Assembly (NCBI GenBank): GCA_043821485.1
Contig: JBDRCU010000037.1
Span: 28,746-92,745 of the forward strand
DNA length: 64,000 nucleotides
From: Parcubacteria group bacterium
GTDB lineage: Bacteria > Patescibacteriota > Minisyncoccia > 2-02-FULL-40-12 > IGHO2-01-FULL-4-A
Direction of reading: 5' to 3'
Shown here: in pieces, positions 1 through 64,000 of the stretch
How positions within the stretch are numbered: position 1 is the first letter of the stretch
How the letters are laid out: each line of letters begins with the position of its first letter
Program-made: the position numbers and the translations under genes
The notes under the pieces: generated by a model
The model's database searches: none
What the model was told of the DNA's origin: nothing
The model's input: the letters and a program-made list of their open reading frames with translations, nothing else

Positions 1-605
1 AGCAATGTTCGCGCATGCGTGCGGGATATTTTCCCACTGCGAAGCGAGTCTTTAATATTATCCGGCAAATCTAACAATCTCAAAGTATTGGCAACAACTT
101 CCCTGCTTTTACCTACTCGCGTAGCTATTACTTTTTGAGTCAGGCCAAAATCATTGGATAATCTTGCATAGGCATCTGCTTCTTCAAGCGGGCTAAGATC
201 TTCTCTCTGTAAATTCTCAACCAAAGCAACTTCCAGTTTAATTTTATCGTCGTCAAGATTATTCTTTATAATTACAGGTACATGAGGCATGCGCGCAAGC
301 TTGGCGGCACGCAACCTTCTCTCCCCTGCTATAAGTTCGTATTCAATATCGATACCTCTATTGGTTTCCTTCTCTACCTTGGATACGAGTAATGGCTGAA
401 GAACTCCATGTCTCTTAATCGACGCTGCAAGCTCCTTCAGGCCTGATTTATCAAATGCCTGTCTTGGCTGTTCGCTATTCGGCTGTATCTTGCCTGTCTC
501 AACATAGAAAATATCCTCTTTCTTATTTGGAACACTCTGAGGCGGTCTTGATTGTGTTGGTATCAATGATTCAAGTCCTTTACCCAAGCCAAATAGTTTC
601 TTCAT
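1..605 (-). CDS. parB: Chromosome partitioning protein ParB, partial; the C-terminus runs off the window start
   Basis: The reverse-strand translation starts MKKLFGLGKGLESLIP and contains a GERRLRAAKLA ParB-box-like motif. It lies immediately downstream of parA on the same strand. Confidence 0.8.
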   Translation of the reverse strand, partial: MKKLFGLGKGLESLIPTQSRPPQSVPNKKEDIFYVETGKIQPNSEQPRQAFDKSGLKELAASIKRHGVLQPLLVSKVEKETNRGIDIEYELIAGERRLRAAKLARMPHVPVIIKNNLDDDKIKLEVALVENLQREDLSPLEEADAYARLSNDFGLTQKVIATRVGKSREVVANTLRLLDLPDNIKDSLRSGKISRTHARTL

Positions 606-609
606 AATA

Positions 610-1371
610 TTATGTTAATTGTATAACTTCACGGGCTAGATCTCTATAGGCCCTGGCTCCCCTGGAACCTTCATCAAATTGCAATATTGACTTGCCATAT
701 CCTGGCGCTTCTGCAAGCGATACTGATCTTGGAATTATTGATTCAAATACTCTGCCTGAAAACTTCTTTTGCAATTCATTCAAAACTTGCCGTGATAAAG
801 TATTGCGCCTGTCATACATTGTAGGCAACACTCCATATATTTGCAATTGAGGATTGAGTTGCTGTCGGACAAGATCAATCGTCTTTGTTAATTGTCCTAA
901 TCCTTCAAGTGCATAGTATTCACATTGCACAGGGATTATGAGTCCTTCAGCTGCAACAAGACCATTGATTGTGAGTATCCCAAGAGACGGCGGACTATCA
1001 ATTATTATATAGTCATAATTCGTACGAACTTTATCCAAAACTTCTTTAAGCTTGGTCTCACGATCTTCCATACTAATAAGTTCTACGTTTGCTCCTGCAA
1101 GACTGGCAGCGGCAGGAAGAACATCAAAACCCAATATTGAACTTCTGCGTATCAAACTATTCGGTTCTTTATCTCCTATTAAACTATGATAAAGATTTCC
1201 ATGATGATCAGCCATTTCAATACCAAGTCCAGCTGTTGCATTTGCCTGCGGATCAAGATCAACCAGAAGCACATATTTACCTGATGCAGCTAAGTAAGCG
1301 CCAAGATTAATAGCAGTAGTGGTTTTGCCCACTCCACCCTTTGCATTAATTGTTGCCAAAATCCGAGCCAT
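610..1371 (-). CDS. parA: ParA/Soj chromosome partitioning ATPase
   Basis: The ORF begins MARILATINAKGGVGKTTTAINLGAYLA, which carries the deviant Walker A motif KGGVGKTT. It is a 253-aa protein sitting upstream of parB. Confidence 0.9.
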   Translation of the reverse strand: MARILATINAKGGVGKTTTAINLGAYLAASGKYVLLVDLDPQANATAGLGIEMADHHGNLYHSLIGDKEPNSLIRRSSILGFDVLPAAASLAGANVELISMEDRETKLKEVLDKVRTNYDYIIIDSPPSLGILTINGLVAAEGLIIPVQCEYYALEGLGQLTKTIDLVRQQLNPQLQIYGVLPTMYDRRNTLSRQVLNELQKKFSGRVFESIIPRSVSLAEAPGYGKSILQFDEGSRGARAYRDLAREVIQLT

Positions 1372-1469
1372 AGTATGACACTATGATACCGTTAATATTC
1401 TCTTGTGCCAAGAGTACAACGGAGACTCTACGTTGAAAAAACGGGGTTCAATGGTATAATCCAAAACAA

Positions 1470-1556
1470 GCCCGGGTGTTGGAATCGGTAGACAAGATGG
1501 TCTCAAAAACCATTGTCCGAAAGGGCGTGCGAGTTCGACTCTCGCCCCGGGCACCA
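1470..1556 (+). tRNA. tRNA-Leu (anticodon CAA), type II with long variable arm, CCA encoded
   Basis: The acceptor stem is GCCCGGG paired with CCCGGGC. The anticodon stem ATGGT/ACCAT carries a CTCAAAA loop. The T-arm is CGAGTTCGACTCTCG and the gene ends in ACCA. Confidence 0.85.
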
Positions 1557-1618
1557 ATCATATCCTTTATCAACACACTTTAAAAACTAAGCTTTTCTAT
1601 TTAAGGTATAATTACAAT

Positions 1619-2131
1619 ATGAATTCAAAAGGATTTACACTCGTAGAGCTAATAGTTTCAATTGCAATTGTTGGCATTCTTGTAGTAATGATAAATATCA
1701 GACTGGATACTGTTCGGGCTAATGATCGGAATGCAAAAAGGCTATCTGACTTATTATATATCTCAACAGCGCTTGAGATGTATTACGATGATAATGATGA
1801 ATACCCGCAGGGATGTTTGGGCACAAGCCCGTCCGGACATGGATCAGACTTTGGCGATTGCGACACGAATTACATCACAAATTTAATAAACTATATCGAC
1901 CCCCTTCCAATAGATCCTTCCGGAGATGATCAATACGGCTATACATATCAGGTATCTGAAGACGGACAAAACTATAAGCTAAGAAATTGGCGTACAGTTG
2001 AACGCATCACTGTAGACAGAGATCATGCTTTTGCAAAATGCGCGCCTCATTGCACAGATGCTCATTGCGATAATAGCAGAGCACAAAAAAGTTTCGCTAT
2101 TTATACAAGCGGATATGCTTGTGTACAGTAA
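1619..2131 (+). CDS. Type IV pilin-like / pseudopilin with a prepilin-type N-terminal cleavage-methylation domain
   Basis: The N-terminus reads MNSKG|FTLVELIVSIAIVGIL. This matches the prepilin pattern of G-F at the cleavage site, E at +5 and a hydrophobic helix. Confidence 0.8.
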   Translation: MNSKGFTLVELIVSIAIVGILVVMINIRLDTVRANDRNAKRLSDLLYISTALEMYYDDNDEYPQGCLGTSPSGHGSDFGDCDTNYITNLINYIDPLPIDPSGDDQYGYTYQVSEDGQNYKLRNWRTVERITVDRDHAFAKCAPHCTDAHCDNSRAQKSFAIYTSGYACVQ

Positions 2132-2956
2132 TTAATTTTTAATAGCAAGTCTTACAGCATTCTTAAGTGCTGAAGAGATACCGATTGGTCCCACTCCCCC
2201 GGGAACAGGCGTTATAATAGACGCTTTGTTTTTTACTTCTTCAAAAACAACATTTCCCACGATCTGGCCATCAATCTTTTCATATCCAAAATCAATCACA
2301 ATAGCGCCTTCAGCTACCATATCCCCTGTTATTATCCCTGCTTTGTTTGCACCGGCAATAATGATATCGGCATGAATACTATGTTCTTTCTGATCAAGAG
2401 TATGCTCATTTAATATAGTTACTGTTGCACCGAGTGACGCAAGCCAATGTGCAATGGGCTTGCCAATAAGGATGCCATAACCAAATACTTTGCAATTCTT
2501 ACCTTTGGGATCTACATTATACTTTTCAAAAATAGCCTTCACTGCTTCAACAGATGGAGGCAAAATTTCTGATCGCCCTACAAAAAATGATCCTTGTGCT
2601 TTCTGTGATAACATGTCAGGATCTTTTTCTTCCGGAATTGCATTAAGAACATATTGCGTATTGATAGCCTCTGGAAAAGGAAGCTCAGCTATTATTGCAT
2701 GGTTTACAGAAGACTTTGCAATATCAACTACTTTTTTGCGAAAGTTCTGGCTGGTGATATCAGCTTCCATCTCATAGATACGCGATTCAATGCCAATACT
2801 CTTCCCTGCAGTACGCTTCATCTCAAGATATTTTTTTGATTCAGGATTGCCGGAAACATAAATCATTGCCAAACGAAGAGGCTTTGATCGCGACTTTAAT
2901 AGTTCTGCAGTTTGAGCAAGTATTTCGTCAGCTATTTTTTTACCCTCAACAATCAT
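2132..2956 (-). CDS. folD: Bifunctional methylenetetrahydrofolate dehydrogenase / methenyl-THF cyclohydrolase FolD
   Basis: The 274-aa product contains the FolD-like motifs GKNCKVFGYGILIGKPIA and PVPGGVGPIG. Confidence 0.88.
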   Translation of the reverse strand: MIVEGKKIADEILAQTAELLKSRSKPLRLAMIYVSGNPESKKYLEMKRTAGKSIGIESRIYEMEADITSQNFRKKVVDIAKSSVNHAIIAELPFPEAINTQYVLNAIPEEKDPDMLSQKAQGSFFVGRSEILPPSVEAVKAIFEKYNVDPKGKNCKVFGYGILIGKPIAHWLASLGATVTILNEHTLDQKEHSIHADIIIAGANKAGIITGDMVAEGAIVIDFGYEKIDGQIVGNVVFEEVKNKASIITPVPGGVGPIGISSALKNAVRLAIKN

Positions 2957-2961
2957 ATGGA

Positions 2962-3606
2962 TTAAAATTTTGTATTAAGAATCTTCTCTAAATCTGCAGG
3001 CTTAGCCGGACCTATTCGAAGGATGCGTGGTTTAATTTTTGAAAAATCAATTATGGTGGAAGGCGTGGACGAAGGCAATACTCCGGCATCTAATATCAGA
3101 TCGGGTTTCCACAATTGATCCTTGAATGATTCCAGTATCTTAGCTGGATCATCTGAACCTGCTTCTCCTGAAATATTAGCAGAAGTTACAGCAAGTGGAT
3201 AGCCGAATTTACCAAGAATTGAATCTATAAGAGGATAATCCGGAATACGGACAGCTACAGTTGGCTTTCCTTGCGTAACGTCATTGGGTATTATTGCTTT
3301 TTTTATAAGGACAACTGTTATTGGTCCGGGCCAAAGCTTATCCAAAACTGATTCAAGTTTCGGAGGAATAAAAGCAACTTCACGCAACCATTTCATATTA
3401 CGAACAAAAACTGGAAGAGGCTTAGTGCTAGACCTGCCTTTAATCTTATACAACTGCCTTGCCACATACGGATCGCATGCATTACATCCAAGCCCGTATA
3501 CTGTATCTGTTGGAAATACAACTGATCCGCCTTTCTTAAAGACATCAACAGCTGCGCGCACAGCATCAATATTATCTCCTTTTTGATTAAGTCGAATAAT
3601 TTTCAT
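2962..3606 (-). CDS. tsaC: L-threonylcarbamoyladenylate synthase (YrdC/Sua5 family, TsaC)
   Basis: The YrdC-domain motif FPTDTVYGLGCNA is present. The product is 214 aa. Confidence 0.85.
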   Translation of the reverse strand: MKIIRLNQKGDNIDAVRAAVDVFKKGGSVVFPTDTVYGLGCNACDPYVARQLYKIKGRSSTKPLPVFVRNMKWLREVAFIPPKLESVLDKLWPGPITVVLIKKAIIPNDVTQGKPTVAVRIPDYPLIDSILGKFGYPLAVTSANISGEAGSDDPAKILESFKDQLWKPDLILDAGVLPSSTPSTIIDFSKIKPRILRIGPAKPADLEKILNTKF

Positions 3607-3610
3607 AATA

Positions 3611-4618
3611 CTATTTCAATCCTGAGTCTGTCTCTATAGCAAGAGAGCTCAAACCTGCATTTATTAATCTTTTATTATATCCAGGTATTATACGTCCTTC
3701 AGGAGAAGACGGATGAAATTCAAGCTGGTTGTCATTGTACGTAATGCGTCCTTTATTCACAGACTTCTTATTTCCTGATTCAATTCTTCGTATTTGATAT
3801 GATCGTATATGCTTTTCTATAAATTTACCAATAGACAAATCCAAAATCCATTCAAATGTATTAGCAATCCAGCTTGGCTTAATATCTGTCATTTCTGTAT
3901 CCCATCTATATATATAATCCAGTAACCATCTGTTTTGTTCTTTAAACTCAATAACAATATCATCATTCAATGCCAGCATTGGAATAAGATTTGCATAGAG
4001 CTGTGCAGTATACATACTATGAAATGGAATATCCAAAGATTTATCAGTTATGAAATGATTTGCGCAAACTTTATCAGGCGCAATAAAATGTTTATTTGTG
4101 CGTCGCACTCCAAGACACGACAAAACAAATGATATCAAAAAACGCACTGTCCATATGTATCCTTTTCGCGTAATTACGAATATATCAAGGTCGCTCAATT
4201 CACTGGTATTACCCAAAGCAAGCGAACCAGAAGCAGAAATTGCTTTTACAAATGGCACGTGTCTCAACCACGAAACTGCATCCTTGGTTTTATCAATCTT
4301 ATCCCCTGCTAAGCGATACTTCTTTCTGCGAAGCGGGATAAGATATCTACGACCAAAGAGAAAATAGAAATTTCTGAATTTTGATACATTGCCTTGATTA
4401 ACAAGCCTATCAAGCGAATCTCTGACAGCATTCTCGCTAATATCTGATGGATCGTTATCTCCCCTGTTATTGCCACTCTCTGAATGCCTAATTTTCACCA
4501 AATATCTAAAAACCTCCCTTGCAGTCAAAGGCCAGTCCAAAGTGTCATAATATGCCAATGTTGCTATGATATTGTTTTCCACTATTGCAAGCCTAGCCGA
4601 AAACGTATCATTTAACAA
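3611..4618 (-). CDS. Polymerase-beta-superfamily nucleotidyltransferase domain protein (function unknown)
   Basis: The motif GSLALGNTSELSDLDIFVI fits the GS-x(n)-[DE]h[DE]h nucleotidyltransferase signature. The product is 335 aa. Confidence 0.55.
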   Translation of the reverse strand: MLNDTFSARLAIVENNIIATLAYYDTLDWPLTAREVFRYLVKIRHSESGNNRGDNDPSDISENAVRDSLDRLVNQGNVSKFRNFYFLFGRRYLIPLRRKKYRLAGDKIDKTKDAVSWLRHVPFVKAISASGSLALGNTSELSDLDIFVITRKGYIWTVRFLISFVLSCLGVRRTNKHFIAPDKVCANHFITDKSLDIPFHSMYTAQLYANLIPMLALNDDIVIEFKEQNRWLLDYIYRWDTEMTDIKPSWIANTFEWILDLSIGKFIEKHIRSYQIRRIESGNKKSVNKGRITYNDNQLEFHPSSPEGRIIPGYNKRLINAGLSSLAIETDSGLK

Positions 4619-4646
4619 TATCGTCTAATCCTGCTATAATATCTCT

Positions 4647-4985
4647 ATGTACGTTATTCGAATATTACTTGCAAACATTGTAGCAGTCTGGGTTGCCGAC
4701 TATTTTATAGACGGCTTTTGGGTTTCAGGAGACTTGAAAGAACTCCTCATTGCTGGTATCATCCTGGGGCTGATATTCCTGATCATAAAGCCTTTACTCA
4801 AGCTTGTTTCGCTCCCTTTGATCTGGATCACAGCAGGGCTATTCACCCTCGTAATATATGGCTTTCTCATCTGGGTTGTAGCTTATTTCATGTCCTCAAT
4901 GTCAGTGGCCCTATATATGCCACTGATCTGGGCGACTCTCATAATAGCGATAATCAATTACATAGCCAGAGGATTCAAACTCTAA
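4647..4985 (+). CDS. Small integral membrane protein, DUF360/YvlD-like (phage-holin family IV-like)
   Basis: The 112-aa product has 3-4 predicted TM helices. The GDLKELLIAGIILGLIFLIIKPLL pattern is typical of this family. Confidence 0.5.
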   Translation: MYVIRILLANIVAVWVADYFIDGFWVSGDLKELLIAGIILGLIFLIIKPLLKLVSLPLIWITAGLFTLVIYGFLIWVVAYFMSSMSVALYMPLIWATLIIAIINYIARGFKL

Positions 4986-4998
4986 GGCTTCAAAAAAT

Positions 4999-5217
4999 AT
5001 GGATGCATTTACGATTATTCAAACCTCCCTTGCTATCCTTTTGATAGTAACTATATTACTACAGCAAAAAGGCGCAGGCATGGGCGGTGCGATAGGAGGC
5101 GCTGGTTCAGAAGCAGGTTTTTCAACACGACGCGGTACAGAAAAAACGGTATTCACCGCAAGTATTATTATTGGTATTCTCTTTTTTGCTTTTTCTGTAA
5201 CTAGACTACTTCTATAG
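4999..5217 (+). CDS. secG: Preprotein translocase subunit SecG
   Basis: The 72-aa product has two TM segments joined by a Gly-rich loop, LLQQKGAGMGGAIGGAGSEAGFSTRRG. Confidence 0.7.
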   Translation: MDAFTIIQTSLAILLIVTILLQQKGAGMGGAIGGAGSEAGFSTRRGTEKTVFTASIIIGILFFAFSVTRLLL

Positions 5218-5262
5218 GTTCCTCTTTTGATATGCATAACTCCTAGTTACGCATTTTAATTT

Positions 5263-7101
5263 ATGTCTGCTTACGACTTCAAACAATTAGATAATTTTTT
5301 CACCGGTAAAAACAAAGATAAAATTATATCTGGGAAATTTCATTTCATAACAAAACACTTCCCTACCAAAAAACAATTCCTGTACTTACCGAAGGTTCTT
5401 TCCCAAAAAGAAAGATACGCACTGCTTGCATCCATACTCGTAGCAGTCATTGCACTAATAACAATTCCCGTATGTGCCTACTACCACTTTACAGAACCAA
5501 CTCCTACCCATGGGGGGTCTTTCACCGAAGGCATCCTTGGAGAACCGCAAAACATTAATCCTTTACTCATCAATACAAGAGAGGTAGACACCGATCTTGT
5601 CCGATTAATATATTCCGGATTAGTCAGACTAGATGACAAAGGAAACATCCATCCTGGATTGGCAGAATCCTATACCATTTCAGATAGCGGTCTTGAATAC
5701 ACCTTCAATCTTCGACAGGATGCATTATGGCATGACGGTACTCCTGTTACAGCTGATGATATAGTATTCACTATACTCACGGTGCAAAATCTCGATGTTG
5801 ACAGTCCTCAAAGACTCAATTGGCAAGGAGTGGACGTTGAAAAAATTGACGAACAAACAATCAAATTAACTCTAAAAAACCCTCTTGCCCAATTCATCTA
5901 TACAACAACCATGGGAATTCTCCCTAAGCATGTATGGGAATCTGTATCTGCAGAAAATTTCAAAAGCACGAATCTGAATATCGAAGCAATAGGCTCAGGC
6001 CCTTATCGAATTAATGATATCGGACGAGGTGGAGGAGGAAGTGTTACTTCTATGACATTATCTTCATTCAGAAACTACTATTTAGAAGGGCCGTATATAG
6101 CAAAAATAGAGTTACATTTTTTTACGTCGCTTGATGATATGATATCAGCATATAATTCTGGCAAGATAGATACGATCGAGTTGCCTCTGCAAAGACGTCT
6201 TAGCGATCTTAATATCTCACAAAGATCAAAGATACAAACCGTAGACCAACACAGCTATTTCACTGTATTCTTTAACGAAAACCAAAATGAGATCTTTGCC
6301 GAAGATGACATACGTCTGGCATTGAATTATGGTACAGATAAACAAGCCATAATTGATACAGAACTTCTAGGACATGGCAGTGTTGTGGATTCTCCCTTAC
6401 TCCCTAAAATAACTGGAATAGAAAAACCTGAAAATATTTATCCTTACGATCAATCCCTTGGAATACATCTCCTTGAAAAAAATAACTGGAATATTTCCGG
6501 AGACCAAAAGATTCGTGAAAGGCTGAACGAATCCACAGAAGACGTCGAACAACTTTCCATAAAGCTAACCACACTCAATATGCTTGGCCTGCCGGAAGTA
6601 GCAGGAGAACTCAAATCCCAATGGGAAGAACTGGGATTCTCCGTCACAATAGAAACTCTATCAATACCCGAAATTCAAAAAGTAATTCAAGAACGAGACT
6701 TTGAGGCATTCCTATTCGGTGAAGTTATCCCCCTTGGATTAAACCAATTCAGTTTCTGGCATTCATCACAATCTCGATCCCCCGGTCTGAATATAGCCCT
6801 CTATGACAATCCCAGCGTAGACAAACTTCTTGAAGAAGCTAGGAGAACCATGGACGAGGTTAAACGCCTTGAAAAATACAATGAAATACAAAATATAATT
6901 ATTGGGGACGCTCCCGTAGTATTCCTATACAGCCCCAAGTACCTGTATATACAGCCTTCTGCCATAAAAAATGGTGAAATAACAGTAATCAATACTTCTC
7001 CTGATAGATTCAATGATATCCATGAATGGTACATAGAAACCAAGCGCATAAGGCCTACGGCAGACAAAACAACCCCTACTCCATCTCAAGACTTGCAATA
7101 A
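5263..7101 (+). CDS. ABC transporter substrate-binding protein, family 5 (peptide/nickel, OppA/DppA-like), membrane anchored
   Basis: An N-terminal TM anchor is followed by a conserved SBP_bac_5-like N-lobe, ILGEPQNINPLL...YSGLVRLDDKGNIHPGLAESY...WHDGTPVTADDIVFT. Confidence 0.78.
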   Translation: MSAYDFKQLDNFFTGKNKDKIISGKFHFITKHFPTKKQFLYLPKVLSQKERYALLASILVAVIALITIPVCAYYHFTEPTPTHGGSFTEGILGEPQNINPLLINTREVDTDLVRLIYSGLVRLDDKGNIHPGLAESYTISDSGLEYTFNLRQDALWHDGTPVTADDIVFTILTVQNLDVDSPQRLNWQGVDVEKIDEQTIKLTLKNPLAQFIYTTTMGILPKHVWESVSAENFKSTNLNIEAIGSGPYRINDIGRGGGGSVTSMTLSSFRNYYLEGPYIAKIELHFFTSLDDMISAYNSGKIDTIELPLQRRLSDLNISQRSKIQTVDQHSYFTVFFNENQNEIFAEDDIRLALNYGTDKQAIIDTELLGHGSVVDSPLLPKITGIEKPENIYPYDQSLGIHLLEKNNWNISGDQKIRERLNESTEDVEQLSIKLTTLNMLGLPEVAGELKSQWEELGFSVTIETLSIPEIQKVIQERDFEAFLFGEVIPLGLNQFSFWHSSQSRSPGLNIALYDNPSVDKLLEEARRTMDEVKRLEKYNEIQNIIIGDAPVVFLYSPKYLYIQPSAIKNGEITVINTSPDRFNDIHEWYIETKRIRPTADKTTPTPSQDLQ

Positions 7102-7202
7102 ATCAGATACTTGATATAATAGGCATACCATTAAACAGCATCTCGATTATTAAGACTTACTTACGATAAGCAACTTCTCTCTATATAGTTATGTTTCTTT
7201 TT

Positions 7203-7286
7203 GCCCGGGTGGTGGAATTGGCAGACACGCAGCGTTCAGAACGCTGTGAGCGCAAGCTCATGCGAGTTCGAGTCTCGCCTCGGGCA
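7203..7286 (+). tRNA. tRNA-Leu (anticodon CAG), type II
   Basis: The acceptor GCCCGGG/CTCGGGC has one G-U pair. The anticodon stem CAGCG/CGCTG carries a TTCAGAA loop. There is a long variable arm and a GCGAGTTCGAGTCTCGC T-arm. No CCA is encoded. Confidence 0.85.
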
Positions 7287-7372
7287 CAGCACTCTAAACT
7301 AGATATTAATTAATAGGACTCTCTCATCTGGCTCATATCAAATGTGCCAAGTGCAAATGTCCAAACTAAAGA

Positions 7373-9319
7373 ATGACAGGAAATAAATCGAAAGCACGCG
7401 TCCAGCTGGACGCAGAACCGGTCGAACCTAAAGAAGGAATCAAAAAAAATACATCCAGACGCAGACATATTCGCAGATCATCGAGTCCGTCTTCGCATGT
7501 AAAAGATACAATAAGGACTGCTCGCAGTGAATCCCAGACATCTCCGCGCAGAGCAACTCGCAAAGGACCTCGCCTGCGAGACAATCGCCGGCCTCCAAGC
7601 GGACTTAAACAATTAGTCCGGCTCAAACGTAAAACCAAAGATACTGCAGAAGGCTATGACGATTCACTAAAATATACTCCTCTGGGAGGTCTCGGTGAAA
7701 TCGGACGAAATATGGCTGTACTAGAATACAAGGATGAGATACTTCTCATTGATGCTGGTTTTGGTTTTCCAGAAAATGACCAACCCGGAATTGATTACAA
7801 TATTCCGAACATCAATTATCTAAAGGGTAAAGAGAAAAAAATTCAGGCACTTCTGATAACTCATGGTCACTATGATCACATTGGCGCACTCCCTTACATA
7901 ATGGACAAAATCGGCAATCCACCGATCTACTCATCACGGCTTACGGGAGCAATCGTAAAAAAACGCCATCTGGAATTCCCCCATCTTCCAGAGCTTGATA
8001 TAACAGAGGTTGACCACAAAGACACTATTAAGGTTGGCCAGTACTTTGAAATAGAATTTGTGCATGTTAATCACAATATGCCTGAAGACTTAGCTATGTA
8101 CATCAAAACTCCTGCAGGAACCATATTCCATACAAGTGATTTTAAATTTGATCCAACACCTCTTAATGAAGCTCCTACAGATATCGAATATCTTAAAGAA
8201 GTTGGAAAACGCGGAATCACATTACTTTTGTCTGATTCAACTGGAGCAGAAAAGCCTGGCGAATCAATATCAGAATCAGAAATTAGCAAAAACTTGGAAG
8301 AAATATACAAAACAGCCAAAGGCAGAATCATAGCGGCAACATTCGCATCCCTGATAAACCGTGTCCAACAAATGATTACATTGTCCGAAAAATATGGAAG
8401 AAAAGTAATCATAGATGGCTATAGTATGAAAAGTAATATAGAAATAATGAAAGAGCTTGGAGAAATCAGAATGAAAAAAGATACCCAAATCACTCCTGAC
8501 CAAATAGACAATTATCCCGACAATCAGATAATGGTAATTGGAACAGGTGCGCAAGGAGAAGAACGCGCTGTTATGATGCGCATTGCTTCTGGCGAACATA
8601 GACACGTAAGACTCCGCGCCGAAGATACTGTAATATTTTCATCTTCCGTAATTCCGGGGAATGAACGAACTGTACAGCGCTTACAGGATTTACTCTATAG
8701 AATGGATGTAAATGTATTCCATTATCAAATGATGGACATCCATGCAGGTGGTCATGCACTTCAGGATGATTTGAGAAAAATGATACAAATAATGAAGCCT
8801 AAATTCTTCATGCCTATTCACGGATATTATTCAATGATGGTTGTTCATGGCAGATTGGCACAGGAAGAAGGTATAAGCAAAGATAATGTACTCATTCCTG
8901 ACAATGGAAATATTATCCATATAACACCTAATGAATGGTGGTACGACAAGAAATCCGCAGAAATAGAGAACATCATGGTAGATGGTCTGGGCGTTGGAGA
9001 TGTCGGCAATGTTGTCATTCGAGACAGACAAGTACTTGCAGAAGAAGGCATGTTTGTAATCATTTCTCTAATCAATGGCCGAACAGGTGCAGTACAAGGA
9101 AGCCCTGATATCATTTCACGCGGATTTGTCTATCTTAAAGATAATAAGGAACTTCTGACAGAAGTACGCAACAAGGTTAAAGAGATTGTAAAGAAAACCA
9201 CCACAAGACCAATCAATACAACTGATCTCAAAAATAGTATCCGTGAAGAAATTGGTTTATTCCTTTTCAAAAAGACAGAACGACGTCCGATGATATTGCC
9301 TGTCGTGATAGAAGTGTAA
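7373..9319 (+). CDS. rnj: Ribonuclease J (metallo-beta-lactamase / beta-CASP) with an N-terminal Arg/Ser-rich extension of about 100 aa
   Basis: The core starts LKYTPLGGLGEIGRNMAVLEY and carries the zinc-binding motif HGHYDHIG. Confidence 0.88.
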   Translation: MTGNKSKARVQLDAEPVEPKEGIKKNTSRRRHIRRSSSPSSHVKDTIRTARSESQTSPRRATRKGPRLRDNRRPPSGLKQLVRLKRKTKDTAEGYDDSLKYTPLGGLGEIGRNMAVLEYKDEILLIDAGFGFPENDQPGIDYNIPNINYLKGKEKKIQALLITHGHYDHIGALPYIMDKIGNPPIYSSRLTGAIVKKRHLEFPHLPELDITEVDHKDTIKVGQYFEIEFVHVNHNMPEDLAMYIKTPAGTIFHTSDFKFDPTPLNEAPTDIEYLKEVGKRGITLLLSDSTGAEKPGESISESEISKNLEEIYKTAKGRIIAATFASLINRVQQMITLSEKYGRKVIIDGYSMKSNIEIMKELGEIRMKKDTQITPDQIDNYPDNQIMVIGTGAQGEERAVMMRIASGEHRHVRLRAEDTVIFSSSVIPGNERTVQRLQDLLYRMDVNVFHYQMMDIHAGGHALQDDLRKMIQIMKPKFFMPIHGYYSMMVVHGRLAQEEGISKDNVLIPDNGNIIHITPNEWWYDKKSAEIENIMVDGLGVGDVGNVVIRDRQVLAEEGMFVIISLINGRTGAVQGSPDIISRGFVYLKDNKELLTEVRNKVKEIVKKTTTRPINTTDLKNSIREEIGLFLFKKTERRPMILPVVIEV

Positions 9320-9409
9320 AACGTAAGAAAATCTTGATATTTTCGTCATATTCTATACAATATATCCCCCTCTAAATAGCTAATGCTACAGGGAGGGAGA
9401 TATTTTATT

Positions 9410-11170
9410 ATGGGAAGATTTAAAAGACTAATCCCCTATATTTGGCCGCATATCAAGCGGTATCCATGGTCATTCTATCTGACCTTTATTGGCTATGGCA
9501 TAGGATGGGGCTTAACGGGACTCCTTGTCCCATTCATATATAAAGATATCGTTGATGTCATCTCTGGGGCGACTGACCCATCTTTGGTAGCAGACCCATT
9601 ACTCGGTCTGATTTTCAAGCTTCTTGTCATAATTGTTATCTACAACATACTCTTCCGCATATCAGATTGGAGTATTATACGTTTTCAAAGCAAGATCCAA
9701 CGCGATCTTATCTCATATCTATTTGAAGAACTAGGAAAACATTCCTATAAGTTTTTTGTTAATGAATTTGCAGGAAGTCTGGTGACAAAAATAAAACGAT
9801 TCATAAGAGCGCTGGACCGCATGCATGATCGTATAACTTTTGATTTCTGGAATGCGATTATACAGCTTGCTGGGATGTTTGTTATTTTGTTTTATGTCAA
9901 TACAATAATTGGAATAATATTTCTATCCTGGTCTATAATTTTTATTGTATTAACAATCCTAAGCGTTAAATATCGAATCAAATACGATCTTGCCGAAGCT
10001 AAGGAAGATTCAAAGATAACAGGACTTCTGGCTGACACGATAACAAACATTCTTAACATCAAAATGTTTGCTAAGAGTGACTACGAGAATACCAGATTCA
10101 GAGAAAGCGCAGAAATACAACACAAAGCCAGATATGCAGCCTGGAACTTCAATATGAAAATATATGCAGTGCAAGCTGTATTCATCGGAGCTCTTGAAAT
10201 TAGCGGGATGTTTGTAGCGATTAAACTCTGGCTGGCAGGATCTATATCCCTAGGTACGATTGTCCTCATTCAAAGCTACTTTGGAATAATCTTCAACCGT
10301 ACATGGAACCTTGGAAGAGCAATGTCCGAATTCAGCAAAGCCCTATCCGATGCTGATGAAATGATTGATATACTGGAAGAACCTATAGGGATTAAGGATC
10401 CTCTCAAACCTAAAAAAGTGAAAATCAAAGAAGGCAATATCTCTCTTGATGACATGACCTTCTGCTATGGCGAGAAAGGTGAAGATGTCTTCTCTAAGTT
10501 CAATTTGGATATTCCATCTGGTCAACACATAGGTATTATTGGCCATTCAGGATCGGGTAAAACGACCATAACTAAACTTCTTTTAAGATTCGCAGACATA
10601 CAAAAAGGCAGTATTAAGATTGACGGACAGGATATACGTCATATCACACAGGACGATCTTAGATCTGAGATTGCATACGTACCACAGGATCCGATACTAT
10701 TCCATCGAAGTCTTGAAGAAAATATTCGTTATGGAAATCTCAAGGCAACCGAAGAAGAAGTTATTGAAGTTGCTAAGAAAGCCCATGCACATGAATTCAT
10801 CTCTGCCCTACCGAAAGGATACAACACTTTGGTTGGCGAGCGCGGAATTAAATTATCTGGAGGAGAACGCCAGCGTGTTGCAATTGCACGAGCCATGTTA
10901 AAAAACACCCCAATCTTAATCCTAGACGAAGCAACAAGCTCGCTTGATGCAGTTAGTGAAAAATTGATTCAGGAAGCATTCAAAGAATTAATGAAAAACC
11001 GCACAACTATAGTCATTGCTCACAGACTCTCAACTATCCAGAAATTGGACAGGATTATCGTACTTGAAGACGGAATTATAGAAGAAGAAGGCACGCATAA
11101 CGAACTTATTAAAAAAGAAGGTATCTACCACAATTATTGGACTCACCAAGCAGGAGGGTTCATAGAATAA
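9410..11170 (+). CDS. ABC transporter ATP-binding/permease fusion (exporter, MsbA-like)
   Basis: A 6-TM domain is followed by Walker A GHSGSGKTT, the signature LSGGERQRVAIARA and a Walker B-like ILILDEATSSLD motif. The start is chosen at the ATG at 9410, which follows a GGGAGGGAG Shine-Dalgarno site. Confidence 0.9.
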   Translation: MGRFKRLIPYIWPHIKRYPWSFYLTFIGYGIGWGLTGLLVPFIYKDIVDVISGATDPSLVADPLLGLIFKLLVIIVIYNILFRISDWSIIRFQSKIQRDLISYLFEELGKHSYKFFVNEFAGSLVTKIKRFIRALDRMHDRITFDFWNAIIQLAGMFVILFYVNTIIGIIFLSWSIIFIVLTILSVKYRIKYDLAEAKEDSKITGLLADTITNILNIKMFAKSDYENTRFRESAEIQHKARYAAWNFNMKIYAVQAVFIGALEISGMFVAIKLWLAGSISLGTIVLIQSYFGIIFNRTWNLGRAMSEFSKALSDADEMIDILEEPIGIKDPLKPKKVKIKEGNISLDDMTFCYGEKGEDVFSKFNLDIPSGQHIGIIGHSGSGKTTITKLLLRFADIQKGSIKIDGQDIRHITQDDLRSEIAYVPQDPILFHRSLEENIRYGNLKATEEEVIEVAKKAHAHEFISALPKGYNTLVGERGIKLSGGERQRVAIARAMLKNTPILILDEATSSLDAVSEKLIQEAFKELMKNRTTIVIAHRLSTIQKLDRIIVLEDGIIEEEGTHNELIKKEGIYHNYWTHQAGGFIE

Positions 11171-11174
11171 GCTT

Positions 11175-11219
11175 GCAAAATAAAACGCAAAACGGGCTGG
11201 TCCCCATGGACCGGCCCGT
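11175..11219 (-). terminator. Rho-independent terminator for the minus-strand gene at 11273..11671
   Basis: A GC-rich imperfect hairpin, ACGGGCTGGTCC-CCAT-GGACCGGCCCGT, is followed on the minus strand by a T-rich tract (TTTTGCGTTTTATTTTG). Confidence 0.6.
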
Positions 11220-11272
11220 CGCAAGAACATTTGAAAGTATATTATTACCTCCTACTGAATCCAGTACTACTT

Positions 11273-11671
11273 CTATGGAGGCAGGATATCCAATAAAACA
11301 TCCTGAGCCAAGGGGCCTGATACTCTGACAGCATGACCAGTCCTGATCGGCTGACCTTCGGGAGATTTCACCATATCGTATGGCGAGATTTTCATCTGGA
11401 CTCGACAGGTCTCGTCTCCCAGAAGGATCTCCACGCAAATAGCGCCCTTCGATTCCCTGACTTCAAGGGTAAGGTTGCGCTCCCCGGACCCAAAGCCTGC
11501 ACTATGAAGCTCTAGGCCCTGACCCACGATTCGCACAGGAACCACGACTCTGGAGCACCCCTTAATGATACCTGTGACGGACTCTTTTCTCTCTCCTCCT
11601 CCCCCGTCGAAAGTACGTACTTCCGGCTCCTTGGGCCCTTTTGTGATGACGCTCTTCCTTGCTTCAGTCAT
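11273..11671 (-). CDS. Hypothetical protein (132 aa) in GC-rich island A, with a possible small beta-barrel/OB-like fold
   Basis: The ATG is at 11671 (MTEARKSV...), 6 nt downstream of a GGAGG Shine-Dalgarno site, and the gene has its own terminator. GC content is far above background. The longer in-frame upstream extension would overlap trpS and lacks a Shine-Dalgarno site. Confidence 0.55.
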   Translation of the reverse strand: MTEARKSVITKGPKEPEVRTFDGGGGERKESVTGIIKGCSRVVVPVRIVGQGLELHSAGFGSGERNLTLEVRESKGAICVEILLGDETCRVQMKISPYDMVKSPEGQPIRTGHAVRVSGPLAQDVLLDILPP

Positions 11672-11758
11672 GGCTTTCCCTCCACATCTCTGATATACAG
11701 AGCATACTACATAGTTACAATTCTCGGATATATCGTCAATATCTGCTATAATCAAAAT

Positions 11759-12736
11759 ATGAAAATATTCTCTGGTATACGGCCTTCGGGCAAGCTCCAT
11801 CTAGGAAACTATCTTGGAGCAGTAAAAAATTGGATCGAACTGCAAGACAAACCTGATACAAAACAGGTTATTTATGCTGTTGTTGATTATCATGGTATTA
11901 CCACTCCATTTGCTCCGGCGACCTATCATGAACAAATCACAGACGCAATCCTTGATTATCTTGCTGCTGGCGTGGATCCAACTAAATCCTTAATTATCAG
12001 ACAATCCAAGGTACCCGCTCATACAGAACTTGCATGGATATTTAATACAATTACGCCCATAAGCTGGCTTGAACGTTTGCCAACCTACAAAGAGAAGCTG
12101 GAACAAACTCATGGCAAATACAATCATCTTGGCTTACTCTCCTATCCAGTTCTCATGGCTTCCGACATATTAATATACATGTCAGATGCAGTTCCCGTTG
12201 GAGACGATCAAAAAGCCCACATCGATATTACGAATGAAATCGGCAAGAAGTTCAATTCAATGTTTGGCGAAACATTTCCTGCAGTAAAGATGCTTCGTAC
12301 AAAAGGAGAACGCATTAAATCTCTCCAAGATGCAGATAAAAAAATGTCTAAAACCGGAGATGAAAGTATAGCCTTAACAGATGACCCAGATACAGTTGCA
12401 AAAAAGATCAAAAAAGCAGTCACTGATTCCGGAAGTAAGATTACATTTGACGAAAAAAAGAAGCCAGCAATATCAAATTTGCTGACTATCTATCACCTGC
12501 TCACGGATAAACCAATATCATCCATCGAATCCGAATACGAAGGCAAAACATATGCTGATTTTAAAAATGATCTTGCAGAAGCAACAATAGAATTTATAAA
12601 ACCATTTCAGGAGAAACGTAAAGAATTCGAAAACAATATGGATGAAGTTCGTAAAATTATGACAGACTCAGAGGAAAAGGCTAATGAAATAGCAAACAAA
12701 AATCTAGCTCACATCAAAGAAAAGATAGGATTGTAG
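11759..12736 (+). CDS. trpS: Tryptophan--tRNA ligase
   Basis: The N-terminus is MKIFSGIRPSGKLHLGNYLGA (HIGH-type region), and there is a KMSKT (KMSKS) motif. Confidence 0.92.
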   Translation: MKIFSGIRPSGKLHLGNYLGAVKNWIELQDKPDTKQVIYAVVDYHGITTPFAPATYHEQITDAILDYLAAGVDPTKSLIIRQSKVPAHTELAWIFNTITPISWLERLPTYKEKLEQTHGKYNHLGLLSYPVLMASDILIYMSDAVPVGDDQKAHIDITNEIGKKFNSMFGETFPAVKMLRTKGERIKSLQDADKKMSKTGDESIALTDDPDTVAKKIKKAVTDSGSKITFDEKKKPAISNLLTIYHLLTDKPISSIESEYEGKTYADFKNDLAEATIEFIKPFQEKRKEFENNMDEVRKIMTDSEEKANEIANKNLAHIKEKIGL

Positions 12737-12887
12737 ACATAATACCAGACAACATATACATATTCTGTCAAGGTTTACTGTTTATACAAAGTATGGTTAA
12801 ATAAAGATAGAATCATATATTCATAAAAATGAGACAGAAAACTGTCTTATTTGTAGTACCTTAACAGTGAGTTTGTTTCAGTTTGTT

Positions 12888-12933
12888 GGATGGGATTCAT
12901 AGTTCGCATGTGTGTGGATTATGAATCCCATCC
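12888..12933. repeat. Perfect 13-bp inverted repeat (GGATGGGATTCAT ... ATGAATCCCATCC) with a 20-nt spacer
   Basis: Read directly from the sequence. The repeat lies about 70 nt upstream of the lipoprotein gene in island B. Confidence 0.6.
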
Positions 12934-13001
12934 GACGCAATTCTGTAGCGGATGAAGAAGGGACTCGGCCATTGCGGCTAGAGCCCAGAAGGAGACAGAC
13001 G

Positions 13002-13496
13002 ATGAAGTACAAGCTTCTCGTATCCGTGTTCGCGCTCCTGGCGGCTTCGCTACTGATGGCTGGGTGCGGTGGCAGTGGACCGACTAACTCCCTGGTCCAG
13101 CAGACCGTGCAGTCGGTCAGGATCGTAATGCCTGTTGACAGGGCGACGAGCCAAGAATCTCCGCCCGGACTGAGGAGCAACGGCTACACAAGCTTCTTGG
13201 TGGAAACAAAGGGTCATACCAACAGCCCGACTCTTCAGGCTTTCTTCGAGGAATGGTCTGCTATCGAAGGGGAGCCTCTATCTCTGACAGCGCACTTCAA
13301 AGACCTCGAGATACAGAACAACACACCTTCCCCCTCCGCGAACTGGAAGGTTATACCCCCGCAAGATTGGCCCAAAGCGACGCTCACCCGGCTATACATC
13401 TCGGTTCAACCTAAAGATCCCCGGACTGGCGATGGAGTAGGCGGAGATTACATCTGGGTCTATATCAACGGGCTCCCCACTGATCCGGCTGGCTAA
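13002..13496 (+). CDS. Putative lipoprotein (164 aa) in GC-rich island B
   Basis: The product starts MKYKLLVSVFALLAASLLMAGC, a signal peptide with an LMAGC lipobox. The RBS context is AAGGAGACAGACGATG. GC content is high. Confidence 0.65.
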   Translation: MKYKLLVSVFALLAASLLMAGCGGSGPTNSLVQQTVQSVRIVMPVDRATSQESPPGLRSNGYTSFLVETKGHTNSPTLQAFFEEWSAIEGEPLSLTAHFKDLEIQNNTPSPSANWKVIPPQDWPKATLTRLYISVQPKDPRTGDGVGGDYIWVYINGLPTDPAG

Positions 13497-13521
13497 CAAA
13501 ACCGAAACAAACTCCGAACCG

Positions 13522-13568
13522 ACGGACCGTCACCATCCTATCCTATATGGTGGCAACGGTCCGTTTTT
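13522..13568 (+). terminator. Rho-independent terminator after the island-B lipoprotein
   Basis: The hairpin ACGGACCGTCACCAT...ATGGTG..ACGGTCCGT is followed by TTTTT. Confidence 0.65.
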
Positions 13569-13633
13569 AAATACAAGAATCCATCAACAAGCTAAGCATA
13601 GAACTATCTGCTAAAAGATATATAATAAAGATA

Positions 13634-14983
13634 ATGAAATATTCACGTATATTTATCTTTTGTATAATCGTAATTCTACTTTTTACATTTCTATTTTTTG
13701 AAAAAGCACCTACAACTAATGCAGTAGGGACTTGTTATTGGACAAATGAATGTGGCAATCAGCAAAGGTTTGTTTACTGTCTTGAGCCAACTACTGTTTG
13801 CTCCTGTGAAAGGGGCGAAACCATACAATGCCAACCTCCAGACCCCAGCATCGTAGAACGTATAGATTGCGAATGTATAGATCCAAGCACCCCAACCCCC
13901 ACCCCCACTCCAACTCCTACACCAAGTGGAACCCCTACTTCAACACCTACTTCAACTCCAACTTCCACACCAACCCCAACACCTCCACCCACCCCAACCC
14001 TCAACGTCTATCTCTGGGCTACTCCTAATACAGGGGCTCCTCCTTTAGAGGTTCTCCTTGAAGCAAATATTTCTGGTACTGCAACAGGGAAGATCAATTA
14101 CTGGATGTGGTGGGATTGTACAAGTACAACTACAAGTCCTTCAACAGCTGCAGGCATATGCGGTGAATTACCTGATAACCCTTCTTCCGGTAGCTGTGCA
14201 AGTAATGAGCATGGAATCAAATGCAAGGAGATATACGATAATCCTCTACAGGTTGTACATGAATATATTGGTTTGGGCAGCTATACTCCCAAGGTAATAG
14301 TTTCTCGAAGTACTGCACCAAATGACGAAGATAGAGCTTCTGTTGATGTAATGATACCTCCTACTGCAACAATAGATACTCTTGTTCCCCCTAACTACTG
14401 CATATCAGGTCCTGCAACTCAGGTTAACTGGATATATTATGATCAAGGCGGATCGCCTCAGAAATATTACAGGGTACAGGTAGATAACAATTCAGATTTC
14501 AGCAGTCCGGAAAAAGATTCAGGAAAGGTGCAATCCGGTTCAAATTCATACTTTGCAAGCGGTCTTGGCTTCGGGGAAACATATTACGTGCGCGTAAGAG
14601 TCTGGAATCAAGACAATGTTAAATCTGCTTGGAGCGGATCTGAATCATTTTCAACTCCTGCTTATGCAGCGCCTAATATTGAATTCAGCTGGATACCAGA
14701 AGATCCTGCAGTAGAAACTGTAGTGGAATTTAGTGATGATTCTACTGTATATGGAGGGTCGCCAATATGGAGTTGGGATTTTAACTGTACTGTAGAGCCT
14801 CTTGAATGCGATCTTTCTGAATCTTCAGATCAAAATCCAAACAATGTATTCCATATACAAGATGATTATTCTATAAACCTTGAAATATCAGATGGATTGC
14901 ATACATGCAATGAAACTCAATTGCTTTCAGTGCCTGCAGAGAATCCAATACCCTATTGGATAGAGGTGGGGCCGTGGGATTAA
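13634..14983 (+). CDS. Secreted/cell-surface protein with a Cys-rich N-domain, a Pro/Thr-rich linker and a C-terminal beta-rich (FN3/PKD-like) region
   Basis: The product has a signal peptide, MKYSRIFIFCIIVILLFTFLFF. A (TP)n/(TPTS)n linker lies at about 13,890-13,990. The protein has many Cys residues. Confidence 0.65.
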   Translation: MKYSRIFIFCIIVILLFTFLFFEKAPTTNAVGTCYWTNECGNQQRFVYCLEPTTVCSCERGETIQCQPPDPSIVERIDCECIDPSTPTPTPTPTPTPSGTPTSTPTSTPTSTPTPTPPPTPTLNVYLWATPNTGAPPLEVLLEANISGTATGKINYWMWWDCTSTTTSPSTAAGICGELPDNPSSGSCASNEHGIKCKEIYDNPLQVVHEYIGLGSYTPKVIVSRSTAPNDEDRASVDVMIPPTATIDTLVPPNYCISGPATQVNWIYYDQGGSPQKYYRVQVDNNSDFSSPEKDSGKVQSGSNSYFASGLGFGETYYVRVRVWNQDNVKSAWSGSESFSTPAYAAPNIEFSWIPEDPAVETVVEFSDDSTVYGGSPIWSWDFNCTVEPLECDLSESSDQNPNNVFHIQDDYSINLEISDGLHTCNETQLLSVPAENPIPYWIEVGPWD

Positions 14984-16233
14984 TGGGTCAATAGATCAAT
15001 CAACTCCTGTTTCTTTTGTTCAAAAAGTTCTTTTGTTTTTGCTTCAACAATACAAATTACAGCAGGATGAGTGCTTGATGGCCTAATAAGCATTCTCCAG
15101 TCCGGATAAGTTATATCCACGCCGTCTAATTCATTTATGCCTCCTTCCGGATATTTTTCTTTAAATTCTGCCAAAATCTCATCCATGGATCTAGGTAATT
15201 CAGAAAGTCCATATTCAATCTCACCGGAATTAAACCAACTGTCTATTGAACTAGTCAATGTCTTAGCATCTGTATCTGTAATCTCTAATAGATATAGAAT
15301 AAGAACCATCGTCAATGCTACACTCTCAACAAATCCCATTGCTTTAAACATGTAGTGCCCTGAAAACTCTGCTCCAAATTCAGCGTCATTATCCCGCATA
15401 GTTTGTTTAATAAATGCATGTCCGGTCTTTGAAAGTATCGGAGTGATATTGTGATGCTTTACGTAATCAAGCACTGAATGTGAAAATTTTACATCATGGA
15501 CCATAGCTTGTCCTTTAAAATAGCTTCGGGCAATAATAGCGCCTAATATATCCCCTCTTACCTTAATGTTATCCTTATCACCTACCTGAATGCGATCACC
15601 ATCAGGGTCGCAAGTAAATATTATATCCGGATTGTTGTAATCCATTGTCACGCCAAGCTCAAGCAATATAGCTCCCAGCTCATCAACTATCATTGAATTT
15701 GCCTCAAGCTTCACTCTTCGCTTAAACTGCATCGGTTTAATCCCTGATGCTTTAATGACAGCCTCCGTGTGGTCTGCCTTAATATCCTTACTGATTACCT
15801 TGCCTTTAGGCATGAGTGGTTCTACTCTGCGAGTACGTAACATCTGTTTTAAAATATCAAAATTATCATTGTCTCCCCCTATCACCACAGCATCCTTACC
15901 AACAGGCTTAAACCCGTTATATTCATCTCCCAAATGAGATGCTGTTATCATCACTCCCCCGTCAGCACCTTCATTGATTACGCCAAAGTAGCACAAGGGC
16001 GTACTCGTTACTCCAATATTTACAACGTCACAACCTGCGTGTGTAATTCCTTCAATCATCTTACCTGCAAGAGTTGCAGATGTATCACGCATATCGTGAG
16101 CAATTACAATCTTGCGAGCCTGTAAAAATTCAACCAAAACAATGCCAAATTGATATGCAAATTCATCATCAAATTCCTGGCCATAAAGACCTCGAATATC
16201 ATAAGCTCTGAATATATCTGGATTAAAAATCAT
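14980..16233 (-). CDS. Phosphoglucomutase/phosphomannomutase family protein
   Basis: The N-terminus is MIFNPDIFRAYDIRGLYGQEF. An active-site region TASHLGDEYNGFK (TASHNP-like) is present. The product is 417 aa. Confidence 0.85.
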   Translation of the reverse strand: MIFNPDIFRAYDIRGLYGQEFDDEFAYQFGIVLVEFLQARKIVIAHDMRDTSATLAGKMIEGITHAGCDVVNIGVTSTPLCYFGVINEGADGGVMITASHLGDEYNGFKPVGKDAVVIGGDNDNFDILKQMLRTRRVEPLMPKGKVISKDIKADHTEAVIKASGIKPMQFKRRVKLEANSMIVDELGAILLELGVTMDYNNPDIIFTCDPDGDRIQVGDKDNIKVRGDILGAIIARSYFKGQAMVHDVKFSHSVLDYVKHHNITPILSKTGHAFIKQTMRDNDAEFGAEFSGHYMFKAMGFVESVALTMVLILYLLEITDTDAKTLTSSIDSWFNSGEIEYGLSELPRSMDEILAEFKEKYPEGGINELDGVDITYPDWRMLIRPSSTHPAVICIVEAKTKELFEQKKQELIDLLTH

Positions 16234-16319
16234 AAAGTGTGTAAGGGGTATATAACCATAAAATCAGGCCTAGGTCAAAAATCATTCACAATACAAGATC
16301 ATCATGCTAGTATTTCCCT

Positions 16320-17669
16320 ATGCAATTATCTGATATTAAACACGTCCATATGATAGGCATTAAAGGCACAGGCATGTCTGCTTTGGCTTTAATGCTCACT
16401 AAATTTGGTATTCGAGTCTCCGGATCTGATACGAAAGACTCGTTTCTGCTTCTGGATAAGAAGAATTTTGTTAAAAACAGGATTAAAATATTTCCTGAAT
16501 TCAAAGCAAAGAATATCTCCAAAGAAGTAGATCTTGCGATAGTATCCACTTCGCATAATAAAGGGGGTAATCCTGAAGTTAAAGAAATTAAACGCCGAGG
16601 AATTAAGTTAATAACCTATCCTCAGATGCTTAGCATGATTACACGCGAACTCCCATCAATTGCAATTATTGGAAGCCATGGCAAGACTACTACTACGAAT
16701 CTGCTCGGACATATAGCTTTGAATAATGGCATTCGTTCTGCAGTACTTTCTGGACCAACAAGCCAACAAGTCTTAAATGAAGCAAAAAAAGATCCTGAAT
16801 CATTTATCTTCGAAGCTGATGAGTATGAGAACAAACTTCGCCACTACAATCCGCAAATGGTAATACTCACCAGTGTTGATTACGATCATCCTGATTTTTT
16901 CAAAACTCCGACGCAATACAAAAATGTTTTTAAAAATTTCATAAAACGTATTCCCAAAACAGGTCTGCTAATCTACTGCGCTGACGACAAAAATGTTCGC
17001 GAGGTTGCCAAACTAGCAAAATGCAAAACATTAGCATACGGAATATCCAGCCATGCCAAAATCAAAACCAGAATCATCAAACCTCATCTATTTGAGGTAC
17101 TACACGGCAGAAACAAAGCCCGTATCAAAACGCCTCTCATTGGCACACACAATAGCCTGAATGCCACGGCAGTGCTCCTCGCCTCTCGCGAACTTGGCAT
17201 AACCAACAAACAATTTCAAAAATCCCTTTCCACATTCAAAGGCTCTCCTAGAAGATTAGAGAAAATATCTACAAAACCGCTTATCTATGACGACTACGGA
17301 CATCATCCGAATGAAATCCGTGCAGCTATAAGGGCTCTTCGCGACGAGTATCCAAAGCATGAAATCTGGACAGTGTTTCAACCTCACACCTATACACGAA
17401 CTAAAAAATTCCTTAAAGAATTTGGCAAATCGTTTGAAGATTCAGATCACACCATAGTATTAGATATATGGGGTTCGGCAAGAGAAGATTCTGGTATGGT
17501 ACATTCAACGGATCTAATGTTTGAAATTGGCAAAAATGGAGATACCGTATACCATCTCCCTTCAATGAAAAAGGCTGCCCGATTCCTAAAAAACATTATG
17601 AAAAAGGATACCCTAATCCTAACAATCGGCGCAGGCGATATCTGGAAAATCCATGAATTGCTAGTTTAG
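16320..17669 (+). CDS. murC: UDP-N-acetylmuramate--L-alanine ligase (Mur ligase family, MurC-like)
   Basis: The N-terminal motif is HMIGIKGTGMSALALML..SGSD. An ATP-binding motif GSHGKTTTT is present. Confidence 0.82.
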   Translation: MQLSDIKHVHMIGIKGTGMSALALMLTKFGIRVSGSDTKDSFLLLDKKNFVKNRIKIFPEFKAKNISKEVDLAIVSTSHNKGGNPEVKEIKRRGIKLITYPQMLSMITRELPSIAIIGSHGKTTTTNLLGHIALNNGIRSAVLSGPTSQQVLNEAKKDPESFIFEADEYENKLRHYNPQMVILTSVDYDHPDFFKTPTQYKNVFKNFIKRIPKTGLLIYCADDKNVREVAKLAKCKTLAYGISSHAKIKTRIIKPHLFEVLHGRNKARIKTPLIGTHNSLNATAVLLASRELGITNKQFQKSLSTFKGSPRRLEKISTKPLIYDDYGHHPNEIRAAIRALRDEYPKHEIWTVFQPHTYTRTKKFLKEFGKSFEDSDHTIVLDIWGSAREDSGMVHSTDLMFEIGKNGDTVYHLPSMKKAARFLKNIMKKDTLILTIGAGDIWKIHELLV

Positions 17670-17942
17670 AATAGCAAGAGCCCTCTTATCGAGGGTCTCT
17701 GTAGGTACGAATTAGATACTCCACGGTCCCTCTCCCACCCTATTATGGAATCAAGACCGTGGAGCACTCGCGTCTTACTCCGTGAACTATAATAATATAA
17801 CAAATCTCCTATGCTTTCAATTGGTATAGTCAGGACACAATGAAACAAATTCCCTTTTATTTTAAAATTAAATTACCTCCGCCTGATTGGAGGACTATAC
17901 GAAAAAAGTCTTTATAGAAAAAATACTGTGTAAAAAATTACC

Positions 17943-18914
17943 CTAGAATTTGGGGGAGCCAAAGAAGTTCGGATGGGTTTTAACTTTACCACCTATTTTT
18001 GAGCAAATATGCTTCTTCTGAGCACAAGACACCCTGAGACTAGGCAGAGATCTATTTGTAACCTTTGATACCTCTTTAAGTGTCATAAGTTTTTCTACTT
18101 TTTCGTTATAGCGATTACATATAACAACATCCATAGATATAGCCAGGCTTTTACTGATTAGATTTTCAAGTTGAACTAAGGGTTTTATAAATGGACTAAT
18201 CTTTTTACCACTATAAAGCATCTCGCTAACTATAAGATCGGCCTCTTCTAAGGCCCCTATGTATATTTTTTTATCTTTTTCGGAACCTTTAAACGCTATA
18301 TTTGGAAACCCATGACCAACAAGAATAAAATTTATAAGTATTCTACCCACTCTACCGTTCCCGTCTGGAAATGGATGTATTTGTTCAAACATATCGTGGA
18401 TTACCGCTATTTTTCGTATTAGATTATTGGTAGAAGCATTTATTATTTTAATTAACTTTTCTATATGTTTTTCTATTTCGTGTGGGTGTGATGTTTTAAC
18501 TTTCGCTCCTGTAATCTCAATGTCCCCTTTTCTCCACTCACCCGGAGACCAACTAAAATATGGGTCACCCCTAAACATCATGGAATGCATTTGTCTTATA
18601 ATTGCCTTACTAACACTAAATTGTTTAGTCTTGTATTGTTGAAAGGCTAATTCATAATTAGCCAAAGCGGCATCAAAATAACCAAGAACTTTATATCCCG
18701 TTTGTGTATATTTAGGATCCCCCAAGATATCCTTGATTTCTGCACGACTAACAAAATACCCTTCAATCATAAGAGAGTTTCGTGTGTCTTCTTCTAGTAA
18801 GGCAAGCCACTCTTTATTTCTCACTGAAACTGTTTCTATTCCTCCTAATTTTTCGAACCACGTATGTCTTAATTGTGTAGCAGTATTTGGAATAATTCCT
18901 TGTTTTGGGGTCAT
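17943..18914 (-). CDS. Fic/DOC family protein (putative AMPylase)
   Basis: The canonical Fic motif HPFPDGNGRVGR (HxFx[DN]GNGRxxR) is present. The product is 323 aa. Confidence 0.85.
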   Translation of the reverse strand: MTPKQGIIPNTATQLRHTWFEKLGGIETVSVRNKEWLALLEEDTRNSLMIEGYFVSRAEIKDILGDPKYTQTGYKVLGYFDAALANYELAFQQYKTKQFSVSKAIIRQMHSMMFRGDPYFSWSPGEWRKGDIEITGAKVKTSHPHEIEKHIEKLIKIINASTNNLIRKIAVIHDMFEQIHPFPDGNGRVGRILINFILVGHGFPNIAFKGSEKDKKIYIGALEEADLIVSEMLYSGKKISPFIKPLVQLENLISKSLAISMDVVICNRYNEKVEKLMTLKEVSKVTNRSLPSLRVSCAQKKHICSKIGGKVKTHPNFFGSPKF

Positions 18915-19190
18915 GTTAGATATAATTGATTATTATTTAAATCATGAAAATACGTTGTATTTCCACAATATACCCATATTATCATATAATTTCATAGATG
19001 TCCAGATAGCTAAAAAGTACCCAATTGTGCTTATAAATAAGGACTTTTTTGCATATTTAATTTTAACGCATTTTTTCAAAATTATACATTTTTTACTCAT
19101 TATTCGGAAAACTGAGAGTACTGGGAACTTTCTAATTCTAGAGTTTTCTTCCTTTAATAATCCCTAAAAATCCTATATAGTACAAAGACT

Positions 19191-20150
19191 ATGCAACTTG
19201 GAATCGTCGGCCTGCCTAATGTGGGTAAATCCACATTATTCCAGGCCCTGACAAACAAAGAAATTGATATATCGAATTATCCTTTTACTACAATAGATCC
19301 AAATGTAGGTATTGTTACTGTTCCGGATGAAAGACTTGAAAAGCTAACCGAATTATCTAACTCGAAAAAAACCATCCCAACAGCAATTGAATTTGTAGAT
19401 ATTGCAGGGCTTGTAAAAGGCGCTGCAGATGGAGAAGGCCTTGGTAATCAATTTTTGGCCAATATTCGCGAGGTGGATGCAATCGTACATGTTGTACGCG
19501 CTTTTGTGGATGAGGATATCACACATGTCCATAATACAATCGATCCTGCAAATGATATTGAAATAATTGAAATCGAACTAGGATTAGCAGATATGCAAAC
19601 CAAGGAAGCCCGTGAAAAGAAGAGGGACAAAAAGGACATCCCTCCCCTAGAACTCCTCACCGATAAAAAAATCATTTACGCCCTGAATGTTTCAGAAAAA
19701 CAATTAAAGGATGGCTGGAAACCAGATGAAAAAATATTAAAAGCTATGAAAGGAAGCGACTACGTCGTCGTATCCAATACATTTGAACTCCTTCTCTCCA
19801 AGTCTGATTCCGAAGAAAAGAAAGAATATTTAGCAGACATGGGGATTGAACAGTCTGGTTTGGATGAACTAATACAAAAGTGTTACCACACACTCGGACT
19901 AATAACTTTCTTAACTACAGGAGAAGACGAAACACGTGCATGGACCGCAAAGAAGGGAGATCTTATCCCCTATGCAGTTAGTGCTATACATACAGATTTT
20001 GAACGTCTATTTATCCGCGCAGATGTTATTAACTGGGAAGAATTAATAAAAATAGGTTCATGGAGTAAAGCAAGAAACTTAGGGAAAATAAAAACAGTCG
20101 GCAAAGACTATGTCATTAATGAAGGCGATGTTGTGGAAGTGAAGATATAA
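19191..20150 (+). CDS. ychF: Ribosome-binding ATPase YchF (Obg-like GTPase family)
   Basis: The N-terminus is MQLGIVGLPNVGKSTLFQALT...NYPFTTIDPNVG (G1/G2 motifs). A C-terminal TGS-like domain is present. Confidence 0.9.
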   Translation: MQLGIVGLPNVGKSTLFQALTNKEIDISNYPFTTIDPNVGIVTVPDERLEKLTELSNSKKTIPTAIEFVDIAGLVKGAADGEGLGNQFLANIREVDAIVHVVRAFVDEDITHVHNTIDPANDIEIIEIELGLADMQTKEAREKKRDKKDIPPLELLTDKKIIYALNVSEKQLKDGWKPDEKILKAMKGSDYVVVSNTFELLLSKSDSEEKKEYLADMGIEQSGLDELIQKCYHTLGLITFLTTGEDETRAWTAKKGDLIPYAVSAIHTDFERLFIRADVINWEELIKIGSWSKARNLGKIKTVGKDYVINEGDVVEVKI

Positions 20151-20160
20151 AAAGAGGAAA

Positions 20161-20195
20161 GCTCGCAGAGGAGCATTCCTACCACTCCTGCGAGC
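20161..20195. terminator. Stem-loop (GCTCGCAGAGGAG...CTCCTGCGAGC) immediately after ychF, probably a bidirectional terminator
   Basis: The inverted repeat was read directly. On the minus strand it is followed by a T-rich tract, so it would serve the minus-strand island-C gene. Confidence 0.5.
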
Positions 20196-20225
20196 AAGGA
20201 AAGAACAATAATAGGATACTGATTT

Positions 20226-20477
20226 CTACCTTCTTTCTACCGGCTCCACGGATTTCACCGTCCGCGACAAGAAGGACTTTTTCCTGTTGTCGATTTCGAC
20301 CTGCAGACTTTCTGAATTTGTCATACGGGGATTCAGTTCGTCAGGCACTTCGATCGCGACCAGTTCGCGTGAACTGAACGGACTTTCTTCGCCCTCTGTA
20401 ATCGGCCTACATCCTACCTTCCTGAGTTCTTCAGGAAAATCACTAGGAGCAATCGGATGCAACGTAACCCTATACAT
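20226..20477 (-). CDS. Small hypothetical protein (83 aa) in GC-rich island C
   Basis: The ATG follows a GAGGAGGGGATCAGA Shine-Dalgarno context. The product starts MYRVTLHPIAPSDFPEELRK. A hairpin lies downstream. Confidence 0.45.
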   Translation of the reverse strand: MYRVTLHPIAPSDFPEELRKVGCRPITEGEESPFSSRELVAIEVPDELNPRMTNSESLQVEIDNRKKSFLSRTVKSVEPVERR

Positions 20478-20551
20478 TCTGATCCCCTCCTCTCAACTCT
20501 TTGATAACGGATCCCTCAGAAAAGAAACTATCCTATTATCTCAAACGTCCT

Positions 20552-20586
20552 CCAAAAACGCAAGAAGCCCCGGGGGAGGGCTTCTT
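20552..20586 (-). terminator. Rho-independent terminator between the two island-C genes
   Basis: On the minus strand the hairpin AAGAAGCCC-loop-GGGCTTCTT is followed by GCGTTTTT. Confidence 0.55.
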
Positions 20587-20619
20587 GGCCTTCCTCCTCC
20601 GGAGCTACTGGAACTGGAC

Positions 20620-20886
20620 TCAGATCTTCGTGGAAGTCCTGAGCTTTGGGGGAATCTTGTCTAATCCCTTCTTGGGAACCGAGTACAAAGGTGGTACCTT
20701 CTTACAACCCTTAATTCGTATCACGGGTTTCAGTCCTGCGAACGCTCCTCTCGGCTCTGCTTCTCCTCTTGCTTTCCCCAAAGCAATTGCTGAAGCCTCG
20801 GCAGAAGAAAAACCCTCCTGACGAACCTTGCGATTTTCCCCTCCTATGGAGAGGGTAACTTCAAAAATCCCCGAGGAATGACTCAT
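20620..20886 (-). CDS. Small hypothetical protein (88 aa) in GC-rich island C
   Basis: The start is taken at the second ATG (MSHSSGIFEVTLSIGG...), which follows a GGGAGGA Shine-Dalgarno site with 8-nt spacing. The product is a small, possibly alpha/beta protein with a Lys/Pro-rich C-terminal tail. Confidence 0.45.
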   Translation of the reverse strand: MSHSSGIFEVTLSIGGENRKVRQEGFSSAEASAIALGKARGEAEPRGAFAGLKPVIRIKGCKKVPPLYSVPKKGLDKIPPKLRTSTKI

Positions 20887-20958
20887 GATGCCTGATCCTC
20901 CCATTCGGTAGATATCTCAATTATTCCATAAAAAAAAGATCCCGTCTTTCCACAGGTG

Positions 20959-21807
20959 TTAATATCCAAAAAGTTTCAGTTTCTTCTCAATCATTTCCTT
21001 TGTTGCTTCAACTGCTGGTTTTGCAAATTCGTAAGGCGTGGCAGACTCATCATCTTTGGCTAATTCTTCTTCCATTGCATCATGATATGCGATGCGTAGT
21101 TCAGTATTTACATGGACATTGGTTACTCCATGAGCAATTGCTGCTTCGACTTCTTCATCAGACAAGCCCGATCCCCCATGAAGTACGATATGTACATCAG
21201 GAACAACTTCACGAATAGATCTTAAAACATCAATATCTAAATGCATTGTCTGATCTGTTGTAATCCCATGCACATTCCCGAATGCAATTGCCAAACGATC
21301 GATCCCTGTTTTTTCGACAAATTCTTCTGCTTCCTTAGGTTTAGTGTAATCTTCGTGAAAAATTTCAACTTTTTCCTGAACTTTCGAACTTCCGCGCAGA
21401 TATCCCAGCTCCCCTTCAACCATCATGTCTGGATTTTTAGACTTTGCATATTTGACAACTTCTTTTGTAAGTTCAATATTACGTTCAAAAGGCAGAGCTG
21501 ATGCATCAATATGTATTGTGTCATAACCCGCATCCACCGCTCTTGTTGCGGTTTGCCAACCTTTATGATGATCTGCATTAAGAAAAATCGGATGGCCTGC
21601 TTCTTGATATGATTTAACCAAAGCCACAGCCTGATTGTAACCAACAAACAATGCTTCATTTTCAGAAGTAGCAACCATGAGCGGCGATCCGAGTTCTTTA
21701 GCAGTCTCAACAAAAGCCTTTAATTGATCTGCAAATGAAAAATTAAAATGACCGATGGCCCAATGCTCGTCTCTCGCTTGTTTAAAATATTCTTTTAGGG
21801 ATTTCAT
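20959..21807 (-). CDS. fba: Class II ketose-bisphosphate aldolase (fructose-/tagatose-bisphosphate aldolase family)
   Basis: The product starts MKSLKEYFKQARDEHWAIGHFNF and contains ...NADHH... and ...HGGSG... motifs typical of class II aldolases. Confidence 0.82.
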   Translation of the reverse strand: MKSLKEYFKQARDEHWAIGHFNFSFADQLKAFVETAKELGSPLMVATSENEALFVGYNQAVALVKSYQEAGHPIFLNADHHKGWQTATRAVDAGYDTIHIDASALPFERNIELTKEVVKYAKSKNPDMMVEGELGYLRGSSKVQEKVEIFHEDYTKPKEAEEFVEKTGIDRLAIAFGNVHGITTDQTMHLDIDVLRSIREVVPDVHIVLHGGSGLSDEEVEAAIAHGVTNVHVNTELRIAYHDAMEEELAKDDESATPYEFAKPAVEATKEMIEKKLKLFGY

Positions 21808-23057
21808 AATGTTATGAATCCGCGCACAAGATTCTCTTCAATCAATTCATTTAATTTATCACGTCCTAGATATTCAATAAATATCTTATTCCACAATGCT
21901 TCTTCCTGATGGTATAAATACTTGACTGTGCCTTTCTTAACCAAAGACATAGCAAGGTCAATCAGATCAAAACTTACTAAGCGTTCTCCTCCATTTTCTT
22001 TAAAAAAATCTCCTACAAAATCCAGTCCCTGCCAATATCCATAAGCATGCCCTTCTGCACCGGGAATGGATGTTAACTTGCCCAAATCCCCTTCTGCATT
22101 ATACCAGTGTTCTGCTTCAGGATTTACATGCGGTTCAAAAAGTCTAAAATCATTTTCATCATCCTTAGCCAAATATCTCTGAATTATACGAAATGTAATA
22201 GCTCCTTCCTGCGGAGTTGGTTCATCTGATACATCCCCTCTTAACAAGGATTGCACGCTTGGAATAAACTCATCACCTTTACCTGCAAAGTGCCGGAATA
22301 ACCGAGAATAAAAAGGCACTTCATTCAAATAATGGAAAAGTAATGTGAACATGCGCATTGTTTCTCCTGGCGCATCCACAGTAATAGGTGTTATGAATAT
22401 GATTCCATATTCCTTAAGATGGCTTAAGTTATGGTATTTCTTTTTCATAAACTTTTCTGCGACATCAAGCCACTTTGTATCAAGTACCAATACTTCAACA
22501 TCACGCTCTTCAAAGTCATCAGGGGTAAGATCTTTATAAGGCTCGTCAAAAAATTTATGCATCCATTCATTATCCTGCGCAAATCTAAGAGATGAAAATA
22601 CTGAAGCAAATCCTTCTTTTTTAACAAGCTCGGCAACACTGGAATATCCAAAGTGATCGAGCAAATTCTGCGGAGGATGAGATTCAAGCATTTCAATTGC
22701 TTTTTCTTTTTTAATAAAAAATCCCTTGCCGGGTTTACTTAGCTCAAGAGCAGTATCGCACATTCTTCCGCAGACTGGCGACATCTTCCTCAAATCAGGC
22801 TTTCCAAGAAATTCAAAAAGCTGTTTATCCATGAAAGACAAACGTTCAATAAGGGAATTATAGATATCGTCAGCCTTGGCTTCGTTCCTGTCTATACCAA
22901 GCTCTTTAAGAGTTCTTCCAATCAGAAGATCGTTCTCTTCAATAACATTCTGGATCACGCCCTCTTTGCCTGTTATCCCCTGCATCTTATCAGCAAGGCC
23001 TTTGAGTACTTCCGGCTTAGTACGAAGAATCCGAGCTAATTTATCATAATTATCCAT
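21804..23057 (-). CDS. Hypothetical protein (417 aa) co-located with sugar-phosphate enzymes
   Basis: This is a long ORF with no recognised motif. It overlaps fba by 4 nt, which suggests an operon. Confidence 0.55.
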   Translation of the reverse strand: MDNYDKLARILRTKPEVLKGLADKMQGITGKEGVIQNVIEENDLLIGRTLKELGIDRNEAKADDIYNSLIERLSFMDKQLFEFLGKPDLRKMSPVCGRMCDTALELSKPGKGFFIKKEKAIEMLESHPPQNLLDHFGYSSVAELVKKEGFASVFSSLRFAQDNEWMHKFFDEPYKDLTPDDFEERDVEVLVLDTKWLDVAEKFMKKKYHNLSHLKEYGIIFITPITVDAPGETMRMFTLLFHYLNEVPFYSRLFRHFAGKGDEFIPSVQSLLRGDVSDEPTPQEGAITFRIIQRYLAKDDENDFRLFEPHVNPEAEHWYNAEGDLGKLTSIPGAEGHAYGYWQGLDFVGDFFKENGGERLVSFDLIDLAMSLVKKGTVKYLYHQEEALWNKIFIEYLGRDKLNELIEENLVRGFITL

Positions 23058-23220
23058 ATTTAAATTATACCTTAAAAACCTGATAAAAAGGAGCTAATAT
23101 TAGACCATGCTTGTGCTGTCTTGACAATGTATATTAGAAGTGATATATATAGATTATCGTGAACAACGTATTAATCTCCTTCTAACTCCTGGCTCGTCTG
23201 AGCTGGGGAAAGGAACAGAG

Positions 23221-23346
23221 ATGCATCGTAACAAGGATCGGGGCCTACGAGCCCCCAAGAATAAGAGGACATTGAACCACAGTTTCAACCACATCGGCAC
23301 CGCCAACATCGCCACCGACGCCAGCGCCGGCCACCTGTCCGGCTGA
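23221..23346 (+). CDS. Candidate micro-ORF (41 aa) in GC-rich island D
   Basis: ATG preceded by AAAGGAACAGAG. The peptide is MHRNKDRGLRAPKNKRTLNHSFNHIGTANIATDASAGHLSG. A second 11-codon ORF, MHPRPQIRGPP, starts at about 23,388 with an AGAAGGAGACGACG-ATG context. Coding status is uncertain. Confidence 0.3.
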   Translation: MHRNKDRGLRAPKNKRTLNHSFNHIGTANIATDASAGHLSG

Positions 23347-23432
23347 GACAGCAGCCGCGCACGGCAGAAGGAGACGACGATGCACCCGCGACCGCAGATC
23401 AGGGGTCCCCCGTAGGATCCCACGTTCTCCCC

Positions 23433-23467
23433 GGGGCCGCCCCAGAAAGGCGGCCCTTTCACTTTTA
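23433..23467 (+). terminator. Rho-independent terminator (GGGGCCGCC-CCAGAAA-GGCGGCCC then TTTCACTTTT)
   Basis: The hairpin and T tract were read directly. The element is oriented for the plus strand at the end of island D. Confidence 0.55.
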
Positions 23468-24442
23468 GATAACCTCCACTTCCACCAACGGCCATTCACT
23501 AGTTTCGTCTTTCTTCAATATCCCGTCTTTAGCGCCAAACTTTGATACAACAGAAGAAGCGTTTGCAACAGCAAACTGTATAGCTTTAGTAATATCTTCA
23601 CTTCTCATATATTCTGCAACAAAACCAGAAGCAAAGGCGTCCCCTGCCCCTGTACGTTCTTCTATGGGTGAATCCGGAATCCCTGCTTTGTATTTTTTGC
23701 CTTCTTTATCTATAACAAGCACGCCCTCTATTCCTCCACTGACTGATACAATCCCTCCAACTATCTCATGTAGCTTGGATGCAATACCATCCCAGTCTTC
23801 TCTTTTTATTCCTGTTAATTGAGATCCTTCTTCCCTATTGCATGTAAATATATCCATATCGCCTGCAACTTTGAGTAATGCATCCGGACCATCCTTGAAC
23901 ATACTTCCTGTTGTATTGATTGCTAATTTAATTCCCTTGCTTTTCGCATGCTCAACAAGCTTATACATAACATCCCAATTATTCCCTACTGAACCCAGAT
24001 ACAACCACTTAGCATCTATCTTATCCAAATCAATTTTATTAACATCAAAATGCTGTGCCTCTCCTTTATAATTAAGGATCGTTCTACTTCCAGATGAATG
24101 CACCAGAATCACTGAATACGATGTTATATTATCATCATGCTTTTGTATTAAACTCGTATCAACTCCTTCATTCTCTAATACCTCGATAATCTCTTTACCG
24201 TCCTTATCCGCACCTATTATACAAATACTTGCAACATTGTGTCCTTGCCTTGCAAAAGTCACTGCTGAATTTGTTCCTCCTCCGCCAGTCGAGAATACAA
24301 TCTTATCTATATCAATCTTTGAACCAAGCGGGAAACACTCTATCTCCCCTGTTGGAGAATCTTCGCTTTTTGCAATAATAAAGCTATCATCTTCCATGAA
24401 AACATCTTTTGTTGCTGATCCTATTGTTATTACGTCAAACAT
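23465..24442 (-). CDS. PfkB-family carbohydrate kinase (ribokinase-like)
   Basis: The N-terminus is MFDVITIGSATKDVF. The GG motif STGGGGTNSA and the anion-hole motif GAGDAFASGF are present. Confidence 0.85.
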   Translation of the reverse strand: MFDVITIGSATKDVFMEDDSFIIAKSEDSPTGEIECFPLGSKIDIDKIVFSTGGGGTNSAVTFARQGHNVASICIIGADKDGKEIIEVLENEGVDTSLIQKHDDNITSYSVILVHSSGSRTILNYKGEAQHFDVNKIDLDKIDAKWLYLGSVGNNWDVMYKLVEHAKSKGIKLAINTTGSMFKDGPDALLKVAGDMDIFTCNREEGSQLTGIKREDWDGIASKLHEIVGGIVSVSGGIEGVLVIDKEGKKYKAGIPDSPIEERTGAGDAFASGFVAEYMRSEDITKAIQFAVANASSVVSKFGAKDGILKKDETSEWPLVEVEVI

Positions 24443-25079
24443 TCTCTATAGATGACCTTAAGTTGCTGATTGCTTTGTCTACATCACTACTAGTAAAAAT
24501 ATAACTTCCTGAGACAAACATACTCACACCAACCTTCGCAAGAAGCGGTGCAGTCACCGGAGTTATACCACCATCTACTTCTATGGGTATGTCTGGATAC
24601 ATATAGTTGAAGTCTTGAATTTTTTCTATAACGTCCTGAACAAAATCAGATCCATAGAATCCAGGCTCAACAGTCATGAAATGAACAAAATCAATTTGAT
24701 CGATAATATCTTCAATATCATCAGCTGGTGTTTCAGGATTTAATGCAACTCCTACCATAACGTCATTTTCTTTCAAAATATTTATTACCTCTTCAGGCTT
24801 GCTCGTAGCTTCAATGTGGAAAATGAATTTATCTGCTTGCGTATCCAGCCAGTGAGACACATGATTCTCCGGTTTGGAAACCATCAGATGCACTCCTATA
24901 CTAATGTCTGTCTCTAATTCTTTAAGTTGAGGATATCCTTCGATTGTAGCATTAGGTACAAAAATACCATCAGTAATATCCAAATGTATACGATCAACAT
25001 ACGACTCCACCTTTGCCAGATGTTCCTGGAATTCTTCAGCTGTATTTACAAGAATGGATGGAATTATTTCCTTCTCCAT
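24435..25079 (-). CDS. rpe: Ribulose-phosphate 3-epimerase
   Basis: The motif HLDITDGIFVPN matches HxDxMDGxFVPN. The product is 214 aa. Confidence 0.88.
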   Translation of the reverse strand: MEKEIIPSILVNTAEEFQEHLAKVESYVDRIHLDITDGIFVPNATIEGYPQLKELETDISIGVHLMVSKPENHVSHWLDTQADKFIFHIEATSKPEEVINILKENDVMVGVALNPETPADDIEDIIDQIDFVHFMTVEPGFYGSDFVQDVIEKIQDFNYMYPDIPIEVDGGITPVTAPLLAKVGVSMFVSGSYIFTSSDVDKAISNLRSSIENV

Positions 25080-25081
25080 TT

Positions 25082-25537
25082 TTATATTTGTTGTTCTATT
25101 TTACTAATTTTATCTATTCGTCTTTTGTGACGTTCTTGATTACTAAACTCCGTATCCAACCATAGCTTTATCATAGCCTTTGCATTTTCTTCGTCAAGGA
25201 ACCCTGCACCAAGGGATAATACATTTGCATCATTATCTTCACGAGAAAGCCTAATCAAATCTGCATCACCTCCATAATATACGACTGCGCGTACGTTTTT
25301 ATACTTATTTGCAACTATAGCTTCTGCCTGACCACTCCTGCCAAGTACAATGCCTTTGCTATTAACAGGGTCTTCTGAAACCCTAACTCCCACTAAAGAT
25401 ACAAAATCTGGATAATCATCATCTTTGTCATAACTATCAGGCCCCATGTCTTCAAATCCAAAACGCCACTCAGTGAGCCATTCTTTAATCTTTGCCTTCA
25501 ATTCATAACCTCTATGGTCAGATGCTAAATAGATCAT
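25082..25537 (-). CDS. rpiB: Ribose-5-phosphate isomerase B (RpiB/LacAB family)
   Basis: The N-terminus is MIYLASDHRGYELK. The product is 151 aa. Confidence 0.88.
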   Translation of the reverse strand: MIYLASDHRGYELKAKIKEWLTEWRFGFEDMGPDSYDKDDDYPDFVSLVGVRVSEDPVNSKGIVLGRSGQAEAIVANKYKNVRAVVYYGGDADLIRLSREDNDANVLSLGAGFLDEENAKAMIKLWLDTEFSNQERHKRRIDKISKIEQQI

Positions 25538-26526
25538 GACTCTAGTTTATTCAAATATGAGACTGCTGACAATAGGGCTGTTGTTCCTTGCCCAACTGCT
25601 ATAGCTATTTGATTATATGGAATGTTTGTAACATCTCCTGCAGCATAAAGCCCTGACACATTGGTCTCACCCGCCATATTTACAATAATTTGTTTAAAAT
25701 TGTCTTTTTCTGTATCTTCTGGCACTAAATCAGAATTAGGAATCATTCCTATGTGAACAAATATACCCTCAACATCGAGTGTCTGCTCAATGCCTGCTTC
25801 GTCGGTATATTTAAGCCCTGTGACAAAGTCAGTTCCCATAATTTCAGTAGTCTTTGCACTGTATATGACTGTTACATTTTTCTTTGATCTTAAATTATTA
25901 ATCAACATCTGATCTCCTTTAAACTTTGGATTTTTATTAATCACATAAACTTTCTCTGCGATTCCCGAAAGCATAAGCCCTGATTCAAGCGCGGAATTAC
26001 CTCCACCAACTGTTGCTACAGTTTTACCGGTAAATAGCGGACCATCGCAGGTCGTGCAATAACTAACTCCTTTATTTCTAAACTCTTTTTCACCAGGCAT
26101 TCCAAGCTGACGCGGATGTACGCCAGTTGCTACAATAACTGTCTTAGCAAGATAACCACATTTAGGCGCACCGTTAGTCGCCGGATCAATACGTTCAGAA
26201 GCCATCTTTGATTCTTTGCCTTTGCCTGGAGTTATACAGAACAATCCATCTTCTTGCTTGACTATATGAGCTACTTCAACACCTTCTTCAATATCGACAT
26301 TGTAATGTCTAAGGTGTTCCTTAAATTTCATAGTCAACTCAACACCGTCGATCTTCGTAAAACCGGGATAATTTCCTATCTCTCCTGATACTACTACTTC
26401 TCCTCCAAAATCTTTTGTAATTATTTTAAAGTTAAGACCCCGTCTTGCGGCGTATATTCCTGCAGCTGTTGCAGCTGCCGATCCTCCGACAATAAGGAGG
26501 TCTAGAGGTTTACTATTTTGATCCAT
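25534..26526 (-). CDS. trxB: Thioredoxin reductase-like FAD/NAD(P)-binding disulfide oxidoreductase
   Basis: A GxGxxA FAD-binding motif LIVGGSAAATAAGIYAARRG is present. A redox-active CTTCDG motif is present. A GG motif precedes a second Rossmann fold. Confidence 0.8.
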   Translation of the reverse strand: MDQNSKPLDLLIVGGSAAATAAGIYAARRGLNFKIITKDFGGEVVVSGEIGNYPGFTKIDGVELTMKFKEHLRHYNVDIEEGVEVAHIVKQEDGLFCITPGKGKESKMASERIDPATNGAPKCGYLAKTVIVATGVHPRQLGMPGEKEFRNKGVSYCTTCDGPLFTGKTVATVGGGNSALESGLMLSGIAEKVYVINKNPKFKGDQMLINNLRSKKNVTVIYSAKTTEIMGTDFVTGLKYTDEAGIEQTLDVEGIFVHIGMIPNSDLVPEDTEKDNFKQIIVNMAGETNVSGLYAAGDVTNIPYNQIAIAVGQGTTALLSAVSYLNKLES

Positions 26527-27966
26527 AATTATAGTATATCATTAGTGCCAAATCTTCTAAAACAATTAAAAGAATCTCCTTATCTATCGATACTGTCCAT
26601 AATATTCTTGAGTCTCCTCACTCATTTTCTATTTTTCAGCCATCCAGGCCAAGTGGTATTCGATGAAGTTCACTTCGGCCGTTTTGTAACAGGCTACTTC
26701 ACTCATGAATACTTTTTTGACATTCATCCCCCGCTTGGCAAACTCCTTATAGCTGGCATGGGCTATATTGCTGGCTTTAAACCGGGCATAAGCTTTGAAA
26801 CGATTGGCAATGCTTTTCCAGATAACACTTATGTCTGGCTCCGATTGCTTCCATCTCTTGCCGGAGCTCTTATCGCCCCTGTCATATACCTATTGCTTCG
26901 TGAGCTTAAATTTTCCAAAGCCATGTCATGGCTCGCAGGCATATTGATTGTATTCGAAAGCGCTCTATTAGTACAATCCCGATTCATGCTGCTCGATGCA
27001 TTCCTGCTTCTGTTTGGATTTGTCGCCTTTCTTCTATATGCACGATTCCATAATACAGATAAACTGCGCTATCTTATTGGAGCATTCATATTCGCAGGAT
27101 TATCCTTGTCTATCAAGTGGACAGGTCTGACATTTCTTGGCGTTATTGGATTGATTGAAATAATTAAAATTCTCAAAAACTTCACTTGGCAAAAATTCTG
27201 GCGTTTGTTTGGCGTAACTGCATTAGCCCTCATCATATACTTCTCATTTTTTGTTATACATTTTCATCTATTATACAAATCCGGCCAAGGAGATGCATTT
27301 AGTTCTTCTGAATTCCAAAAAACGCTTCAAGACAGCAACTACGAGAACGATAATACCATTGATAACTGGAATAGCAATCCAATAACAAAAGATCTTAAAA
27401 AATTTATAGAGCTAAACTCGACAATGCTTGGATCAAATTCCGGACTCAATGCAACTCATCCATATTCAAGCAAATGGTATACTTGGCCATTCATGCAGAG
27501 ACCAATGTTTTACTGGAGCGACTTTACTTCTGCAGATCAAGCACCCGACGAGAAGGATCACAACGATCGAATCTATCTAATCGGCAACCCTGTCATTTGG
27601 TGGGGATCAACTTTTGCAATGCTATATTTTATCCTTATTGCTCTGTCTGAACTTCCTTCAGTTCTTCTCAAAAAGAAAAAGACAGACAAATTCATGTGGA
27701 TATTGATTGGCGTATATATAGCCAGCCTGCTTCCATTTATCGGAGTCTCACGAGTATTATTTTTGTATCATTACTTCACCTCACTAATCCTAGCCATCAT
27801 TGCTCTTGCTTATCTTCTAGACAATTTACCGAACAAAAAACGGATTATTATTCCGTTCCTTGCTTTATCTATAGCTGCATTCATATTCTTCTCCCCTATC
27901 ATATACGGCCTGACAATCCCTGAATGGCTGTATAATCTTCAAGCTTGGTTCCCAAGCTGGAGGTAA
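26518..27966 (+). CDS. GT-C glycosyltransferase, PMT/family-39-like (dolichyl-phosphate-mannose protein mannosyltransferase-like)
   Basis: The product is a polytopic membrane protein. A DEVHFGRF...HPPLGKLL first-loop motif is present. Confidence 0.72.
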   Translation: MIHNYSISLVPNLLKQLKESPYLSILSIIFLSLLTHFLFFSHPGQVVFDEVHFGRFVTGYFTHEYFFDIHPPLGKLLIAGMGYIAGFKPGISFETIGNAFPDNTYVWLRLLPSLAGALIAPVIYLLLRELKFSKAMSWLAGILIVFESALLVQSRFMLLDAFLLLFGFVAFLLYARFHNTDKLRYLIGAFIFAGLSLSIKWTGLTFLGVIGLIEIIKILKNFTWQKFWRLFGVTALALIIYFSFFVIHFHLLYKSGQGDAFSSSEFQKTLQDSNYENDNTIDNWNSNPITKDLKKFIELNSTMLGSNSGLNATHPYSSKWYTWPFMQRPMFYWSDFTSADQAPDEKDHNDRIYLIGNPVIWWGSTFAMLYFILIALSELPSVLLKKKKTDKFMWILIGVYIASLLPFIGVSRVLFLYHYFTSLILAIIALAYLLDNLPNKKRIIIPFLALSIAAFIFFSPIIYGLTIPEWLYNLQAWFPSWR

Positions 27967-27976
27967 ATATCCGAAT

Positions 27977-28594
27977 CTACAGCTTTATTTCTCTTACCTT
28001 AAGATACAGCTCTTCAGCACGCTCCCAGTCAAAATTATTCCAGAATACTTCAATGTAGGCTTTTCGATCTGCACCGAAATCCATGAAGTAAGCATGTTCG
28101 TAGACATCTAAGACTATAACCGGAATTGCTCCCCATACTCCTCCTTGATTATGCGAGTCACCATTATACTGCATAATCTTCCCTCGTCTTGGATCCCATG
28201 CAAGTACTGCCCAGCCACGAGATGCCATTGCACATTCAGTCATATATTTAATTCCATCTTTAACGCTTCCCCATTTTTCCTCTATTGCTTTTGACAATTC
28301 TGGAGCTTTATTTGAATCACCATCTCCTCCTAATACATCGAAATACCATTCATGCAGATACATACCATTAACAGAAAAAGTCTCTGCCTGCTTTAATGCG
28401 CGGAGTTCACTATATGTTTGATTGCCTTGAGCCTCTCCGCTTATTAGTTTGTCGCGTAGCTTTCCAAGACCACTCCATACTTCTTCTGCTTTCTCAACAT
28501 AACCAACATAAAGTTTGTCATGATGCGTCTCAATTGTTTCCTTAGAAATTCCCTTGAGAGAATCTTTATCGAATTTTAATGGTTTAGGTTCCAT
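27977..28594 (-). CDS. sodA: Fe/Mn superoxide dismutase
   Basis: A C-terminal LDVYEHAYF motif (DVWEHAYY-like) is present. The product is 205 aa. Confidence 0.9.
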   Translation of the reverse strand: MEPKPLKFDKDSLKGISKETIETHHDKLYVGYVEKAEEVWSGLGKLRDKLISGEAQGNQTYSELRALKQAETFSVNGMYLHEWYFDVLGGDGDSNKAPELSKAIEEKWGSVKDGIKYMTECAMASRGWAVLAWDPRRGKIMQYNGDSHNQGGVWGAIPVIVLDVYEHAYFMDFGADRKAYIEVFWNNFDWERAEELYLKVREIKL

Positions 28595-28612
28595 TTTAAA
28601 TATTGCACTGCC

Positions 28613-28900
28613 CTAATTAGGTATTTTCTCTGTCATATCTCCGGATAATAATTTTTCTATCATGACTTTGTCAAAACCAATAACATATTGATCTCCTATC
28701 TGAATTACTGGCACGCCCATTTGATGCGTATTGTCGAACATCTCCTGACGTTTCTCAGCATCAACTGCTACATCATACTCCTCATACTTAATATTATTTT
28801 CCTTAAAGTATTCTTTTGCCATTTTACAATATCCGCAAGCAGGCGTTGTGTAAATTGCCACTTTCTTTGCACCATTTGATGCCTTGTTTGTATTTGTCAT
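28613..28900 (-). CDS. Glutaredoxin-like (NrdH/Grx) thioredoxin-fold protein
   Basis: A CGYC active site (YTTPACGYCKMAKEYF) is present. The product is 95 aa. Confidence 0.75.
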   Translation of the reverse strand: MTNTNKASNGAKKVAIYTTPACGYCKMAKEYFKENNIKYEEYDVAVDAEKRQEMFDNTHQMGVPVIQIGDQYVIGFDKVMIEKLLSGDMTEKIPN

Positions 28901-29026
28901 TTTCTTATTATTAATTATTGATATATAGATGCCTTATTAAGACTACTAATCCCCTGTTTGGGTTGCAGGAGTTTGTATCTCAACTATTTTTATTATATCA
29001 TACTCGTCAATCTCTCTAATATTTAA

Positions 29027-29488
29027 ATGTGGTATAATCTAGACACTATGGGATTCTTACTAAAAACAGCGTTATTTATCGTAATAGTAGTACTCGTAGG
29101 AGGATATATCTCCTACAATTATGACGATCTGAAACAAAAAACAACGGAGTTTATTAATCCGGCAATTAAGGAAGACAGGCTTTTGACCGAGCTTATGGAT
29201 GGCCTAGAGGGCCTCGGAGCGGATATAGCAGGGCTTGATCTCTCTGGCGAATCTTCTGAAATACGGGATGTATTAGAACGCAGTCAACAACTAATAGCAG
29301 AATCGGAAGCAAAGATCGTAGAAGTTAAAGGAATAAACGATAAAAAGATATCAACGATCAGTTCAGGCATAGGACGAATAAACGATCTCATCAGAAAACC
29401 TATTGAAATCTTCACAGACCCCGCACCAGCAGCATCATTCTCATATGAAACGGATGACGGCGAATATACTTGCGAATTAAATCAGTAA
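29027..29488 (+). CDS. Hypothetical membrane-anchored protein
   Basis: An N-terminal TM helix is followed by a coiled/charged region. No motif was recognised. Confidence 0.45.
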   Translation: MWYNLDTMGFLLKTALFIVIVVLVGGYISYNYDDLKQKTTEFINPAIKEDRLLTELMDGLEGLGADIAGLDLSGESSEIRDVLERSQQLIAESEAKIVEVKGINDKKISTISSGIGRINDLIRKPIEIFTDPAPAASFSYETDDGEYTCELNQ

Positions 29489-29568
29489 TCAAAACGAAAA
29501 CGCCGCTCGACAGTGCGAGTTTTGTTTTCGCACTACCTTACGACGTGTCGTGGTACATGTTTTTCCTC

Positions 29569-30108
29569 CTATCCCTGGAAGGTTTCAGTTGCCGCGCCAT
29601 TGGCATTGGGCCAGCGGCGCTTGAAAAGTATCGGAACGAGGATCCTGACGGGGACCTTATGTAAGGCACCCTCCAGCCACAGGATTACCTTGAGTCCTGG
29701 GAAGAAGTGATTCAGACGCTCACAGCAAGTCTGACACAAGTTGGCGACATGGATATCTCCAGTCTGCTTCTTTCTGTGAACTGTCACCAACGTTACCGGT
29801 TTCCCGTTCCTCTTAGCAGCACAGTGCATGAGCCCCACTTCGGCACAGCTCGAGGACTGACCTATGGGAGTATCGAGTTGGAGACCATCGAACTCATTGC
29901 CCTGGCTGTCGACGCTAAGCGCGTACAGCTGGTGAAAGCCATGCTGGTAATATCCCTCCAGTGCAGCCTTGGCCCGTTCGACAAGTCTCTCATCTTCCCT
30001 GGTCATCGGCTCTTCAAACTTCAGAATCATCTGGACGTGTGCACTGTGGCATATCGTTTCCAGCTTTTGCCACTCTTCTTGGTCTGGTTTGTCGGGTTTC
30101 TCGCCCAT
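29569..30108 (-). CDS. Cytidine/deoxycytidylate deaminase-fold protein (tetrameric CDA / blasticidin-S deaminase-like) in GC-rich island E
   Basis: Zinc ligand motifs SCAEV (CxE) and CQTCC (CxxC) are present. Their spacing, and the flanking pattern AKAAL..Y..GFHQLYAL...G......TP, match the homotetrameric cytidine deaminase pattern. The ATG at 30108 follows an AAGGGAG Shine-Dalgarno site. Confidence 0.7.
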   Translation of the reverse strand: MGEKPDKPDQEEWQKLETICHSAHVQMILKFEEPMTREDERLVERAKAALEGYYQHGFHQLYALSVDSQGNEFDGLQLDTPIGQSSSCAEVGLMHCAAKRNGKPVTLVTVHRKKQTGDIHVANLCQTCCERLNHFFPGLKVILWLEGALHKVPVRILVPILFKRRWPNANGAATETFQG

Positions 30109-30188
30109 CGGGTTCTCCCTTCTTCTAAATCCTGAGTTCCACGACAATAACAGACTATGATTTAAATGTCAAATCTACTTAATTCTAT

Positions 30189-30953
30189 TTATTCAAATGA
30201 AATCGAGTTTATTATGGTTTCTATAGGCTCTTCTCTGTCTTGTTGTGAAATTACAAAAGTATAATCCGGACCAGAAACTAATATCAGTCTCACAGCAGAA
30301 CAATTCCAATAATCGGAGCGCATGATTACCTGATATGCATCTTTATTACTAAAATTTATATACCCCTCAGAGATAACACAATCACTAGGTATGGGTTTCC
30401 CCTGTTTATTAATCATAAAATCCCTCCATTCTGTCAGGTTTATTTTCCAGTCATAAATATCAATAGGCTCTTCGTTGTTTTCTATATATCCCTCTGGATA
30501 ACAGATTGAAAATCCAAATCTTTCACTGACTTCTTTAATCCAGTCATTCGGACAAGACGACATAAACTTGTTAGCTGCTTCTATTGAGACACTCTCATCT
30601 AACGAGCCTCCTCCCCTACCCCCAGCCAAAGGTTGAACAGACATGAATACATCTCCGTTTTCATCAAGGCCTACTTCGCTTCCCATAATTTGTATTTCTT
30701 GATCATCAGTAATATCTAAAGTAGATTCCGATATGGACTTTGGATAAAATCCAGCCACAAGCAATACTAGGATACCAAAAGCAAATGCGTATTTAAAAGC
30801 ATGGTTCCAAGAAAATGAACTTGGATGCGCCACCACCGCATCTTCTTCCGGCAAAGATTCCAACATCTTAATCATTGCCTCTTTCGAAGGCTTTGCTTCC
30901 CTATATCTTTTCAGAGAATCCCTTATTAATTTTTCTGCTTTTTCATCATTCAT
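30189..30953 (-). CDS. Putative anti-sigma factor (single TM), co-transcribed with the ECF sigma factor
   Basis: The gene overlaps the sigma gene stop by 8 nt. A central TM helix AFAFGILVLLVAGF is present. Confidence 0.5.
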   Translation of the reverse strand: MNDEKAEKLIRDSLKRYREAKPSKEAMIKMLESLPEEDAVVAHPSSFSWNHAFKYAFAFGILVLLVAGFYPKSISESTLDITDDQEIQIMGSEVGLDENGDVFMSVQPLAGGRGGGSLDESVSIEAANKFMSSCPNDWIKEVSERFGFSICYPEGYIENNEEPIDIYDWKINLTEWRDFMINKQGKPIPSDCVISEGYINFSNKDAYQVIMRSDYWNCSAVRLILVSGPDYTFVISQQDREEPIETIINSISFE

Positions 30954-31512
30954 GATTTTGTTCTAATTTTTCTTTTAATTTCTTTATTGCTCTTGATTGT
31001 AATTGCCTTATTGCATCTTCTTTCTTCCCTGTTATCTCTGCTATCTCCTTATTTGATAAATCATTCACAAACTTCAATGTTATAATTTCTTTCTGCTCAT
31101 CAGTTAATCCCTCAATGCATTCCATTACAGTACGAATCTCATCTTTTTTAATTAATTCTAAATTTAATCCATCGCTCGAATCCGGAATATTTTGCATCAT
31201 ACTTTCTGGTTCTTCAAAAAGCATTTCTTTCTTCTTCTTCCAACCGTCAATCACAGTATTGCGTGCAATTGTAAAAAAATATGCCAATGGATCACTGCTA
31301 GTCTCTCTGAATCTGTCAATTGCCTTGAAAGCTTTTACAAAAACAATCTGCACGATATCCTCTGATTCTTCTTTGCTCCGTACTCTGTGATAAACATAAC
31401 GATAAATCGGCGTGAAATATATGTCATACAAAATCCCAAATGCCTGGCTATCGCCTGCTTTTGCCTTCAGAATCAATTGTTTCGGATCTTCGTTTCCATT
31501 ACCACTGGTCAT
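30946..31512 (-). CDS. ECF-type RNA polymerase sigma-70 family factor
   Basis: The sigma-70 region 2 pattern YRYVYHRV...EDIVQIVFVKAF is present. A region-4 HTH is present. The product is 188 aa. Confidence 0.85.
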   Translation of the reverse strand: MTSGNGNEDPKQLILKAKAGDSQAFGILYDIYFTPIYRYVYHRVRSKEESEDIVQIVFVKAFKAIDRFRETSSDPLAYFFTIARNTVIDGWKKKKEMLFEEPESMMQNIPDSSDGLNLELIKKDEIRTVMECIEGLTDEQKEIITLKFVNDLSNKEIAEITGKKEDAIRQLQSRAIKKLKEKLEQNHE

Positions 31513-31606
31513 ATAACGATTATACTATAAATGTTGTGATTCGGAGTATATTCGATTGTTTAATATTGTCAAAATGTTATAATGGAGGGGTGTTTAAACA
31601 GTATAT

Positions 31607-32605
31607 ATGAAATATCCGCAAAGAGTACAGTTTCCAAAAGGGAAACAAAAAGAATTCCTATTTAATATAAAGAGAGTTCTCAAATGGGATACAAATGAGA
31701 TTGCGAATTTAGTAGGATTATCTACTCGTACTATACGTGACTGGCAAAGAGAAAAACTACTCATGTCATTACCAGCATTTAATAAGCTACTGAATGAATC
31801 TGGTATCCCTAAACCCAAAGGAATCAAAATCAGAGATCCATTTTGGTATACACAAGATGGAGGCATGAGAGGATATATAGCTTTAATAAAAAAGTACGGT
31901 CATTTCCCCAAAAATGAGAAAAAGCGAAAAGAGAAGTGGTATGAATGGTGGAATACCAAAGGCAAATACAGTCATCCACTTACAGTCTCCTCCCCCATCT
32001 CCCGACCTAGAAAATCTAAGGATCTAGCTGAGATGACCGGTATACTCCTAGGTGATGGTGGTATAACAAAAAACCAAGTTATTGTCACTTTAAATTGCAG
32101 AGATGACAAAGAATACTCAGAATACGTATATACACTAATGCAGAAATTATTTGGGGTGACTCCAAGTGTATATAGGCAGGAAGAAGCTTCTGTTAATAAG
32201 ATAGCGATATCCCGCGTCCAACTTGTAAAATACTGTGTAGAAAACTTGGGATTGGTTATCGGTGATAAAATAAGACAGCAAATAGATATACCCAAATGGG
32301 TTAAAGCTAATCAGAAATACAGCATCGCATGTCTTAGAGGCCTAGTAGATACAGACGGTTCTATATTCCTGGAATGTCATAAAATAAAAGGAAAGAAGTA
32401 TTGTTATCAACGCTTGAATTTCACTAGTCTTTCTGAGCCATTGCGGAAATCAGTTTTTAAGATATATACAAAATTAGGATTAACTCCAAAATTAAGAAAC
32501 AACAGATCCGTACAGATTGAAAAAAAGGAAGAAATAGCGTACTATTTCCGTACAGTAGACACAAGTAATCCTAAACATCGTAGACGCTTTGGAGGAGTCG
32601 GATAG
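31607..32605 (+). CDS. Free-standing HTH + double-motif LAGLIDADG endonuclease-like protein
   Basis: The N-terminal HTH is EIANLVGLSTRTIRDWQ. LAGLIDADG motif 1 is LAEMTGILLGDGGI. LAGLIDADG motif 2 is LRGLVDTDGSI. The 3' end overlaps tRNA-Ser by 15 nt. Confidence 0.75.
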   Translation: MKYPQRVQFPKGKQKEFLFNIKRVLKWDTNEIANLVGLSTRTIRDWQREKLLMSLPAFNKLLNESGIPKPKGIKIRDPFWYTQDGGMRGYIALIKKYGHFPKNEKKRKEKWYEWWNTKGKYSHPLTVSSPISRPRKSKDLAEMTGILLGDGGITKNQVIVTLNCRDDKEYSEYVYTLMQKLFGVTPSVYRQEEASVNKIAISRVQLVKYCVENLGLVIGDKIRQQIDIPKWVKANQKYSIACLRGLVDTDGSIFLECHKIKGKKYCYQRLNFTSLSEPLRKSVFKIYTKLGLTPKLRNNRSVQIEKKEEIAYYFRTVDTSNPKHRRRFGGVG

Positions 32606-32674
32606 TGGTTTATTCCAGCTGATTTGAAATCAGCCGGCCGCAAGGCCTCGTGGGTTCGAATCCCACCTCCTCCG
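32591..32674 (+). tRNA. tRNA-Ser (anticodon TGA), type II
   Basis: The acceptor is GGAGGAG/CTCCTCC. The anticodon stem GCTGA/TCAGC carries a TTTGAAA loop. The variable arm is GGCCGCAAGGCC and the T-arm is GTGGGTTCGAATCCCAC. No CCA is encoded. Confidence 0.8.
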
Positions 32675-32758
32675 CATGTTGATCTGTACCCCATAAAGTG
32701 GACACGGGGTATGGTCTATATGTTTTCTTTTGTTAACATTAATCATTAACAAAAGAAT

Positions 32759-33196
32759 ATGAGAACAATATATTCAAGCGAGGAAATCGCCAAGTTAAAA
32801 CAAAATCCATGTGTATTTAATTGCACAGAAAGGTTGATCAATTACACCTACGAGTTCAAGAAGCGCGCATTAAAATTGCATGCACAAGGAGTAAGTGCGA
32901 GGGAGATATGGAAGCGATCGGGCTTCGATGTCGATAAATGGAAAAAGCATTACTTCAAAGGAACTCTCCGTGATTGGAAGAAGATCGTAGAGAAAAATGG
33001 GGTCGAAGGGTTATTAAAACCTGATGGTATACAATTCGACAGAGGACCGAACAAGACTGACAAAGACAAATTAAAACGTCTGGAACTTCAGGTTAGATAT
33101 CTTGAAGCAGAAAACGATTTTTTAGCCAAACTCCGGGCCAAAAGAGCGGAGTCAAACTCAGGCCGTGTGAGAAATACAGAATCATCAAAGAATTAA
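32759..33196 (+). CDS. IS3-family transposase OrfA (HTH / leucine-zipper)
   Basis: The 145-aa product has a C-terminal heptad Leu repeat LKRLELQVRYLEAENDFLAKL. Confidence 0.85.
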   Translation: MRTIYSSEEIAKLKQNPCVFNCTERLINYTYEFKKRALKLHAQGVSAREIWKRSGFDVDKWKKHYFKGTLRDWKKIVEKNGVEGLLKPDGIQFDRGPNKTDKDKLKRLELQVRYLEAENDFLAKLRAKRAESNSGRVRNTESSKN

Positions 33197-34020
33197 ATGA
33201 TGATGCCAGTGTTCTTTGTTCATTAGCATATGTCTCCAGGAGTGGATACTACAAATGGTTACGAACTGCGGATCTGCCGGACAAGGACTATCCTGATTAT
33301 TTAAAAATCAAGAAGGTATTTGACAAAGGTAAGGGCAAATACGGCTGGAGAGCGATTAAAATGAGGATTCCAGCGATGAATCACAAGAAGATACAGCGGA
33401 TCATGAGGAAGTATGAATTGGTTGCCAAAGTGAGGAAAAGAAACCCATACAAGGCAATCATGAAAGAACGACTAGAACACAGGATATTCCCCAACAAACT
33501 CCAGAGAGAGTTTAATCAGACAATACCTCGCACCGTATTTTGCACCGACATCACCTATCTGCCGTTTAATCAACGGTTTGCCTACCTCTCAGTGGTAAAG
33601 GATGTTGCGACCGGTGAGGTGGTGGCATGGAGTGTGTCATCCGGTCTTGAGATGACACTGGTAACAGAAACAATCGAACAAATGGAGCCATGTGAAAATG
33701 CGCTGATCCATTCCGACCAAGGGTTCCACTACACCAATCCGTTGTTCATTGAGAACGTAAAGGAGCTCAGAATGAACCAATCAATGTCTGGTAAAGGAAA
33801 CTGCATAGACAATGCACCGATTGAATCCTTTTTTGGCCACATGAAAGACGAGCTGGATTACAAATCCTGCACATCTTTAGAAGAATTGCGTTTGAGAATT
33901 GAAGAATATATGAGATACTACAATTACGAAAGAAAGCAGTGGACAAGGAACAAGATGGCTCCGATTGAGTACAGAGATCATCTTTTGGCTCAATCAGAGG
34001 GGCAGGTGGTGTGTTCCTAA
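33118..34020 (+). CDS. IS3-family transposase OrfB (DDE integrase core), expressed by -1 frameshift from orfA
   Basis: The -1 frame is open from about 33,106. A candidate slippery heptamer T_TTT_TTA lies at 33,118-33,124. The product carries the rve-domain motifs HSDQGFHYT and MSGKGNCIDNAPIESFF. The first in-frame ATG is at 33,361. Confidence 0.78.
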   Translation, partial: FFSQTPGQKSGVKLRPCEKYRIIKELNDDASVLCSLAYVSRSGYYKWLRTADLPDKDYPDYLKIKKVFDKGKGKYGWRAIKMRIPAMNHKKIQRIMRKYELVAKVRKRNPYKAIMKERLEHRIFPNKLQREFNQTIPRTVFCTDITYLPFNQRFAYLSVVKDVATGEVVAWSVSSGLEMTLVTETIEQMEPCENALIHSDQGFHYTNPLFIENVKELRMNQSMSGKGNCIDNAPIESFFGHMKDELDYKSCTSLEELRLRIEEYMRYYNYERKQWTRNKMAPIEYRDHLLAQSEGQVVCS

Positions 34021-34079
34021 AGTGTCTACTAAATGGGGTACGGATCACAATTTACAATTTCAGAGTTTTCTTTGGTGGC

Positions 34080-35135
34080 TTAATAAATTGTACTCCACCG
34101 ATTTACAAAGAGTTTATTTTCCCCAGGAACAACTTGCCAAATATCGCCTGTTCGATCAACGTGAAGTAATTTTACTACCCAAATACTGTAATCGCTATTT
34201 GGAATATCAAAAGTAGTTGATAAATTGCCAGATGAATTATATCTGCGAACTTGTAATTTTACACCGGCTCCGTCACTTATCTCTGCCTGGATATAAAAAT
34301 TACCATTTTGATCTTCGCTCAAAAAAACTAGCGAGCGCAATCCATTTATTCCTACTACGATAGTTTTCTCTGTAATACCGGCTTGGCTGATAATATCTAC
34401 TGTGCCCCCGCCCGTATAATTGGTTTTATACCTTTTCCCACTCAAGCCGTAGATTCCGTCTATCTTTGTCACGCTTTCTGATTTTAAATTTCCTTCTGTT
34501 AAAGAAATAAGGTAGCTATTCTGTTGACTGTCAGTAATATATAATTTGTTGTCAAATATATATAATTCACCGTATGTATTTTTACTTGAAGAAATTTCAG
34601 AAAAAGCAGAGGGGTTTTCAATTTTACCCAACAAAGAACCGCTACCATCGTACTTGTATAGTGAGTAACGGGAACCCTGCGCGTAGCCATAAACATTATC
34701 GTCATCATCAACGACGATATCTACGAGTGATTGAGCTGTATTTATAATTGATAATTGTTTTCCACTAGAGTCAAAAACTTTTACCCTGCTGTTCTGGAAA
34801 TCAGTTATATAGAGATAATTTCTTTTGTCGGTAGAAAAGGACGATGGCCCCGACCCGCCCGCGACTCGCATAATACCGAATTGTTGTTCACCATCGCCAT
34901 AATCAAAGCTTTCCGAGACCATTTTCTTATAATTCGTATATGCCGAAGAAGTTGGTTGATTAGAGAGTTGAGATGTCGGATTAGATTCGAACGTGTTTGC
35001 TGCTTGCGTAGGAATCAGCGTTGGCTGCTGAGCAATTGGTTCCGACTTTTTTACAAAAACAAAATACCCAACTACACCTACAAGTAGGATGATTGCTACG
35101 ACCAAAATTATGTTTTTAAATCCTTTTTGATTCAT
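34080..35135 (-). CDS. Membrane-anchored protein with beta-propeller-like (NHL-type) repeats
   Basis: An N-terminal TM is followed by a Ser/Thr/Gln-rich linker. Repeated ...YITD.QN.RV.VFD..G... segments follow. The product is 351 aa. Confidence 0.5.
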   Translation of the reverse strand: MNQKGFKNIILVVAIILLVGVVGYFVFVKKSEPIAQQPTLIPTQAANTFESNPTSQLSNQPTSSAYTNYKKMVSESFDYGDGEQQFGIMRVAGGSGPSSFSTDKRNYLYITDFQNSRVKVFDSSGKQLSIINTAQSLVDIVVDDDDNVYGYAQGSRYSLYKYDGSGSLLGKIENPSAFSEISSSKNTYGELYIFDNKLYITDSQQNSYLISLTEGNLKSESVTKIDGIYGLSGKRYKTNYTGGGTVDIISQAGITEKTIVVGINGLRSLVFLSEDQNGNFYIQAEISDGAGVKLQVRRYNSSGNLSTTFDIPNSDYSIWVVKLLHVDRTGDIWQVVPGENKLFVNRWSTIY

Positions 35136-35255
35136 ATGTTTAGAATTATTAGTTAATAATTTTTATAACTTTATGAAAAAAATTCTTTTACCTCTACAGA
35201 TGCTCCTACAGAATTCAGTTCAAGCTATTTTTAATACACACCGCATAAACAGCTC

Positions 35256-35597
35256 TTAATTCCTCCTTTGTCTCTGCTCCCGAGTATCTGAAATATCATT
35301 TATTACAGCCTCTATATCTACTCTGTCTCTTATTTGTTTAGGTAATTTACGAAATAGTTCTCTTATTTTAATTGACTCTGTAGCATGCCCTGTATCAAAA
35401 TATATTCTAATAGTATCAAGAATATCCTGTATACACATTTTCTTATCTCTGTATAATTCAAAATTGTTTGACGGGGACCTCGTCATTTCTACACTTATCT
35501 TCGATCCTGCTATTACCAAAAATTTTCGAAAATCGTTCGAAGTAGTACATTTGTCTCCTTCCTGAAAACTTTCTCTTTTAATGGCTCGTTCGTTCAT
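35256..35597 (-). CDS. Hypothetical protein
   Basis: The only support is a 113-aa ORF. Confidence 0.4.
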   Translation of the reverse strand: MNERAIKRESFQEGDKCTTSNDFRKFLVIAGSKISVEMTRSPSNNFELYRDKKMCIQDILDTIRIYFDTGHATESIKIRELFRKLPKQIRDRVDIEAVINDISDTREQRQRRN

Positions 35598-35611
35598 ATA
35601 TGGGATTATAT

Positions 35612-36073
35612 TTACTTCTTGCTAGGATCCCCGTCAGGATCAAATGGATTATATTCACCTTCTTCTTCAAGTTTTGCCAATCTAGAAAGTTCTTTTACGC
35701 GCTCTTTCTCTATTCCAATAATATCTAGTATCCTCAATGTCATCTTTCTCGGTATCATACCTTCAGGAAGTCCGTCTAAAGCCTCAGTAACATTTTCGGT
35801 TTTACCCTCTTCAATAAATCTCTTTATTCTCTCTAGCGCTACGAAAACACTATCTTTAGATATAGGCTTATTTCCTTGTGATAAATTTTTATTCCATACA
35901 TCTATTTCATCCCCAAGTTCTGCCTTGGCATTTTCTATCTTTTTTCTTATTATCTCTTTTCGGGAAGGTTCTCTCTCTGGATCAAATTTTCCTTTTTCTC
36001 CCATAATAATCAAAAAATTAATTATTAACAATGATGTCAGCATAACATGCCTGTATCTGCGGTCAAATTGCAA
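35612..36073 (-). CDS. Hypothetical protein (N-terminal TM, charged C-terminal region)
   Basis: The only support is the ORF. The start is uncertain, with alternative ATGs at about 36,043 and 36,004. Confidence 0.4.
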   Translation of the reverse strand: MQFDRRYRHVMLTSLLIINFLIIMGEKGKFDPEREPSRKEIIRKKIENAKAELGDEIDVWNKNLSQGNKPISKDSVFVALERIKRFIEEGKTENVTEALDGLPEGMIPRKMTLRILDIIGIEKERVKELSRLAKLEEEGEYNPFDPDGDPSKK

Positions 36074-36103
36074 TATCTACAATATAAGAACGTCTAATAT
36101 ATT

Positions 36104-36385
36104 ATGACTTCCATTGCATTAGCAACAATTCTATATGGAATCTTTGGCGGACTCATACGCGGAGTAGTTGGCATTGCCAAATATCTTGAAAAAAACAAAA
36201 AAGAGAAAAAACTTCGCTGGGGCTATTTCATTTTTAGCCTCATGGTCGCAGGATTCATAGGAGCTATCGCAGGCGCAATATTAAAAGATGTAGGCTGGGA
36301 GATCGCATTGGTCGCCGGCTACGCAGGTACGGATTTCCTAGAAAGCCTATACAAAATCCGCGCAAAACAAGGCTTTGAGATCTAG
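36104..36385 (+). CDS. Small membrane protein
   Basis: The 93-aa ORF encodes two predicted TM helices. Confidence 0.45.
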   Translation: MTSIALATILYGIFGGLIRGVVGIAKYLEKNKKEKKLRWGYFIFSLMVAGFIGAIAGAILKDVGWEIALVAGYAGTDFLESLYKIRAKQGFEI

Positions 36386-36466
36386 AGCTTGTACTTTAGT
36401 CTCCATCTGCAGTAAAATGGTTATATAAATAACTAATTGCGTTAGCTTTTAGCTGACTCCAAATAT

Positions 36467-36880
36467 ATGAAAGTTCGACGTTTAGGAATACTGTCAACAG
36501 CTCTTACTGTTGCCACTTTGCAAGCGCTTCTAGGATTCTTTATAGCTCTATTCATATTATTAATGAACCTGGGCTTAGGCATAGTTTTCAGTGGAGCGAC
36601 AGGAGATCAATCTGCACTGGGAGCATTTCTAGGAATAGGGGCCGTATTAATAATTGTCCTTCCAATAATGCAATGGGTAGGAGGTTTCATAATGACTATC
36701 ATACTAGTAGCTATATATAATCTAGTAGCTGGATGGACCGGGGGTATAGATTTGCAATTTGAACAGCAACAGACATATCAGCCTGTACCACCTCAATCAG
36801 TACAGCAAACACCGCCACCGGTAGCACCTGAACAACAAATGCCTCCTCAGGCACCGCCTCAAATACCTCCAGCACAATAA
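36467..36880 (+). CDS. Membrane protein with a Gln/Pro-rich C-terminal tail
   Basis: Three to four TM helices are followed by QQQTYQPVPPQSVQQTPPPVAPEQQMPPQAPPQIPPAQ. Confidence 0.5.
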   Translation: MKVRRLGILSTALTVATLQALLGFFIALFILLMNLGLGIVFSGATGDQSALGAFLGIGAVLIIVLPIMQWVGGFIMTIILVAIYNLVAGWTGGIDLQFEQQQTYQPVPPQSVQQTPPPVAPEQQMPPQAPPQIPPAQ

Positions 36881-36881
36881 T

Positions 36882-39800
36882 CTACAAAGAAGACAGCGCT
36901 CTCACGTCTTCTGCTAAAAACTTCGGTACGCCGTCTTTGTCATTGAGTCGTCCATTCACTATCAACACTTTGTTTTCTTCGAATACTTCTGGCTGAGCAT
37001 CGAATACCGTAGGGAATACAACTACTTCAATCTTTGATGTCATATCTTCAATCCACGCAAATGCCATTGGTTTGCCAGTTTTAGTTGTTATCTTTTGAAC
37101 CTTCGTTATCATGCCTGCAATCTTAGTAGGACTCTTCTTTTTCTTCGATATTACTTCTCCAATATTCGTAAGTCCATTATGCTGTTGAAGTTGTCTTTCA
37201 TAATCTTTCATTGGATGTCCTGATAGAAAAAGACCTAATAATTCTTTTTCCCAAAACAATTTTTCAAGAGATGGAGCAGGGGGCTCATCTTTTAAAGTCA
37301 GAGGGGGCATTGTCACTCCATTACCCGATGCCATATCAAAAAGACTTCCTTGTTTGGCTTCCTGTGCTTTTTGATGTTCGCGTGCGTGCTTTAACAATTG
37401 ATCAATATTCCCTAATAGCATTGCTCGTTCTCCAAAAGAATCCATTGCTCCGCATTTAATAAGACTCTCAAGAGATTTACGATTCAAATCCTTGTCACGA
37501 ACTCGAGTCACAAAGTTTTCTATTGAATCAAATTTCCCATTAACATCACGTTCACTGACAATTGCCTGGACAACATTTACTCCTACATTTTTAACTACTG
37601 CTAATCCAAATCGAATATCTTCGCGTACCTTGCCTTCAACTTCTTCACGAATCACAGAAAATTTCTCATCACTAAAATTAATATCCGGAGACAATACCTT
37701 AATATTCATTGAACGGCATTCTTCGACAAGAAAAGCGATGCGTTCTATGTCATTAAAATGTGAATTCATTAATGCTGCCATGAATTCTACAGGGTAATGA
37801 GCTTTCAAATATGCAGTCTGATAGGCGATAGTGGCATAACATGCTGCATGCGATCTATTAAATGCATATCTATTAAATGGCTCCACAAGCTCCCAAAAAC
37901 GCTGTGCAACTTGTTTGGGAGTACCGACTTCGTCTGCTCCTCTTTTGAACTTTTCTTCCTGCTTCATAAGAAGATCTCTTATCTTCTTGCCTACTGCTTT
38001 GCGCAAAATGTCTGCTTCAGCAAGGCTGAATCCTGCAAGGACACGTACTGCTTGAAGAAGCTGTTCCTGATACACCATAATTCCGTAAGTATTCTCAAGA
38101 ATTGGTTCAAGAGAGGGATGTAAATATTCAATGATTTTCTTGCCATGCTTGCGTGCAATATAATCGGGAATAAGCTCCATGGGGCCTGGACGATACAAAG
38201 ATACCATTACAATGATATCCTCAATATTTGTTGGTTTTAATTCGCGCAAATAACGCTTCATTCCTGAACTTTCGAGTTGAAAAACTCCTGTGGTCTGTGC
38301 TTTTTGTAAAAGTCTGAAAGTCTTCTGATCATCAAGGGGTAGATTGTCAATGTCAATCTCAACTCCATAATTCTTTTTAATAAGCATTAATGCATTATGA
38401 ATTATGGTCAAATTAGAAAGTCCCAAAAAATCCATCTTTAATAATCCCAAACTCTCAACTGCGTGCATTTCGTATTGAGTAATAATGTCGCCTTCATGCG
38501 TGCCTTTTTGCAATGGAACATATTCAGTAATTGGTTCCGGAGTTATTACAACTGCACATGCATGAGTAGAGCAATGGCGTGCAACGCCTTCTAATTGCAT
38601 TGCTGAATTAAGCAACGTATGCGCGTCTTCATTCGTATCATAAAGCTGTTTTAATTCAGTTACATTTTTTACACACTTTTTGAGGTAACCGATATTTTCA
38701 CCTTGCTGAGGATTGAATGGAATCATTTTTGCAATACGATCGCAGAAATCATAAGAGAAACCGAGCGCGCGTCCCGCATCACGAATACTTCCCCGCGCAG
38801 CCATAGTTCCAAATGTAATAATTTGAGCAAAGTGATCACTCCCATATTTATTACGCACATAATCAAAAACCTCATTGCGTCTGGCATCATCAAAATCAAG
38901 ATCAATATCAGGCATACCAATACGTTCTGGATTTAAAAATCGTTCAAAGAGAAGTTTGTACTTGAGTGGATCAATATTTGTAATATTTAAAACATAGGAG
39001 ACCAGACTTCCTGCCGCAGATCCGCGCCCCGGTCCGACAATGATTCCCTGACTCTTGGCCCAGTTTACGAAATCAGCAACAATCAAAAAATATGAAGCAA
39101 ATTCGGTTTTCTTAATAACACCTAACTCATATTCGAGACGCTCAAGCGCTTCATGATTATCTTTTTGAACGTATCTTTTTCCTACTCCTTCAAGCGCCAA
39201 TTCCTTCAAACGCTCATCTGCTGTATGCCCTTCTGGCAAAGGGAATGGGGGAAGCTGTATTTTGCCAAGTTCTATTTCAACATTGCATCTGTCGGCAATC
39301 TTGCCGGTATTCTCAAGCGCATCCGGAGTATCTTTAAACTTTTCTGCCATTTCCTCTTGAGACATAAAAGAAAAATCATCCGAGCGAAGACTAAGCCTAT
39401 CCTTATCTCCAACTTGATTGCCTGTTTGCACTGCAAGAAGTATATCGTGAGCATCTGCATCATCTGAATTTAAATAATGTGAATCCTGCGTTGCAACAAG
39501 GGGAATATTTAATTCACGAGCAAGTGGCACTATCTTTTTATTAACAACGCCTTGCTCTTCAATCCCAGGATGATGCTGAATCTCAAGGAAATAGTTTTCC
39601 TTTCCAAAGATTTCCTGATATTCAGAAATGAGTTTGCGTGCTTTGTCATCATTTCCGGAAAGAAGCGTACGTGGCACTTCCCCTGAAAGACATCCTGATA
39701 ATGCTATCAATCCTTCACTATGTTTACGCAAAAAATCTTTATCAACTCGAGGACGATAATAATATCCTTCCAAATGCGCTGCAGTAACAATTTTAATAAG

Positions 39801-40121
39801 GTTCTTGTAACCCACGTTATTCTCTGCAAGGGCAACGAGATGATAATAGCCACGCCCTTTCTCTGTCGGCTGTTTATCATACATATTTGGAGAAACATAG
39901 ATTTCACAACCAATGATTGGCTTAATTCCTGCCTTTTTACACGCCTGATAGAACTCAATAGCTCCATAAAGTACCCCGTGATCAGTGATGGCAACTGCAT
40001 CCATTCCAATGTCTTTGACTTTCTTTACAAGCTGATCTATGCGTGTTAATCCGTCTAAAAGTGAAAAATGGGTATGATTGTGCAGATGTACAAATCTCAT
40101 AGTAAAGAAATTGTAGCACAT
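36882..40121 (-). CDS. dnaE: DNA polymerase III alpha subunit (DnaE)
   Basis: An N-terminal PHP domain, FVHLHNHTHFSLLDG, is present. The polymerase core motifs GPGRGSAAGSLVSYVLNIT and IGMPDIDLDF are present. The product is 1079 aa. Confidence 0.93.
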   Translation of the reverse strand: MCYNFFTMRFVHLHNHTHFSLLDGLTRIDQLVKKVKDIGMDAVAITDHGVLYGAIEFYQACKKAGIKPIIGCEIYVSPNMYDKQPTEKGRGYYHLVALAENNVGYKNLIKIVTAAHLEGYYYRPRVDKDFLRKHSEGLIALSGCLSGEVPRTLLSGNDDKARKLISEYQEIFGKENYFLEIQHHPGIEEQGVVNKKIVPLARELNIPLVATQDSHYLNSDDADAHDILLAVQTGNQVGDKDRLSLRSDDFSFMSQEEMAEKFKDTPDALENTGKIADRCNVEIELGKIQLPPFPLPEGHTADERLKELALEGVGKRYVQKDNHEALERLEYELGVIKKTEFASYFLIVADFVNWAKSQGIIVGPGRGSAAGSLVSYVLNITNIDPLKYKLLFERFLNPERIGMPDIDLDFDDARRNEVFDYVRNKYGSDHFAQIITFGTMAARGSIRDAGRALGFSYDFCDRIAKMIPFNPQQGENIGYLKKCVKNVTELKQLYDTNEDAHTLLNSAMQLEGVARHCSTHACAVVITPEPITEYVPLQKGTHEGDIITQYEMHAVESLGLLKMDFLGLSNLTIIHNALMLIKKNYGVEIDIDNLPLDDQKTFRLLQKAQTTGVFQLESSGMKRYLRELKPTNIEDIIVMVSLYRPGPMELIPDYIARKHGKKIIEYLHPSLEPILENTYGIMVYQEQLLQAVRVLAGFSLAEADILRKAVGKKIRDLLMKQEEKFKRGADEVGTPKQVAQRFWELVEPFNRYAFNRSHAACYATIAYQTAYLKAHYPVEFMAALMNSHFNDIERIAFLVEECRSMNIKVLSPDINFSDEKFSVIREEVEGKVREDIRFGLAVVKNVGVNVVQAIVSERDVNGKFDSIENFVTRVRDKDLNRKSLESLIKCGAMDSFGERAMLLGNIDQLLKHAREHQKAQEAKQGSLFDMASGNGVTMPPLTLKDEPPAPSLEKLFWEKELLGLFLSGHPMKDYERQLQQHNGLTNIGEVISKKKKSPTKIAGMITKVQKITTKTGKPMAFAWIEDMTSKIEVVVFPTVFDAQPEVFEENKVLIVNGRLNDKDGVPKFLAEDVRALSSL

Positions 40122-40188
40122 GCAGGATACTACTCAAAAACGATATTATAGTTGCAATCTTGGCTATTTATGGTAATATCTCCCTACT

Positions 40189-40413
40189 ATGCCCGTACCA
40201 AAAAAACACGGAACTTCAGGAAAGATGCGCAGACGACGCAGCCATAGCGCACTGAAGAAAACAACACTTACAACATGCAGTCACTGTAAAAAACCCGCTC
40301 TTCCTCATCGGGTTTGCAAGCAATGCGGTTTTTACAAAGACCAGGAAGTTGTTAATGTACTTGCGAAAGAATTAAAGAGACAGGAAAAACGCAAAAAGAA
40401 AGGAGGGAAGTAA
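40189..40413 (+). CDS. rpmF: 50S ribosomal protein bL32
   Basis: The N-terminus is MPVPKKHGTSGKMRRRRSHSAL. The zinc-ribbon cysteines C..C...HRVC..CG are present. Confidence 0.8.
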   Translation: MPVPKKHGTSGKMRRRRSHSALKKTTLTTCSHCKKPALPHRVCKQCGFYKDQEVVNVLAKELKRQEKRKKKGGK

Positions 40414-40432
40414 TAGCTCACTAAAATAGTCT

Positions 40433-40912
40433 ATGGCATCACGTCACTTATCACGTTCAATAGTAATGCAGACACTTTATGAATGGGATTTTCATGGCAA
40501 AAACAATGCCATGCTTAAAGATATTGTTGAACATAATCTGAATGAATTCGCTCCGGGAATGGATAGTGTCAAATTCGTACGCAGTCTTGTTGAGGGAACC
40601 GTAAACAAAATTTCTGAAATAGATACCATAATAGAGAAGGCTGCACCGCAATGGCCTATTGAGCAGATTGCAATGGTTGACCGAGCAGTACTTCGCCTTG
40701 GCATCTATGAATTGCTTTTTGGAAATCATGACGAGGTACCGCCAAAGGTTGCAATAAATGAGGCTATAGAACTTGGAAAATCATTCGGAGGCGAATCATC
40801 AGGAAGATTTATCAACGGCGTTATGGGAACAATCTATCGAGAGATAGGTGAACCTCGTAAAGACGAAATTAGTAAAAGAAAAAAGAAAGAACAAGAAAAT
40901 GTAAACAAATAA
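40433..40912 (+). CDS. nusB: Transcription antitermination factor NusB
   Basis: NusB-family pattern [19 protein letters not shown] ... RLGIYELLF is present. The product is 159 aa. Confidence 0.85.
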
Positions 40913-40976
40913 TTTAGTGACCAGCGGCTAGTTTTTAGCAAGGCTAAATACTCACCAGTGATCACTACGGAACTCC

Positions 40977-41675
40977 ATGGAAGAATTTAAGCTCGACGAA
41001 CTTCAGCAGAGTATTGGCCTGCAATTTAACGATAAAGACCTATTACTTAAGGCCCTGACTCATCGTTCTTATTTAAATGAGAACACTTCGTGGCATCTGG
41101 ACCATAATGAACGTTTGGAATTTTTGGGTGATGCGGTACTGGAACTGGTTGTCACGGAATATCTTTATGGCAATTATCCTAATCCCGAAGGAGAACTCAC
41201 TAATTGGAGGGCTGCTTTAGTGAATTCAGTCATGCTTGCAAATATTGCGAAGAAGTTTAATCTTAATGATTACCTGCTACTGTCCAAAGGGGAAGCCAAA
41301 GACGAAGGGCGTGCGCGCCAGTATATTCTTGCAAATGCAGTTGAAGCATTAATTGGAGCCATACATTTGGATAGCGGATATGAGGCAGTGCGCAAATTCA
41401 TAACCACCTTCATTCTGGATGAACTTGAATTGATTTTAAAAGACAAGAAATATAGGGATCACAAAAGTCTTTTTCAGGAAGAATCGCAAGAACGCGAAGG
41501 AGTAACCCCAAACTATGAGGTGCTTGAAGAGTGGGGACCAGATCATGATAAAAATTTCAAAGTTGGAGCTTATCTTGAACGAACCCTCATAGCAGAGGGC
41601 GAGGGACATTCAAAACAAGAAGCCCAGCAGGAAGCTGCTAGAAACGCTCTAATTGTTAAAGGTTGGGATGAATAA
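40977..41675 (+). CDS. rnc: Ribonuclease III
   Basis: The RNase III signature ERLEFLGDAVLELVV is present. A C-terminal dsRBD is present. Confidence 0.92.
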   Translation: MEEFKLDELQQSIGLQFNDKDLLLKALTHRSYLNENTSWHLDHNERLEFLGDAVLELVVTEYLYGNYPNPEGELTNWRAALVNSVMLANIAKKFNLNDYLLLSKGEAKDEGRARQYILANAVEALIGAIHLDSGYEAVRKFITTFILDELELILKDKKYRDHKSLFQEESQEREGVTPNYEVLEEWGPDHDKNFKVGAYLERTLIAEGEGHSKQEAQQEAARNALIVKGWDE

Positions 41676-41693
41676 AAATATTAAATAAATATT

Positions 41694-42116
41694 ATGAATA
41701 AAAAATACATATTATCAATAATTATCTTAGTGCTTGCTGCAGTAGTACTGTATATAGCACTGGATGCAAGATCGATTGCTGAAGATACATCTAATGGTGA
41801 TGTGTCGATGAATGGGGAAACGCTAGATGCGACTCTGCATATTGATGGCATTTCATACGATGCATCAATGTCTCTAGGTGACACAGTTATTGACCTTATG
41901 ACAAACGTAGCAGAGAATGAAGACGATTTTAAATTTACTGGCACAGAATATGAAGGAATGGGATTCTTTGTTGAATCCATCAATGGAATTTCCAGCACTA
42001 ACGATATGTATTGGATTTACTATATAAATGACAAGAGTGCCCAAGTCGGAGCATCACAGTATGAGTTGGTTGACGGGGACGTTATCGAGTGGAAATTTGA
42101 AGAAAGCGACTTCTAA
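41694..42116 (+). CDS. Hypothetical exported protein (N-terminal signal anchor; DUF4430-like C-terminal region)
   Basis: The product starts MNKKYILSIIILVLAAVVLYIAL. No other motif was recognised. Confidence 0.45.
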   Translation: MNKKYILSIIILVLAAVVLYIALDARSIAEDTSNGDVSMNGETLDATLHIDGISYDASMSLGDTVIDLMTNVAENEDDFKFTGTEYEGMGFFVESINGISSTNDMYWIYYINDKSAQVGASQYELVDGDVIEWKFEESDF

Positions 42117-42118
42117 TT

Positions 42119-42667
42119 ATGGAATCTAATAGAAATATAATCTGGATTTTTGTTATCCTTATGGTGCTTAGTGCATTGATGCGTTTTGTTCCGCACATGC
42201 CGAATGTTACGCCTGTTGGCGCGCTTGCTCTTACTGCCGGACTTTATCTGCGTCGAAGCTGGGCTGTAATACCTGCCATACTTGTTATGGTTTTCACAGA
42301 CATTTTTGTCGGATTGTATCATCCCGGAATTATGTTATCTGTCTATGGAGGTTTTGTAATTATGGCTCTTATGGCTAGCACTGCAAAAGGAGAATCTAAA
42401 ACGCATATGATTGCCCCTGTCCTGGCTGGATCAATGATGTTTTTCCTAATAACCAATGCTGCTGTATGGTGGTTTTCTGGATTCTACGAACACACTGCAA
42501 GCGGTCTTATGCAAAGCTATACTCTAGCATTGCCATTTTTTAGAAATAGCTTAATCGGTAATTTTGTCTATACAGCACTGTTCGTTGCTGTTATTGAATA
42601 TGCATATGCTATCCAATCAAACCATGCTACTGCGAAGATAAGAAAAGGGAACGAGATTGACCAATAG
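42119..42667 (+). CDS. Polytopic membrane protein (possibly an ECF-transporter S-component-like substrate carrier)
   Basis: The 182-aa product has 5-6 TM helices. No defining motif was recognised. Confidence 0.45.
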   Translation: MESNRNIIWIFVILMVLSALMRFVPHMPNVTPVGALALTAGLYLRRSWAVIPAILVMVFTDIFVGLYHPGIMLSVYGGFVIMALMASTAKGESKTHMIAPVLAGSMMFFLITNAAVWWFSGFYEHTASGLMQSYTLALPFFRNSLIGNFVYTALFVAVIEYAYAIQSNHATAKIRKGNEIDQ

Positions 42668-42711
42668 CCATATTTCTGGTATCGTCTCTAGACATTAATT
42701 AAATAAATGCC

Positions 42712-43182
42712 ATGTTAAAAATTCGACTGCAACGCATTGGAAAGAAAAAACAAGCTTACTACAAAGTCGTAGTAACAGAACATACTCGCAAGCCAAAAGG
42801 CCAGTATCTTGAATTGCTTGGATCCTATGATCCTCATGCTAAAAAGATTGAAGTTGACGCTGAACGCGTTAAGCACTGGTTATCCCATGGAGCAAAGGCT
42901 TCTGCCACTGTGCATAATCTAATGGTGGGACATAATATAATAGAAGGGAAAAAAGTTACATCTTGGAAACCTAAAAAGAAGAAAGTGGAAGAATCTGAAG
43001 GGAAGGCAGATGCCCCTAAAAAAGAGGAGGTTAAGACAGAAGAAGTAAAAGAAGAAACAAAAACAGATGAGCCAGAAGCAGAAGCGGAGACAAAACCAGA
43101 ATTAGAATCAAAAGAAGGGGAAATAAAGGAAGAAGTAAAAGAGGAGCCGAAGGAAGAACCAAAAGAGGAAAAGAAAGATTGA
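42712..43182 (+). CDS. rpsP: 30S ribosomal protein bS16 with a long Lys/Glu-rich C-terminal extension
   Basis: The N-terminus is MLKIRLQRIGKKKQAYYKVVV. The extension after residue 90 or so is about 60 aa of KE-rich low complexity. Confidence 0.9.
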   Translation: MLKIRLQRIGKKKQAYYKVVVTEHTRKPKGQYLELLGSYDPHAKKIEVDAERVKHWLSHGAKASATVHNLMVGHNIIEGKKVTSWKPKKKKVEESEGKADAPKKEEVKTEEVKEETKTDEPEAEAETKPELESKEGEIKEEVKEEPKEEPKEEKKD

Positions 43183-43301
43183 CACAAGTCCCGTCCAGCG
43201 CTATATTAATACTCGCATATACCATAATAACGAAAAGCAGAAAACAGCATTGCGTTGACAATATACTGTAATCGGAATGCCTGTAAGATCTGCCCCCTAC
43301 A

Positions 43302-43670
43302 ATGGAAGAATACGATAAAGAGTTTGTCGAATATATTGTTAAAGGCATAGTAAACATCCCTGACAAAGTCGAGGTTTCAAGAAAGGTTGACGAGATGGGA
43401 GTACTGCTTGAGGTCAAAGTAGATCCAAGTGATATGGGTTTACTCATCGGACGAAGTGGTGCAACTGCCAAAGCCATCCGCGTACTAGCACGTATAGTTG
43501 GAATGAGAAACAATGCACGTGTAAATCTCCGTATCATTGAGCCAGAAGGAAGTACACGAGGCCCAGGTGCAAGCGCTCCAAATAATTCTGCATCTGCACC
43601 AGTCCCAGTACCTGCACAAGGTGAGAAATCAACAAGCATCGACGACGTAGTAAATAACCTCGGAGTCTAA
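43302..43670 (+). CDS. KH-domain RNA-binding protein (YlqC/UPF0109-like) in the rpsP-trmD operon
   Basis: The KH GxxG loop LIGRSGATAKAIR is present. The gene order rpsP-KH-trmD is classic. Confidence 0.78.
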   Translation: MEEYDKEFVEYIVKGIVNIPDKVEVSRKVDEMGVLLEVKVDPSDMGLLIGRSGATAKAIRVLARIVGMRNNARVNLRIIEPEGSTRGPGASAPNNSASAPVPVPAQGEKSTSIDDVVNNLGV

Positions 43671-43746
43671 AAGCAATTATAATCAAAACCGCCGCAAGGC
43701 GGTTTTGATATTGCATAAAATGACAAAAGTGAGTAGGGTAATATGT

Positions 43747-44439
43747 ATGAAAATAGACATCATAACAATCTTCCCAAATCTATTTGATAACTTCTTAAAC
43801 GAAAGCCTAATTGCGCGTGCTCAAAAGAAAAAACTTGTGCGTATAACTGCACACGATTTGCGCAAATGGACCAAGGATAATCACAAAACTGTAGATGGCA
43901 AACCATATGGCGGGGGAGCTGGAATGGTTCTTATGGTTAATCCAATAATGAAAGCTGTAAACAAACTTAAAAGCAAAAAGAAAAAGATACGAGTCATATC
44001 AATGTCTGCTAAGGGCAAAACTTTCAATCAAGCGATGGCACGCAAATGGTCTAAATTTGATCAATTAATTTTCATATGCGGACGATATGAAGGCATAGAT
44101 GAAAGGGTTAATAAATATGTTGCTGATGAAGAAATTTCAATAGGCAACTATGTTTTGTTTGGAGGAGAAATTCCAGCAATGGTAATAACTGAAGCAGTGA
44201 CACGTTTAATTCCTGGATCCATTGGCAAACAAGAATCTCTAAAAGATGAATCTTTCAATGTCACTGGAACAGTTCAAAAACAGCTATCTGAATTCCTAGA
44301 ATACCCTCATTACACCCGACCAGAGACAATAGAAATCAATGGCAAAAAACGCCACGTCCCAAAAGTACTGCTTTCCGGCAATCACAAAGAAGTAGAGAAA
44401 TGGCGCAAAAAACAGTCAAAAATTGCCAAAAAAATTTAA
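43747..44439 (+). CDS. trmD: tRNA (guanine37-N1)-methyltransferase TrmD
   Basis: The N-terminus is MKIDIITIFPNLF. The SPOUT-fold motif GRYEGIDERV is present. Confidence 0.88.
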   Translation: MKIDIITIFPNLFDNFLNESLIARAQKKKLVRITAHDLRKWTKDNHKTVDGKPYGGGAGMVLMVNPIMKAVNKLKSKKKKIRVISMSAKGKTFNQAMARKWSKFDQLIFICGRYEGIDERVNKYVADEEISIGNYVLFGGEIPAMVITEAVTRLIPGSIGKQESLKDESFNVTGTVQKQLSEFLEYPHYTRPETIEINGKKRHVPKVLLSGNHKEVEKWRKKQSKIAKKI

Positions 44440-44689
44440 TTCCTATAGACTTTATAATATGAAAAAAGAACTTCAAAATCTCATTGAAAAATCAGAACTG
44501 AATGATGAAGATAAAAAAATCTGGTTTTCTGTAATTCAATCGCTTAATGACAAAATGACTGTTAAGTTTCATGAGGTTATTTTGACAAATCCAGACAATC
44601 TTCCTCAAATAACATCCCTTATTAAAGAATTCCAAGAAGCTATAGGAAACAAAGATTTAGCTAAAATAGATAAATTATTAGAAAAATGA
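44423..44689 (+). CDS. Hypothetical protein
   Basis: The only support is a short ORF in operon context. The ORF is 267 nt (88 codons), or 76 aa if it starts at the alternative ATG at 44459. Confidence 0.4.
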   Translation: MPKKFNSYRLYNMKKELQNLIEKSELNDEDKKIWFSVIQSLNDKMTVKFHEVILTNPDNLPQITSLIKEFQEAIGNKDLAKIDKLLEK

Positions 44690-45573
44690 GAAGAGAAGAA
44701 GCCTTCCAACCAAATAAATCAGAGACTAAAAAGACTTTCAAAGAAAGTCTGTCTCTTCGTACGAAAGAGCTTAAACACAGAAGTAATAGAGTACTGATTG
44801 CACTTACTGCAGCGTTACTACTTTCTGGTTTTGCAGGTGTAGCTGAAGCAGGAATGAAAGATTTCTTCAAAGGAAAAGGTAGGGAAATACTTAATACCGG
44901 CAGAAGGGTGGGCATAGATAGGACCAAGAAAGAATTCAAGTATCAATTAGATAAAAAAATACTAGAACGCAGATTAAAAGAAAAGGACAAAGAATTTACC
45001 AGACTGATGAGAGAGCTTATAAAATATGACGAGAAGATACTGATGCAAGGACTAAGTGCCCTACAAGAAGAACTGTCTCAAGACCTAGATCCTAAATTTG
45101 ACGATGTATTAACTTCACTTGAACAGCAACGGGCTTTTGCTACAAAAATTATCCAGCTTGATTTAGAAATTGCAGATATGGAACAGGGAGTAAAAACAGA
45201 GGAAGAAACAGGTGGTTCAATAGAAGAAAAAAGACGCGAACGCGATATACTCCTTAAAGCATATGAAAAATCTCTTGTAGAAATGAATACGGAATTAGAA
45301 CAAGCCTTACAAAATGAAGAAAAGAATCCTCTTAAAGAACTTCTGGAAGAACAGGGATGTGGGATAGATACGCTTCATACAACAAGAGATGGAATGACAT
45401 CTGTAGAATTTTATGCAACAGTCGAACCTATGCGCGAACATGCACAAGGAGCTAGAGCAGAGATTCAAGAACTCGAAGGACAAATGGATCAACAAGGAAA
45501 AGCAATAAGAGAGGAGCATAAGGAAGCAGGAAGTGGAGCACTAGATAGAACCCTAGATATTATATTTAGATAA
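44686..45573 (+). CDS. Hypothetical coiled-coil protein with a signal-anchor
   Basis: The 295-aa product has a TM at about residue 35-55. The rest is charged heptad-like sequence. Confidence 0.45.
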   Translation: MRREEAFQPNKSETKKTFKESLSLRTKELKHRSNRVLIALTAALLLSGFAGVAEAGMKDFFKGKGREILNTGRRVGIDRTKKEFKYQLDKKILERRLKEKDKEFTRLMRELIKYDEKILMQGLSALQEELSQDLDPKFDDVLTSLEQQRAFATKIIQLDLEIADMEQGVKTEEETGGSIEEKRRERDILLKAYEKSLVEMNTELEQALQNEEKNPLKELLEEQGCGIDTLHTTRDGMTSVEFYATVEPMREHAQGARAEIQELEGQMDQQGKAIREEHKEAGSGALDRTLDIIFR

Positions 45574-45593
45574 AATATAGAAATTTGTCGATA

Positions 45594-45623
45594 TAAAAAC
45601 CCTTAGAACAAGGGTTTTTTGTT
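45594..45623 (+). terminator. Rho-independent terminator (AAAACCCTT-AGAAC-AAGGGTTTTTTG)
   Basis: A perfect hairpin with a T tract, read directly. Confidence 0.7.
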
Positions 45624-45625
45624 TC

Positions 45626-45654
45626 TTGACTTTGACCCTAAAATACTATATAAT
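45626..45654 (+). promoter_or_regulatory. Consensus sigma70-type promoter TTGACT-17nt-TATAAT for the island-F gene
   Basis: TTGACT lies at 45626-45631 and TATAAT at 45649-45654, separated by a 17-nt spacer. The element is about 70 nt upstream of the ATG. Confidence 0.6.
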
Positions 45655-45724
45655 ATATACAACTCTGCGAGGTCCGTAAGGAATTTCATAGAACGTACAT
45701 TCCGAAAACGAGAGGAGAAAGGTC

Positions 45725-46387
45725 ATGCGTTACGCGGGCCTATTCCTGTTGGTGGTCGCCATCATGGCGACCCTCACAATCAACTCCGAACCCGCCTTCG
45801 CCGGAGACCTGTTCGACAGGATCCTTAGCGAGGGCTTGGCTGGCACCGATCGAGACCACGTCGTCACGACTGCCCGCCAGACGATCCGCGAGGACAGCGA
45901 CATCCGTGACCCCGGAACAACTGGAAGCATCTACGAAGGGGTCGACATCACAAACAAGGTACTTGGAAATCCTTACGGTGGCGGGGGAACCAAGGGAACG
46001 CTAACCCGCCTAGGTGGAGCTGGACTGTTCTACTTCCTGGACAGTACGGGTCGCATTCGACATCCGAGTCATACACGTCAATCGGCGGATGTCGTCAAGC
46101 AGATCGAAGCCAAACCCGATACCGTGACCCGACCGACACCGGACCCAAGCATGGAGTGGTCTCTCAACAACGTGACGACCGACAAAACCATGGTCGTCTA
46201 CTACCAGAACGAGATGCTCTTCGTGCTCAACGGCGGAGAGTCGAACTTCCATGCGATTCCTCTGAGCTGGAACTCCACCCGCTTCAGGGCGGAGATCCTG
46301 GAACAGGATCCATCGACTGGCGCCCTTGTTCGCAGTGCTGCGACCAGAACGGCCACCGGAAGCTACGGCTTCAACTTCTCCGACTAG
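45725..46387 (+). CDS. Hypothetical secreted protein (220 aa) in GC-rich island F
   Basis: A signal peptide MRYAGLFLLVVAIMATLTINSEPAFAG is present. The RBS context is GAGGAGAAAGGTC. GC content is high. Confidence 0.6.
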   Translation: MRYAGLFLLVVAIMATLTINSEPAFAGDLFDRILSEGLAGTDRDHVVTTARQTIREDSDIRDPGTTGSIYEGVDITNKVLGNPYGGGGTKGTLTRLGGAGLFYFLDSTGRIRHPSHTRQSADVVKQIEAKPDTVTRPTPDPSMEWSLNNVTTDKTMVVYYQNEMLFVLNGGESNFHAIPLSWNSTRFRAEILEQDPSTGALVRSAATRTATGSYGFNFSD

Positions 46388-46438
46388 CCGGCCATGAGAC
46401 CGGCAACAAGTACCGACATCAGGGCCGGACCTCCAACA

Positions 46439-46462
46439 GGGGGCACCGGCCCCCTTTTTTTT
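46439..46462 (+). terminator. Strong rho-independent terminator (GGGGGC-ACCG-GCCCCC then T8)
   Basis: Read directly. It sits immediately before the rRNA promoter region. Confidence 0.7.
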
Positions 46463-46694
46463 ATAAAACCCTTGACTTACCTAGGTCATTCTAATACACT
46501 GTATGGGTACTATGAATTAACACAAAACATACATCTTCATAGCATTTATGAAGGCTCGGGATTGTCCCTCAATGGGATGGTCCCGAGTCTTTAATGACAG
46601 AACATTAACAACTTTACAGCCAACGATACGTATATTCGTATCGTTAACTAGATCAATGAAAGATAGTTTGAGTAAATCTCAACTATTCTTATAA

Positions 46695-46734
<40 letters not shown>

Positions 46735-48113
46735 GATAAGGCATGCAAGTCGAACGGGCAATCTTCGGATTGTCAGTGGCGAACGAGTTAGTAACGCCTT
46801 GGTACCTACCCTATACTCAAGAATAACTCCGAGAAATCGGAGCTAATACTTGATAGTCTCGAAAGAGTAAAGATTTATCGGTATAGGAGGGGCCTAGGTC
46901 CTATCAGCTTGTTGGTGAGGTAACGGCTCACCAAGGCTATGACGGGTAGGGGATGTGAGAGCATGATCCCCAACGAGGGAACTGAGAACGGTCCTTACAC
47001 CTACGGGTGGCCGCAGTCGAGAATATTGGACAATGCGCGAAAGCGTGATCCAGCGACGCCGCGTGCAGGAAGAAGGCCTTCGGGTTGTAAACTGCTTTTA
47101 TGTGGGAAGAATTTTGACGGTACCACAAGAATAAGGGGCTGCTAACTTCGTGCCAGCAGCAGCGGTAATACGAAGGCCCCAAGCGTTATCCGGAATTATT
47201 GGGCGTAAAGGGCAGGTAGCCGGTTGGTATAGTCTGATGTTAAATCTCATGGCTCAACTATGAGACCGCATCAGAAACGTATCAGCTAGAGCAAGTCAGA
47301 GGCATACGGAACGTGCGGTGTAGGGGTGAAATCCGTTGATATCGCACGGAACACCAAAAGCGAAGGCAGTATGCTGGGGCTTTGCTGACGGTCAACTGCG
47401 AAAGCGTGGGGATAGAAAAGGATTAGATACCCTTGTATTCCACGCCCTAAACGATCCAGACTAGCTATCGGGAGCATCGACCCTCCCGGTGGCGAAGCTA
47501 ACGCGTTAAGTCTGGCGCCTGGGAAGTACGATCGCAAGATTAAAACTCAAAGGAATAGGCGGGGATTCGCACAAGCGGTGGATCGCGTGGTTTAATTCGA
47601 TACAAAGCGAAGAACCTCACCAAGGTTAGACATCATAGTGAAAGCCTTCTGAAAAGTTGGCCCCTTTTATAGCACTATGACAGGTGGTGCACGGCTGTCG
47701 TCAGCTCGTCGAGTGATCGGTTCTCTTAAGTGAGGAAACGAGCGCAACCCCTGTCGTCTGTTACAAGTGTCAGACGATACTGCCTGGGATAACCAGGAGG
47801 AAGGAGGGGATGACGTCAAGTCAGCGTGTCCTTTGATACCTTGGGCTACACACGCGATACAATGGGTGTTAACAATGGGTTGCCAAACCGCGAGGTGGAG
47901 CTAATCCCATCAAATGCGCCCTCAGTTCGGATAGGAGGCTGAAACTTGCCTCCTTGAAGTTGGAATCGCTAGTAATCGCAGATCAGAATGCTGCGGTGAA
48001 TACGTTCTCGAATCTTGCACTCACTGCCCGTCACATCAGGGAAGCCGGAAATACCCAAAGCACCATAAATTCTAATGGTACTACGGTAGGTTCGGTAACA
48101 AGGATGAAGTCGT

Positions 48114-49017
48114 AGAGATTAAGAAATAAAATTTGCGACCTGTCAAGAGTAATCTGGCAGAAAAACCCGACTAATATCGGTGAAACCTAAATCTTAAAAT
48201 GTTATAATTAAGATATGGTAATACCGAGGAAAGCTAGGAGAATCACATATTCAACTGAAATAAGAGAGCTAAAAAAGAGACTAAAACTAGATGAGTCACA
48301 AAAGGCTATAGTGATAGGCAGTATATTGGGCGATGCAACATTAGAGCTCAATTGGTCAAAAACCAACTGCCGAATGAGAATTGATCATTCTATAAAACAA
48401 GAGGATTACGTACGACTAAAGTATACAATCCTCAAGGACTGGGTACTTACTGAACCTAAATACTACAAGCCTCATAGGTCCATATGGTTCCGAACAATAA
48501 GTCATCCCAACCTTACTGAACTATGGAAAATATTCTACAAGAACAAGAAAAAAATTATACCAGAAAATATAGCTGAACTAATCCAAAACCCCCTTACTGT
48601 TGCAACATGGTTTATGGATGATGGTAATGTACGAAGACGAAATTCACGTATAATTTCCTACGACCTCAATACTCAATCGTTCACATACGCAGAAAATGAA
48701 AAACTTCTGAACGCCTTGAAAACGGTCTATGGAATATCTTGCAGTCTACATAAAAATCATAACAGACATAGAATATATATCGGTACCAATGAAAAAAATA
48801 AATTCCAAAAGATAATACGTAAATTATCAACACCATCTCTTAAATACAAACTTCAGTGAATATGTGATTCTCTTGGCCCCGTAGAGACTTCTCGTACTCT
48901 GGCCCCATAGCAGAACGAGGGATAGCTGTACGTAGACAGCTATAATACGTCGGCCCCAGTTATTAAAAACTGGGTGAAGATATAGTCCATGCTCGTGGAA
49001 ACACGGGAATAAACATG
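48114..49017 (+). other. Intervening sequence (probable group I intron) in the 16S rRNA at an E. coli ~1506-equivalent site
   Basis: Exon 1 ends ...GAAGTCGT and exon 2 starts AACAAGGCACGG, which restores the universal GAAGTCGTAACAAGG. A U precedes the 5' splice site and the intron ends in G. The boundaries are approximate, within a few nt. Confidence 0.6.
48215..48859 (+). CDS. Intron-encoded double-motif LAGLIDADG homing endonuclease
   Basis: Motif 1 is IVIGSILGDATLE. Motif 2 is TVATWFMDDGNV. The ORF lies wholly inside the 16S insertion. Confidence 0.85.
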   Translation: MVIPRKARRITYSTEIRELKKRLKLDESQKAIVIGSILGDATLELNWSKTNCRMRIDHSIKQEDYVRLKYTILKDWVLTEPKYYKPHRSIWFRTISHPNLTELWKIFYKNKKKIIPENIAELIQNPLTVATWFMDDGNVRRRNSRIISYDLNTQSFTYAENEKLLNALKTVYGISCSLHKNHNRHRIYIGTNEKNKFQKIIRKLSTPSLKYKLQ

Positions 49018-49261
49018 AACAAGGCACGGCTAGGAGAACCTGGTCGTGGATCACCTCCTTTCTATACAAAAACTCCTGCTTTATGCAGGTGCTGTATAGA
49101 AACATTAGGTGTCGATATAGGTTGTGCGAGGTTTGTTCGTCGATAGACAAGCACCTCGTACAAACTAAGGCTGGCTGATACAGCCCAATCTATCAGCGTT
49201 TGATGCTACCGAAAAGCACACTATCTAGTTAATGATACAAATAGACGTATAAACTCTAAAC

Positions 49262-49290
49262 AAAATAGCCTTAAGGGGCTATTTTGTTTG
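49262..49290 (+). terminator. Rho-independent terminator downstream of the 16S rRNA (AAATAGCC-TTAAGG-GGCTATTT then TGTTTG)
   Basis: Read directly. No 23S or tRNA follows. Confidence 0.6.
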
Positions 49291-49377
49291 ACTTATCTTT
49301 ACTTTGATATTAGACTGACCTTGTACGATAACAAATTTAATATAAATATCATGGGATTTGCAAAAGGAGAACCCTCT

Positions 49378-49650
49378 ATGGAAAAATCTATAGCCAAAGA
49401 AATGATAGAACAGATCGAAGATACATGGGCAGATGCAAAGCGTGGGATTGAAATTCTTGAAGCCAGAGGACACAGTCAGACAAAAGAACTGAAAAAAGAA
49501 TTAAGTAAATTGATGGTAGAAGATTTAGACGAGGCAGAAGATGCTAGAGACAAAGAAGTAAACGAAGATAGTCCACAAAGAGAAGGATATCAAGGCTTCA
49601 ACAAGCGCAATGCATTTGTTACAAAACTAAATAAACTTCTTAAAGAATAA
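49378..49650 (+). CDS. Hypothetical acidic protein (90 aa)
   Basis: An AAAGGAG Shine-Dalgarno site lies 9 nt upstream of the ATG. A hairpin terminator follows at about 49,664-49,692. Confidence 0.45.
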   Translation: MEKSIAKEMIEQIEDTWADAKRGIEILEARGHSQTKELKKELSKLMVEDLDEAEDARDKEVNEDSPQREGYQGFNKRNAFVTKLNKLLKE

Positions 49651-49709
49651 TTCTACCCATAATAAAACAGCGCAATATGGCGCTGTTTTATTATTACTAT
49701 TTTATCCAA

Positions 49710-50528
49710 CTACTTAATCTGATAAGTTAGAGTAACATTCACAGTTACTTCATTTTCTCCGGGTTCAATTGAAGGCATAGATCCTCCTCCGCCTCGTCCT
49801 GCTTCCATGTACACAGCAGAATCATACATAGGATAACCCATATATCCTTCATTGAAATTAACTATCTTGCCTAGATCAAGACCAACCTGATCTTCGAGTT
49901 CCCTAGCCTTCTTCTTGGCGTCCTCAATGGCAAGCTCTCTGGCTTCCGCTTGCAATTCGTCTGGGTCGTCAATATCGAATCTGAATGAATCCACTCGATT
50001 AGCTCCTTCGTCTACAACACCATCAAGAATTTCACTAACTATATCTAAATCACGAATCTTTACTTCAATGCTTTCAGTGACAGTATACCCAACAATACTT
50101 TGTGATACTGGCTGGGGTAGATAAGGATATATTTCTGCTGAGCCTCCTCCGCCCCGTCCAACTGCTTCATCGCTTCCATATTTAGGATAAATATTATAAC
50201 CTGTTGTTTTAATATCTTCCTTGTCTATATCTTTACTCTTTAAATAGTCAATAACATCTTGAGACTTCTCTGAATTCTCTTCTTGCGCATCTTCAGATGT
50301 ATCAGCTTCAGTTACAATACTTAAACGAACAATTGCAACATCAGGAACTGCATACACAGTACCTTGACCGCTGAAAGATACTACATTCTGCGTAGTGCCT
50401 GCGTCAGACAAATATCCTACTAGACTAAAGCCTAATATTATCAAAACCACAACAAATATAGCCGAAGCCCAAAGAAGAAATCCTTTTGCATTTTCAATTT
50501 TTGTATCCATATTTCTAAAAACAGTCAA
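49710..50528 (-). CDS. SIMPL-domain (DUF541) protein, membrane anchored
   Basis: An N-terminal TM is present. A duplicated ...GQGTVYAVPDVAIVRLSI... / ...YTVTESIEVKIRDLD... SIMPL-like pattern is present. Confidence 0.75.
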   Translation of the reverse strand: MTVFRNMDTKIENAKGFLLWASAIFVVVLIILGFSLVGYLSDAGTTQNVVSFSGQGTVYAVPDVAIVRLSIVTEADTSEDAQEENSEKSQDVIDYLKSKDIDKEDIKTTGYNIYPKYGSDEAVGRGGGGSAEIYPYLPQPVSQSIVGYTVTESIEVKIRDLDIVSEILDGVVDEGANRVDSFRFDIDDPDELQAEARELAIEDAKKKARELEDQVGLDLGKIVNFNEGYMGYPMYDSAVYMEAGRGGGGSMPSIEPGENEVTVNVTLTYQIK

Positions 50529-50607
50529 AGCTGTTTAATTAATAGTATTTATGATATATCTAACGCTACAGAAATGATTCTGTGACAGTGGTATAATAGC
50601 ATTTTGT

Positions 50608-51084
50608 ATGCCTAAAAAACAGACACTCAAAAAACAAATTTATTTAATACTTCACGACATACGCAGTGCCTGGAATGTAGGGTCTATGTTTCGTACTGCC
50701 GATGGCGCAGGAATAGATAAAATATATTTAACCGGCTACACAGCCACCCCTGAACATCCCAAAGTTCTCAAGACTTCTCTTGGCGCAGAAGGTTTTGTCC
50801 TATGGGAGCGATACAAACCCCTTGGAAAATTAATTAAGAAATTGCAAAAAGACGGCATACAAGTGCTTGCTCTTGAACAACATCCAAAAAGCAAAAACAT
50901 ATTCAAATACAAACCCAAATATCCCATTGCACTCGTAGTAGGAAATGAAATACGCGGAGTCGTCAAAACAACTCTTGCAAAAGTAGATGATATACTAGAA
51001 ATACCAATGCATGGCCAAAAAGAAAACCTAAACGTAGCAGTTGCTGCTGGTATAGCGCTGTACGCTATAAGGAAGAAAAAATGA
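50608..51084 (+). CDS. SpoU-family (SPOUT) tRNA/rRNA 2'-O-methyltransferase
   Basis: The SpoU motifs LILHDIRSAWNVGSMFRTADGAG and VVGNEIRGV are present. The product is 158 aa. Confidence 0.8.
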   Translation: MPKKQTLKKQIYLILHDIRSAWNVGSMFRTADGAGIDKIYLTGYTATPEHPKVLKTSLGAEGFVLWERYKPLGKLIKKLQKDGIQVLALEQHPKSKNIFKYKPKYPIALVVGNEIRGVVKTTLAKVDDILEIPMHGQKENLNVAVAAGIALYAIRKKK

Positions 51085-52835
51085 TCAAACTCTCAAAATT
51101 AAAACACTGGACACTGACCCTAATACCTTTATTGATACTGGGGATATTAATGTATCTCCACGTAGATCTACTTCTCAAAACATTTGTAATAGACGGGACG
51201 GGCCATATCCGTACTGCAATATCCGGATATGGTGATATCCCTCTGCACCTAACACAGGTGAGTAAATTTGCCTTCGGTGATTTTAATCTTAGTGAACCAA
51301 TTTTCTATGGCAATAACCTACAATATCCATTTATCATAAACCTCATTAGCGGACTATTGCTCAAACTTACATCATTATGGAGATTATCATTTCTATTGCC
51401 TGTAATAGTGCTCGCCGTATTAAATATATTTCTTGCATATTCCATATATCGCAAACTTATCTCAAACAAGATTTTAGCAACCCTGGCTGTTGTCGTGTTT
51501 TTGGTAGGTTCTGGATTTGGGGGATGGAGTATTATCCAAGACGCAATAGGCGAGGGCCATACATTGAACTCATTTATAGGAATGCTAAGTGAAGAGAATA
51601 TATCTACAGCTACTAGATGGGACGCGCAATATCCTGAACAAAATATTGGCTATGGAGCACCCATGAGCCTTTTTTTCTTACATCAACGTCCTTTCATCAT
51701 GGGGCTAACCTGTTTTCTAACTTTAATAACACTTCTTCTTGCCCTAAAGGACAAACCCAGTACTAAATATGCAATCCTTGCGGGAATCATCTATGGCATC
51801 TTGCCACTCGTTCACGCTCATACATTCATGATATTCACAGTAGCAATGCTAGTAGTTTTAATTCTCTCTCTGTATAGATCTGATAAACTCTATCTTAAAA
51901 AATTACTAATCATTTTGGGTATAGCAATCTTAATTGCAACACCACAGGTACTTTATCTAATGGGGGACAAAGCAGGTGTCTCCACGGAATCTGAATTCTT
52001 AAATTTCCGTATTGGCTGGATGGTAGAACCAACCATTGGATCAGCACAATTCCCTGATGAGAATCGTACCGTCTTTAGTCTAAGTTACCTCAAGTTTATT
52101 ATGATAAATTTGGGAATACTCTTCCCTGCATTTATTCTCGCTCTAATACTGATCCTCCTTCCCAAAAAACTAAACAAAAAAATATTTAATAAAACATCTC
52201 GCACACTATTGCTGGCAGCGGCATTGTCAGCTATTTTCATTTTTCTTGCAGCCCAGCTAATCCGCTTCCAACCATGGGACTATGATAATAATAAGATTTT
52301 TGTATATTGGCAGTTTTTTGCAGTGCCTTTGGTCTTCCTATTGCTCTACCAGCTGTACAAACATACAAAATTAATCGGAGGAACTATCATTGCAGTCTTT
52401 CTCGTATTCTCCCTTTTCTCAGGAATTATTGATCTGACTCCAAGATATACATCCAAGACAGAGAACCTACCGGTAATCTATGACATCCATGCACAAAACC
52501 TTGCCCAATATGTACGCACTAATACCTCAAAACACGACTTAGTGTTAACAGGCGCCTCTCACCTCAACCCAGTGATAGCCCTTGCTGGCAAAGAAACACT
52601 TGTTGGATTTCCTGGCTGGCTATGGACGCGTGGGATTGACTATGGAGATCGCTTGCAAAAAATAGAAGACTTCTACAAAAACCCCTCGCAAGACCAGATA
52701 CTTAAAGAGTTTCCCATTTCATACATACTACTCGATTTACAGACAAATACTGACTACAAAGCAGACTTAAATACTTTTGATAATCTCTACACAAAAGTCT
52801 TTGAATCGGGACAATACACCTTATACAAAATCTAA
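51081..52835 (+). CDS. Large polytopic membrane protein (GT-C-like glycosyltransferase candidate)
   Basis: The 584-aa product has more than 12 predicted TM helices. No catalytic motif was recognised. Confidence 0.5.
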   Translation: MIKLSKLKHWTLTLIPLLILGILMYLHVDLLLKTFVIDGTGHIRTAISGYGDIPLHLTQVSKFAFGDFNLSEPIFYGNNLQYPFIINLISGLLLKLTSLWRLSFLLPVIVLAVLNIFLAYSIYRKLISNKILATLAVVVFLVGSGFGGWSIIQDAIGEGHTLNSFIGMLSEENISTATRWDAQYPEQNIGYGAPMSLFFLHQRPFIMGLTCFLTLITLLLALKDKPSTKYAILAGIIYGILPLVHAHTFMIFTVAMLVVLILSLYRSDKLYLKKLLIILGIAILIATPQVLYLMGDKAGVSTESEFLNFRIGWMVEPTIGSAQFPDENRTVFSLSYLKFIMINLGILFPAFILALILILLPKKLNKKIFNKTSRTLLLAAALSAIFIFLAAQLIRFQPWDYDNNKIFVYWQFFAVPLVFLLLYQLYKHTKLIGGTIIAVFLVFSLFSGIIDLTPRYTSKTENLPVIYDIHAQNLAQYVRTNTSKHDLVLTGASHLNPVIALAGKETLVGFPGWLWTRGIDYGDRLQKIEDFYKNPSQDQILKEFPISYILLDLQTNTDYKADLNTFDNLYTKVFESGQYTLYKI

Positions 52836-53465
52836 ATGACCCTACCGTCTCACAAGTTAGAACAACGACTTTTTAGAAATGGTTACAAATCTATCTGCGC
52901 AGTAGATGAAGTTGGAGTTGGATGTCTTGCGGGTCCAGTGGTAGCATGCACAGTCCGCATTAAAAAACCCTTTCTAAAACAGAAAAATATCCTTAAAAAT
53001 GTCCGCGATTCAAAACTTTTAACACCTCGGCAAAGAGAAAAACTCTACGCCCAACTTATTAATAATAGATATATAACACACTCAATTTCTTATTCGCTTC
53101 CCCGAACAATAGATAAATACAATATCTATAATGCCTCGCGAAATACAATGAAACGATCTGCGCAAAACATTATTTCGCTTAATAGCGTCTTACTTGTGGA
53201 TGGCCCCAGAGAATTAAAGAATATGCATCTTCCACAGCAAGCCATAATAAAAGGAGATAGAAAGGTTATTGTAATTGCATGCGCATCAGTAATTGCGAAG
53301 GTTCATCGCGACAGAATGATGAAACGATATGCCAAGCGCTATCCCGGATACGGACTTGAACAGCACAAAGGATATGGAACTAAATATCATATTGCGCAAC
53401 TCGCATCTCTTGGTCCATCCAAAATACATCGCAAATCATTTGCTCCTGTGGCAAGACTCTTGTAA
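52836..53465 (+). CDS. rnhB: Ribonuclease HII
   Basis: The N-terminal catalytic motif CAVDEVGVGCLAGPVVA is present. The product is 209 aa. Confidence 0.9.
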   Translation: MTLPSHKLEQRLFRNGYKSICAVDEVGVGCLAGPVVACTVRIKKPFLKQKNILKNVRDSKLLTPRQREKLYAQLINNRYITHSISYSLPRTIDKYNIYNASRNTMKRSAQNIISLNSVLLVDGPRELKNMHLPQQAIIKGDRKVIVIACASVIAKVHRDRMMKRYAKRYPGYGLEQHKGYGTKYHIAQLASLGPSKIHRKSFAPVARLL

Positions 53466-53474
53466 AATTAAGGT

Positions 53475-54485
53475 ATGGCACAACCTAAAATAGCTATTAA
53501 CGGTTTCGGACGAATCGGTCGTATGTTTTTTCGACATGCCTGGGACAATCCTGATTTAGATATTGTTGCGATAAATGATCTAGGCGATCTTGATAATCTT
53601 GCATATCTTTTGAAATATGATTCAGTTTACAAAACGTTTGAAAAAGAAATTAAAACAAAAAATGGCAATCTCATCGTTGACGGACAGGAAATAGAAGTTC
53701 TTCAGGAAAGAGAACCTTCTAAGCTTCCTTGGTCCGAACTTGGCGTTGATATTGTTGTTGAAGCAACTGGTGCATTTACAACATTGGAGAAAGCAAAAGC
53801 TCATCTACATGCAGGGGCTAAGCGTGTAGTAATAACTGCTCCAGCGAAGGACGATATAACTCCAACTGCAACGCCCAATGTAGGAGAGGATCGTTTATCA
53901 GATGAGAATGTAACATCCAATGCATCTTGCACTACAAATGCAGTAGCACCAATTATGGCCATAATGTCTAATAATCCTGGTGTTAAGAAAGCTCTCCTTA
54001 ATACAATACATGGCTATACAGCAACACAGGGACTTATTGATGGACCTTCAAAGAAAGATTTTCGACGAGGTCGCGCAGCAGCTCAAAACATCATACCTTC
54101 AAGCACTGGAGCAGCAATAGCCACTACCAAAGCACTACCTAACTTAAAGGGCAAATTTGACGGCATTGCAATGAGAGTACCCGTAATAACAGGTTCGATT
54201 ATAGACGTAACTTTTATAGCAGAGAAATCAGTTTCAGTCGAAGATATTAATAATATATTCCGTGAAAAAGCAAAATCTGATGAATGGAAAGGAATCCTTG
54301 CGGTCACAGAAGAACCTATTGTCTCTTCTGATATTATCGGCAATAGCCATGGATCAATTATAGACTTATCTATGACCCGAGTTGTTGATGGAGACTTAGT
54401 CAAAGTCTGTGCTTGGTATGACAATGAATGGGGATATGCTTCAATGCTTGTTAAACATGTCAAAACAGTAGCTAAAATGCTTTAA
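53475..54485 (+). CDS. gap: Glyceraldehyde-3-phosphate dehydrogenase
   Basis: The N-terminus is KIAINGFGRIGR. The active site SNASCTTNA is present. Confidence 0.93.
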   Translation: MAQPKIAINGFGRIGRMFFRHAWDNPDLDIVAINDLGDLDNLAYLLKYDSVYKTFEKEIKTKNGNLIVDGQEIEVLQEREPSKLPWSELGVDIVVEATGAFTTLEKAKAHLHAGAKRVVITAPAKDDITPTATPNVGEDRLSDENVTSNASCTTNAVAPIMAIMSNNPGVKKALLNTIHGYTATQGLIDGPSKKDFRRGRAAAQNIIPSSTGAAIATTKALPNLKGKFDGIAMRVPVITGSIIDVTFIAEKSVSVEDINNIFREKAKSDEWKGILAVTEEPIVSSDIIGNSHGSIIDLSMTRVVDGDLVKVCAWYDNEWGYASMLVKHVKTVAKML

Positions 54486-54497
54486 TTTTTAAACGAC

Positions 54498-55385
54498 ATG
54501 CCTCACGTACATGATGAAAAAATTAAAGAGCTAGAAATTATGGCGAATAAAATTCGTCAGTCTATTATTGAGATGCTGACTACTGCAGGAAGCGGTCATA
54601 CAGCTGGCCCGCTTGGCATGGCTGATGTTTTCACAGCCTTGTATTTCCATACACTGAATCATGATCCAAAGAATCCCGAATGGGAAAACAGGGATAGACT
54701 TCTTCTGTCTGCCGGCCATATCGTACCAGTTCAATATTCAGCAATGGCGCATGCTGGATATTTTCCGATGAGAGAGCTCAATACTCTGCGCAAGCTTGGC
54801 TCGCGTCTTCAAGGCCATCCGGAACGCTTAAGGCTTCCTGGGATCGAAACAACTCCGGGTCCACTGGGAGAAGGCTTATCTCAGGCATGCGGAATGGCTT
54901 ACGGAGCAAGAATGGATAAAAAATGGTTTAGAATTTATTGCATAATGTCAGACGGGGAACAACAAGAAGGCAATACGTGGGAAGCAATCATGTTTGCAGG
55001 CAAAAATCGTTTATCCAATATCACTGCAATAATGGATCGTAACAATATACAAATAGACGGAATAGTTGAAGACATCATGCCTCTTGAACCGCTTCGCGAA
55101 AGATATGAATCATTCGGATGGCATGTACTCGAAATTAACGGACATGATTTTGAAGATATCATAAGTGCTTGTGAACAAGCTCATGCAATAACGACTAAAC
55201 CTGTTCTTATCATTGCCCATACAATTCCTGGCAAAGGCATTCCTGAAATTGAATTTGATTATCGCTGGCATGGAGTACCTCCGGGCAAAGGGCCTGGGGA
55301 TAAAGTTCCTCAAGATGAGCAAAAGAAGCATTTCTTGCATGATTTAAGGACTTTAAAAGGAAAAATAGAAAGCGAGCATCAATAA
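54498..55385 (+). CDS. Transketolase, N-terminal (TPP-binding) subunit of a split transketolase
   Basis: The motifs GHTAGPLGMADV and DGEQQEGNTWEA are present. The product is 295 aa. Confidence 0.88.
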   Translation: MPHVHDEKIKELEIMANKIRQSIIEMLTTAGSGHTAGPLGMADVFTALYFHTLNHDPKNPEWENRDRLLLSAGHIVPVQYSAMAHAGYFPMRELNTLRKLGSRLQGHPERLRLPGIETTPGPLGEGLSQACGMAYGARMDKKWFRIYCIMSDGEQQEGNTWEAIMFAGKNRLSNITAIMDRNNIQIDGIVEDIMPLEPLRERYESFGWHVLEINGHDFEDIISACEQAHAITTKPVLIIAHTIPGKGIPEIEFDYRWHGVPPGKGPGDKVPQDEQKKHFLHDLRTLKGKIESEHQ

Positions 55386-55430
55386 AAATGGATTTTGTGA
55401 TAAAATATAGATTAGAAGGGAGGTGACGTT

Positions 55431-55634
55431 ATGAAAGAAAGCGGAAATTTATCAAAACTATTATGGGGTCTTATGTGGATTGCTGCAATCCTGTTTTGGA
55501 TATCAGTAGTATTCCTAGACAACAGCATATTCGGCATAAGCAGTGAACACCTATGGAAAGAAATAGTCGTATTTGGAATATTACTATTTGCAGTATGTTG
55601 TTCGCGTTGCCGAGGAGGTTCGTGCGAAAAATAG
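55431..55634 (+). CDS. Small membrane protein (67 aa) between the transketolase halves
   Basis: An AGGGAGGTGA Shine-Dalgarno site is present. Two TM helices are predicted. A C-terminal CCSRCRGGSCEK motif is present. Confidence 0.4.
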   Translation: MKESGNLSKLLWGLMWIAAILFWISVVFLDNSIFGISSEHLWKEIVVFGILLFAVCCSRCRGGSCEK

Positions 55635-55659
55635 TAAAAGGTCTGCACACTAAACTATT

Positions 55660-56658
55660 ATGATTAATTCCAATGCAAAATTGGCAATTGGTGTTTTTGG
55701 CAAGGAAACGCCTGAATTTATTCCCATACGAGATGGGTATGGCAAAGGCGTAGTTGAAGCCGGCCAAAAAGATGAACGCATAGTTGTACTATGCGCTGAT
55801 TTAACTGAATCTACCCGCTCTCATTGGTTTAAAGAACAATTCCCTGAGCGATTCATAGAAATGGGCGTTGCAGAACAAAATCTTGCAACAGTAGGTGCCG
55901 GACTTGCTGGTTACGGTAAAATTCCATTTATTGCATCCTATGCAACTTTTTCACCAGGAAGAAATTGGGAACAAATTCGAACAACTGCATGTCTTAATGA
56001 CTTACCTGTAAAAGTCGTTGGCGCACATGCAGGCGTTTCAGTTGGCCCGGACGGAGCAACGCATCAGGCGCTTGAAGACATAGCACTAATGCGCGTACTT
56101 CCCGGAATGACAGTAGTTATACCATGTGATGCAATTGAAACACACAAGGCAACACTAGCCCTTGCACATGACGATAAACATCCGGGATATTTAAGATTGG
56201 CCCGAGAGAAATCTCCAGTTATTACCACACAAGACACGCCATTTGAAATAGGGAAGGCAGAAATATTTAGAGAAGGAGATGACGTCACACTTATTGCTTG
56301 CGGACCTCTTGTGTATAATGCACTTGTTGCAGCAGAAGAATTATCCAAAGAAAACATCAATGCAACGGTGATTAATAATCACACGATCAAGCCCTTAGAT
56401 GAACAAACAATAATAGATTCCGCTAAAAAGACAGGAGCAGTAGTCACAATCGAAGAACATCAAATCGCAGGAGGTCTTGGTTCTGCAATTGCAGAATTGC
56501 TCAGCCAGCATCAGCCAACACCGCAAGAATTTATCGGTATGAAAGATACTTTTGGCGAATCAGGGACGCCAGAAGAACTCTACAAACACTTTGGTCTTGA
56601 TTCAGAATCTATAAAAGAAGCTGTTAAAAAAGTTTTATCCAGAAAACAAAACCTTTGA
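55660..56658 (+). CDS. Transketolase, C-terminal (pyrimidine-binding) subunit
   Basis: The motifs GVAEQNL and ...GPDGATHQ... are present. The product is 332 aa. Confidence 0.88.
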   Translation: MINSNAKLAIGVFGKETPEFIPIRDGYGKGVVEAGQKDERIVVLCADLTESTRSHWFKEQFPERFIEMGVAEQNLATVGAGLAGYGKIPFIASYATFSPGRNWEQIRTTACLNDLPVKVVGAHAGVSVGPDGATHQALEDIALMRVLPGMTVVIPCDAIETHKATLALAHDDKHPGYLRLAREKSPVITTQDTPFEIGKAEIFREGDDVTLIACGPLVYNALVAAEELSKENINATVINNHTIKPLDEQTIIDSAKKTGAVVTIEEHQIAGGLGSAIAELLSQHQPTPQEFIGMKDTFGESGTPEELYKHFGLDSESIKEAVKKVLSRKQNL

Positions 56659-56699
56659 TTTTTAATGACTTTTCTGCTATTTTACTGGAACAGAAATGA

Positions 56700-56772
56700 G
56701 GGCGTGTAGCTCAGCGGTAGTAGCGCGTCACTGATAATGACGAGGCCGCAGGTTCGATCCCTGCCACGCCCA
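56700..56772 (+). tRNA. tRNA-Ile (anticodon GAT)
   Basis: The acceptor is GGGCGTG/CACGCCC. The anticodon stem CGTCA/TGACG carries a CTGATAA loop. The T-arm is GCAGGTTCGATCCCTGC. Confidence 0.85.
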
Positions 56773-56841
56773 CCGCGAAAACAACAATCTTTATTGATTG
56801 TTGTTTTTGTTTATTTAACGTCATGCTATACTAAAATAACT

Positions 56842-57639
56842 ATGCTTAAAAAAACCACAAGACCAAAACCAAGTACAAAAGAAATGCGTGAAGGAAAATT
56901 TAATCTACCTGCTTCCAAACTTCAGCTCATAGAAGAAGACGCTCCAACAAGAGATTTTCGCTCTTCATTTCACTGGAGAGTATTTCGTATAATGGCTGAA
57001 TTTGTTGATGGCTGGCAATTCCTTGCAGATTTTAAACGATCCGTAACATTCTTTGGTTCAGCACGATTTAAACCCGAAAGTCCATGGTACCAGCAAGCTC
57101 GTGAACTCGCTAGCAAGTTAGCTGACGATGGTTTTGATGTCATTACAGGCGGAGGCCCGGGTATCATGGAAGCTGCAAACCAAGGAGCGCATGAGTCTCA
57201 CACTAATTCTCTTGGATTAATTGAAGACGACAGAAGAGGAGATTCAAGGGGCGATTCAATAGGATTAAACATCAGATTGCCATTCGAACAACGTATTAAT
57301 AAATATGTTGAGAAAGCAGTTGCCTTCCATTATTTCTTTGTACGAAAAGTAATGCTTACATATTATGCACAAGCCTACATCTATTTCCCCGGAGGATTTG
57401 GAACTCTGGACGAAGCATTTGAAGTTATAACCTTGGTACAAACAAAAAAGATACCTCGCATACCTATCGTATTTGTTGGCAAAGGCTACTGGGGGAAACT
57501 GGATGACTTTATGAAAAATACAGTATATGGCGAATACAAAGCAATAGACAAGGGAGATATGGACATTTATACCATTGTTGACACAGTTGAAGATGCCTAC
57601 AAGATTATAAAAAAATCCCCGCCAAGAAAGGTTTTCTGA
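56842..57639 (+). CDS. LOG-family protein (cytokinin riboside 5'-monophosphate phosphoribohydrolase-like; TIGR00730)
   Basis: The motifs VTFFGSAR and GGGPGIMEAANQGA are present. The start is taken at the ATG at 56842 to avoid overlap with tRNA-Ile. Confidence 0.8.
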   Translation: MLKKTTRPKPSTKEMREGKFNLPASKLQLIEEDAPTRDFRSSFHWRVFRIMAEFVDGWQFLADFKRSVTFFGSARFKPESPWYQQARELASKLADDGFDVITGGGPGIMEAANQGAHESHTNSLGLIEDDRRGDSRGDSIGLNIRLPFEQRINKYVEKAVAFHYFFVRKVMLTYYAQAYIYFPGGFGTLDEAFEVITLVQTKKIPRIPIVFVGKGYWGKLDDFMKNTVYGEYKAIDKGDMDIYTIVDTVEDAYKIIKKSPPRKVF

Positions 57640-57705
57640 TATCAAAAGCTTCCCCAAAAACTCAAAATGTGTTATAACATAAGACGCCCATAAAACATCT
57701 TATTA

Positions 57706-57778
57706 GGGCCCGTAGCTCAGTTGGTAGAGCGCCTCACTTGCACTGAGGAGGCCGGGGGTTCGAATCCTCTCGGGTCCA
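57706..57778 (+). tRNA. tRNA-Ala (anticodon TGC), with the G3:U70 identity pair
   Basis: The acceptor is GGGCCCG/CGGGTCC. The anticodon stem CCTCA/TGAGG carries a CTTGCAC loop. A TTCGAAT T-loop is present. Confidence 0.85.
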
Positions 57779-57780
57779 CG

Positions 57781-58104
57781 ATGAATGATAAGAAAAATAG
57801 AATTTGCGAAATTAATGTGCCAGTCAATGATAAATACTGGGATGGCTGGAGCGTACTCCACGTTTTTGTAGGAGTTCTATTGGCTTGGGTAATGAATCCA
57901 TTTATTGCGCTCTTTGTTATGATTTTGTACGAACCATTCGAAGTGCGTGTTATTTGTCCATGGATTTACAAACGCCATGGTATCGTTTTTGGAAACGAGT
58001 CTGCCAAAAATATCCTCATGGATATTATGTTTGATGCAATAGGTATCTTAATTGGCTTCTATATACTGCGAGGCGTTGTAAATTCCCCTTTCATCCTATT
58101 CTAA
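57781..58104 (+). CDS. Small membrane protein (107 aa)
   Basis: The ORF starts immediately after tRNA-Ala. Three TM helices are predicted. Confidence 0.4.
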   Translation: MNDKKNRICEINVPVNDKYWDGWSVLHVFVGVLLAWVMNPFIALFVMILYEPFEVRVICPWIYKRHGIVFGNESAKNILMDIMFDAIGILIGFYILRGVVNSPFILF

Positions 58105-58262
58105 TTATTCGAAGTAAGTGACCTCTAGATATCTTTAATCAAAGTTTTCCATACATCCCGAAACGGTCCACCATATTGAATTAGTCGCCTCGCTCTTGTT
58201 GACAATAGTATATGCATCATGCTAGTATTGTAATACAAATTATTACAGTAAGTAGAAGGAAT

Positions 58263-58469
58263 ATGCGAAATATCATCAATATATCTCTCCCCCCAAGTCT
58301 CGCACAAACCGTACACAAGGAAGTACGCCAGGGGAAATATGCCAGTACAAGCGAATTTTTTCGCTATCTTTTGCGCAGGCATCAACTGGCACAAGAACTT
58401 AAACAAGAACGAAAAATATTTGAAAAAGGCAAAGGGAAGACTCTCAAATCACTTCGAGTCCTGCGCTAA
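58263..58469 (+). CDS. Ribbon-helix-helix (CopG/ParD-like) antitoxin
   Basis: The N-terminal RHH pattern is MRNIINISLPPSLAQTVHKEVRQGKYASTSEFFRYLLRR. Confidence 0.7.
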   Translation: MRNIINISLPPSLAQTVHKEVRQGKYASTSEFFRYLLRRHQLAQELKQERKIFEKGKGKTLKSLRVLR

Positions 58470-58479
58470 ATTACAGAAT

Positions 58480-58734
58480 ATGAAAATTCTCTATTTGCCC
58501 AGATTTGCCCGAGAATACAAAAAGCTCCCTGAAAATATAAAAAAGCTTGCTGAAAAAAGAGAGACAAATTTCCGTAAAAATCCTTTTAACTCAATTCTAA
58601 AAACGCATAAACTGCATGGTGAACTATCAGAATTCTGGTCTTTTTCTATTAACTGGGAATATAGAATTATTTTTGATTTTGCAGACGAGAATACCGTGAG
58701 ATTCTATAGAATCGGAACTCATGACCTTTATTAA
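58480..58734 (+). CDS. RelE/ParE-superfamily toxin (mRNA interferase-like)
   Basis: The 84-aa product carries ...HKLHGELSEFWSFSINWEYRIIFDF...RIGTHDLY. It begins 11 nt after the antitoxin stop. Confidence 0.7.
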   Translation: MKILYLPRFAREYKKLPENIKKLAEKRETNFRKNPFNSILKTHKLHGELSEFWSFSINWEYRIIFDFADENTVRFYRIGTHDLY

Positions 58735-58803
58735 AATTAATTTACCAAACCAAGCCTACCTGAATATGCTATAATATCTATAAAGATACTTCGTATCGTT
58801 TTT

Positions 58804-59172
58804 ATGGTATTAGTTAAATATTTAATTTGGCACTATAGTATTGCACCGCGTAATATAGTGGCCATTATGCTTAATTATGTTGTGGGAACATGGCATAACT
58901 TTTTAATTGTTAGGCATCTGCGTACACTGTTTGCTCCTTGGCATAGAACAAAGCCCGAAGAAATTCTCAAACCCAAAACACTAGGAGATAAAATGGGCAA
59001 TTTTGTCGTAGATATTTTCATAAGACTCATAGCTGCAGTACTTCGCCTTGGGATCGTACTCACTGGTTTGATATATGAGATATTAATCATCGCTGTATTT
59101 ATTGTATTCCTGGTTGTGTGGTTAGCATGGCCTGCAATATTGGTCTTATCAATTAGACAATTTTTTGTATAA
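58804..59172 (+). CDS. Small membrane protein
   Basis: The 122-aa ORF has hydrophobic segments. Confidence 0.4.
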   Translation: MVLVKYLIWHYSIAPRNIVAIMLNYVVGTWHNFLIVRHLRTLFAPWHRTKPEEILKPKTLGDKMGNFVVDIFIRLIAAVLRLGIVLTGLIYEILIIAVFIVFLVVWLAWPAILVLSIRQFFV

Positions 59173-59178
59173 CGCAAC

Positions 59179-61677
59179 ATGAATACCAAAATATTCCAAT
59201 CAATAAAAACTTTCAAATACATTCCTCTGCGAGTAATCGTATTTTGGCGCATTGTGCTCCTTATCTTGGGCAGTGCAGGTTCAATCGGATATCTTGCTCG
59301 ATATTTTAATTATATAACTTTAGATTCCAACCTTATTGATCTCTCTACCTTCATCCTTCTTCCAATCGGAATCACAATTTTGTTCTTTGAAATCTTTTTA
59401 AAATTCCATATCATAGATCCCCCTATAAAAGACGATGCTTCTATTGAAGAACGCTTTGATTTCAATACACGAAAGATCCTTTATCACGCTTACAATATTC
59501 ATCCAAAAGGTGGCATAACAATACCAGATCTTACATTAGCACTCTTAAAAGATCCTTCTGCTCGAATCCTTTGGGCGCGCATGGGTATAAATCCTGCTGA
59601 TGTTGGGGAGTTCTTTGCTCAAAATATTAATCAGCACGAGACAAGTACTGAACAACAAAAAGACTATACCGATCTCATTGTAGCCCTAGATGTGATACGC
59701 GAGGATAGTAAATCCAAACGAATATACATGGCAGACCTCTTTGTGGTCCTTTTTGATCTTGATCCGCTATTACAACAATTCTTGCTTCAAGCCGATATCA
59801 GCAGGGAAGACCTGAGTTCCATAGCTACTTGGTATGATGCAAAAAAGCAATATATTCAACGCTCCAGACGCTTCTGGATGCGCGAGAGACAGCTTGAGAA
59901 GCGCCCAGTAGGTCTTGGCTGGGCATATGGCTATACACCCGCATTGAGCCGTTTTGCACATGATATTAGCGCCCAATTCGAGGGTACGGATAAGAAGCTC
60001 TGGCTTGTAGGACGCGAAGATGAATTAGTCCAAATAGAGCGTATCCTGTCAAGATCAAGAGAAAATAATGTCCTACTGGTTGGCCCTCCCGGAGTAGGAA
60101 AACAGACAACAGTTCATGGCCTGGCTCAACGCATAATACATAATCACAGTCTTCCTGGCCTTGCATATAAACGAGTATTTGAACTTGACGTAGCATCAAT
60201 CATGTCATCATCTTCTTCGCCTCAAGAAATCGAAGCTCTACTACTCACAGTTCTTCATGATGCTACCAAAGCGGGAAACATCATACTTTTCATAAATGAT
60301 TTTCAAAATGTAATCGGCCTTACTGACAGCATGGGCAGTACTGACATGTCAGAAATTTTAAAACCCTATCTTGAATCCAGTGCAATCCAAATCCTTGCAA
60401 CAATTGACGACGAACATTATCACACCATAGTTGAACGCAGACCGGACATACTTAAGGTTTTTGAAAAAATCGATATTGCAGAGCCTAACGAGACAGATAC
60501 AATACGTATTCTTCAAACTATGCTTCCGTACATGGAAGCTCATGAAAAAATATTAATTACGCATCAGGCATTAAGAGCTGTGGTTCTCAAATCGGGCGCA
60601 TTCATACAGGACAGGCCATTCCCTGAAAAAGCAATTGACCTGCTTACAGAAGTTGTAGCTGATGTTAAAACAGGAGACAGACAGCTTGTGCAGAAAGATG
60701 ATGTCGATAAAGTAATCAGTCAGAAGACGCACATTCCGCTTGGATCTCTCACAGAAGGCGAAAAAGAAAAACTTCAGCATCTCAAAGAACTTCTGCACGA
60801 AGATGTGGTCAATCAGGAACAAGCCGTGATAGAAGTCTCAAGAACAATTACCCGCTTGCGCGCAGGTATAACTAGCATAAAGAAGCCTGCCGGTAGTTTC
60901 CTATTTACCGGACCCACCGGAGTAGGCAAGACCTTAACTGCACGAACTCTTGCTAAAGTGTACTTCGGAAGCGAAGAGAATATGATACGTTTTGATATGT
61001 CAGAATATCAAAATTCGGATGCAATGGATCGCTTCCTTGGATCTCCTAAAACAGGAGAGGCGAGCCGATTCCTTAATGCAACCAGAGACAATCCTTATGC
61101 GGTATTACTTTTTGATGAATTCGAAAAAGCTCATCCGTCTATACATAATTTATTCTTACAAATTCTGGATGAAGGCTCTATGACAGATGCTTATGGCAAA
61201 AAAGTATCTCTCAAACAGCATATAATTATTGCTACATCGAATGCGGGGGCTGAACATATTCGTGAAATGATAAAACAGGATATTGATCCCGCATCAGAAC
61301 AAGCACAACTGATTGATTACCTATTACAAAACAGCCTATTCAGACCTGAACTTTTAAACAGGTTTGATGACGTTATAATATTTCATCCTTTAACTGATAA
61401 GCATCTCCACGAAGTTGCTTCGCGTCTTCTTGAAAAACTAGCCAAACGACTCAAAGAACAAAATTACTATCTAACTATTACTGCGGATTTAATTTCTTAC
61501 GTTGCACGCAAAGGATACAATCCACAGTTTGGCGCACGCCCTATGCAACGCTTAATACAAGATACCGCAGAGGTCTGGGTAGCAGAGGCAATACTCAATA
61601 AAAGAATCAAAAAAGGAGAGCAGTTTGAAATTGATATGAATGCTATGGAAAAGGGGCAACTGCATGATACACTGTAG
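59179..61677 (+). CDS. Clp-family AAA+ ATPase (ClpC/ClpB-like, two nucleotide-binding domains) with a hydrophobic N-terminus
   Basis: NBD1 Walker A is VLLVGPPGVGKQT. NBD2 Walker A is FLFTGPTGVGKT. NBD2 Walker B is LLFDEFEKAH. A sensor-2 GARPMQR motif is present. Residues 20-70 or so are hydrophobic. Confidence 0.88.
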   Translation: MNTKIFQSIKTFKYIPLRVIVFWRIVLLILGSAGSIGYLARYFNYITLDSNLIDLSTFILLPIGITILFFEIFLKFHIIDPPIKDDASIEERFDFNTRKILYHAYNIHPKGGITIPDLTLALLKDPSARILWARMGINPADVGEFFAQNINQHETSTEQQKDYTDLIVALDVIREDSKSKRIYMADLFVVLFDLDPLLQQFLLQADISREDLSSIATWYDAKKQYIQRSRRFWMRERQLEKRPVGLGWAYGYTPALSRFAHDISAQFEGTDKKLWLVGREDELVQIERILSRSRENNVLLVGPPGVGKQTTVHGLAQRIIHNHSLPGLAYKRVFELDVASIMSSSSSPQEIEALLLTVLHDATKAGNIILFINDFQNVIGLTDSMGSTDMSEILKPYLESSAIQILATIDDEHYHTIVERRPDILKVFEKIDIAEPNETDTIRILQTMLPYMEAHEKILITHQALRAVVLKSGAFIQDRPFPEKAIDLLTEVVADVKTGDRQLVQKDDVDKVISQKTHIPLGSLTEGEKEKLQHLKELLHEDVVNQEQAVIEVSRTITRLRAGITSIKKPAGSFLFTGPTGVGKTLTARTLAKVYFGSEENMIRFDMSEYQNSDAMDRFLGSPKTGEASRFLNATRDNPYAVLLFDEFEKAHPSIHNLFLQILDEGSMTDAYGKKVSLKQHIIIATSNAGAEHIREMIKQDIDPASEQAQLIDYLLQNSLFRPELLNRFDDVIIFHPLTDKHLHEVASRLLEKLAKRLKEQNYYLTITADLISYVARKGYNPQFGARPMQRLIQDTAEVWVAEAILNKRIKKGEQFEIDMNAMEKGQLHDTL

Positions 61678-61682
61678 CAACG

Positions 61683-63638
61683 TTGTTTTATCGCATGGAT
61701 AGAAAAGAAGCTATATTAAAAGATTTAAATAAAGAACAAATTAAAGCAGTCCAGACAATTACTGGACCTGTTTTAATTTTGGCTGGAGCTGGGTCAGGTA
61801 AGACCCGCGCTTTAACGCATAGAATTGCATACATGATAGAAGACGGAATAAGCCCTCATAATATTCTTGCTGTAACATTTACAAACAGAGCTGCGAAAGA
61901 GATGAAAGAACGTATTAACAAACTCTTGTCAGGCAAAGATAAGTCAGTCATGCCAGTAATAGGGACGTTTCATTCTGTATGTTTGCGCATACTGCGAGCC
62001 CAAGCACAACATCTTGGATATGATCCCGGTTTTGTAATATATGATACAGATGATCAAGTCAGTGTTGTAAAAAATATTCTGGAAAATCTTGGCATTGACC
62101 AAAAACGCTTTAAACCTCAAACAATGCTGAATAAAATTTCAACATTAAAAAATGAACTCATAACATCAGCAAAATTTGAACCAGAAGCAAATTCCTATAC
62201 ACAAAAGCTCCTTCAAACAATTTACGAAGCATACCAAGACACGCTTAAAAAAATGAATGCCATGGATTTTGATGATTTAATAATGAATTGCGTTCAATTA
62301 TTCCAAACCAATCCTGAAATTCTGGAAAAGTATCAGGACATGTTCAACTATATATTAATTGACGAATATCAGGACACCAATCATGCTCAATATGTTTGGG
62401 TTAAGCTCCTTGCACGCAAACACAGAAACGTTGCAGTCGTAGGCGACGATAATCAGAGTATTTACGGATGGAGGCAAGCCGACATACGGAATATTTTAGA
62501 TTTTGAAAAAGATTATCCGGAAGCCGTAGTCATTTCACTTGAACAGAATTACAGATCAACACAAACTATACTAGATGCAGCCAACAATGTTATTAGCAAC
62601 AACAAGATGCAGAAGCTAAAAAATCTTTGGACAGATAATTCCAAGGGCGAAGCTGTGATTATCAAAGAAGCCATGGACCATCATCAGGAAGCTAAATATA
62701 TAGTGGAAATGATACAAGGAAAACCCGAGATTCTGAAACATGGCGCAATCCTTTATCGCACTCATGCACAATCACGAAATCTTGAAGAAGCATTAGTCAG
62801 GCATGGAATTCCATATTCAATCTTTGGAGGCATTAAATTCTATGAAAGACGCGAAGTAAAAGACGTACTTGCTTATCTGCGCCTTACTCTTAATCCTCGC
62901 GATCAAGTTAGTTTTGGAAGAATCTATAACGTACCTACGCGCGGGCTTGGAGCTACAACTTACAAAAAACTCCTATCCATGGATCTGCCCCTTGATGAAT
63001 TACTTAGTTCAAACTTATTAGATAAGGAATTTAATAAAAAGCAGATTGAAAAACTTCATGCTTTAGATGAATTATTACAAAAGATAGGCAGTCAGGCTAA
63101 AACTATGCCTGCTTCAAAATTAGTCTTAAGTTTATTAAAACTGCTTGATTACAAGAGATATATAGATGACGGAACTCCGGAAGGAGAAGTTAGATGGGAT
63201 AATGTTAAAGAAATTATAACAGCAGCGCAAAAATATGATGAGATAGAACCGCCTCGCGGACTTGAGGCATTCCTTGAAGAAGTAGCTTTGCTTCAAGATA
63301 CGGATACAAAACGCGGACACGAGACAGGAATTCGCATGATGACCCTGCACTCTGCAAAAGGCCTTGAATTTGATACTGTATTTATGGTTGGTATGGAGGA
63401 AGGGATATTTCCTCATGCACGAAGCCTGTATGACGTGGACGAGCTTGAAGAAGAACGCCGTCTCTGTTATGTAGGGATTACACGGGCAGAGAGGGAACTC
63501 CATATGATCTATTGCAGACATAGAAATCTATACGGTTCTTATCAAATGAACCCTCCCTCAAGATTCATATTGGAAGTACCTGAAGAACTGATAGAATTTA
63601 AGCATATTGATGATGAGGACTATGTCGTTAAATATTAA
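61683..63638 (+). CDS. UvrD/PcrA/Rep-family DNA helicase
   Basis: Walker A LILAGAGSGKTRAL is present. The helicase motifs YILIDEYQDTN and VGDDNQSIYGWR are present. Confidence 0.92.
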   Translation: MFYRMDRKEAILKDLNKEQIKAVQTITGPVLILAGAGSGKTRALTHRIAYMIEDGISPHNILAVTFTNRAAKEMKERINKLLSGKDKSVMPVIGTFHSVCLRILRAQAQHLGYDPGFVIYDTDDQVSVVKNILENLGIDQKRFKPQTMLNKISTLKNELITSAKFEPEANSYTQKLLQTIYEAYQDTLKKMNAMDFDDLIMNCVQLFQTNPEILEKYQDMFNYILIDEYQDTNHAQYVWVKLLARKHRNVAVVGDDNQSIYGWRQADIRNILDFEKDYPEAVVISLEQNYRSTQTILDAANNVISNNKMQKLKNLWTDNSKGEAVIIKEAMDHHQEAKYIVEMIQGKPEILKHGAILYRTHAQSRNLEEALVRHGIPYSIFGGIKFYERREVKDVLAYLRLTLNPRDQVSFGRIYNVPTRGLGATTYKKLLSMDLPLDELLSSNLLDKEFNKKQIEKLHALDELLQKIGSQAKTMPASKLVLSLLKLLDYKRYIDDGTPEGEVRWDNVKEIITAAQKYDEIEPPRGLEAFLEEVALLQDTDTKRGHETGIRMMTLHSAKGLEFDTVFMVGMEEGIFPHARSLYDVDELEEERRLCYVGITRAERELHMIYCRHRNLYGSYQMNPPSRFILEVPEELIEFKHIDDEDYVVKY

Positions 63639-64000
63639 ACAAATTTTAAGAGAATTAAAGATAACTCCCAATAAACGACTGGGACAAAATTTTCTTATGA
63701 ACGAAGGAATCTACAAAAGACTCATTGATGCAGTAGAGCCAGTTGCGGGGGACACAATAGTTGAAGTGGGTCCCGGACTTGGAACACTCACTGAATACTT
63801 AGCACAAACAAATACGAATATATTAGCTATTGAGAAGGATGCAAAGCTAGCTCAATACCTTACTGAAAAATATGAGTCTCAAAATCGCGTCACAATAATC
63901 AAAGACGATATCCTTGAATTTGATCCAGCTAAATACGGCCTCAAGACAGACAAATACAAAATCGTCGGCAACATCCCTTATTATTTAACTACCCGCCTAT
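63622..64000 (+). CDS. rsmA: 16S rRNA (adenine1518/1519-N6)-dimethyltransferase RsmA/KsgA, partial; runs off the window end
   Basis: The motifs KRLGQNFLMNEG and VEVGPGLGTLTEYL are present. The start overlaps the helicase stop. Confidence 0.8.
   Translation, partial: MSLNIKQILRELKITPNKRLGQNFLMNEGIYKRLIDAVEPVAGDTIVEVGPGLGTLTEYLAQTNTNILAIEKDAKLAQYLTEKYESQNRVTIIKDDILEFDPAKYGLKTDKYKIVGNIPYYLTTRL

Follow-up and report, generated by a model that had tools for sequence, protein, structure and literature searches.

Island D is a real, lineage-specific, compositionally foreign mini-cassette that lies between the genes for PfkB and a 417-amino-acid (417-aa) protein in a Parcubacteria genome, within the 64-kb stretch of DNA analyzed here (the window). 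We tentatively favor the explanation that it is a stranded, imported leader cassette derived from coding sequence, with an arrest-type mini-ORF (ORF2) and no gene left to regulate, though our confidence in this falls somewhat below even. Beyond the original prediction, we find that ORF2 ends in R-G-P-P-stop, that ORF1 and ORF2 share one frame whose coding-type GC3 periodicity crosses both stops, and that in relatives this junction holds unrelated RNA-like units with a similar promoter in front.

The insertion and its expression signals

The original prediction described a plus-strand unit between two minus-strand genes, and all the features it described are present (Table 1). The host setting of the junction is a pentose-phosphate/glycolysis operon in which PfkB and the 417-aa gene are otherwise contiguous; island D sits antisense to the operon and interrupts that contiguity. 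Because the two genes abut in 38 of 70 related loci (gap of 35 nt or less), we take island D to be a lineage-specific insertion of ~400 nt. Conservation of PfkB extends through the C-terminus to the final residue, right up to the stop. Since the 417-aa gene is no longer fused to PfkB, the insertion must supply its promoter, and the TATAAT box ahead of its ATG is apparently that promoter, of the leaderless type; the same TATAAT-N6-8-ATG layout is seen at many native genes. On the other side, the island D terminator is followed by the convergent PfkB gene, with no plus-strand gene before 26518 and none within 3 kb. The idea of a MITE or other terminal-repeat element was rejected: only a gapped 10-nt inverted repeat was found, and it lies partly within the PfkB coding sequence.

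Table 1. Features of island D, its flanking genes and other GC-rich cassettes (positions in the window)
Feature	Position	Strand	Description
417-aa gene	21804-23057	minus	
Entire island D insertion	23058..23464	none	spans PfkB stop to 417-aa gene start
AT-rich divergent-promoter part	23058 to ~23184		
TATAAT box	23064..23069	minus	6 nt upstream of 417-aa gene ATG; read from sequence
Promoter-like site	23121..23149	plus	TTGACA 23121-23126, 17-nt spacer, TG-extended -10 TGATATATA 23141-23149
5' leader hairpin	23174..23222	plus	local fold -20.1 kcal/mol, z = -2.57
GC-rich body	~23185 to 23464		roughly 300 bases
ORF1	23221..23346	plus	ATG at 23221, 41 codons + TGA, encodes MHRNKDRGLRAPKNKRTLNHSFNHIGTANIATDASAGHLSG
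ORF2 Shine-Dalgarno + spacer	23366..23379	plus	AGAAGGAGACGACG; strong SD
ORF2	23380..23415	plus	11 codons, MHPRPQIRGPP, then TAG 23413-23415
RGPP arrest-type core of ORF2	23401-23412	plus	directly before TAG stop
Hairpin GGGGUCC/GGAUCCC	23402..23421	plus	spans last ORF2 codons + stop; local fold
Intrinsic terminator	23433..23467	plus	9-bp G+C stem, 7-nt loop, tail TTTCACTTTT
PfkB gene	23465-24442	minus	
Intact GC-rich orphan gene cassettes	13002-13496, 45725-46387, 11273-11671		

The plus-strand promoter-like site (TTGACA-N14-TGaTATATA) was picked by eye, and a regex search for TTGAC-N13-15-TGnTAnAnn returned it as the sole match in the window. A strict promoter scan called no promoter in island D, because the -10 hexamer TATATA lacks the final T. 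Transcription would begin near 23156. In the predicted fold of the leader hairpin, a CU-rich, anti-Shine-Dalgarno (anti-SD)-like element, UCUCCUUCU (23175-23183), pairs with the ORF1 Shine-Dalgarno (SD) region AAGGA (23210-23214), and the ORF1 start codon stands at the foot of the helix. The same element is also complementary at 9 of 9 positions to the ORF2 SD (23366-23374), forming an inverted repeat. ORF1 has exactly the coordinates and the peptide, MHRNKDRGLRAPKNKRTLNHSFNHIGTANIATDASAGHLSG, originally assigned to it; the peptide is basic and hydrophilic, and its gene contains in-frame tandem repeats of 12 and 15 nt. A type I toxin-antitoxin small ORF fits only in part: a 5' hairpin masking the SD is present, but both peptides are hydrophilic, and no antisense promoter for such an arrangement was identified at island D. 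The terminator expected after ORF2 is also there, with stem arms at 23433-23441 and 23449-23457 (9 pairs, 8 of them G-C) followed by TTTCACTTTT, and its tail overlaps the PfkB stop codon (23465-23467, minus strand).

The claimed near-identity between the ORF2 SD context and that of island B is real: the start regions of ORF2 and of the lipoprotein gene in island B agree at 18 of 19 positions, with one indel. Within the window, the 10-mer AGAAGGAGAC occurs only at the ORF2 SD and upstream of the island-B gene (12987), against a chance expectation of 0.10. Only 8 of 50 native genes have an SD, and these genes often look leaderless, whereas the island genes have strong SDs. The possibility that the host has no anti-SD was rejected, as the 16S 3' end with CACCUCCUU is found at 49049-49060, beyond an intervening sequence; the host 16S rRNA thus carries the anti-SD GATCACCTCCTT at these positions. 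With the intact GC-rich orphan gene cassettes elsewhere in the window, island D shares a GC-rich body, high GC3, a strong SD, its own terminator and a lack of homologues, and the start region of the 13002 gene is near-identical to that of ORF2. Compared with those cassettes, island D is much shorter and has no long ORF, and it may be only the regulatory head of one.

Coding-type signal and the RGPP ending of ORF2

Island D has a GC content of 0.62-0.67 in 200-nt windows, with a peak of 0.73, compared to 0.397 for the 64-kb window. In the ORF1 frame, GC by codon position is 0.55/0.55/0.82, which 0 of 2000 dinucleotide shuffles reach (p < 0.0005); for the frame common to both ORFs, GC3 is 0.80 versus 0.56, again with 0 of 2000 shuffles. 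For ORF1 alone, GC3 is 0.79 versus 0.50 at the other positions (p = 0.002), and the stretch between the ORF1 stop and a point just ahead of the terminator stem has a period-3 signal in the same frame (p = 0.0175). ORF1 and ORF2 lie in this one common frame, and the periodicity runs on across both of their stop codons (TGA and TAG, respectively). The island D GC3 of 0.78-0.82 compares with 0.63-0.71 in the other GC-rich island genes and 0.27-0.32 in native genes. Scored with the codon table of the island genes, the ORF1/ORF2 frame is the best of six (-8.3 bits versus -17.5 bits or lower), and shuffles match that score in their own best of six frames with P = 0.021. GC3 periodicity alone leaves the strand undecided, since a minus-strand ORF of 113 codons (23154-23495) has the same third codon position; what speaks against that ORF is only the codon-table score and its W/C/R-rich composition.

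The Pro-rich 11-mer of the original prediction, MHPRPQIRGPP, is encoded as described, but its ATG is at 23380 rather than at ~23388. With its ending of I-R-G-P-P-stop, ORF2 carries the C-terminal Arg-(Ala/Gly)-Pro-Pro core of the RAPP/RGPP class, placed directly before the stop as in that class, in an ORF of 11 codons, or 64 if the in-frame TGA is read through. In the six-frame translation of the window, ORF2 is the only case of R[AG]PP-stop, and 1.29 million codons of Parcubacteria DNA contain two. Among island shuffles, 0.2% place R[AG]PP directly before a stop in a plus frame, a figure that applies to a motif match recognized after the fact.

Both RGPP and RAPP are experimentally established arrest cores, and RGPP is reported to be the most robust of the RAPP-like cores tested (PMC12992588, PMC10951233, PMC7897499), although its arrest hinges on upstream residues (PMC7897499). 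ORF2 shares the C-terminal R-G-P-P of a small ORF with the RAPP/RGPP arrest peptides (ApdA, ApdP, ApcA, SecM-like; Fujiwara et al. 2025, PMC12992588), and it has Ile before Arg, as in the GIRAGP of SecM. Upstream ORFs (uORFs) of the RAPP/RGPP type reportedly occur commonly among GC-rich Actinomycetota as well as Gram-negative bacteria (PMC12992588), which fits a GC-rich donor. Unlike the known arrest peptides, ORF2 has only 11 codons, no signal peptide or membrane anchor and no homologues, its arrest is only predicted, and island D lacks a same-strand gene further downstream with a start site to unmask. Hydrophobic segments that could serve as a secretion signal or membrane anchor are absent from both ORF2 and the 64-aa read-through frame; an N-terminal element of this kind is usual, though not universal, in RAPP/RGPP arrest peptides. 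The short nascent chain of 10 residues also argues against arrest on ORF2. The original suggestion that the 11-mer resembles a ribosome-arrest peptide therefore gains from an RGPP directly before the stop, in a frame with coding-type signal, and loses from the lack of homologues of the ORFs.

Searches for relatives and the junction in related genomes

Island D is a singleton, one sequence known only from this Parcubacteria genome. Protein searches used the plus-frame read-through (83 aa) and an ORF1-containing query of 54 aa, and gave no candidates among 5.8 billion clusters and no homologues among 1.84 billion representatives. The island D frames likewise had no protein homologue in JGI metagenomes and IMG/VR, no tblastn match in plasmids, and no match in Pfam or PHROGs. 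The exact ORF sequences looked up are missing from the protein collection in which the remaining proteins of this metagenome-assembled genome (MAG) are found, a comparison by exact sequence that would miss a gene annotated from a different start; the flanking genes, looked up as exact proteins, returned no record. At the DNA level, phages and plasmids gave only low-complexity GC matches of 27-55 nt (E of 0.03 or more), metagenome and viral contigs contained no exact 23-24-mers of island D, and a degenerate start-region pattern had 4 viral matches, roughly the chance expectation for 18 specified bases. A search for a second copy in the window found only chance matches of 10-15 nt, and tblastx of island D against the window and 89 loci found only low-complexity Pro/Thr or Arg matches. 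A search for the donor through the island-B lipoprotein showed that this protein has no homologue either, and no donor lineage was identified for island D.

The original prediction allowed that the region might match a known RNA family, and the Rfam search was empty. None of the Rfam 15 families, including RNase P, tmRNA, SRP, 6S, riboswitches and ribosomal-protein leaders, reached its gathering score, and relaxing the cutoff to an E of 10 brought up just four weak matches (E 2-6.5) with scores far below threshold; ARAGORN found no tmRNA or tRNA in island D. The prediction also staked itself on conservation of the ORFs, and here it formally fails, or at least cannot pass, as neither ORF has a homologue. 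Because island D is a single sequence without relatives, its translation, arrest and foreign origin are beyond check by conservation.

Relatives carry unrelated, ORF-poor, RNA-like units with promoter and terminator at the PfkB/417-aa junction, in the same orientation, and their promoters (cTTGACAa-N14-TGcTATACT) are analogous to that of island D in place and orientation. One family of these units, R1, is found in five species (Yanofskybacteria-like genomes), in the same slot and orientation as island D and with similar promoter architecture. It shows covariation, with 90% of cells paired versus 25-47% in slid controls. The R1 covariance model, built from the loci L007, L012 and L029, had no match in the window at E up to 10, and none inside 23171-23470 with filters off. 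More broadly, blastn, tblastx and the covariance model detected no homology between island D and the junction inserts of relatives, and no tRNAs were found in those inserts. In contrast to island D, neither R1 nor any other of the relatives' units shows codon periodicity (period-3 GC bias), and R1 matches island D neither in sequence nor in structure. The junction appears to be a fast-turnover site in this clade.

Origin, alternatives and meaning

In the explanation we favor, the GC-rich body would be a fragment of a protein-coding region whose donor was richer in GC and used SD initiation, and the intact GC-rich orphan genes in other parts of the window resemble imports of this sort. The fragment would have landed behind a native promoter at a quickly turning-over junction and would be transcribed as an RNA of ~310 nt. 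ORF2 may be a uORF, or it may be the tail of an RGPP-terminated small ORF of ~64 codons broken by the TGA. If it is translated, the ribosome would arrest when Pro10 (CCC, 23407-23409) occupies the P site and Pro11 the A site; RAPP/RGPP arrest peptides stall with prolines in these two sites. The regulated gene was presumably lost or never transferred, which would leave a module that is no working regulator. We read island D as a stranded leader rather than a working one because no cistron follows it and because the footprint of the stalled ribosome (~23423) stops short of the stem (23433). Among the options of the original prediction, a leader whose regulated gene was lost fits best, but nothing shows that regulation still occurs. 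Against a relic stand the intact promoter, two SDs and terminator, which are unexpected for decaying DNA in a streamlined genome and hint at some current function.

One alternative is a small non-coding RNA gene of ~310 nt, which here would fill an sRNA slot that lies upstream of the 417-aa gene, with the ORFs and RGPP incidental. A GC-rich body that stands out from an AT-rich genome, together with a promoter-like site and a strong terminator, makes up a classic structured-RNA signature (PMC6429828), and the relatives' ORF-poor promoter/terminator units, which share junction and orientation with island D, lend this some weight, as does covariation in the R1 family. The folding z-scores of island D (about -2.3 to -2.6) point the same way, but they are modest and alike on both strands. 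An RNA gene would not be expected to have a strong period-3 GC bias, which none of the relatives' units has, and two canonical SD-ATG starts and the RGPP-stop would all be coincidences. As island D also matches neither R1, even with filters off, nor any Rfam family, we regard an RNA gene as unlikely, though it is the alternative we take most seriously. Less likely still is a working two-cistron small-protein gene, in which ORF1 would encode a 41-aa basic peptide with a cellular role and arrest on ORF2 would tune transcript expression or stability. Both ORFs have an ATG canonically spaced from an SD, the anti-SD sequence is present in the host, the coding signal is in frame, the internal repeats are multiples of three, and the unit is intact from promoter through terminator; short ORFs also occur in about one-quarter of the long GC-rich intergenic regions (GC-IGRs) examined in one surveyed genome (PMC6429828). 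However, SD1 is buried in a hairpin of -20 kcal/mol in the predicted fold, the coding signal continues through TGA and TAG, suggesting a broken longer ORF, and neither a homologue of the ORF1-containing peptide (1.84 billion representatives, 5.8 billion clusters) nor the exact ORFs (in the collection with the MAG's other proteins) could be found.

More ambitious regulatory readings are improbable. In one, the RGPP mini-ORF would be a functional, free-standing arrest sensor in a bacterium of the candidate phyla radiation, coupled not to a downstream cistron but to the terminator and to convergent/antisense transcription over the PfkB/pentose-phosphate operon, and Yanofskybacteria-like genomes would have, at the junction ahead of the 417-aa gene, a conserved slot in which strongly expressed antisense RNA/mini-ORF units keep being swapped. 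We give slightly less credence to an active arrest-peptide attenuator, in which RGPP stalling and release would decide read-through past the terminator, antisense into the PfkB-Rpe-RpiB-TrxR operon. As in attenuators of the trpL, hisL and pheL type, a short SD-led ORF stands immediately upstream of an intrinsic terminator (ORF2 stop at 23415, stem at 23433, 17 nt between them); this ORF carries the RGPP arrest core, and because unit and operon converge, any read-through would run antisense. In contrast to those attenuators, no antiterminator helix was found in island D, and there is no downstream operon: apart from the terminator, local folds and inspection reveal just the hairpin at 23402-23421, the terminator 5' arm GGGGCCGCC has no complementary segment upstream, and the regulated same-strand gene that both arrest peptides and leader attenuators have downstream is absent within 3 kb. 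The ribosome footprint reaches ~23423 on RGPP and ~23426 at the stop codon, both short of the stem at 23433, which together with the lack of conservation makes a working attenuator unlikely. The minus-strand ORF (23495 down to 23154) could itself be the true gene, an additional member of the operon that separates PfkB from the 417-aa gene, as it is oriented like the operon, is open for 113 codons and has its GC-rich third codon position in common with the plus frame. We find this very improbable: an open length of this kind has a probability of ~0.1 on such an A-poor strand (estimated from base composition), W, C and R abound in the product, the codon-table score is 9 bits below that of the plus frame, there is no SD and no Pfam or PHROG match, and the exact sequence is absent from the collection holding the MAG's other proteins. 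A chimeric GC-rich insert in the MAG contig seems hardly credible. Island D is indeed a singleton from a metagenome-assembled genome, found in no other dataset searched, but syntenic native genes lie on both flanks, the terminator tail overlaps the PfkB stop codon, the AT-rich divergent promoter region supplies the promoter that the 417-aa gene now needs, and the contig contains several further GC-rich islands with similarly good framing.

The stranded-leader explanation has a practical weight limited by its dependence on one sequence without relatives. Should ORF2 really stall ribosomes, Patescibacteria would have an arrest-type mini-ORF, a kind for which a limited literature search found no case in this group, and an unusually short one that lies beside a terminator instead of a gene. 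It would then bear on how the RGPP/RAPP module spreads by gene transfer and on its fate once stranded. Like the cases in GC-IGR surveys (PMC6429828), island D is a long intergenic region, GC-rich within an AT-rich genome, that has short coding-like frames and no known RNA; unlike them, it is a singleton without any alignment, and its frame is cut by two stops. Even on an ordinary reading, such an island can be a coding relic and not a structured RNA. The case also points to a fast-turnover junction in this clade, with at least one covariation-supported RNA domain absent from Rfam.

An insertion in a sugar-metabolism operon

Island D, a GC-rich plus-strand unit, lies in the 407-nt spacer between two minus-strand genes, one for a 417-aa protein and one for a PfkB-family kinase. 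The 417-aa protein is 100% identical to ABH833_02330 of a Parcubacteria-group MAG, and its nearest relatives are found in Candidatus Yanofskybacteria (∼68% identity). The operon order in related contigs is TrxR, RpiB, (2-hydroxyacid dehydrogenase), Rpe, PfkB, the 417-aa gene, and FBA; there the two genes that flank island D in the window overlap or almost touch. In the 70 loci that allowed both genes to be located, the distance between them is ≤35 nt in 38, 36 to 240 nt in 23 (mostly AT-rich palindromes), and >400 nt in 9. PfkB conservation in the window extends to the final residue, so that, given the short gaps in relatives, all of 23058-23464 is extra sequence and the segment is an insertion. 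Its AT-rich left part provides the 417-aa gene with a TATAAT box, placed 6 nt ahead of the ATG.

Whereas the whole window has 39.7% G+C, the right-hand ∼290 nt of the spacer reach 62-67% (200-nt windows) or 73% (120-nt windows), and their plus strand is strongly T-poor (AT skew +0.5). The original prediction of a plus-strand unit here is confirmed: ORF1 encodes exactly the 41 residues claimed, and the ORF2 Shine-Dalgarno sequence (SD) and the terminator are both in place. ORF2 encodes the predicted peptide, but its start was put at ∼23388 and the real ATG is at 23380. A strict promoter scanner did not call the promoter-like site because the -10 hexamer ends in A; its TTGACA/TG-extended -10 architecture is the sole match within the 64 kb. 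The CU element of the leader hairpin (23175-23183) is also perfectly complementary over 9 nt to the ORF2 SD (23366-23374).

Features of island D, of the same junction in relatives (L-numbered loci), and of the other GC-rich islands
Feature	Position	Strand	Details
417-aa gene	21804-23057	minus	
PfkB-family kinase gene	23465-24442	minus	
Promoter-like site	TTGACA 23121-23126; -10 23141-23149	plus	17-nt spacer; TG-extended -10 TGATATATA
Leader hairpin	23174-23222		-20.1 kcal/mol, z = -2.6; CU-rich anti-SD-like element paired with ORF1 SD
ORF1	ATG 23221 to TGA 23346	plus	41 residues
ORF2 SD region	23366-23379	plus	AGAAGGAGACGACG
ORF2	ATG 23380, TAG 23413-23415	plus	MHPRPQIRGPP
Hairpin over ORF2 end	23402-23421		
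Terminator	23433-23441 / 23449-23457	plus	9-bp stem (8 G-C pairs), then TTTCACTTTT
Tandem unit(s)	L090:1527-1966; L092:1-163; gaps of L012, L017, L029	operon-antisense	∼95-530 nt long
R1 domain	L029:2400-2522; L007:2699-2823; L012:2401-2530; L019:585-711; L009:362-487	all minus	∼125 nt
Further GC-rich islands	11273-11671(-); 13002-13496(+); 20226-20904(-); 29569-30147(-); 45725-46387(+)		49-58% G+C

Coding-type signal and the RGPP ending of ORF2

The two ORFs share one frame, their starts being 159 nt (53 codons) apart. Over 23221-23450, G+C by codon position in this frame is 0.55/0.55/0.82, a bias equalled by none of 2,000 dinucleotide-preserving shuffles. ORF1 on its own shows this bias (P = 0.002), as does the stretch between the ORF1 stop and a point just short of the terminator stem (P = 0.0175), so the signal runs across both TGA and TAG. 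Scored with a codon table built from the window's other GC-rich island genes, this frame is the best of six (-8.3 bits; runner-up, -17.5) and exceeds the best-of-six score in 98% of shuffles. Tandem repeats of 12 and 15 nt also occur inside island D. Codon periodicity was found in none of the relatives' RNA-like inserts. Island D thus looks coding-derived.

Homologues of the ORFs or a known RNA family had been proposed as checks, and neither turned up. Rfam gave no match at gathering score and just four far sub-threshold matches at E values up to 10, and ARAGORN found neither tmRNA nor tRNA. The exact sequences of the region's four ORFs (two per strand) are not in a 15-billion-protein collection. 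The plus-frame translation has no candidate among 5.8 billion clusters, no match among 1.84 billion representatives (full HMMER), no relative in JGI metagenomes, IMG/VR, or plasmids (tblastn), and no Pfam or PHROG match. At the DNA level, phages and plasmids gave merely short GC-rich chance matches, exact 23-24-mers are not in metagenome or viral collections, and the window holds no second copy. Island D is a member of no family tested.

ORF2 ends in I-R-G-P-P-stop. [quoted passage not shown] Such motifs are reported to be concentrated near the C termini of small ORFs that precede a variety of genes, with Actinomycetota and Gram-negative bacteria as notable cases (PMC12992588, PMC10951233). 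RxPP motifs have also been obtained from genetic selections, and arrest is modulated by upstream residues, with RAPP alone insufficient in ApdA or ApdP (PMC7897499). Island D resembles these arrest uORFs in the core motif only. The window, translated in six frames, contains R[AG]PP twice, directly before a stop only in ORF2; for the window and 88 Parcubacteria loci together (1.29 million six-frame codons), the count is nine, two of them directly before a stop. R[AG]PP-stop arose in a plus frame in 0.2% of 20,000 island shuffles. Since the motif was recognized post hoc, we take the match as suggestive, not as proof. It is striking, although conservation cannot test it because island D is a singleton.

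Competing readings of island D

How might such an ending act? With CCC (23407) in its P site, an arrested ribosome is predicted to cover the mRNA to ∼23423, and one at the ORF2 stop codon to reach ∼23426, short of the terminator stem; local folding showed nothing that could compete with the terminator 5' arm. This spacing and the lack of an alternative helix leave antitermination not supported and make an active attenuator improbable. The next plus-strand gene starts at 26518, so a downstream start site could not be unmasked either. With the classic outputs of arrest peptides unavailable, the evidence argues for a stranded leader, and we tentatively favor reading island D as a stranded, imported leader cassette of the arrest type, a plausible reading if short of a probable one. 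Its regulated gene would have been lost or never have arrived, and the stranded part would be either the 11-codon uORF or the tail of a ∼64-codon RGPP-terminated small ORF broken by the TGA. The original interpretation stands in part, a leader whose regulated gene was lost being among its options.

Island D may retain a residual role as RNA or through the ORF1 peptide, considered mainly because the promoter-like site, SDs, and terminator are intact in a streamlined genome. That it is a plain small RNA is unlikely, and that it is a working small-protein gene is rather less likely still. The true gene could instead be a minus-strand ORF of 113 codons (23495 to 23154), which shares its third codon positions with the plus frame, so periodicity alone does not pick the strand. 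We prefer the plus frame because it has the better codon score, because the minus-strand product is W/C/R-rich, and because the SD, ATG, and terminator signals are all on the plus strand; the minus-strand reading is accordingly very improbable. An assembly artefact is the least credible explanation.

The junction in relatives and the other GC-rich islands

Long inserts occupy the PfkB/417-aa junction in nine of the 70 loci and in the closest relatives, L090 and L092. Those of L027 and L031 hold a sigma-factor-like gene, and that of L056 a membrane-protein gene. In the rest, one to three ORF-poor units run antisense to the operon, each headed by a cTTGACAa-N14-TGcTATACTTAA promoter and closed by an intrinsic terminator; the sequences of these tandem units vary from species to species, with no Rfam match and no tRNA. 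The junction acts as a slot in which small RNA-like genes turn over quickly. The slot of L037 (2524-2989, antisense strand) holds an SD-led (TAAGGAGGT) GC-rich ORF of 71 codons (MVVRLSPVRLNGKKVRGW...) with its own promoter and terminator and no Pfam or PHROG match. The promoter position is the same and the contents differ, so the body behind the promoter keeps changing; in this MAG it is a GC-rich coding-like fragment. Eight loci (L010, L013, L015, L016, L024, L051, L053, and L071) have AT-rich gaps of 100-160 nt that consist of long near-perfect palindromes, which could be terminators or small palindromic elements.

A more reusable by-product is R1, a structured RNA domain that has no Rfam match. 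Five Yanofskybacteria-like species carry it, each time antisense and directly upstream of the 417-aa gene. A GAACC/GGUUC helix closes a three-stem junction with a conserved loop, ACUCAAGUAAGU. Covariation backs this proposed structure, with 90% of cells paired versus 25-47% with partners slid, eight pairs changed on both sides, and none of 500 shuffles attaining the observed score. Island D does not match the R1 model, even with filters off.

SD-like sequences precede just 8 of 50 long native ORFs, and in many native genes the -10 box abuts the ATG. The TATAAT-ATG layout of the 417-aa gene is of this leaderless type; many native genes (e.g., 1619, 11759, 23057, 26526, 31512, and 48215) have no SD but a TATAAT-like box placed 6-8 nt ahead of the ATG, which suggests widespread leaderless mRNAs. 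Strong SDs occur at 13002-13496 (island B, a lipoprotein gene), at 45725-46387 (F), and at both island-D ORFs. The host can use SDs, since its 16S rRNA carries GATCACCTCCTT at 49049-49060, past an intervening sequence. The predicted likeness of the ORF2 SD context to island B was borne out: 12986-13004 and 23365-23382 (CAGAAGGAGAC[A]GACGATG; CAGAAGGAGAC-GACGATG at ORF2) agree at 18 of 19 positions, one inserted base apart, and their common 10-mer occurs nowhere else in the window (0.1 expected). The agreement points to a common source or to duplication of a start module.

B, F, and 29569-30147 have GC3 values of 0.63-0.71, the two ORFs at 20226-20904 just 0.47-0.54, and native genes 0.27-0.32. 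None of the island proteins has a Pfam or PHROG match, all are singletons, and the island-B protein has no homologue whatever. This orphan status, the strong SDs, and the start-region likeness are signs that the island sequences are foreign. In a look-up of the further islands other than 11273-11671, four proteins matched the 15-billion-protein set, each a singleton there, and ORF 20226-20477 was missing. Island B has a lipoprotein signal and, in its 5' leader (12900-12950), a perfect 14-bp inverted repeat (GGATGGGATTCATA ... TATGAATCCCATCC); F has a signal peptide, and the 192-aa product of 29569-30147 a CAE...PCxxC deaminase-like motif.

Insertions are on record in CPR rRNA genes. Here the Rfam 16S match ends at 48143, ahead of the canonical 3' end, which implies an intervening sequence of ∼900 nt (48144-49060); it contains a 214-aa ORF starting at 48215. 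The window, which extends ∼6 kb past tRNA-Ala (57706), gave no 23S rRNA match. This tRNA and tRNA-Ile (56700) are downstream of the 16S rRNA, separated from its end by ∼7.6 kb with protein-size ORFs. A further unannotated RNA or small gene may lie at 43179-43720(+), where ∼500 nt separate a good TTGACA-N17-TATATT promoter-like site from the next long ORF.

Follow-up and report, generated by a model that had tools for sequence, protein, structure and literature searches.

Organisation of the locus

The window analysed here is a stretch of 64,000 nt from a Parcubacteria group bacterium (assembly GCA_043821485.1, contig JBDRCU010000037.1, positions 28,746–92,745, forward strand). It contains an open reading frame (ORF) for a 332-aa protein with helix-turn-helix (HTH) and LAGLIDADG domains, which runs into a complete tRNA-Ser(UGA) gene on the same strand. 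The features of the locus, in window coordinates, are as follows.

30946..31512, minus strand: ECF sigma factor gene (Pfam)
31575..31583, plus strand: putative promoter P1, extended -10 box TG-T-TATAAT with TATAAT at 31578–31583 (read from the sequence)
31590..31610, plus strand: putative relic of the ancestral start, GTG plus five codons, then TGA (comparison with relatives)
31607..32605, plus strand: HTH-LAGLIDADG endonuclease coding sequence, 332 aa, ATG start (ORF list, Pfam, AlphaFold2, Foldseek)
31643..31825, plus strand: XRE/Cro-C1-type HTH domain, aa 13–73 (AlphaFold2 domain model, Foldseek, profile search)
31844..31963, plus strand: two long Trp-rich helices, aa 80–119, with KKWYEWW (AlphaFold2 secondary structure and pLDDT profile)
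32018..32059, plus strand: first LAGLIDADG helix and motif (..LAEMTGILLGDG), Asp150 at nt 32054–32056
32312..32359, plus strand: second LAGLIDADG helix and motif (..CLRGLVDTDG), Asp250 at nt 32354–32356
32517..32545, plus strand: weak promoter-like site TTGAAA-17-TACTAT, 9/12 matches, within the 3' end of the ORF
32591..32675, plus strand: tRNA-Ser(UGA) gene, cis partner of the endonuclease gene (ARAGORN, anticodon tga)
32680..34047: IS3-type element with 26-nt inverted repeats

The ORF terminates at a TAG codon (32603–32605) that lies 15 nt into the tRNA gene, for which Rfam gives the boundaries 32591..32674 (55.3 bits). The first 15 nt of the tRNA (32591–32605) double as the codons for the last four residues of the protein, GGVG, and the stop. 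The C-termini of several homologues are likewise GGVG, GEVG or GEVA, because their ORFs, too, read into their own tRNA-Ser. The ARAGORN, Rfam and ORF coordinates agree with the first-pass annotation, which placed a 332-aa ORF upstream of tRNA-Ser(UGA) with its last 15 nt overlapping; the span given there, 31607–32674, has the correct start, but its end is that of the tRNA, the ORF ending at 32605. A hypothetical protein from a Parcubacteria-group MAG (P0001) is 100% identical to it. The divergent ECF sigma/anti-sigma pair described earlier is supported by Pfam for the sigma factor, while the presumed anti-sigma ORF beside it returned no Pfam match. The IS3-type element begins 4 nt past the tRNA end given by ARAGORN, equivalent to the previously noted 5 nt when counted from the Rfam end at 32674.

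Domain structure and active site of the encoded protein

Pfam matched the window protein to LAGLIDADG_3 above the curated cut-off (E 2.6e-7) and gave weak HTH matches at aa 27–52. The AlphaFold2 model of the full protein has a pLDDT of 89.8, with residues 138–329 presenting secondary-structure elements in the order expected for a LAGLIDADG core, in which two helices pack centrally in a pseudo-symmetric alpha-beta-beta-alpha-beta-beta-alpha domain pair. Together, Pfam, AlphaFold2 and Foldseek describe the fold of a two-motif LAGLIDADG monomer. Among PDB structures, Foldseek placed the archaeal intron endonuclease I-Tsp061I first (E 1e-12), with intein endonucleases and I-DmoI/I-OnuI-type enzymes next. 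More than 100 matches reached E<=1e-3, with LAGLIDADG enzymes at the top, and the fold matches also included the bI3 maturase and, at rank 36, WhiA (8dy9_I).

The N-terminal domain was modelled alone with a pLDDT of 85.5 and is predicted to form the five-helix bundle with a helix-turn-helix that is typical of XRE/Cro-C1 domains. Its best Foldseek matches were HipB, C.BclI, C.Kpn2I, SinR and DdrO, at a probability of ~1 but an E of only 0.007–0.1, and the rmsd to HipB, C.BclI, SinR and DdrO was ~2–3 Å over ~56–63 residues. A profile search of this region returned weak matches to CylR2, HigA and HipB, and in a set of 25 family members the Pfam models HTH_26, HTH_3, HTH_17 or MerR matched 4–9 members each. 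The two Trp-rich helices that follow contain W111, W114 and W115, which are invariant or nearly so in the family alignment, and lead into a linker of low pLDDT (aa 120–137).

Each LAGLIDADG motif ends in an acidic residue. Asp150 is present in 326/326 diverse members and in 128/128 representatives, Asp250 in 325/326 members with Glu as the single exception, and both Asp248 and Lys221 in 326/326; the invariance of Asp150, Asp250 and Lys221 was reproduced in the 128 representatives, a set free of word or pattern bias. The HTH and the two motifs proposed from the first reading, LLGDGG with Asp150 and LVDTDG with Asp250, are real, and the second motif has kept its acidic residue, a point that had been singled out for checking. 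Motifs invariant across the family do not conform to the opposing suggestion of degenerate, non-catalytic motifs in a common core regulator. The protein is under purifying selection, with a dN/dS of about 0.1 (range 0.07–0.18, one unsaturated pair with a dS of 0.09 included). The gene is free-standing and encodes a monomeric LAGLIDADG endonuclease with two motifs, most likely active in catalysis, which has gained an XRE-type HTH DNA-binding domain at its N-terminus.

The family is tied to tRNA-Ser genes

The window protein belongs to a large family without a name that is almost confined to Parcubacteria-type Patescibacteria, members of a broad group of ultra-small bacteria. Homologues fall into 659 clusters at 50% identity (E<=1e-30) and are carried by at least 450 species-level genomes, where their current label is 'hypothetical protein' or the generic 'LAGLIDADG family homing endonuclease'; our literature search found no description of the family or of its pairing with tRNA-Ser. 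Whether relatives conserve the synteny with tRNA-Ser was a check proposed at the outset, and it became the central result: a tRNA-Ser gene lies downstream on the same strand in 74 of 75 evaluable species-level loci, far above chance. The gap has a median of 13 nt, and ORF and tRNA overlap in 21 loci. The partner anticodons are gct (57), tga (11), cga (4), gga (1) and act (1). The same arrangement is found on metagenome contigs of two relatives. The linkage is thus near-obligate, on the same strand, at 0–30 nt and to tRNA-Ser genes of any isoacceptor. Upstream tRNA genes within ~150 nt of the endonuclease gene are also common.

Organisation of the gene start

Promoter P1 is positioned such that a transcript starting from it would be leaderless, with transcription predicted to begin near position 31590. 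The layout of this region, TATAAT-GGAGnT-ATGGCTGAGTCG, was sought with a pattern combining a TAnnAT-type -10 box, GGAGnT and ATG in this order; it was located in 56 of 81 loci (80 related loci and the window), 42 of which also have the upstream TG. In this genome, a Shine-Dalgarno sequence is missing from 35 of 39 long ORFs, and a -10 box often lies 6–7 nt before the ATG. Leaderless starts are therefore the norm, and leaderless initiation was rejected as a special trait of the endonuclease gene. The gene is set apart by just two features of its start, a GGAG discriminator and tRNA-like first codons. Its beginning is similar to nt 1–26 of a tRNA-Ser gene, with nucleotide-level constraint on the first codons.

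In relatives, the start codon is located 6 nt after the -10 box. The window has GTG at this position, in a frame that closes after six codons with a TGA overlapping the present ATG at 31607 (ATGA), and the conserved N-terminus of the family (KYPQRV..) resumes in the +2 frame from that ATG. This configuration suggests that the start in the window arose by a frameshift, followed by re-initiation.

Interlock of the gene end with the tRNA promoter or body

At loci with AGY partners, promoter-like sites ending 4–15 nt before the tRNA were found in 29/58 cases, compared with 3% in shuffled sequences. A stricter promoter pattern was matched at 26/58 AGY loci, and in all of these (26/26) the -35 box lies within the ORF, so that its last codons carry the predicted -35 box of the tRNA promoter. 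At UCN loci, such sites were not enriched (5/17 versus 14% in shuffles); here, the window included, ORF and tRNA usually overlap, with no sign of a separate promoter. The window does contain TTGAAA-17-TACTAT, 45 nt upstream of tRNA-Ser(UGA), but a role as the tRNA promoter is possible and unconvincing, as sites at UCN loci are no commoner than in shuffled sequence. The idea that the TTGAAA of the 3' end is left over from the anticodon loop of a tRNA-Ser(UGA) was discarded, the match being only 8 nt long and better explained by a -35 box.

Empty sites, decay and variable position

Sites that share flanking genes or tRNAs with filled loci, yet contain no remnant of the endonuclease gene (hmmsearch --max), were found in four comparisons, all between related lineages rather than within one population.

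Empty L106, against filled L029, L015, L046 and L013
Empty L121, against filled L010
Empty L101, against filled L011, L017 and L023
Empty L131, against filled L045

Presence/absence polymorphism at otherwise conserved sites thus exists across related lineages. The comF-like neighbour of empty L101 is 55–57% identical to that of filled L011, L017 and L023, to which filled L025 is only 44–46% identical, placing L101 nearer to these filled loci than L025 is. The empty sites came from a scan for one type of tRNA-Ser(gct) gene, aimed at the prevalence of the endonuclease gene. Its pattern was not confined to Patescibacteria, as most of the 130 loci (120 from metagenomes and 10 from an earlier viral-contig scan) are 55–73% GC, and it yielded no figure for prevalence; none of the ~9 Patescibacteria-like metagenome loci with the scanned tRNA type has the gene. 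The sole reconstructed insertion point is the L106 junction (P1 -10, 9 nt, P2 -35), an AT-rich and poorly conserved sequence between two tandem promoters. One copy, in L058, has decayed, with its HTH region gone and its frame shifted.

The position of the gene also varies. It precedes Ser(gct) in some lineages and lies between Ser(gct) and Ser(tga) in others, and both positions occur in one comF neighbourhood. Partner changes among tga, cga and gga could represent single-base anticodon changes. The number of relocations is uncertain, since the deep branches of the protein tree are without support; bootstrap support is confined to shallow clades, which match taxon labels, and the deep phylogeny was therefore dropped as a means of counting them. 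Two further lines were abandoned. L095 and L018 were compared as closely related filled and empty loci, but have nothing in common beyond the tRNA (99% identical) and are useless for defining boundaries. The apparently mosaic tRNA of L045 versus L131 was not taken as proof of co-conversion, because D-arms are commonly swapped among these tRNA-Ser(gct) genes while the 3' part is conserved.

Genomic context closely tracks the protein tree. A scan of viral contigs found no real family member (the best match was partial and 31% identical), and PHROGs and PADLOC gave generic endonuclease matches only, so carriage by phages or plasmids was rejected. Inheritance therefore appears to be mostly vertical.

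Relationship to known LAGLIDADG proteins and homing systems

The best structural and sequence matches are archaeal intron and intein enzymes of the LAGLIDADG_3 type, namely I-Tsp061I, I-DmoI, PI-PfuI and the Tli VMA intein endonuclease, which share with the tRNA-Ser enzyme the two-helix monomer, an Asp in each motif and a conserved Lys. These enzymes lack an HTH and are encoded within inteins or introns of rRNA genes, whereas the tRNA-Ser enzyme is free-standing, only ~20% identical to them, tied to tRNA-Ser and extended by an XRE-type HTH and a helical connector, together ~135 aa.

Free-standing homing endonucleases are, to our knowledge, known mainly from phages. The phage T4 gene segB reportedly lies between the genes of a tRNA cluster, and seg and mob endonucleases, which carry an accessory DNA-binding module, are thought to spread by double-strand-break repair that co-converts flanking markers. 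The tRNA-Ser family resembles them as a free-standing gene amid tRNA genes with an accessory DNA-binding module. SegB, however, is a phage-borne GIY-YIG enzyme whose gene is not interleaved with a tRNA promoter or body, whereas the tRNA-Ser family is chromosomal, of the LAGLIDADG type and stable over deep bacterial divergence. The yeast HO endonuclease (F-SceII) is a free-standing LAGLIDADG protein of intein/intron ancestry that acquired a DNA-binding domain and is kept by selection; it differs in being a domesticated eukaryotic gene for mating-type switching with a zinc-finger domain, while the tRNA-Ser family has empty sites in related lineages. WhiA, a regulator of sporulation and cell division in Gram-positive bacteria that has lost the catalytic LAGLIDADG residues according to published structures, likewise joins a LAGLIDADG scaffold to an HTH and is a weak structural match. 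In WhiA, though, the WhiA_N region and degenerate LAGLIDADG are N-terminal and the HTH C-terminal, and there is no link to a tRNA gene; by domain order, domain matches and catalytic residues, the tRNA-Ser family falls outside WhiA.

In CPR bacteria, LAGLIDADG endonucleases are found within rRNA insertions (PMC11270868), and tRNA introns are common in Patescibacteria (PMC13011429). The rRNA-insertion enzymes, of which ORF 48215..48859 in the window is one, have the same host phylum and broad superfamily as the tRNA-Ser family, but they belong to LAGLIDADG_2, are rRNA-linked, lack the HTH and show no significant similarity to it. Accordingly, the idea that the window protein is a paralogue or duplicate of this 16S-adjacent endonuclease was rejected on Pfam family and on BLASTP, which found nothing significant. 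The occurrence of such insertions and tRNA introns in these bacteria lends some plausibility to an ORF hidden in an undetected intron or intein of a flanking gene, a reading that we nevertheless find hardly credible. The tRNA-Ser after the ORF is complete and uninterrupted by it, no group I or group II intron model matched even at E<=1, no other RNA family flanks the gene, no orphan tRNA 3' fragments lie nearby, and the ORF has a predicted promoter and leaderless start of its own, shares no frame with a host protein and gave no Hint-domain match. These searches bear out the original impression that the gene is not inside an intron or intein.

Interpretation

A selfish gene residing on tRNA-Ser genes is the most likely reading of the gene in the window. 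More specifically, we put at about even the probability that the family is a long-lived, free-standing homing endonuclease specialised on these genes. In such a cycle, tRNA-Ser loci without the gene would be cut by the endonuclease and the gene copied in during repair of the break, with conserved tRNA genes on one or both sides serving as homology arms. A simple deletion would be costly, because the gene is interleaved with the promoter or body of a tRNA that is presumably essential. The HTH domain may add to the recognition of the target, or it may act like I-TevI, which represses its own promoter. In the window, a single transcript probably carries both the endonuclease mRNA and the tRNA, and RNase P cleavage of this transcript would remove the stop codon and limit expression. 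The first-pass annotation had left a choice between a mobile endonuclease that targets the tRNA locus and a domesticated regulator or maturase; neither is proven, and the mobile alternative fits better, given the empty sites, the decayed copy and the changing partner tRNA. Several points count against homing. If the target lay inside the tRNA, a carrier would not be immune, since nearly the same tRNA occurs with and without the gene (filled L046 and empty L106, 92% identical). An AT-rich, poorly conserved junction of the L106 type is unusual for a homing site, and genomes with empty sites could hold the gene at another tRNA-Ser. Homing endonucleases usually pass through a cycle of invasion, decay and loss; invariant catalytic residues and a dN/dS near 0.1 over deep divergence look more like a gene needed by its host.

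The last point leads to the main rival, to which we assign an appreciable but minority probability: a vertically inherited, domesticated endonuclease or DNA-binding regulator with a host role tied in cis to tRNA-Ser, for example in regulating the tRNA-Ser promoter through the HTH, or in nicking or breaking the DNA beside the tRNA gene in a programmed way. The low dN/dS (0.07–0.18) and the catalytic Asp and Lys invariant in 326 members are in keeping with it, as are the clade-specific synteny, the agreement of shallow clades with taxon labels, the breadth of the family (at least 450 carrier species, 659 clusters at 50% identity) and its absence from viral contigs. XRE-type HTH domains are typical operator binders, and the constraint acting on the nucleotides of the first codons suggests that the start of the gene itself contains a DNA or RNA element. 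Against a host role stand the clean empty sites, which have the same flanking genes and are nested among filled sites of related lineages, together with the decayed L058 copy, the variation in both partner tRNA and position relative to Ser(gct), and the ~9 Patescibacteria-like metagenome tRNA-Ser(gct) loci, all without the gene; moreover, no known host function requires an active LAGLIDADG site beside one tRNA species. A WhiA-like transcription factor, using LAGLIDADG as a non-catalytic DNA-binding platform alongside its HTH, is improbable. It would combine the same two kinds of domain, WhiA is among the structural matches and weak Pfam LAGLIDADG_WhiA matches occur in 4/25 members, but the domain order is reversed with the HTH N-terminal, WhiA_N and HTH_WhiA give no matches, true endonucleases far outscore WhiA in Foldseek, and both catalytic acidic residues and the Lys, lost in WhiA, are invariant here. 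More improbable still is a factor that acts on RNA, for instance a maturase-like chaperone or one that processes a co-transcribed pre-tRNA-Ser. The tight same-strand linkage, the probable co-transcription at UCN loci, the intron maturase role known for some LAGLIDADG proteins and the bI3 maturase among the fold matches would accord with it; yet besides the tRNA no intron or structured RNA is detectable, AGY-partner tRNAs appear to own a promoter, the empty sites indicate that tRNA-Ser genes work without the endonuclease gene in related lineages, and maturase activity needs no invariant metal-binding Asp.

A bolder form of the homing endonuclease reading, tentative and rather unlikely in our estimation, would add to residence in introns and in inteins a third way of life for such genes, that of a cassette which invades and rebuilds tRNA-Ser genes. 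The ~26 nt at its left end would mimic tRNA-Ser positions 1–26 and now serve as promoter discriminator, start codon and first codons, and this stretch, being under nucleotide-level selection, may act as a homology arm, target half-site or operator. The right end would give the tRNA a new promoter and 5' part, or feed it by read-through, and RNase P processing or the cassette promoter would take the role that splicing has for intron-borne endonucleases. If true, the cassette would account for the strict linkage to tRNA-Ser of any anticodon, and it might account for the mosaic tRNA-Ser D-arms in these bacteria.

Concealment within inteins or self-splicing introns is the usual way in which homing endonucleases persist. 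The present LAGLIDADG family, which is chromosomal and free-standing, is intact across a bacterial superphylum and physically interlocked with one kind of tRNA gene. Whether mobile or domesticated, it merits a name and an annotation-database model of its own, and the linkage to tRNA-Ser offers a simple experimental handle. If domesticated, the family would point to a new tRNA-Ser-linked function in Patescibacteria, whose gene content is largely unexplained. If mobile, it would represent a new route by which a selfish nuclease becomes hard to lose, and the hundreds of diverse natural enzymes it would supply, monomeric LAGLIDADG proteins fitted with an HTH module, may interest meganuclease engineers.

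Domain architecture and conservation of the HTH-LAGLIDADG protein

The ORF and the tRNA gene that it overlaps by 15 nt, as described in the first-pass annotation, are both upheld, the ORF being real and the tRNA being placed by two tools.

31607..32605, plus strand, HTH-LAGLIDADG ORF (332 aa)
32591..32675, plus strand, tRNA-Ser(UGA) (ARAGORN; Rfam, 55.3 bits)

The TAG stop codon of the ORF (32603–32605) lies 15 nt inside the tRNA. A search for intron RNA around the ORF found none even at E ≤ 1, consistent with the earlier view that it lies outside any intron. A database entry from a Parcubacteria-group MAG, annotated as a hypothetical protein, is identical to this one. Pfam assigned LAGLIDADG_3 to the window protein with a score above the cut-off, together with weak HTH matches at aa 27–52. 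A confident AlphaFold2 model (25 homologues as input; pLDDT 89.8) predicts the following segments.

aa 13–73, N-terminal helical domain
aa 80–119, two long Trp-rich helices
aa 120–137, floppy linker
aa 138–329, canonical two-domain LAGLIDADG core

A Foldseek search of the PDB with this model returned I-Tsp061I as the top match (E 1e-12), followed by intein endonucleases, E-DreI/I-DmoI and I-OnuI-type enzymes. Modelled separately (pLDDT 85.5), the N-terminal domain resembles XRE/Cro-C1 repressors, including HipB, restriction-modification controller proteins, SinR and DdrO.

A word-indexed search with the window protein yielded 668 homologues, the best 120 of which are all 307–391 aa long with 44–53% identity; the named hosts among these 120 are Patescibacteria without exception. 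An exhaustive profile search of 1.84 billion representatives gave 659 clusters at E ≤ 1e-30 and 2201 at E ≤ 1e-10, and at least 450 genomes of the species-level collection carry a relative. The named hosts are of the Paceibacteria type (Yonath-, Nealson-, Staskawicz-, Kaiser-, Zambryski-, Nomura-, Wolfe- and Jorgensenbacteria, among others) and the ABY1 type (Moran-, Uhr- and Andersenbacteria), and a few host MAGs carry the labels Omnitrophota or Nitrospirae. Family-bearing contigs labelled Nitrospirae/Nitrospirales or Omnitrophota (loci L060, L080, L072 and L074), one of them of 303 kb, have tRNA-Ser partners of the UCN-reading type; they may reflect binning errors or genuine presence beyond Patescibacteria.

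Across 326 aligned, diverse full-length members, residues G149-D150-G151, K221, D248 and G251 are invariant and position 250 holds Asp in 325 members and Glu in the other, so that both LAGLIDADG motifs keep their acidic residues. The same active-site conservation is seen in 128 representatives found without word or motif bias. All 11 close pairs with estimable dS gave dN/dS values of 0.07–0.18, including the unsaturated pair L032/L033 (dS 0.09, omega 0.11). The conserved residues and low dN/dS indicate strong purifying selection on a protein with an intact active site, and both contradict the scenario of a degenerate regulator.

Linkage of the endonuclease gene to tRNA-Ser

The 80 best genomic loci were scanned for tRNAs and stop-to-tRNA distances were measured. 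Synteny with tRNA-Ser, proposed earlier as a check, is present in 74 of them, with a same-strand tRNA-Ser downstream of the endonuclease gene; five of the six exceptions lie on contigs that end <50 nt past the stop codon, and the single true exception is L067, which has no tRNA-Ser after the gene. The median distance from stop codon to tRNA is 13 nt, and 71 of the 74 loci have values between −97 and +63 nt; the ORF overlaps the tRNA in 21. The partner tRNA-Ser has the anticodon GCU (57 loci), UGA (11), CGA (4), GGA (1) or ACU (1). The remaining neighbourhood differs among loci, and contigs from two relatives show the same gene–tRNA-Ser arrangement. The gene for the window protein's closest relative, P0002 (53% identity), has Ser(GCU) on one side and Ser(UGA) on the other, and its overlap with Ser(UGA) is 15 nt, as in the window. 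Because only a few of the roughly one thousand genes in a genome of this type encode tRNA-Ser, chance adjacency is expected at well under 1% of loci.

A tRNA-Ser with the anticodon ACU (A34) occurs in nine loci of Kaiser-, Zambryski-, Nomura- and Vogelbacteria type (L028, L054, L059, L061, L065, L067, L069, L071 and L078; for example L059 4851–4940, minus strand). In seven of the nine it lies divergently, a short way upstream of the endonuclease gene, and most of the loci also have a normal tRNA-Ser(GCU). A34 tRNAs apart from tRNA-Arg(ACG) are unusual in bacteria.

Sequence at the two ends of the gene

Promoters of the module were predicted by consensus match. Where the partner tRNA-Ser reads AGY codons, the last codons of the gene are typically CAC TTG AAA AGA TAC (H-L-K-R-Y) and contain a −35 box; the short spacer holds the −10 box, and 8–11 nt beyond it the tRNA begins. 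Of 58 AGY loci, 29 have a promoter-like site that ends 4–15 nt before the tRNA, compared with 3% of shuffles; a stricter rule retains 26 of the 58, with the −35 box inside the ORF in all 26. Such sites are not enriched at UCN partners (5/17 versus 14% in shuffles), where the ORF usually enters the tRNA or stops within 10 nt of it; a weak candidate promoter of the window tRNA-Ser lies at 32517–32545. The UCN-type tRNA-Ser is probably transcribed through the endonuclease gene, and RNase P cleavage of the through-transcript would then remove the endonuclease stop codon.

The upstream end was searched by pattern in 81 loci (80 related loci and the window), 56 of which have a −10 box, often in the extended form TGnTATAAT, followed by six bases, usually GGAGAT or GGAGGT, and the start codon. 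Judged from consensus, this layout would be the geometry of a leaderless mRNA. Thirty-five of the 39 long ORFs (200 aa or more) of the window genome lack a Shine-Dalgarno sequence (no GGAG/GAGG within 22 nt upstream) and many long ORFs have a −10 box (TAnnnT) 6–7 nt before ATG; leaderless mRNAs seem to predominate in this genome. The geometry is thus normal there; what is peculiar to the endonuclease gene is the sequence from GGAG on.

Endonuclease starts were scored in a fixed register against a matrix of positions 1–26 of 109 tRNA-Ser genes. Their mean score was +7.7 bits, compared with −27.6 (sd 9.7) for 586 other ORF starts of the same loci, none of which reached the endonuclease median. 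Positions 10–26 alone gave +4.2 versus −13.7, with 0.5% of other starts attaining the median. Where codon 4 encodes Ser (19 cases), it is TCG in 17, compared with a TCG share of 11% among Ser codons in the remainder of these genes, and its third-position G is retained even where the amino acid differs. The matrix score and the codon bias indicate nucleotide-level constraint on the 5′ end and a resemblance to the 5′ portion of a tRNA-Ser gene. As the loci are homologous, this significant likeness, statistically strong, counts as essentially one ancestral resemblance. In the window, a GTG (31590) stands at the ancestral start position, and its reading frame ends after six codons in a TGA that overlaps the current ATG (31607), pointing to a frameshift at the extreme 5′ end of the gene; the conserved protein is complete.

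Empty sites and possible relocation

A metagenome scan for one tRNA-Ser(GCU) type was the source of Patescibacteria-like empty loci, which have the flanks of filled loci and lack the endonuclease gene. In empty L106, Arg(GCG) on the opposite strand is followed after 134 nt by Ser(GCU), in synteny with filled L029, L015, L046 and L013. Similarly, empty L121 corresponds to filled L010, empty L131 and filled L045 have an upstream ORF in common, and empty L101 shares its comF-like upstream gene with filled L011, L017 and L023. No gene remnant was detected by hmmsearch --max in 130 loci from viral and metagenome tRNA scans. The comF identity to L011, L017 and L023 is 55–57% for empty L101 and 44–46% for filled L025, so the absence is nested among presences. 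L106 keeps two tandem promoter-like elements 9 nt apart, and the ORF of its filled relatives fits precisely into the interval from the first −10 box to the second −35 box. L058 is a decayed copy, frameshifted and with its HTH region lost. The order is comF–endonuclease gene–Ser(GCU) in some lineages versus comF–Ser(GCU)–endonuclease gene–Ser(UGA) in others, and in many loci another tRNA lies within about 150 nt upstream, so that conserved tRNA genes often enclose the gene on both sides. The empty sites, nested absence, junction, decay, change of position and tRNA flanks are evidence for mobility.

Evidence against frequent mobility comes from the clade-specific genomic context, with well-supported shallow clades matching taxon labels, and from viral contigs, in which no copies of the family were found. 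Filled L046 and empty L106 also have the same tRNA sequence, which counts against a target wholly inside the tRNA, and the empty sites might belong to genomes with the gene at another tRNA-Ser.

The comF-like phosphoribosyltransferase and pilM/pilO, which are DNA-uptake and type IV pilus genes, turn up repeatedly next to the endonuclease gene and tRNA-Ser(GCU), arranged in several different ways (upstream of the module in L011, L017, L023, L025 and L101; also L216–L235). The P0002 lineage has a ParE-type toxin pair between these genes. A set of tRNA-Ser(GCU) genes (L018, L031, L038, L042, L045, L055, L062, L095, L101 and L131) have nearly identical variable and T arms (90–97% identity) and quite divergent D-arms and anticodon stems (45–60%); this comparison suggests modular or mosaic evolution of the tRNA.

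The 3′ side of tRNA-Ser and the rRNA region

Features further downstream in the window are as follows.

32680–34047, IS3-family element
46689–48143, 16S rRNA match
48215–48859, LAGLIDADG_2 ORF after the 16S rRNA
56700–57779, tRNA-Ile and tRNA-Ala

The IS3 insertion was confirmed by 26-nt terminal inverted repeats (85% match) and by apparently split ORFs with HTH_Tnp_2 and rve domains; it begins 4 nt past the tRNA-Ser end as placed by ARAGORN, which equals the 5 nt first noted when counted from the Rfam end at 32674. Contigs with identical P0002 (L226–L235) part or break directly after the CCA end of tRNA-Ser(tga) (for example from L227 5086 onward), with at least three different downstream sequences and, in one contig, an altered 3′ end of the tRNA itself. 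The region 3′ of this tRNA looks like a hot spot for integration, and the IS3 element beside the window tRNA-Ser suggests the same. A similar short sequence with an inverted repeat (ATTTTCACTTTTTGTGAAATCGTAA and variants) lies in the first ~25 nt past the linked tRNA-Ser in several unrelated lineages (L005, L006, L024, L030 and L226–L229) and could be a terminator or attachment site.

The possible kinship of the window protein to the endonuclease beside the 16S rRNA was not borne out, the latter being an unrelated LAGLIDADG_2 member. About 8 kb of ordinary protein genes separate that ORF from tRNA-Ile/tRNA-Ala and the window contains no 23S rRNA, so the rRNA operon looks split or unusually arranged.

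Discussion

By fold, the nearest known systems are archaeal intron and intein LAGLIDADG_3 enzymes. Other nearby systems are T4 SegB, an endonuclease that stands free among clustered tRNA genes; HO, a LAGLIDADG enzyme that is likewise free-standing and has an additional DNA-binding domain; and I-TevI, with HTH-mediated autorepression. The full-text literature searched, including that on Patescibacteria introns and rRNA insertions, mentions neither this family nor its linkage to tRNA-Ser. Most Patescibacteria tRNA introns lack endonuclease genes and those present are HNH-type (PMC13011429); rRNA insertions are the subject of PMC11270868.

It is unlikely that the protein is a WhiA-like non-catalytic factor or a maturase-like RNA factor, or that the ORF belongs to a hidden intron or intein, as each of these readings fails specific tests; WhiA itself ranked no higher than 36 in the Foldseek search of the PDB. 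A domesticated nuclease or regulator with a role tied to tRNA-Ser is the main alternative, held tentatively, and the strength of purifying selection is the best argument for it. The best-supported reading, which we hold at about even confidence, is a family of free-standing LAGLIDADG homing endonucleases specialised on the 5′ side of tRNA-Ser. Such a gene would be inherited predominantly vertically and occasionally lost, regained or moved, and its interleaving with the promoter or body of a presumably essential tRNA would make its deletion difficult.

Follow-up and report, generated by a model that had tools for sequence, protein, structure and literature searches.

The stretch of DNA analysed here (64,000 nucleotides, hereafter the window) contains a GC-rich segment at 45660..46456, referred to below as island F, which lies in the trmD-16S spacer, after its last protein gene and before the 16S rRNA gene. 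All features of the unit built around it are on the forward strand. The preceding gene encodes a 295-aa protein, has its stop codon at 45573 and is served by an intrinsic terminator at 45595..45625 that was identified by terminator scan and folding. The hairpin noticed there in the first-pass annotation was recovered as AAAAACCCTT-AGAAC-AAGGGTTTTT at 45595-45619, followed by a T-run (10-bp stem, 5-nt loop; fold energy -10.4 kcal/mol, z = -3.05), and it forms the left border of the unit. The adjoining sigma-70-type promoter, TTGACT-17-TATAAT at 45626..45654, likewise stands as it was first described, with TTGACT at 45626, a 17-nt spacer and TATAAT ending at 45654, and it matches the consensus at 11 of 12 positions. 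Counted over the two strands of the 64-kb window, six sites reach at least 11/12 (3.1 expected), and since they are so few window-wide, finding one on the correct strand of the 150-nt gap by chance is unlikely (roughly 0.004). The promoter is AT-rich, and its -35 motif CTTGACTT is common to the 16S promoters of the clade. Its -10 box ends 70 nt upstream of the ATG, in agreement with the 5'UTR of about 70 nt proposed earlier, and its position delimits a putative untranslated leader of ~64 nt (45661..45724). The leader is unstructured (fold z = 0.12), and Rfam covariance models run against the leader and island F gave only matches far below the gathering scores; on these two grounds the interpretation of either as a riboswitch or other ncRNA was ruled out.

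The leader contains the expected Shine-Dalgarno (SD) site, GAGGAGAAAGG at 45711..45721, which was recognised from the sequence together with the 3' end of 16S rRNA. GAGGAG is located 7 nt upstream of the ATG at 45725, AGAAAGG in the same region also pairs with the 16S 3' tail CCUUUCU, and the genome's 16S has kept the anti-SD (GGATCACCTCCTT at 49048, within the 3' end GGATCACCTCCTTTCT at 49048-49063). The 220-aa ORF taken from the ORF list is indeed present and is the sole long ORF of the unit: it occupies 45725..46387 (220 codons and a stop codon; annotated at NCBI as hypothetical protein ABH833_02490), and its first in-frame start is a unique ATG.

The protein was originally described as carrying a cleavable Sec signal peptide, and the corresponding N-terminal anatomy (hydrophobic segment, AXA) is present, cleavage being a prediction from the sequence. 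The predicted Sec/SPase I signal peptide, MRYAGLFLLVVAIMATLTINSEPAFA, is encoded by 45725..45802 and was delineated by hydropathy and direct reading: Met1-Arg2 supplies the positive charge of the n-region, residues 3-19 make up the h-region, which is the sole hydrophobic segment of the protein (the Kyte-Doolittle 15-residue mean reaches its maximum of 2.6 at residues 5-19, and no window starting after residue 9 exceeds 1.2), and the c-region NSEPAFA/GD has Ala at -3 and -1, with the predicted cleavage after AFA26. The predicted mature protein, translated from 45803..46384, comprises 194 aa (21.2 kDa, pI 5.4, rich in Thr, Gly and Asp, K/(K+R) = 0.25). Other types of export signal were also considered. 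There is no Cys anywhere in the protein, hence no lipobox of the lipoprotein (SPase II) type; LFLLV follows Gly5 but there is no Glu at +5, i.e. the prepilin motif of type IV pilin-like proteins is absent; and direct reading revealed no RR motif in the signal peptide. The mature part has no LPXTG, lipobox, SLH, LysM or C-terminal TM segment that could serve as an anchor, and it shows no similarity to the other exported island protein of the window, encoded in island B (E = 0.17). AlphaFold2 modeling yielded no confident fold (pLDDT 35.3 for the precursor and 33.6 for the mature protein); such low values are expected for a single sequence, although a product that is disordered or has no function could give them as well.

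At the other end of the unit, the terminator scan and folding corroborated the proposed GGGGGC-ACCG-GCCCCC + T8 terminator, (A)GGGGGC-ACCG-GCCCCC(T) + T8 at 46438..46462. It consists of a 6-7 bp stem with six G-C pairs (A46438-T46455 being a possible seventh) and a tetraloop, and folds with -14.6 kcal/mol (z = -2.5), or -33.4 kcal/mol (z = -3.75) together with the preceding hairpin. The unit does lie immediately before the rRNA promoter, as had been stated: TTGACT-17-TACACT at 46472..46500 forms its right border and lies outside it, and the 16S gene itself begins at 46689. This native 16S promoter has orthologs in three related loci (L001, L038 and L039), which display GGGCTTGACTT-N16-TATAAT and a conserved leader.

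The delimitation of island F rests on composition, dinucleotide signature and absence from relatives. It has 57.9% GC versus 39.7% for the window, starts approximately at the predicted transcription start, and ends with the terminator stem. Its ORF has a GC content of 0.584 and a GC3 of 0.71, versus 0.39 ± 0.026 and 0.319 ± 0.054 in host ORFs (n = 54; z about 7 in both cases), and its dinucleotide signature has a delta* of 204 from the host (660-nt chunks of the host: mean 99, 95th percentile 150). The encoded protein is Arg-rich, in contrast to the Lys-rich host proteins, for which K/(K+R) is 0.625. The codon usage of the ORF is poorly matched to the host, an observation that counts against an acquired functional gene. 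In the first-pass annotation the product was read as a strongly expressed, exported accessory factor; both properties are no more than predicted, and the GC-rich usage (GC3 0.71 versus 0.32) argues against efficient translation. The synteny from trmD to 16S is conserved among the relatives compared, but island F is absent from the syntenic site in L001, L038 and L039, where no more than about 300 nt separate the last spacer ORF from the 16S gene, whose promoter and leader are conserved. The TrmD proteins of these three loci, 70-72% identical, are the closest found among the proteins scored; the best TrmD match among those scored from a collection of 5.8 billion has 73% identity. Since identity to the nearest relatives reaches only about 72% in TrmD, the insertion can be dated only loosely. 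As judged from the sequence, island F is thus an ~800-bp compositionally foreign insertion. The first-pass annotation saw the GC island and found the insulation of the unit unusual in a native gene, but stopped short of concluding that the unit is foreign; given the foreign composition and the absence from the nearest relatives, the gene is most likely not native, and this explains its unusual look. As to the neighborhood, the 295-aa protein has no match in the metagenome contigs searched and its homology to a 196-aa protein of L001 was not borne out (E = 0.07), while an 88-aa ORF is the sole one with a detectable counterpart (E = 3e-6).

The initial remark that the mature protein contains no recognisable motif was upheld and can be strengthened, i.e. 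the protein of island F is a strict orphan. Both a word-indexed search of 5.8 billion proteins and an exhaustive phmmer (HMMER) search of 1.84 billion cluster representatives returned the self-match only, and an exact-sequence contig look-up gave no further match; the protein was seen in one MAG only, on a single contig. No match was detected among JGI metagenome contigs and IMG/VR, nor by tblastn against phages and plasmids or against loci L001-L030. Searches of Pfam, NCBIfam, PHROGs and PADLOC, including those with the mature protein and both of its halves, retrieved no family at E <= 1 or E <= 10, and the best match in the PDB had E = 0.6. In the databases searched, neither a donor nor a homolog of island F elsewhere was identifiable. 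Without homologs, the ORF carries no conservation or dN/dS evidence of selection.

GC-rich sequence has few stop codons and contains long spurious ORFs, which raises the question of whether the DNA could be foreign and the ORF non-functional, either as a decaying remnant or as a chance open frame. The lack of homologs in all searches and of a confident predicted fold would agree with this, as would the observation that shuffled versions of the island have a mean stop-free run of 120 codons and that its other frames contain ORFs of 112 and 80 aa. However, the actual stop-free run is 231 codons, and at least 220 are reached in only 0.64% of the shuffles; GC1/2/3 of 0.56/0.48/0.71 (chi-square p = 6e-6) reveals GC3 periodicity in the correct frame; the first in-frame ATG follows GAGGAG by 7 nt; and a textbook signal peptide stands at the start of the frame, with a promoter and a terminator on either side. 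Given the ORF length, the periodicity, the SD site, the signal peptide, the promoter and the terminator, it is improbable that the ORF is not a gene, and we regard foreign DNA with a non-functional ORF as unlikely. It is very unlikely that the assembler joined an ~800-bp fragment of a GC-rich organism into a Parcubacteria contig: such a chimera would account for the abrupt compositional switch and for a protein known only from a single contig in one MAG, but both junctions fall exactly within the intergenic gap, the AT-rich promoter of the unit carries the CTTGACTT -35 motif of the clade, the window holds five more GC-rich islands, all of them between housekeeping genes, and analogous single-gene GC islands occupy the same spacer in independent MAGs from other studies.

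The relationship of the upstream promoter to the rRNA operon requires separate consideration. Tandem rRNA promoters are common, relatives share CTTGACTT and a perfect TATAAT in their 16S promoters, and the proximal -10 box of the window is weaker (TACACT); one could therefore regard the promoter at 45626 as P1 of the rRNA operon and island F as part of a long 16S leader, in which the ORF is incidental or encodes a leader peptide. Such an arrangement is highly improbable in view of the strong terminator (-14.6 kcal/mol plus T8) between this promoter and the 16S gene, the protein-coding periodicity of the intervening sequence, and the relatives, in which only one promoter is present and the extension is lacking; moreover, boxA-like leader elements follow the proximal promoter, which means that antitermination would not load on the upstream transcript. 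The upstream promoter does not belong to the rRNA operon, the 16S gene having its own promoter and leader from 46472 onward. Cargo of a specific mobile element (an integron-type cassette, a MITE/IS-derived element or a site-specific rRNA-spacer island), as opposed to illegitimate recombination, is suggested by the recurrence of different GC-rich genes in the trmD-16S spacer of several genomes, by direct repeats at the borders (AAAACCCTT at 45596 and 46465, CTTGACTT at 45624 and 46470) and by an IS3-type transposase elsewhere in the window. We nonetheless consider it quite unlikely: border repeats of at least 8 and 9 nt occur in 26% and 6.7%, respectively, of random window pairs, island F neither contains nor adjoins terminal inverted repeats, an attC-like site, an integrase or a transposase, and the six islands have neither sequence nor dinucleotide signature in common. 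Owing to their chance frequency, the direct and inverted repeats at the borders (AAAACCCTT, CTTGACTT and CAAGGGTTTT/AAAACCCTTG) were discarded as a mobile-element signature, and no integrase, transposase or significant flanking repeat at island F accounts for its insertion. A common donor of all six islands is not supported either, as their dinucleotide signatures are not common.

The interpretation we favor, and consider probable, is that island F arrived by horizontal transfer as a self-contained monocistronic unit of ~800-860 bp for a secreted protein, most likely an acquired orphan gene and not a new kind of system. The recipient would have been an AT-rich Parcubacteria (Yanofskybacteria-like) genome, with the insertion point downstream of the final protein gene in the trmD-16S spacer and upstream of the native 16S promoter. 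RNA polymerase would initiate at the near-consensus sigma-70 promoter, the ~64-nt leader would offer a canonical SD site to the ribosome, the 26-residue signal peptide would direct the 220-aa precursor to the Sec translocon, and signal peptidase I would cut after AFA26 to release an acidic protein of 21 kDa without cysteine to the outside, where in a CPR bacterium of the monoderm type it would be either wall-associated or free. The hairpin-T8 terminator would end the transcript 10 nt before the -35 box of the 16S promoter, and with a strong terminator at this position the rRNA operon would be insulated. What the analysis demonstrates are the sequence elements, the foreign composition, the orphan status and the absence from relatives, whereas transcription, translation, export and the role of the product are inferred from these features; the protein would most likely act outside the cell or at its surface, as a lineage-specific factor in contacts with a host cell or the environment.

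CPR/Patescibacteria are believed to live attached to other cells, and secreted and surface proteins, most of them uncharacterised, are the main candidates for factors behind this lifestyle. The gene of island F is a reasonable candidate for a factor mediating the attached lifestyle, because it has been acquired, is equipped for expression, and has been retained in a strongly streamlined genome beside the rRNA operon. A bolder interpretation, to which we assign a small though appreciable probability, would make it the founding member of a secreted effector or adhesion family that this episymbiont-type bacterium uses on its host and, at the same time, one of a set of expression-ready GC-rich single-gene units, each with a promoter, leader, SD site and terminator of its own, that circulate among CPR, prefer rRNA-proximal spacers and spacers between housekeeping genes, and bypass the largely leaderless, SD-poor expression of the recipient. 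Irrespective of its role, a gene free of relatives provides a clean test case for the origin and function of orphan genes.

Comparison of translation signals between host genes and islands reveals a wider pattern. An SD-like site precedes only about 4 of the 46 host genes, while in 15 of the 46 the end of a -10 box lies 3-14 nt upstream of the start codon (background 7.8%); this spacing suggests leaderless mRNAs. In contrast, the clear ORFs in the GC-rich islands of the window (A, B, E and F) have a canonical SD site in all four cases. Foreign genes of this genome are recognisable both by GC content and by a leader with an SD site, whereas native genes mostly lack SD sites and look leaderless, and this contrast could serve as a homology-free marker of gene transfer in the clade. 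It also raises the question of how SD-led foreign genes are translated in an SD-poor host, and may outweigh the gene of island F itself in importance. In the literature we found general work on horizontal transfer in Patescibacteria, and none on GC-rich SD-bearing units or on leaderless expression in Parcubacteria.

With respect to known systems, the N-terminus of the protein resembles that of classical Sec/SPase I precursors: the n-region is basic, the hydrophobic core spans 17 residues, and a helix-breaking Pro and an Ala-X-Ala precede the predicted cleavage site. The mature part, in contrast, matches none of the known secreted families. An integron cassette is not what the unit resembles, since it has its own promoter, ends in a simple terminator hairpin, is solitary, and has no rve or phage-integrase gene nearby. 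Orphan genes are known to occur in compositionally atypical bacterial islands (Hsiao et al. 2005, as cited in PMC12455944), and island F likewise contributes a novel, relative-free gene within such an island; it differs in being a single-gene unit without mobility genes in an ultra-small symbiont-type genome, and its retention there suggests selection.

The closest structural parallels are GC-rich single genes for NUDIX-like proteins in the trmD-16S spacer of three more distantly related Magasanikbacteria/Parcubacteria MAGs (L009, L010 and L021), with 57-60% GC, GC3 of 0.71-0.82 and an intrinsic terminator of their own. They agree with island F in spacer site and in contrast to the host, and those of L009 and L021 are also built alike, with an AT-rich -10 box, a leader of ~65 nt, an SD site, one GC-rich ORF of 217-255 aa and a GC hairpin terminator. 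On the other hand, they have no sequence in common with island F, occupy the opposite strand and point away from the 16S gene, and encode a cytoplasmic product with 21 homologs, whereas the product of island F is predicted to be exported and has none. All NUDIX-like homologs with a taxon name belong to CPR, and the gene looks native in a Liptonbacteria contig of 54% GC, stands out as a GC island in AT-rich CPR, and shows partial amelioration in another; this distribution fits the CPR-to-CPR transfer reported in PMC12455944. By analogy, the donor of island F was probably another CPR lineage. Individually transferred genes and small genomic islands are known in Patescibacteria/CPR (PMC12455944, mSystems 2025), and island F resembles them as a single foreign gene of atypical composition among the housekeeping genes of a streamlined CPR genome. 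The detection methods used in that study need homologs, whereas island F is a strict orphan without a nameable donor, and, in distinction to the cases described there, its foreignness is visible also in the translation signals, i.e. in an SD site within an SD-poor host.

Island F, a GC-rich single-gene unit in a Parcubacteria-group MAG whose window has 39.7% GC, lies between trmD (43705-44439; Pfam tRNA_m1G_MT, 5.6e-55) and the 16S rRNA gene (Rfam match, from 46689), and is preceded on its 5' side by two small ORFs of 88 and 295 aa that are host-like in composition. The sole long ORF of the island (45725-46387, plus strand) lies on a 126-kb contig and is annotated at NCBI as hypothetical protein ABH833_02490 [Parcubacteria group bacterium]. 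Terminator and promoter scans, folding, the ORF list and hydropathy recovered every element of the anatomy proposed in the first-pass annotation: an upstream hairpin with a T-run (45595-45619; -10.4 kcal/mol, z = -3.05), a promoter TTGACT - 17 nt - TATAAT from 45626 (11/12 match), a leader of about 64 nt counted from the inferred transcription start, a Shine-Dalgarno (SD) site GAGGAG 7 nt 5' of the ATG, and a downstream terminator GGGGGC-ACCG-GCCCCC followed by T8 (46438-46462; -14.6 kcal/mol, z = -2.5). The GC-rich stretch runs approximately from the predicted transcription start (45660) to the terminator stem (46456). The leader shows no unusual folding (z = 0.12) and matches no Rfam family. 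Six promoter matches of at least 11/12 occur on both strands of the whole window, compared with 3.1 in shuffles, and chance is unlikely to have placed one in this 150-nt gap with both the correct strand and the correct spacing to the SD-ATG.

A stop-free run of at least 220 codons arises in 0.64% of island shuffles, and GC at codon positions 1/2/3 of the ORF is 0.56/0.48/0.71 (chi-square p = 6e-6). Residues 3-19 form the only hydrophobic stretch of the precursor, with Arg2 before it and NSEPAFA/GD after it, a predicted textbook Sec/SPase I signal. Composition and direct reading of the sequence reveal no Cys, and hence no lipobox, nor a twin-arginine or prepilin motif. The predicted mature protein (194 aa, 21.2 kDa, pI 5.4) is rich in Thr, Gly and Asp, and on inspection of its sequence has no anchoring motif. 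The first-pass annotation recognized no motif in it, which our searches bear out: the protein is a strict orphan, matching only itself in a word-indexed search of 5.8 billion proteins and in an exhaustive phmmer search of 1.84 billion cluster representatives. We found no relative in JGI metagenome contigs, IMG/VR, phages or plasmids, and no match in Pfam, NCBIfam, PHROG, PADLOC or PDB for the precursor, the mature protein or its two halves. AlphaFold2 run without an alignment reached a pLDDT of 35.3 on the precursor and 33.6 on the mature form.

These elements suggest that the gene would be transcribed by a sigma-70 polymerase and translated from its SD site, and that the product would be exported by Sec, cleaved after AFA26 and released as a soluble extracellular or wall-associated protein, while the terminator may keep read-through from reaching the neighbouring rRNA promoter. 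The proposal of strong expression finds no support because, despite the strong promoter and SD site, the codon usage fits the host badly.

Island F is foreign DNA. Its ORF has 58.4% GC and a third-position GC (GC3) of 0.71, about 7 standard deviations off the host mean (39.0 ± 2.6% and 0.319 ± 0.054, respectively, n = 54 ORFs); K/(K+R) is 0.25 in its protein versus 0.625 in the host, and its dinucleotide-signature distance to the host (delta* = 204) exceeds the host 95th percentile of 150. Comparison with relatives, retrieved via TrmD, locates the extra DNA. The closest genomes available share only 70-73% TrmD identity, so this lineage is without a sequenced close relative. Synteny from trmD to 16S is conserved. 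In the loci of the three nearest relatives (L001, L038, L039) a promoter GGGCTTGACTT-N16-TATAAT begins about 10-20 nt past the last spacer ORF and is followed by a conserved leader, with the 16S gene some 250-300 nt further on. Alignment places the orthologous promoter and leader of the window downstream of island F (46472 TTGACT-17-TACACT, then ATGAATTAAC..CTCGGGATTGTCC..), so that island F with its own promoter constitutes about 800-860 bp of extra DNA, stretching from the terminator of the upstream gene to the native 16S promoter. The 295-aa ORF immediately 5' of the island (44686-45573) has a single hydrophobic segment, at its N-terminus, and an extended charged stretch resembling a coiled coil; an ORF of about 196 aa with a similar build occupies the same position in relatives, with sequence similarity that is not significant (E = 0.07), and the window ORF is a fast-evolving or replaced envelope protein.

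The mode of translation initiation provides a second mark of foreignness. Only about 4 of the 46 native genes of the window have an SD site, whereas a -10-like box ends 3-14 nt 5' of the start codon in 15 of 46, against a background of 7.8%. The box is a perfect TATAAT in seven of the 15, at 6-7 nt from the ATG in six cases and at 10 nt in one (example native starts: 1619, 11759, 13634, 23057(-), 31512(-), 48215 and 50608). This pattern suggests that leaderless mRNAs are widespread in this genome, though its 16S rRNA keeps the anti-SD tail GGATCACCTCCTTTCT; a search of the literature available to us returned nothing on leaderless mRNAs in Parcubacteria. By contrast, all four clear ORFs of the GC-rich islands (A, B, E and F) carry a canonical, properly spaced SD, namely GGAGGG in A (11671, minus), AAGGAG in B (13002, plus) and GGGAG in E (30108, minus), in addition to that of F. 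The degree of insulation that the first-pass annotation found unusual in a native gene is explained by the gene not being native but bringing a different, SD-led style of expression signals.

Island A (11190-11700), in the gap that separates trpS from an ABC transporter gene, is a GC-rich single gene (ORF 11276-11671, minus, 132 aa, no family matched) with a hairpin downstream. Island B (12880-13570; ORF 13002-13496, plus, 164 aa; terminator hairpin ~13520-13560) encodes a protein with a predicted lipoprotein-type signal (…LLMAGC), without significant family match or similarity to the island F protein (E = 0.17). Islands C (20225-20909, ~50% GC; two short minus-strand ORFs with a hairpin at 20587-20561 between them) and D (23100-23600, ~56% GC; several GC hairpins) lie in gaps between housekeeping genes, contain no convincing long ORF and match nothing in Rfam at a threshold as loose as E <= 10; decayed acquired genes and unknown RNAs are both possible identities. 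Island E (29500-30175; ORF 29572-30108, minus) is built like island F, with TTGACA-17-TATTGT at 30172-30144 and a terminator-like hairpin at ~29505-29520, and its protein is cytidine-deaminase-like (CAE...CxxC; NCBIfam PRK06848, E = 1e-12, under the curated cut-off). Another foreign element is the IS3-type transposase region (32591-34020), in which the transposase ORF (rve/rve_2/rve_3; 33361-34020, GC3 0.54, with SD) is preceded by a 145-aa ORF, the pair adjoining tRNA-Ser(TGA).

Comparable units occupy the trmD-16S spacer of three more distant relatives, where a GC-rich single gene encoding a NUDIX-like protein lies on the opposite strand (L009 10745-11512, L010 10915-11568, L021 10868-11593; all minus; 57-60% GC, GC3 0.71-0.82). 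The L010 and L021 genes reach Pfam NUDIX, and that of L009 is NUDIX-like by motif only. A GC-hairpin terminator is present in each, and a -10 box, a leader of about 65 nt and an SD in L009 and L021. The insertion is present in L021 and absent from the related L007. The family has 21 homologues, of which the three with taxon names are all CPR (Magasanikbacteria, Liptonbacteria); the gene looks native in a Liptonbacteria contig of 54% GC, and AT-rich CPR contigs hold it either as a conspicuous outlier (GC3 0.74) or in partly ameliorated form (GC3 0.46). The simplest reading is transfer from GC-rich to AT-rich CPR followed by slow amelioration, in line with a published report that individually transferred genes in Patescibacteria mostly stay within the phylum (PMC12455944). 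Taken together with four further cases (L007 9067-9879, L021 8971-9894, L002 9182-9907, L005 8718-9299), the GC-rich (53-60%) single genes that flank trmD in related CPR genomes are mostly NUDIX-like, with one cupin; each has its own terminator, and those with a clear start also have a leader and SD. The NUDIX-like gene 5' of trmD is common to L007 and L021 (74% nucleotide identity; 16S 93.5%) and has stayed GC-rich in the two genomes, so such islands can endure over long periods.

Most likely, island F is an orphan gene that was acquired horizontally, ready for expression, and that codes for a probable secreted protein. Codon periodicity, the signal peptide and the unique SD-ATG together make it unlikely that foreign DNA happens to hold a non-functional open frame. 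For a dedicated mobile element, slightly less probable still, we found no support: border repeats are at chance level, no recombinase was found, and the islands share neither a common sequence nor a dinucleotide signature. We consider an assembly chimera very improbable: island F is placed precisely in an intergenic gap, the five other islands of the window all lie in gaps between housekeeping genes, and independent MAGs hold analogous islands. There is equally little to recommend reading the promoter at 45626 as P1 of the rRNA operon, followed by a long leader, since the terminator of island F and the arrangement in relatives speak against it; the concern that these promoter elements belong to the rRNA operon only is answered by the separate promoter at 46472, which is the native 16S promoter.

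The 16S gene (46689-49062) is interrupted near its 3' end by an insertion of ~900 nt (about 48114-49025): the Rfam alignment ends at 48143, and the canonical tail ACAAGG...GGATCACCTCCTT lies at ~49020-49060. The insertion matches no group I intron model and contains an ORF (48215-48859) for a LAGLIDADG_2 homing endonuclease (Pfam 6.4e-43). The tRNA-Ile(GAT) and tRNA-Ala(TGC) genes, normally located within the 16S-23S spacer, are found at 56700-57779, 7.6 kb downstream of the 16S gene and 930 nt apart, with a LOG/"lysine decarboxylase"-family ORF (56737-57639) between them. A 23S gene is absent from the 64-kb window, and the rRNA operon is therefore dispersed.

What sets island F apart is the absolute orphan status of its protein and the fact that a streamlined genome keeps the gene next to its rRNA operon, together with the opposition of SD-led foreign genes to SD-poor, apparently leaderless native ones. 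Compared with the NUDIX-like spacer units of relatives, it is alike in site, architecture and composition but carries a different gene. Island F belongs to known kinds, the single-gene HGT island and the orphan secreted protein, rather than to a new kind of system.
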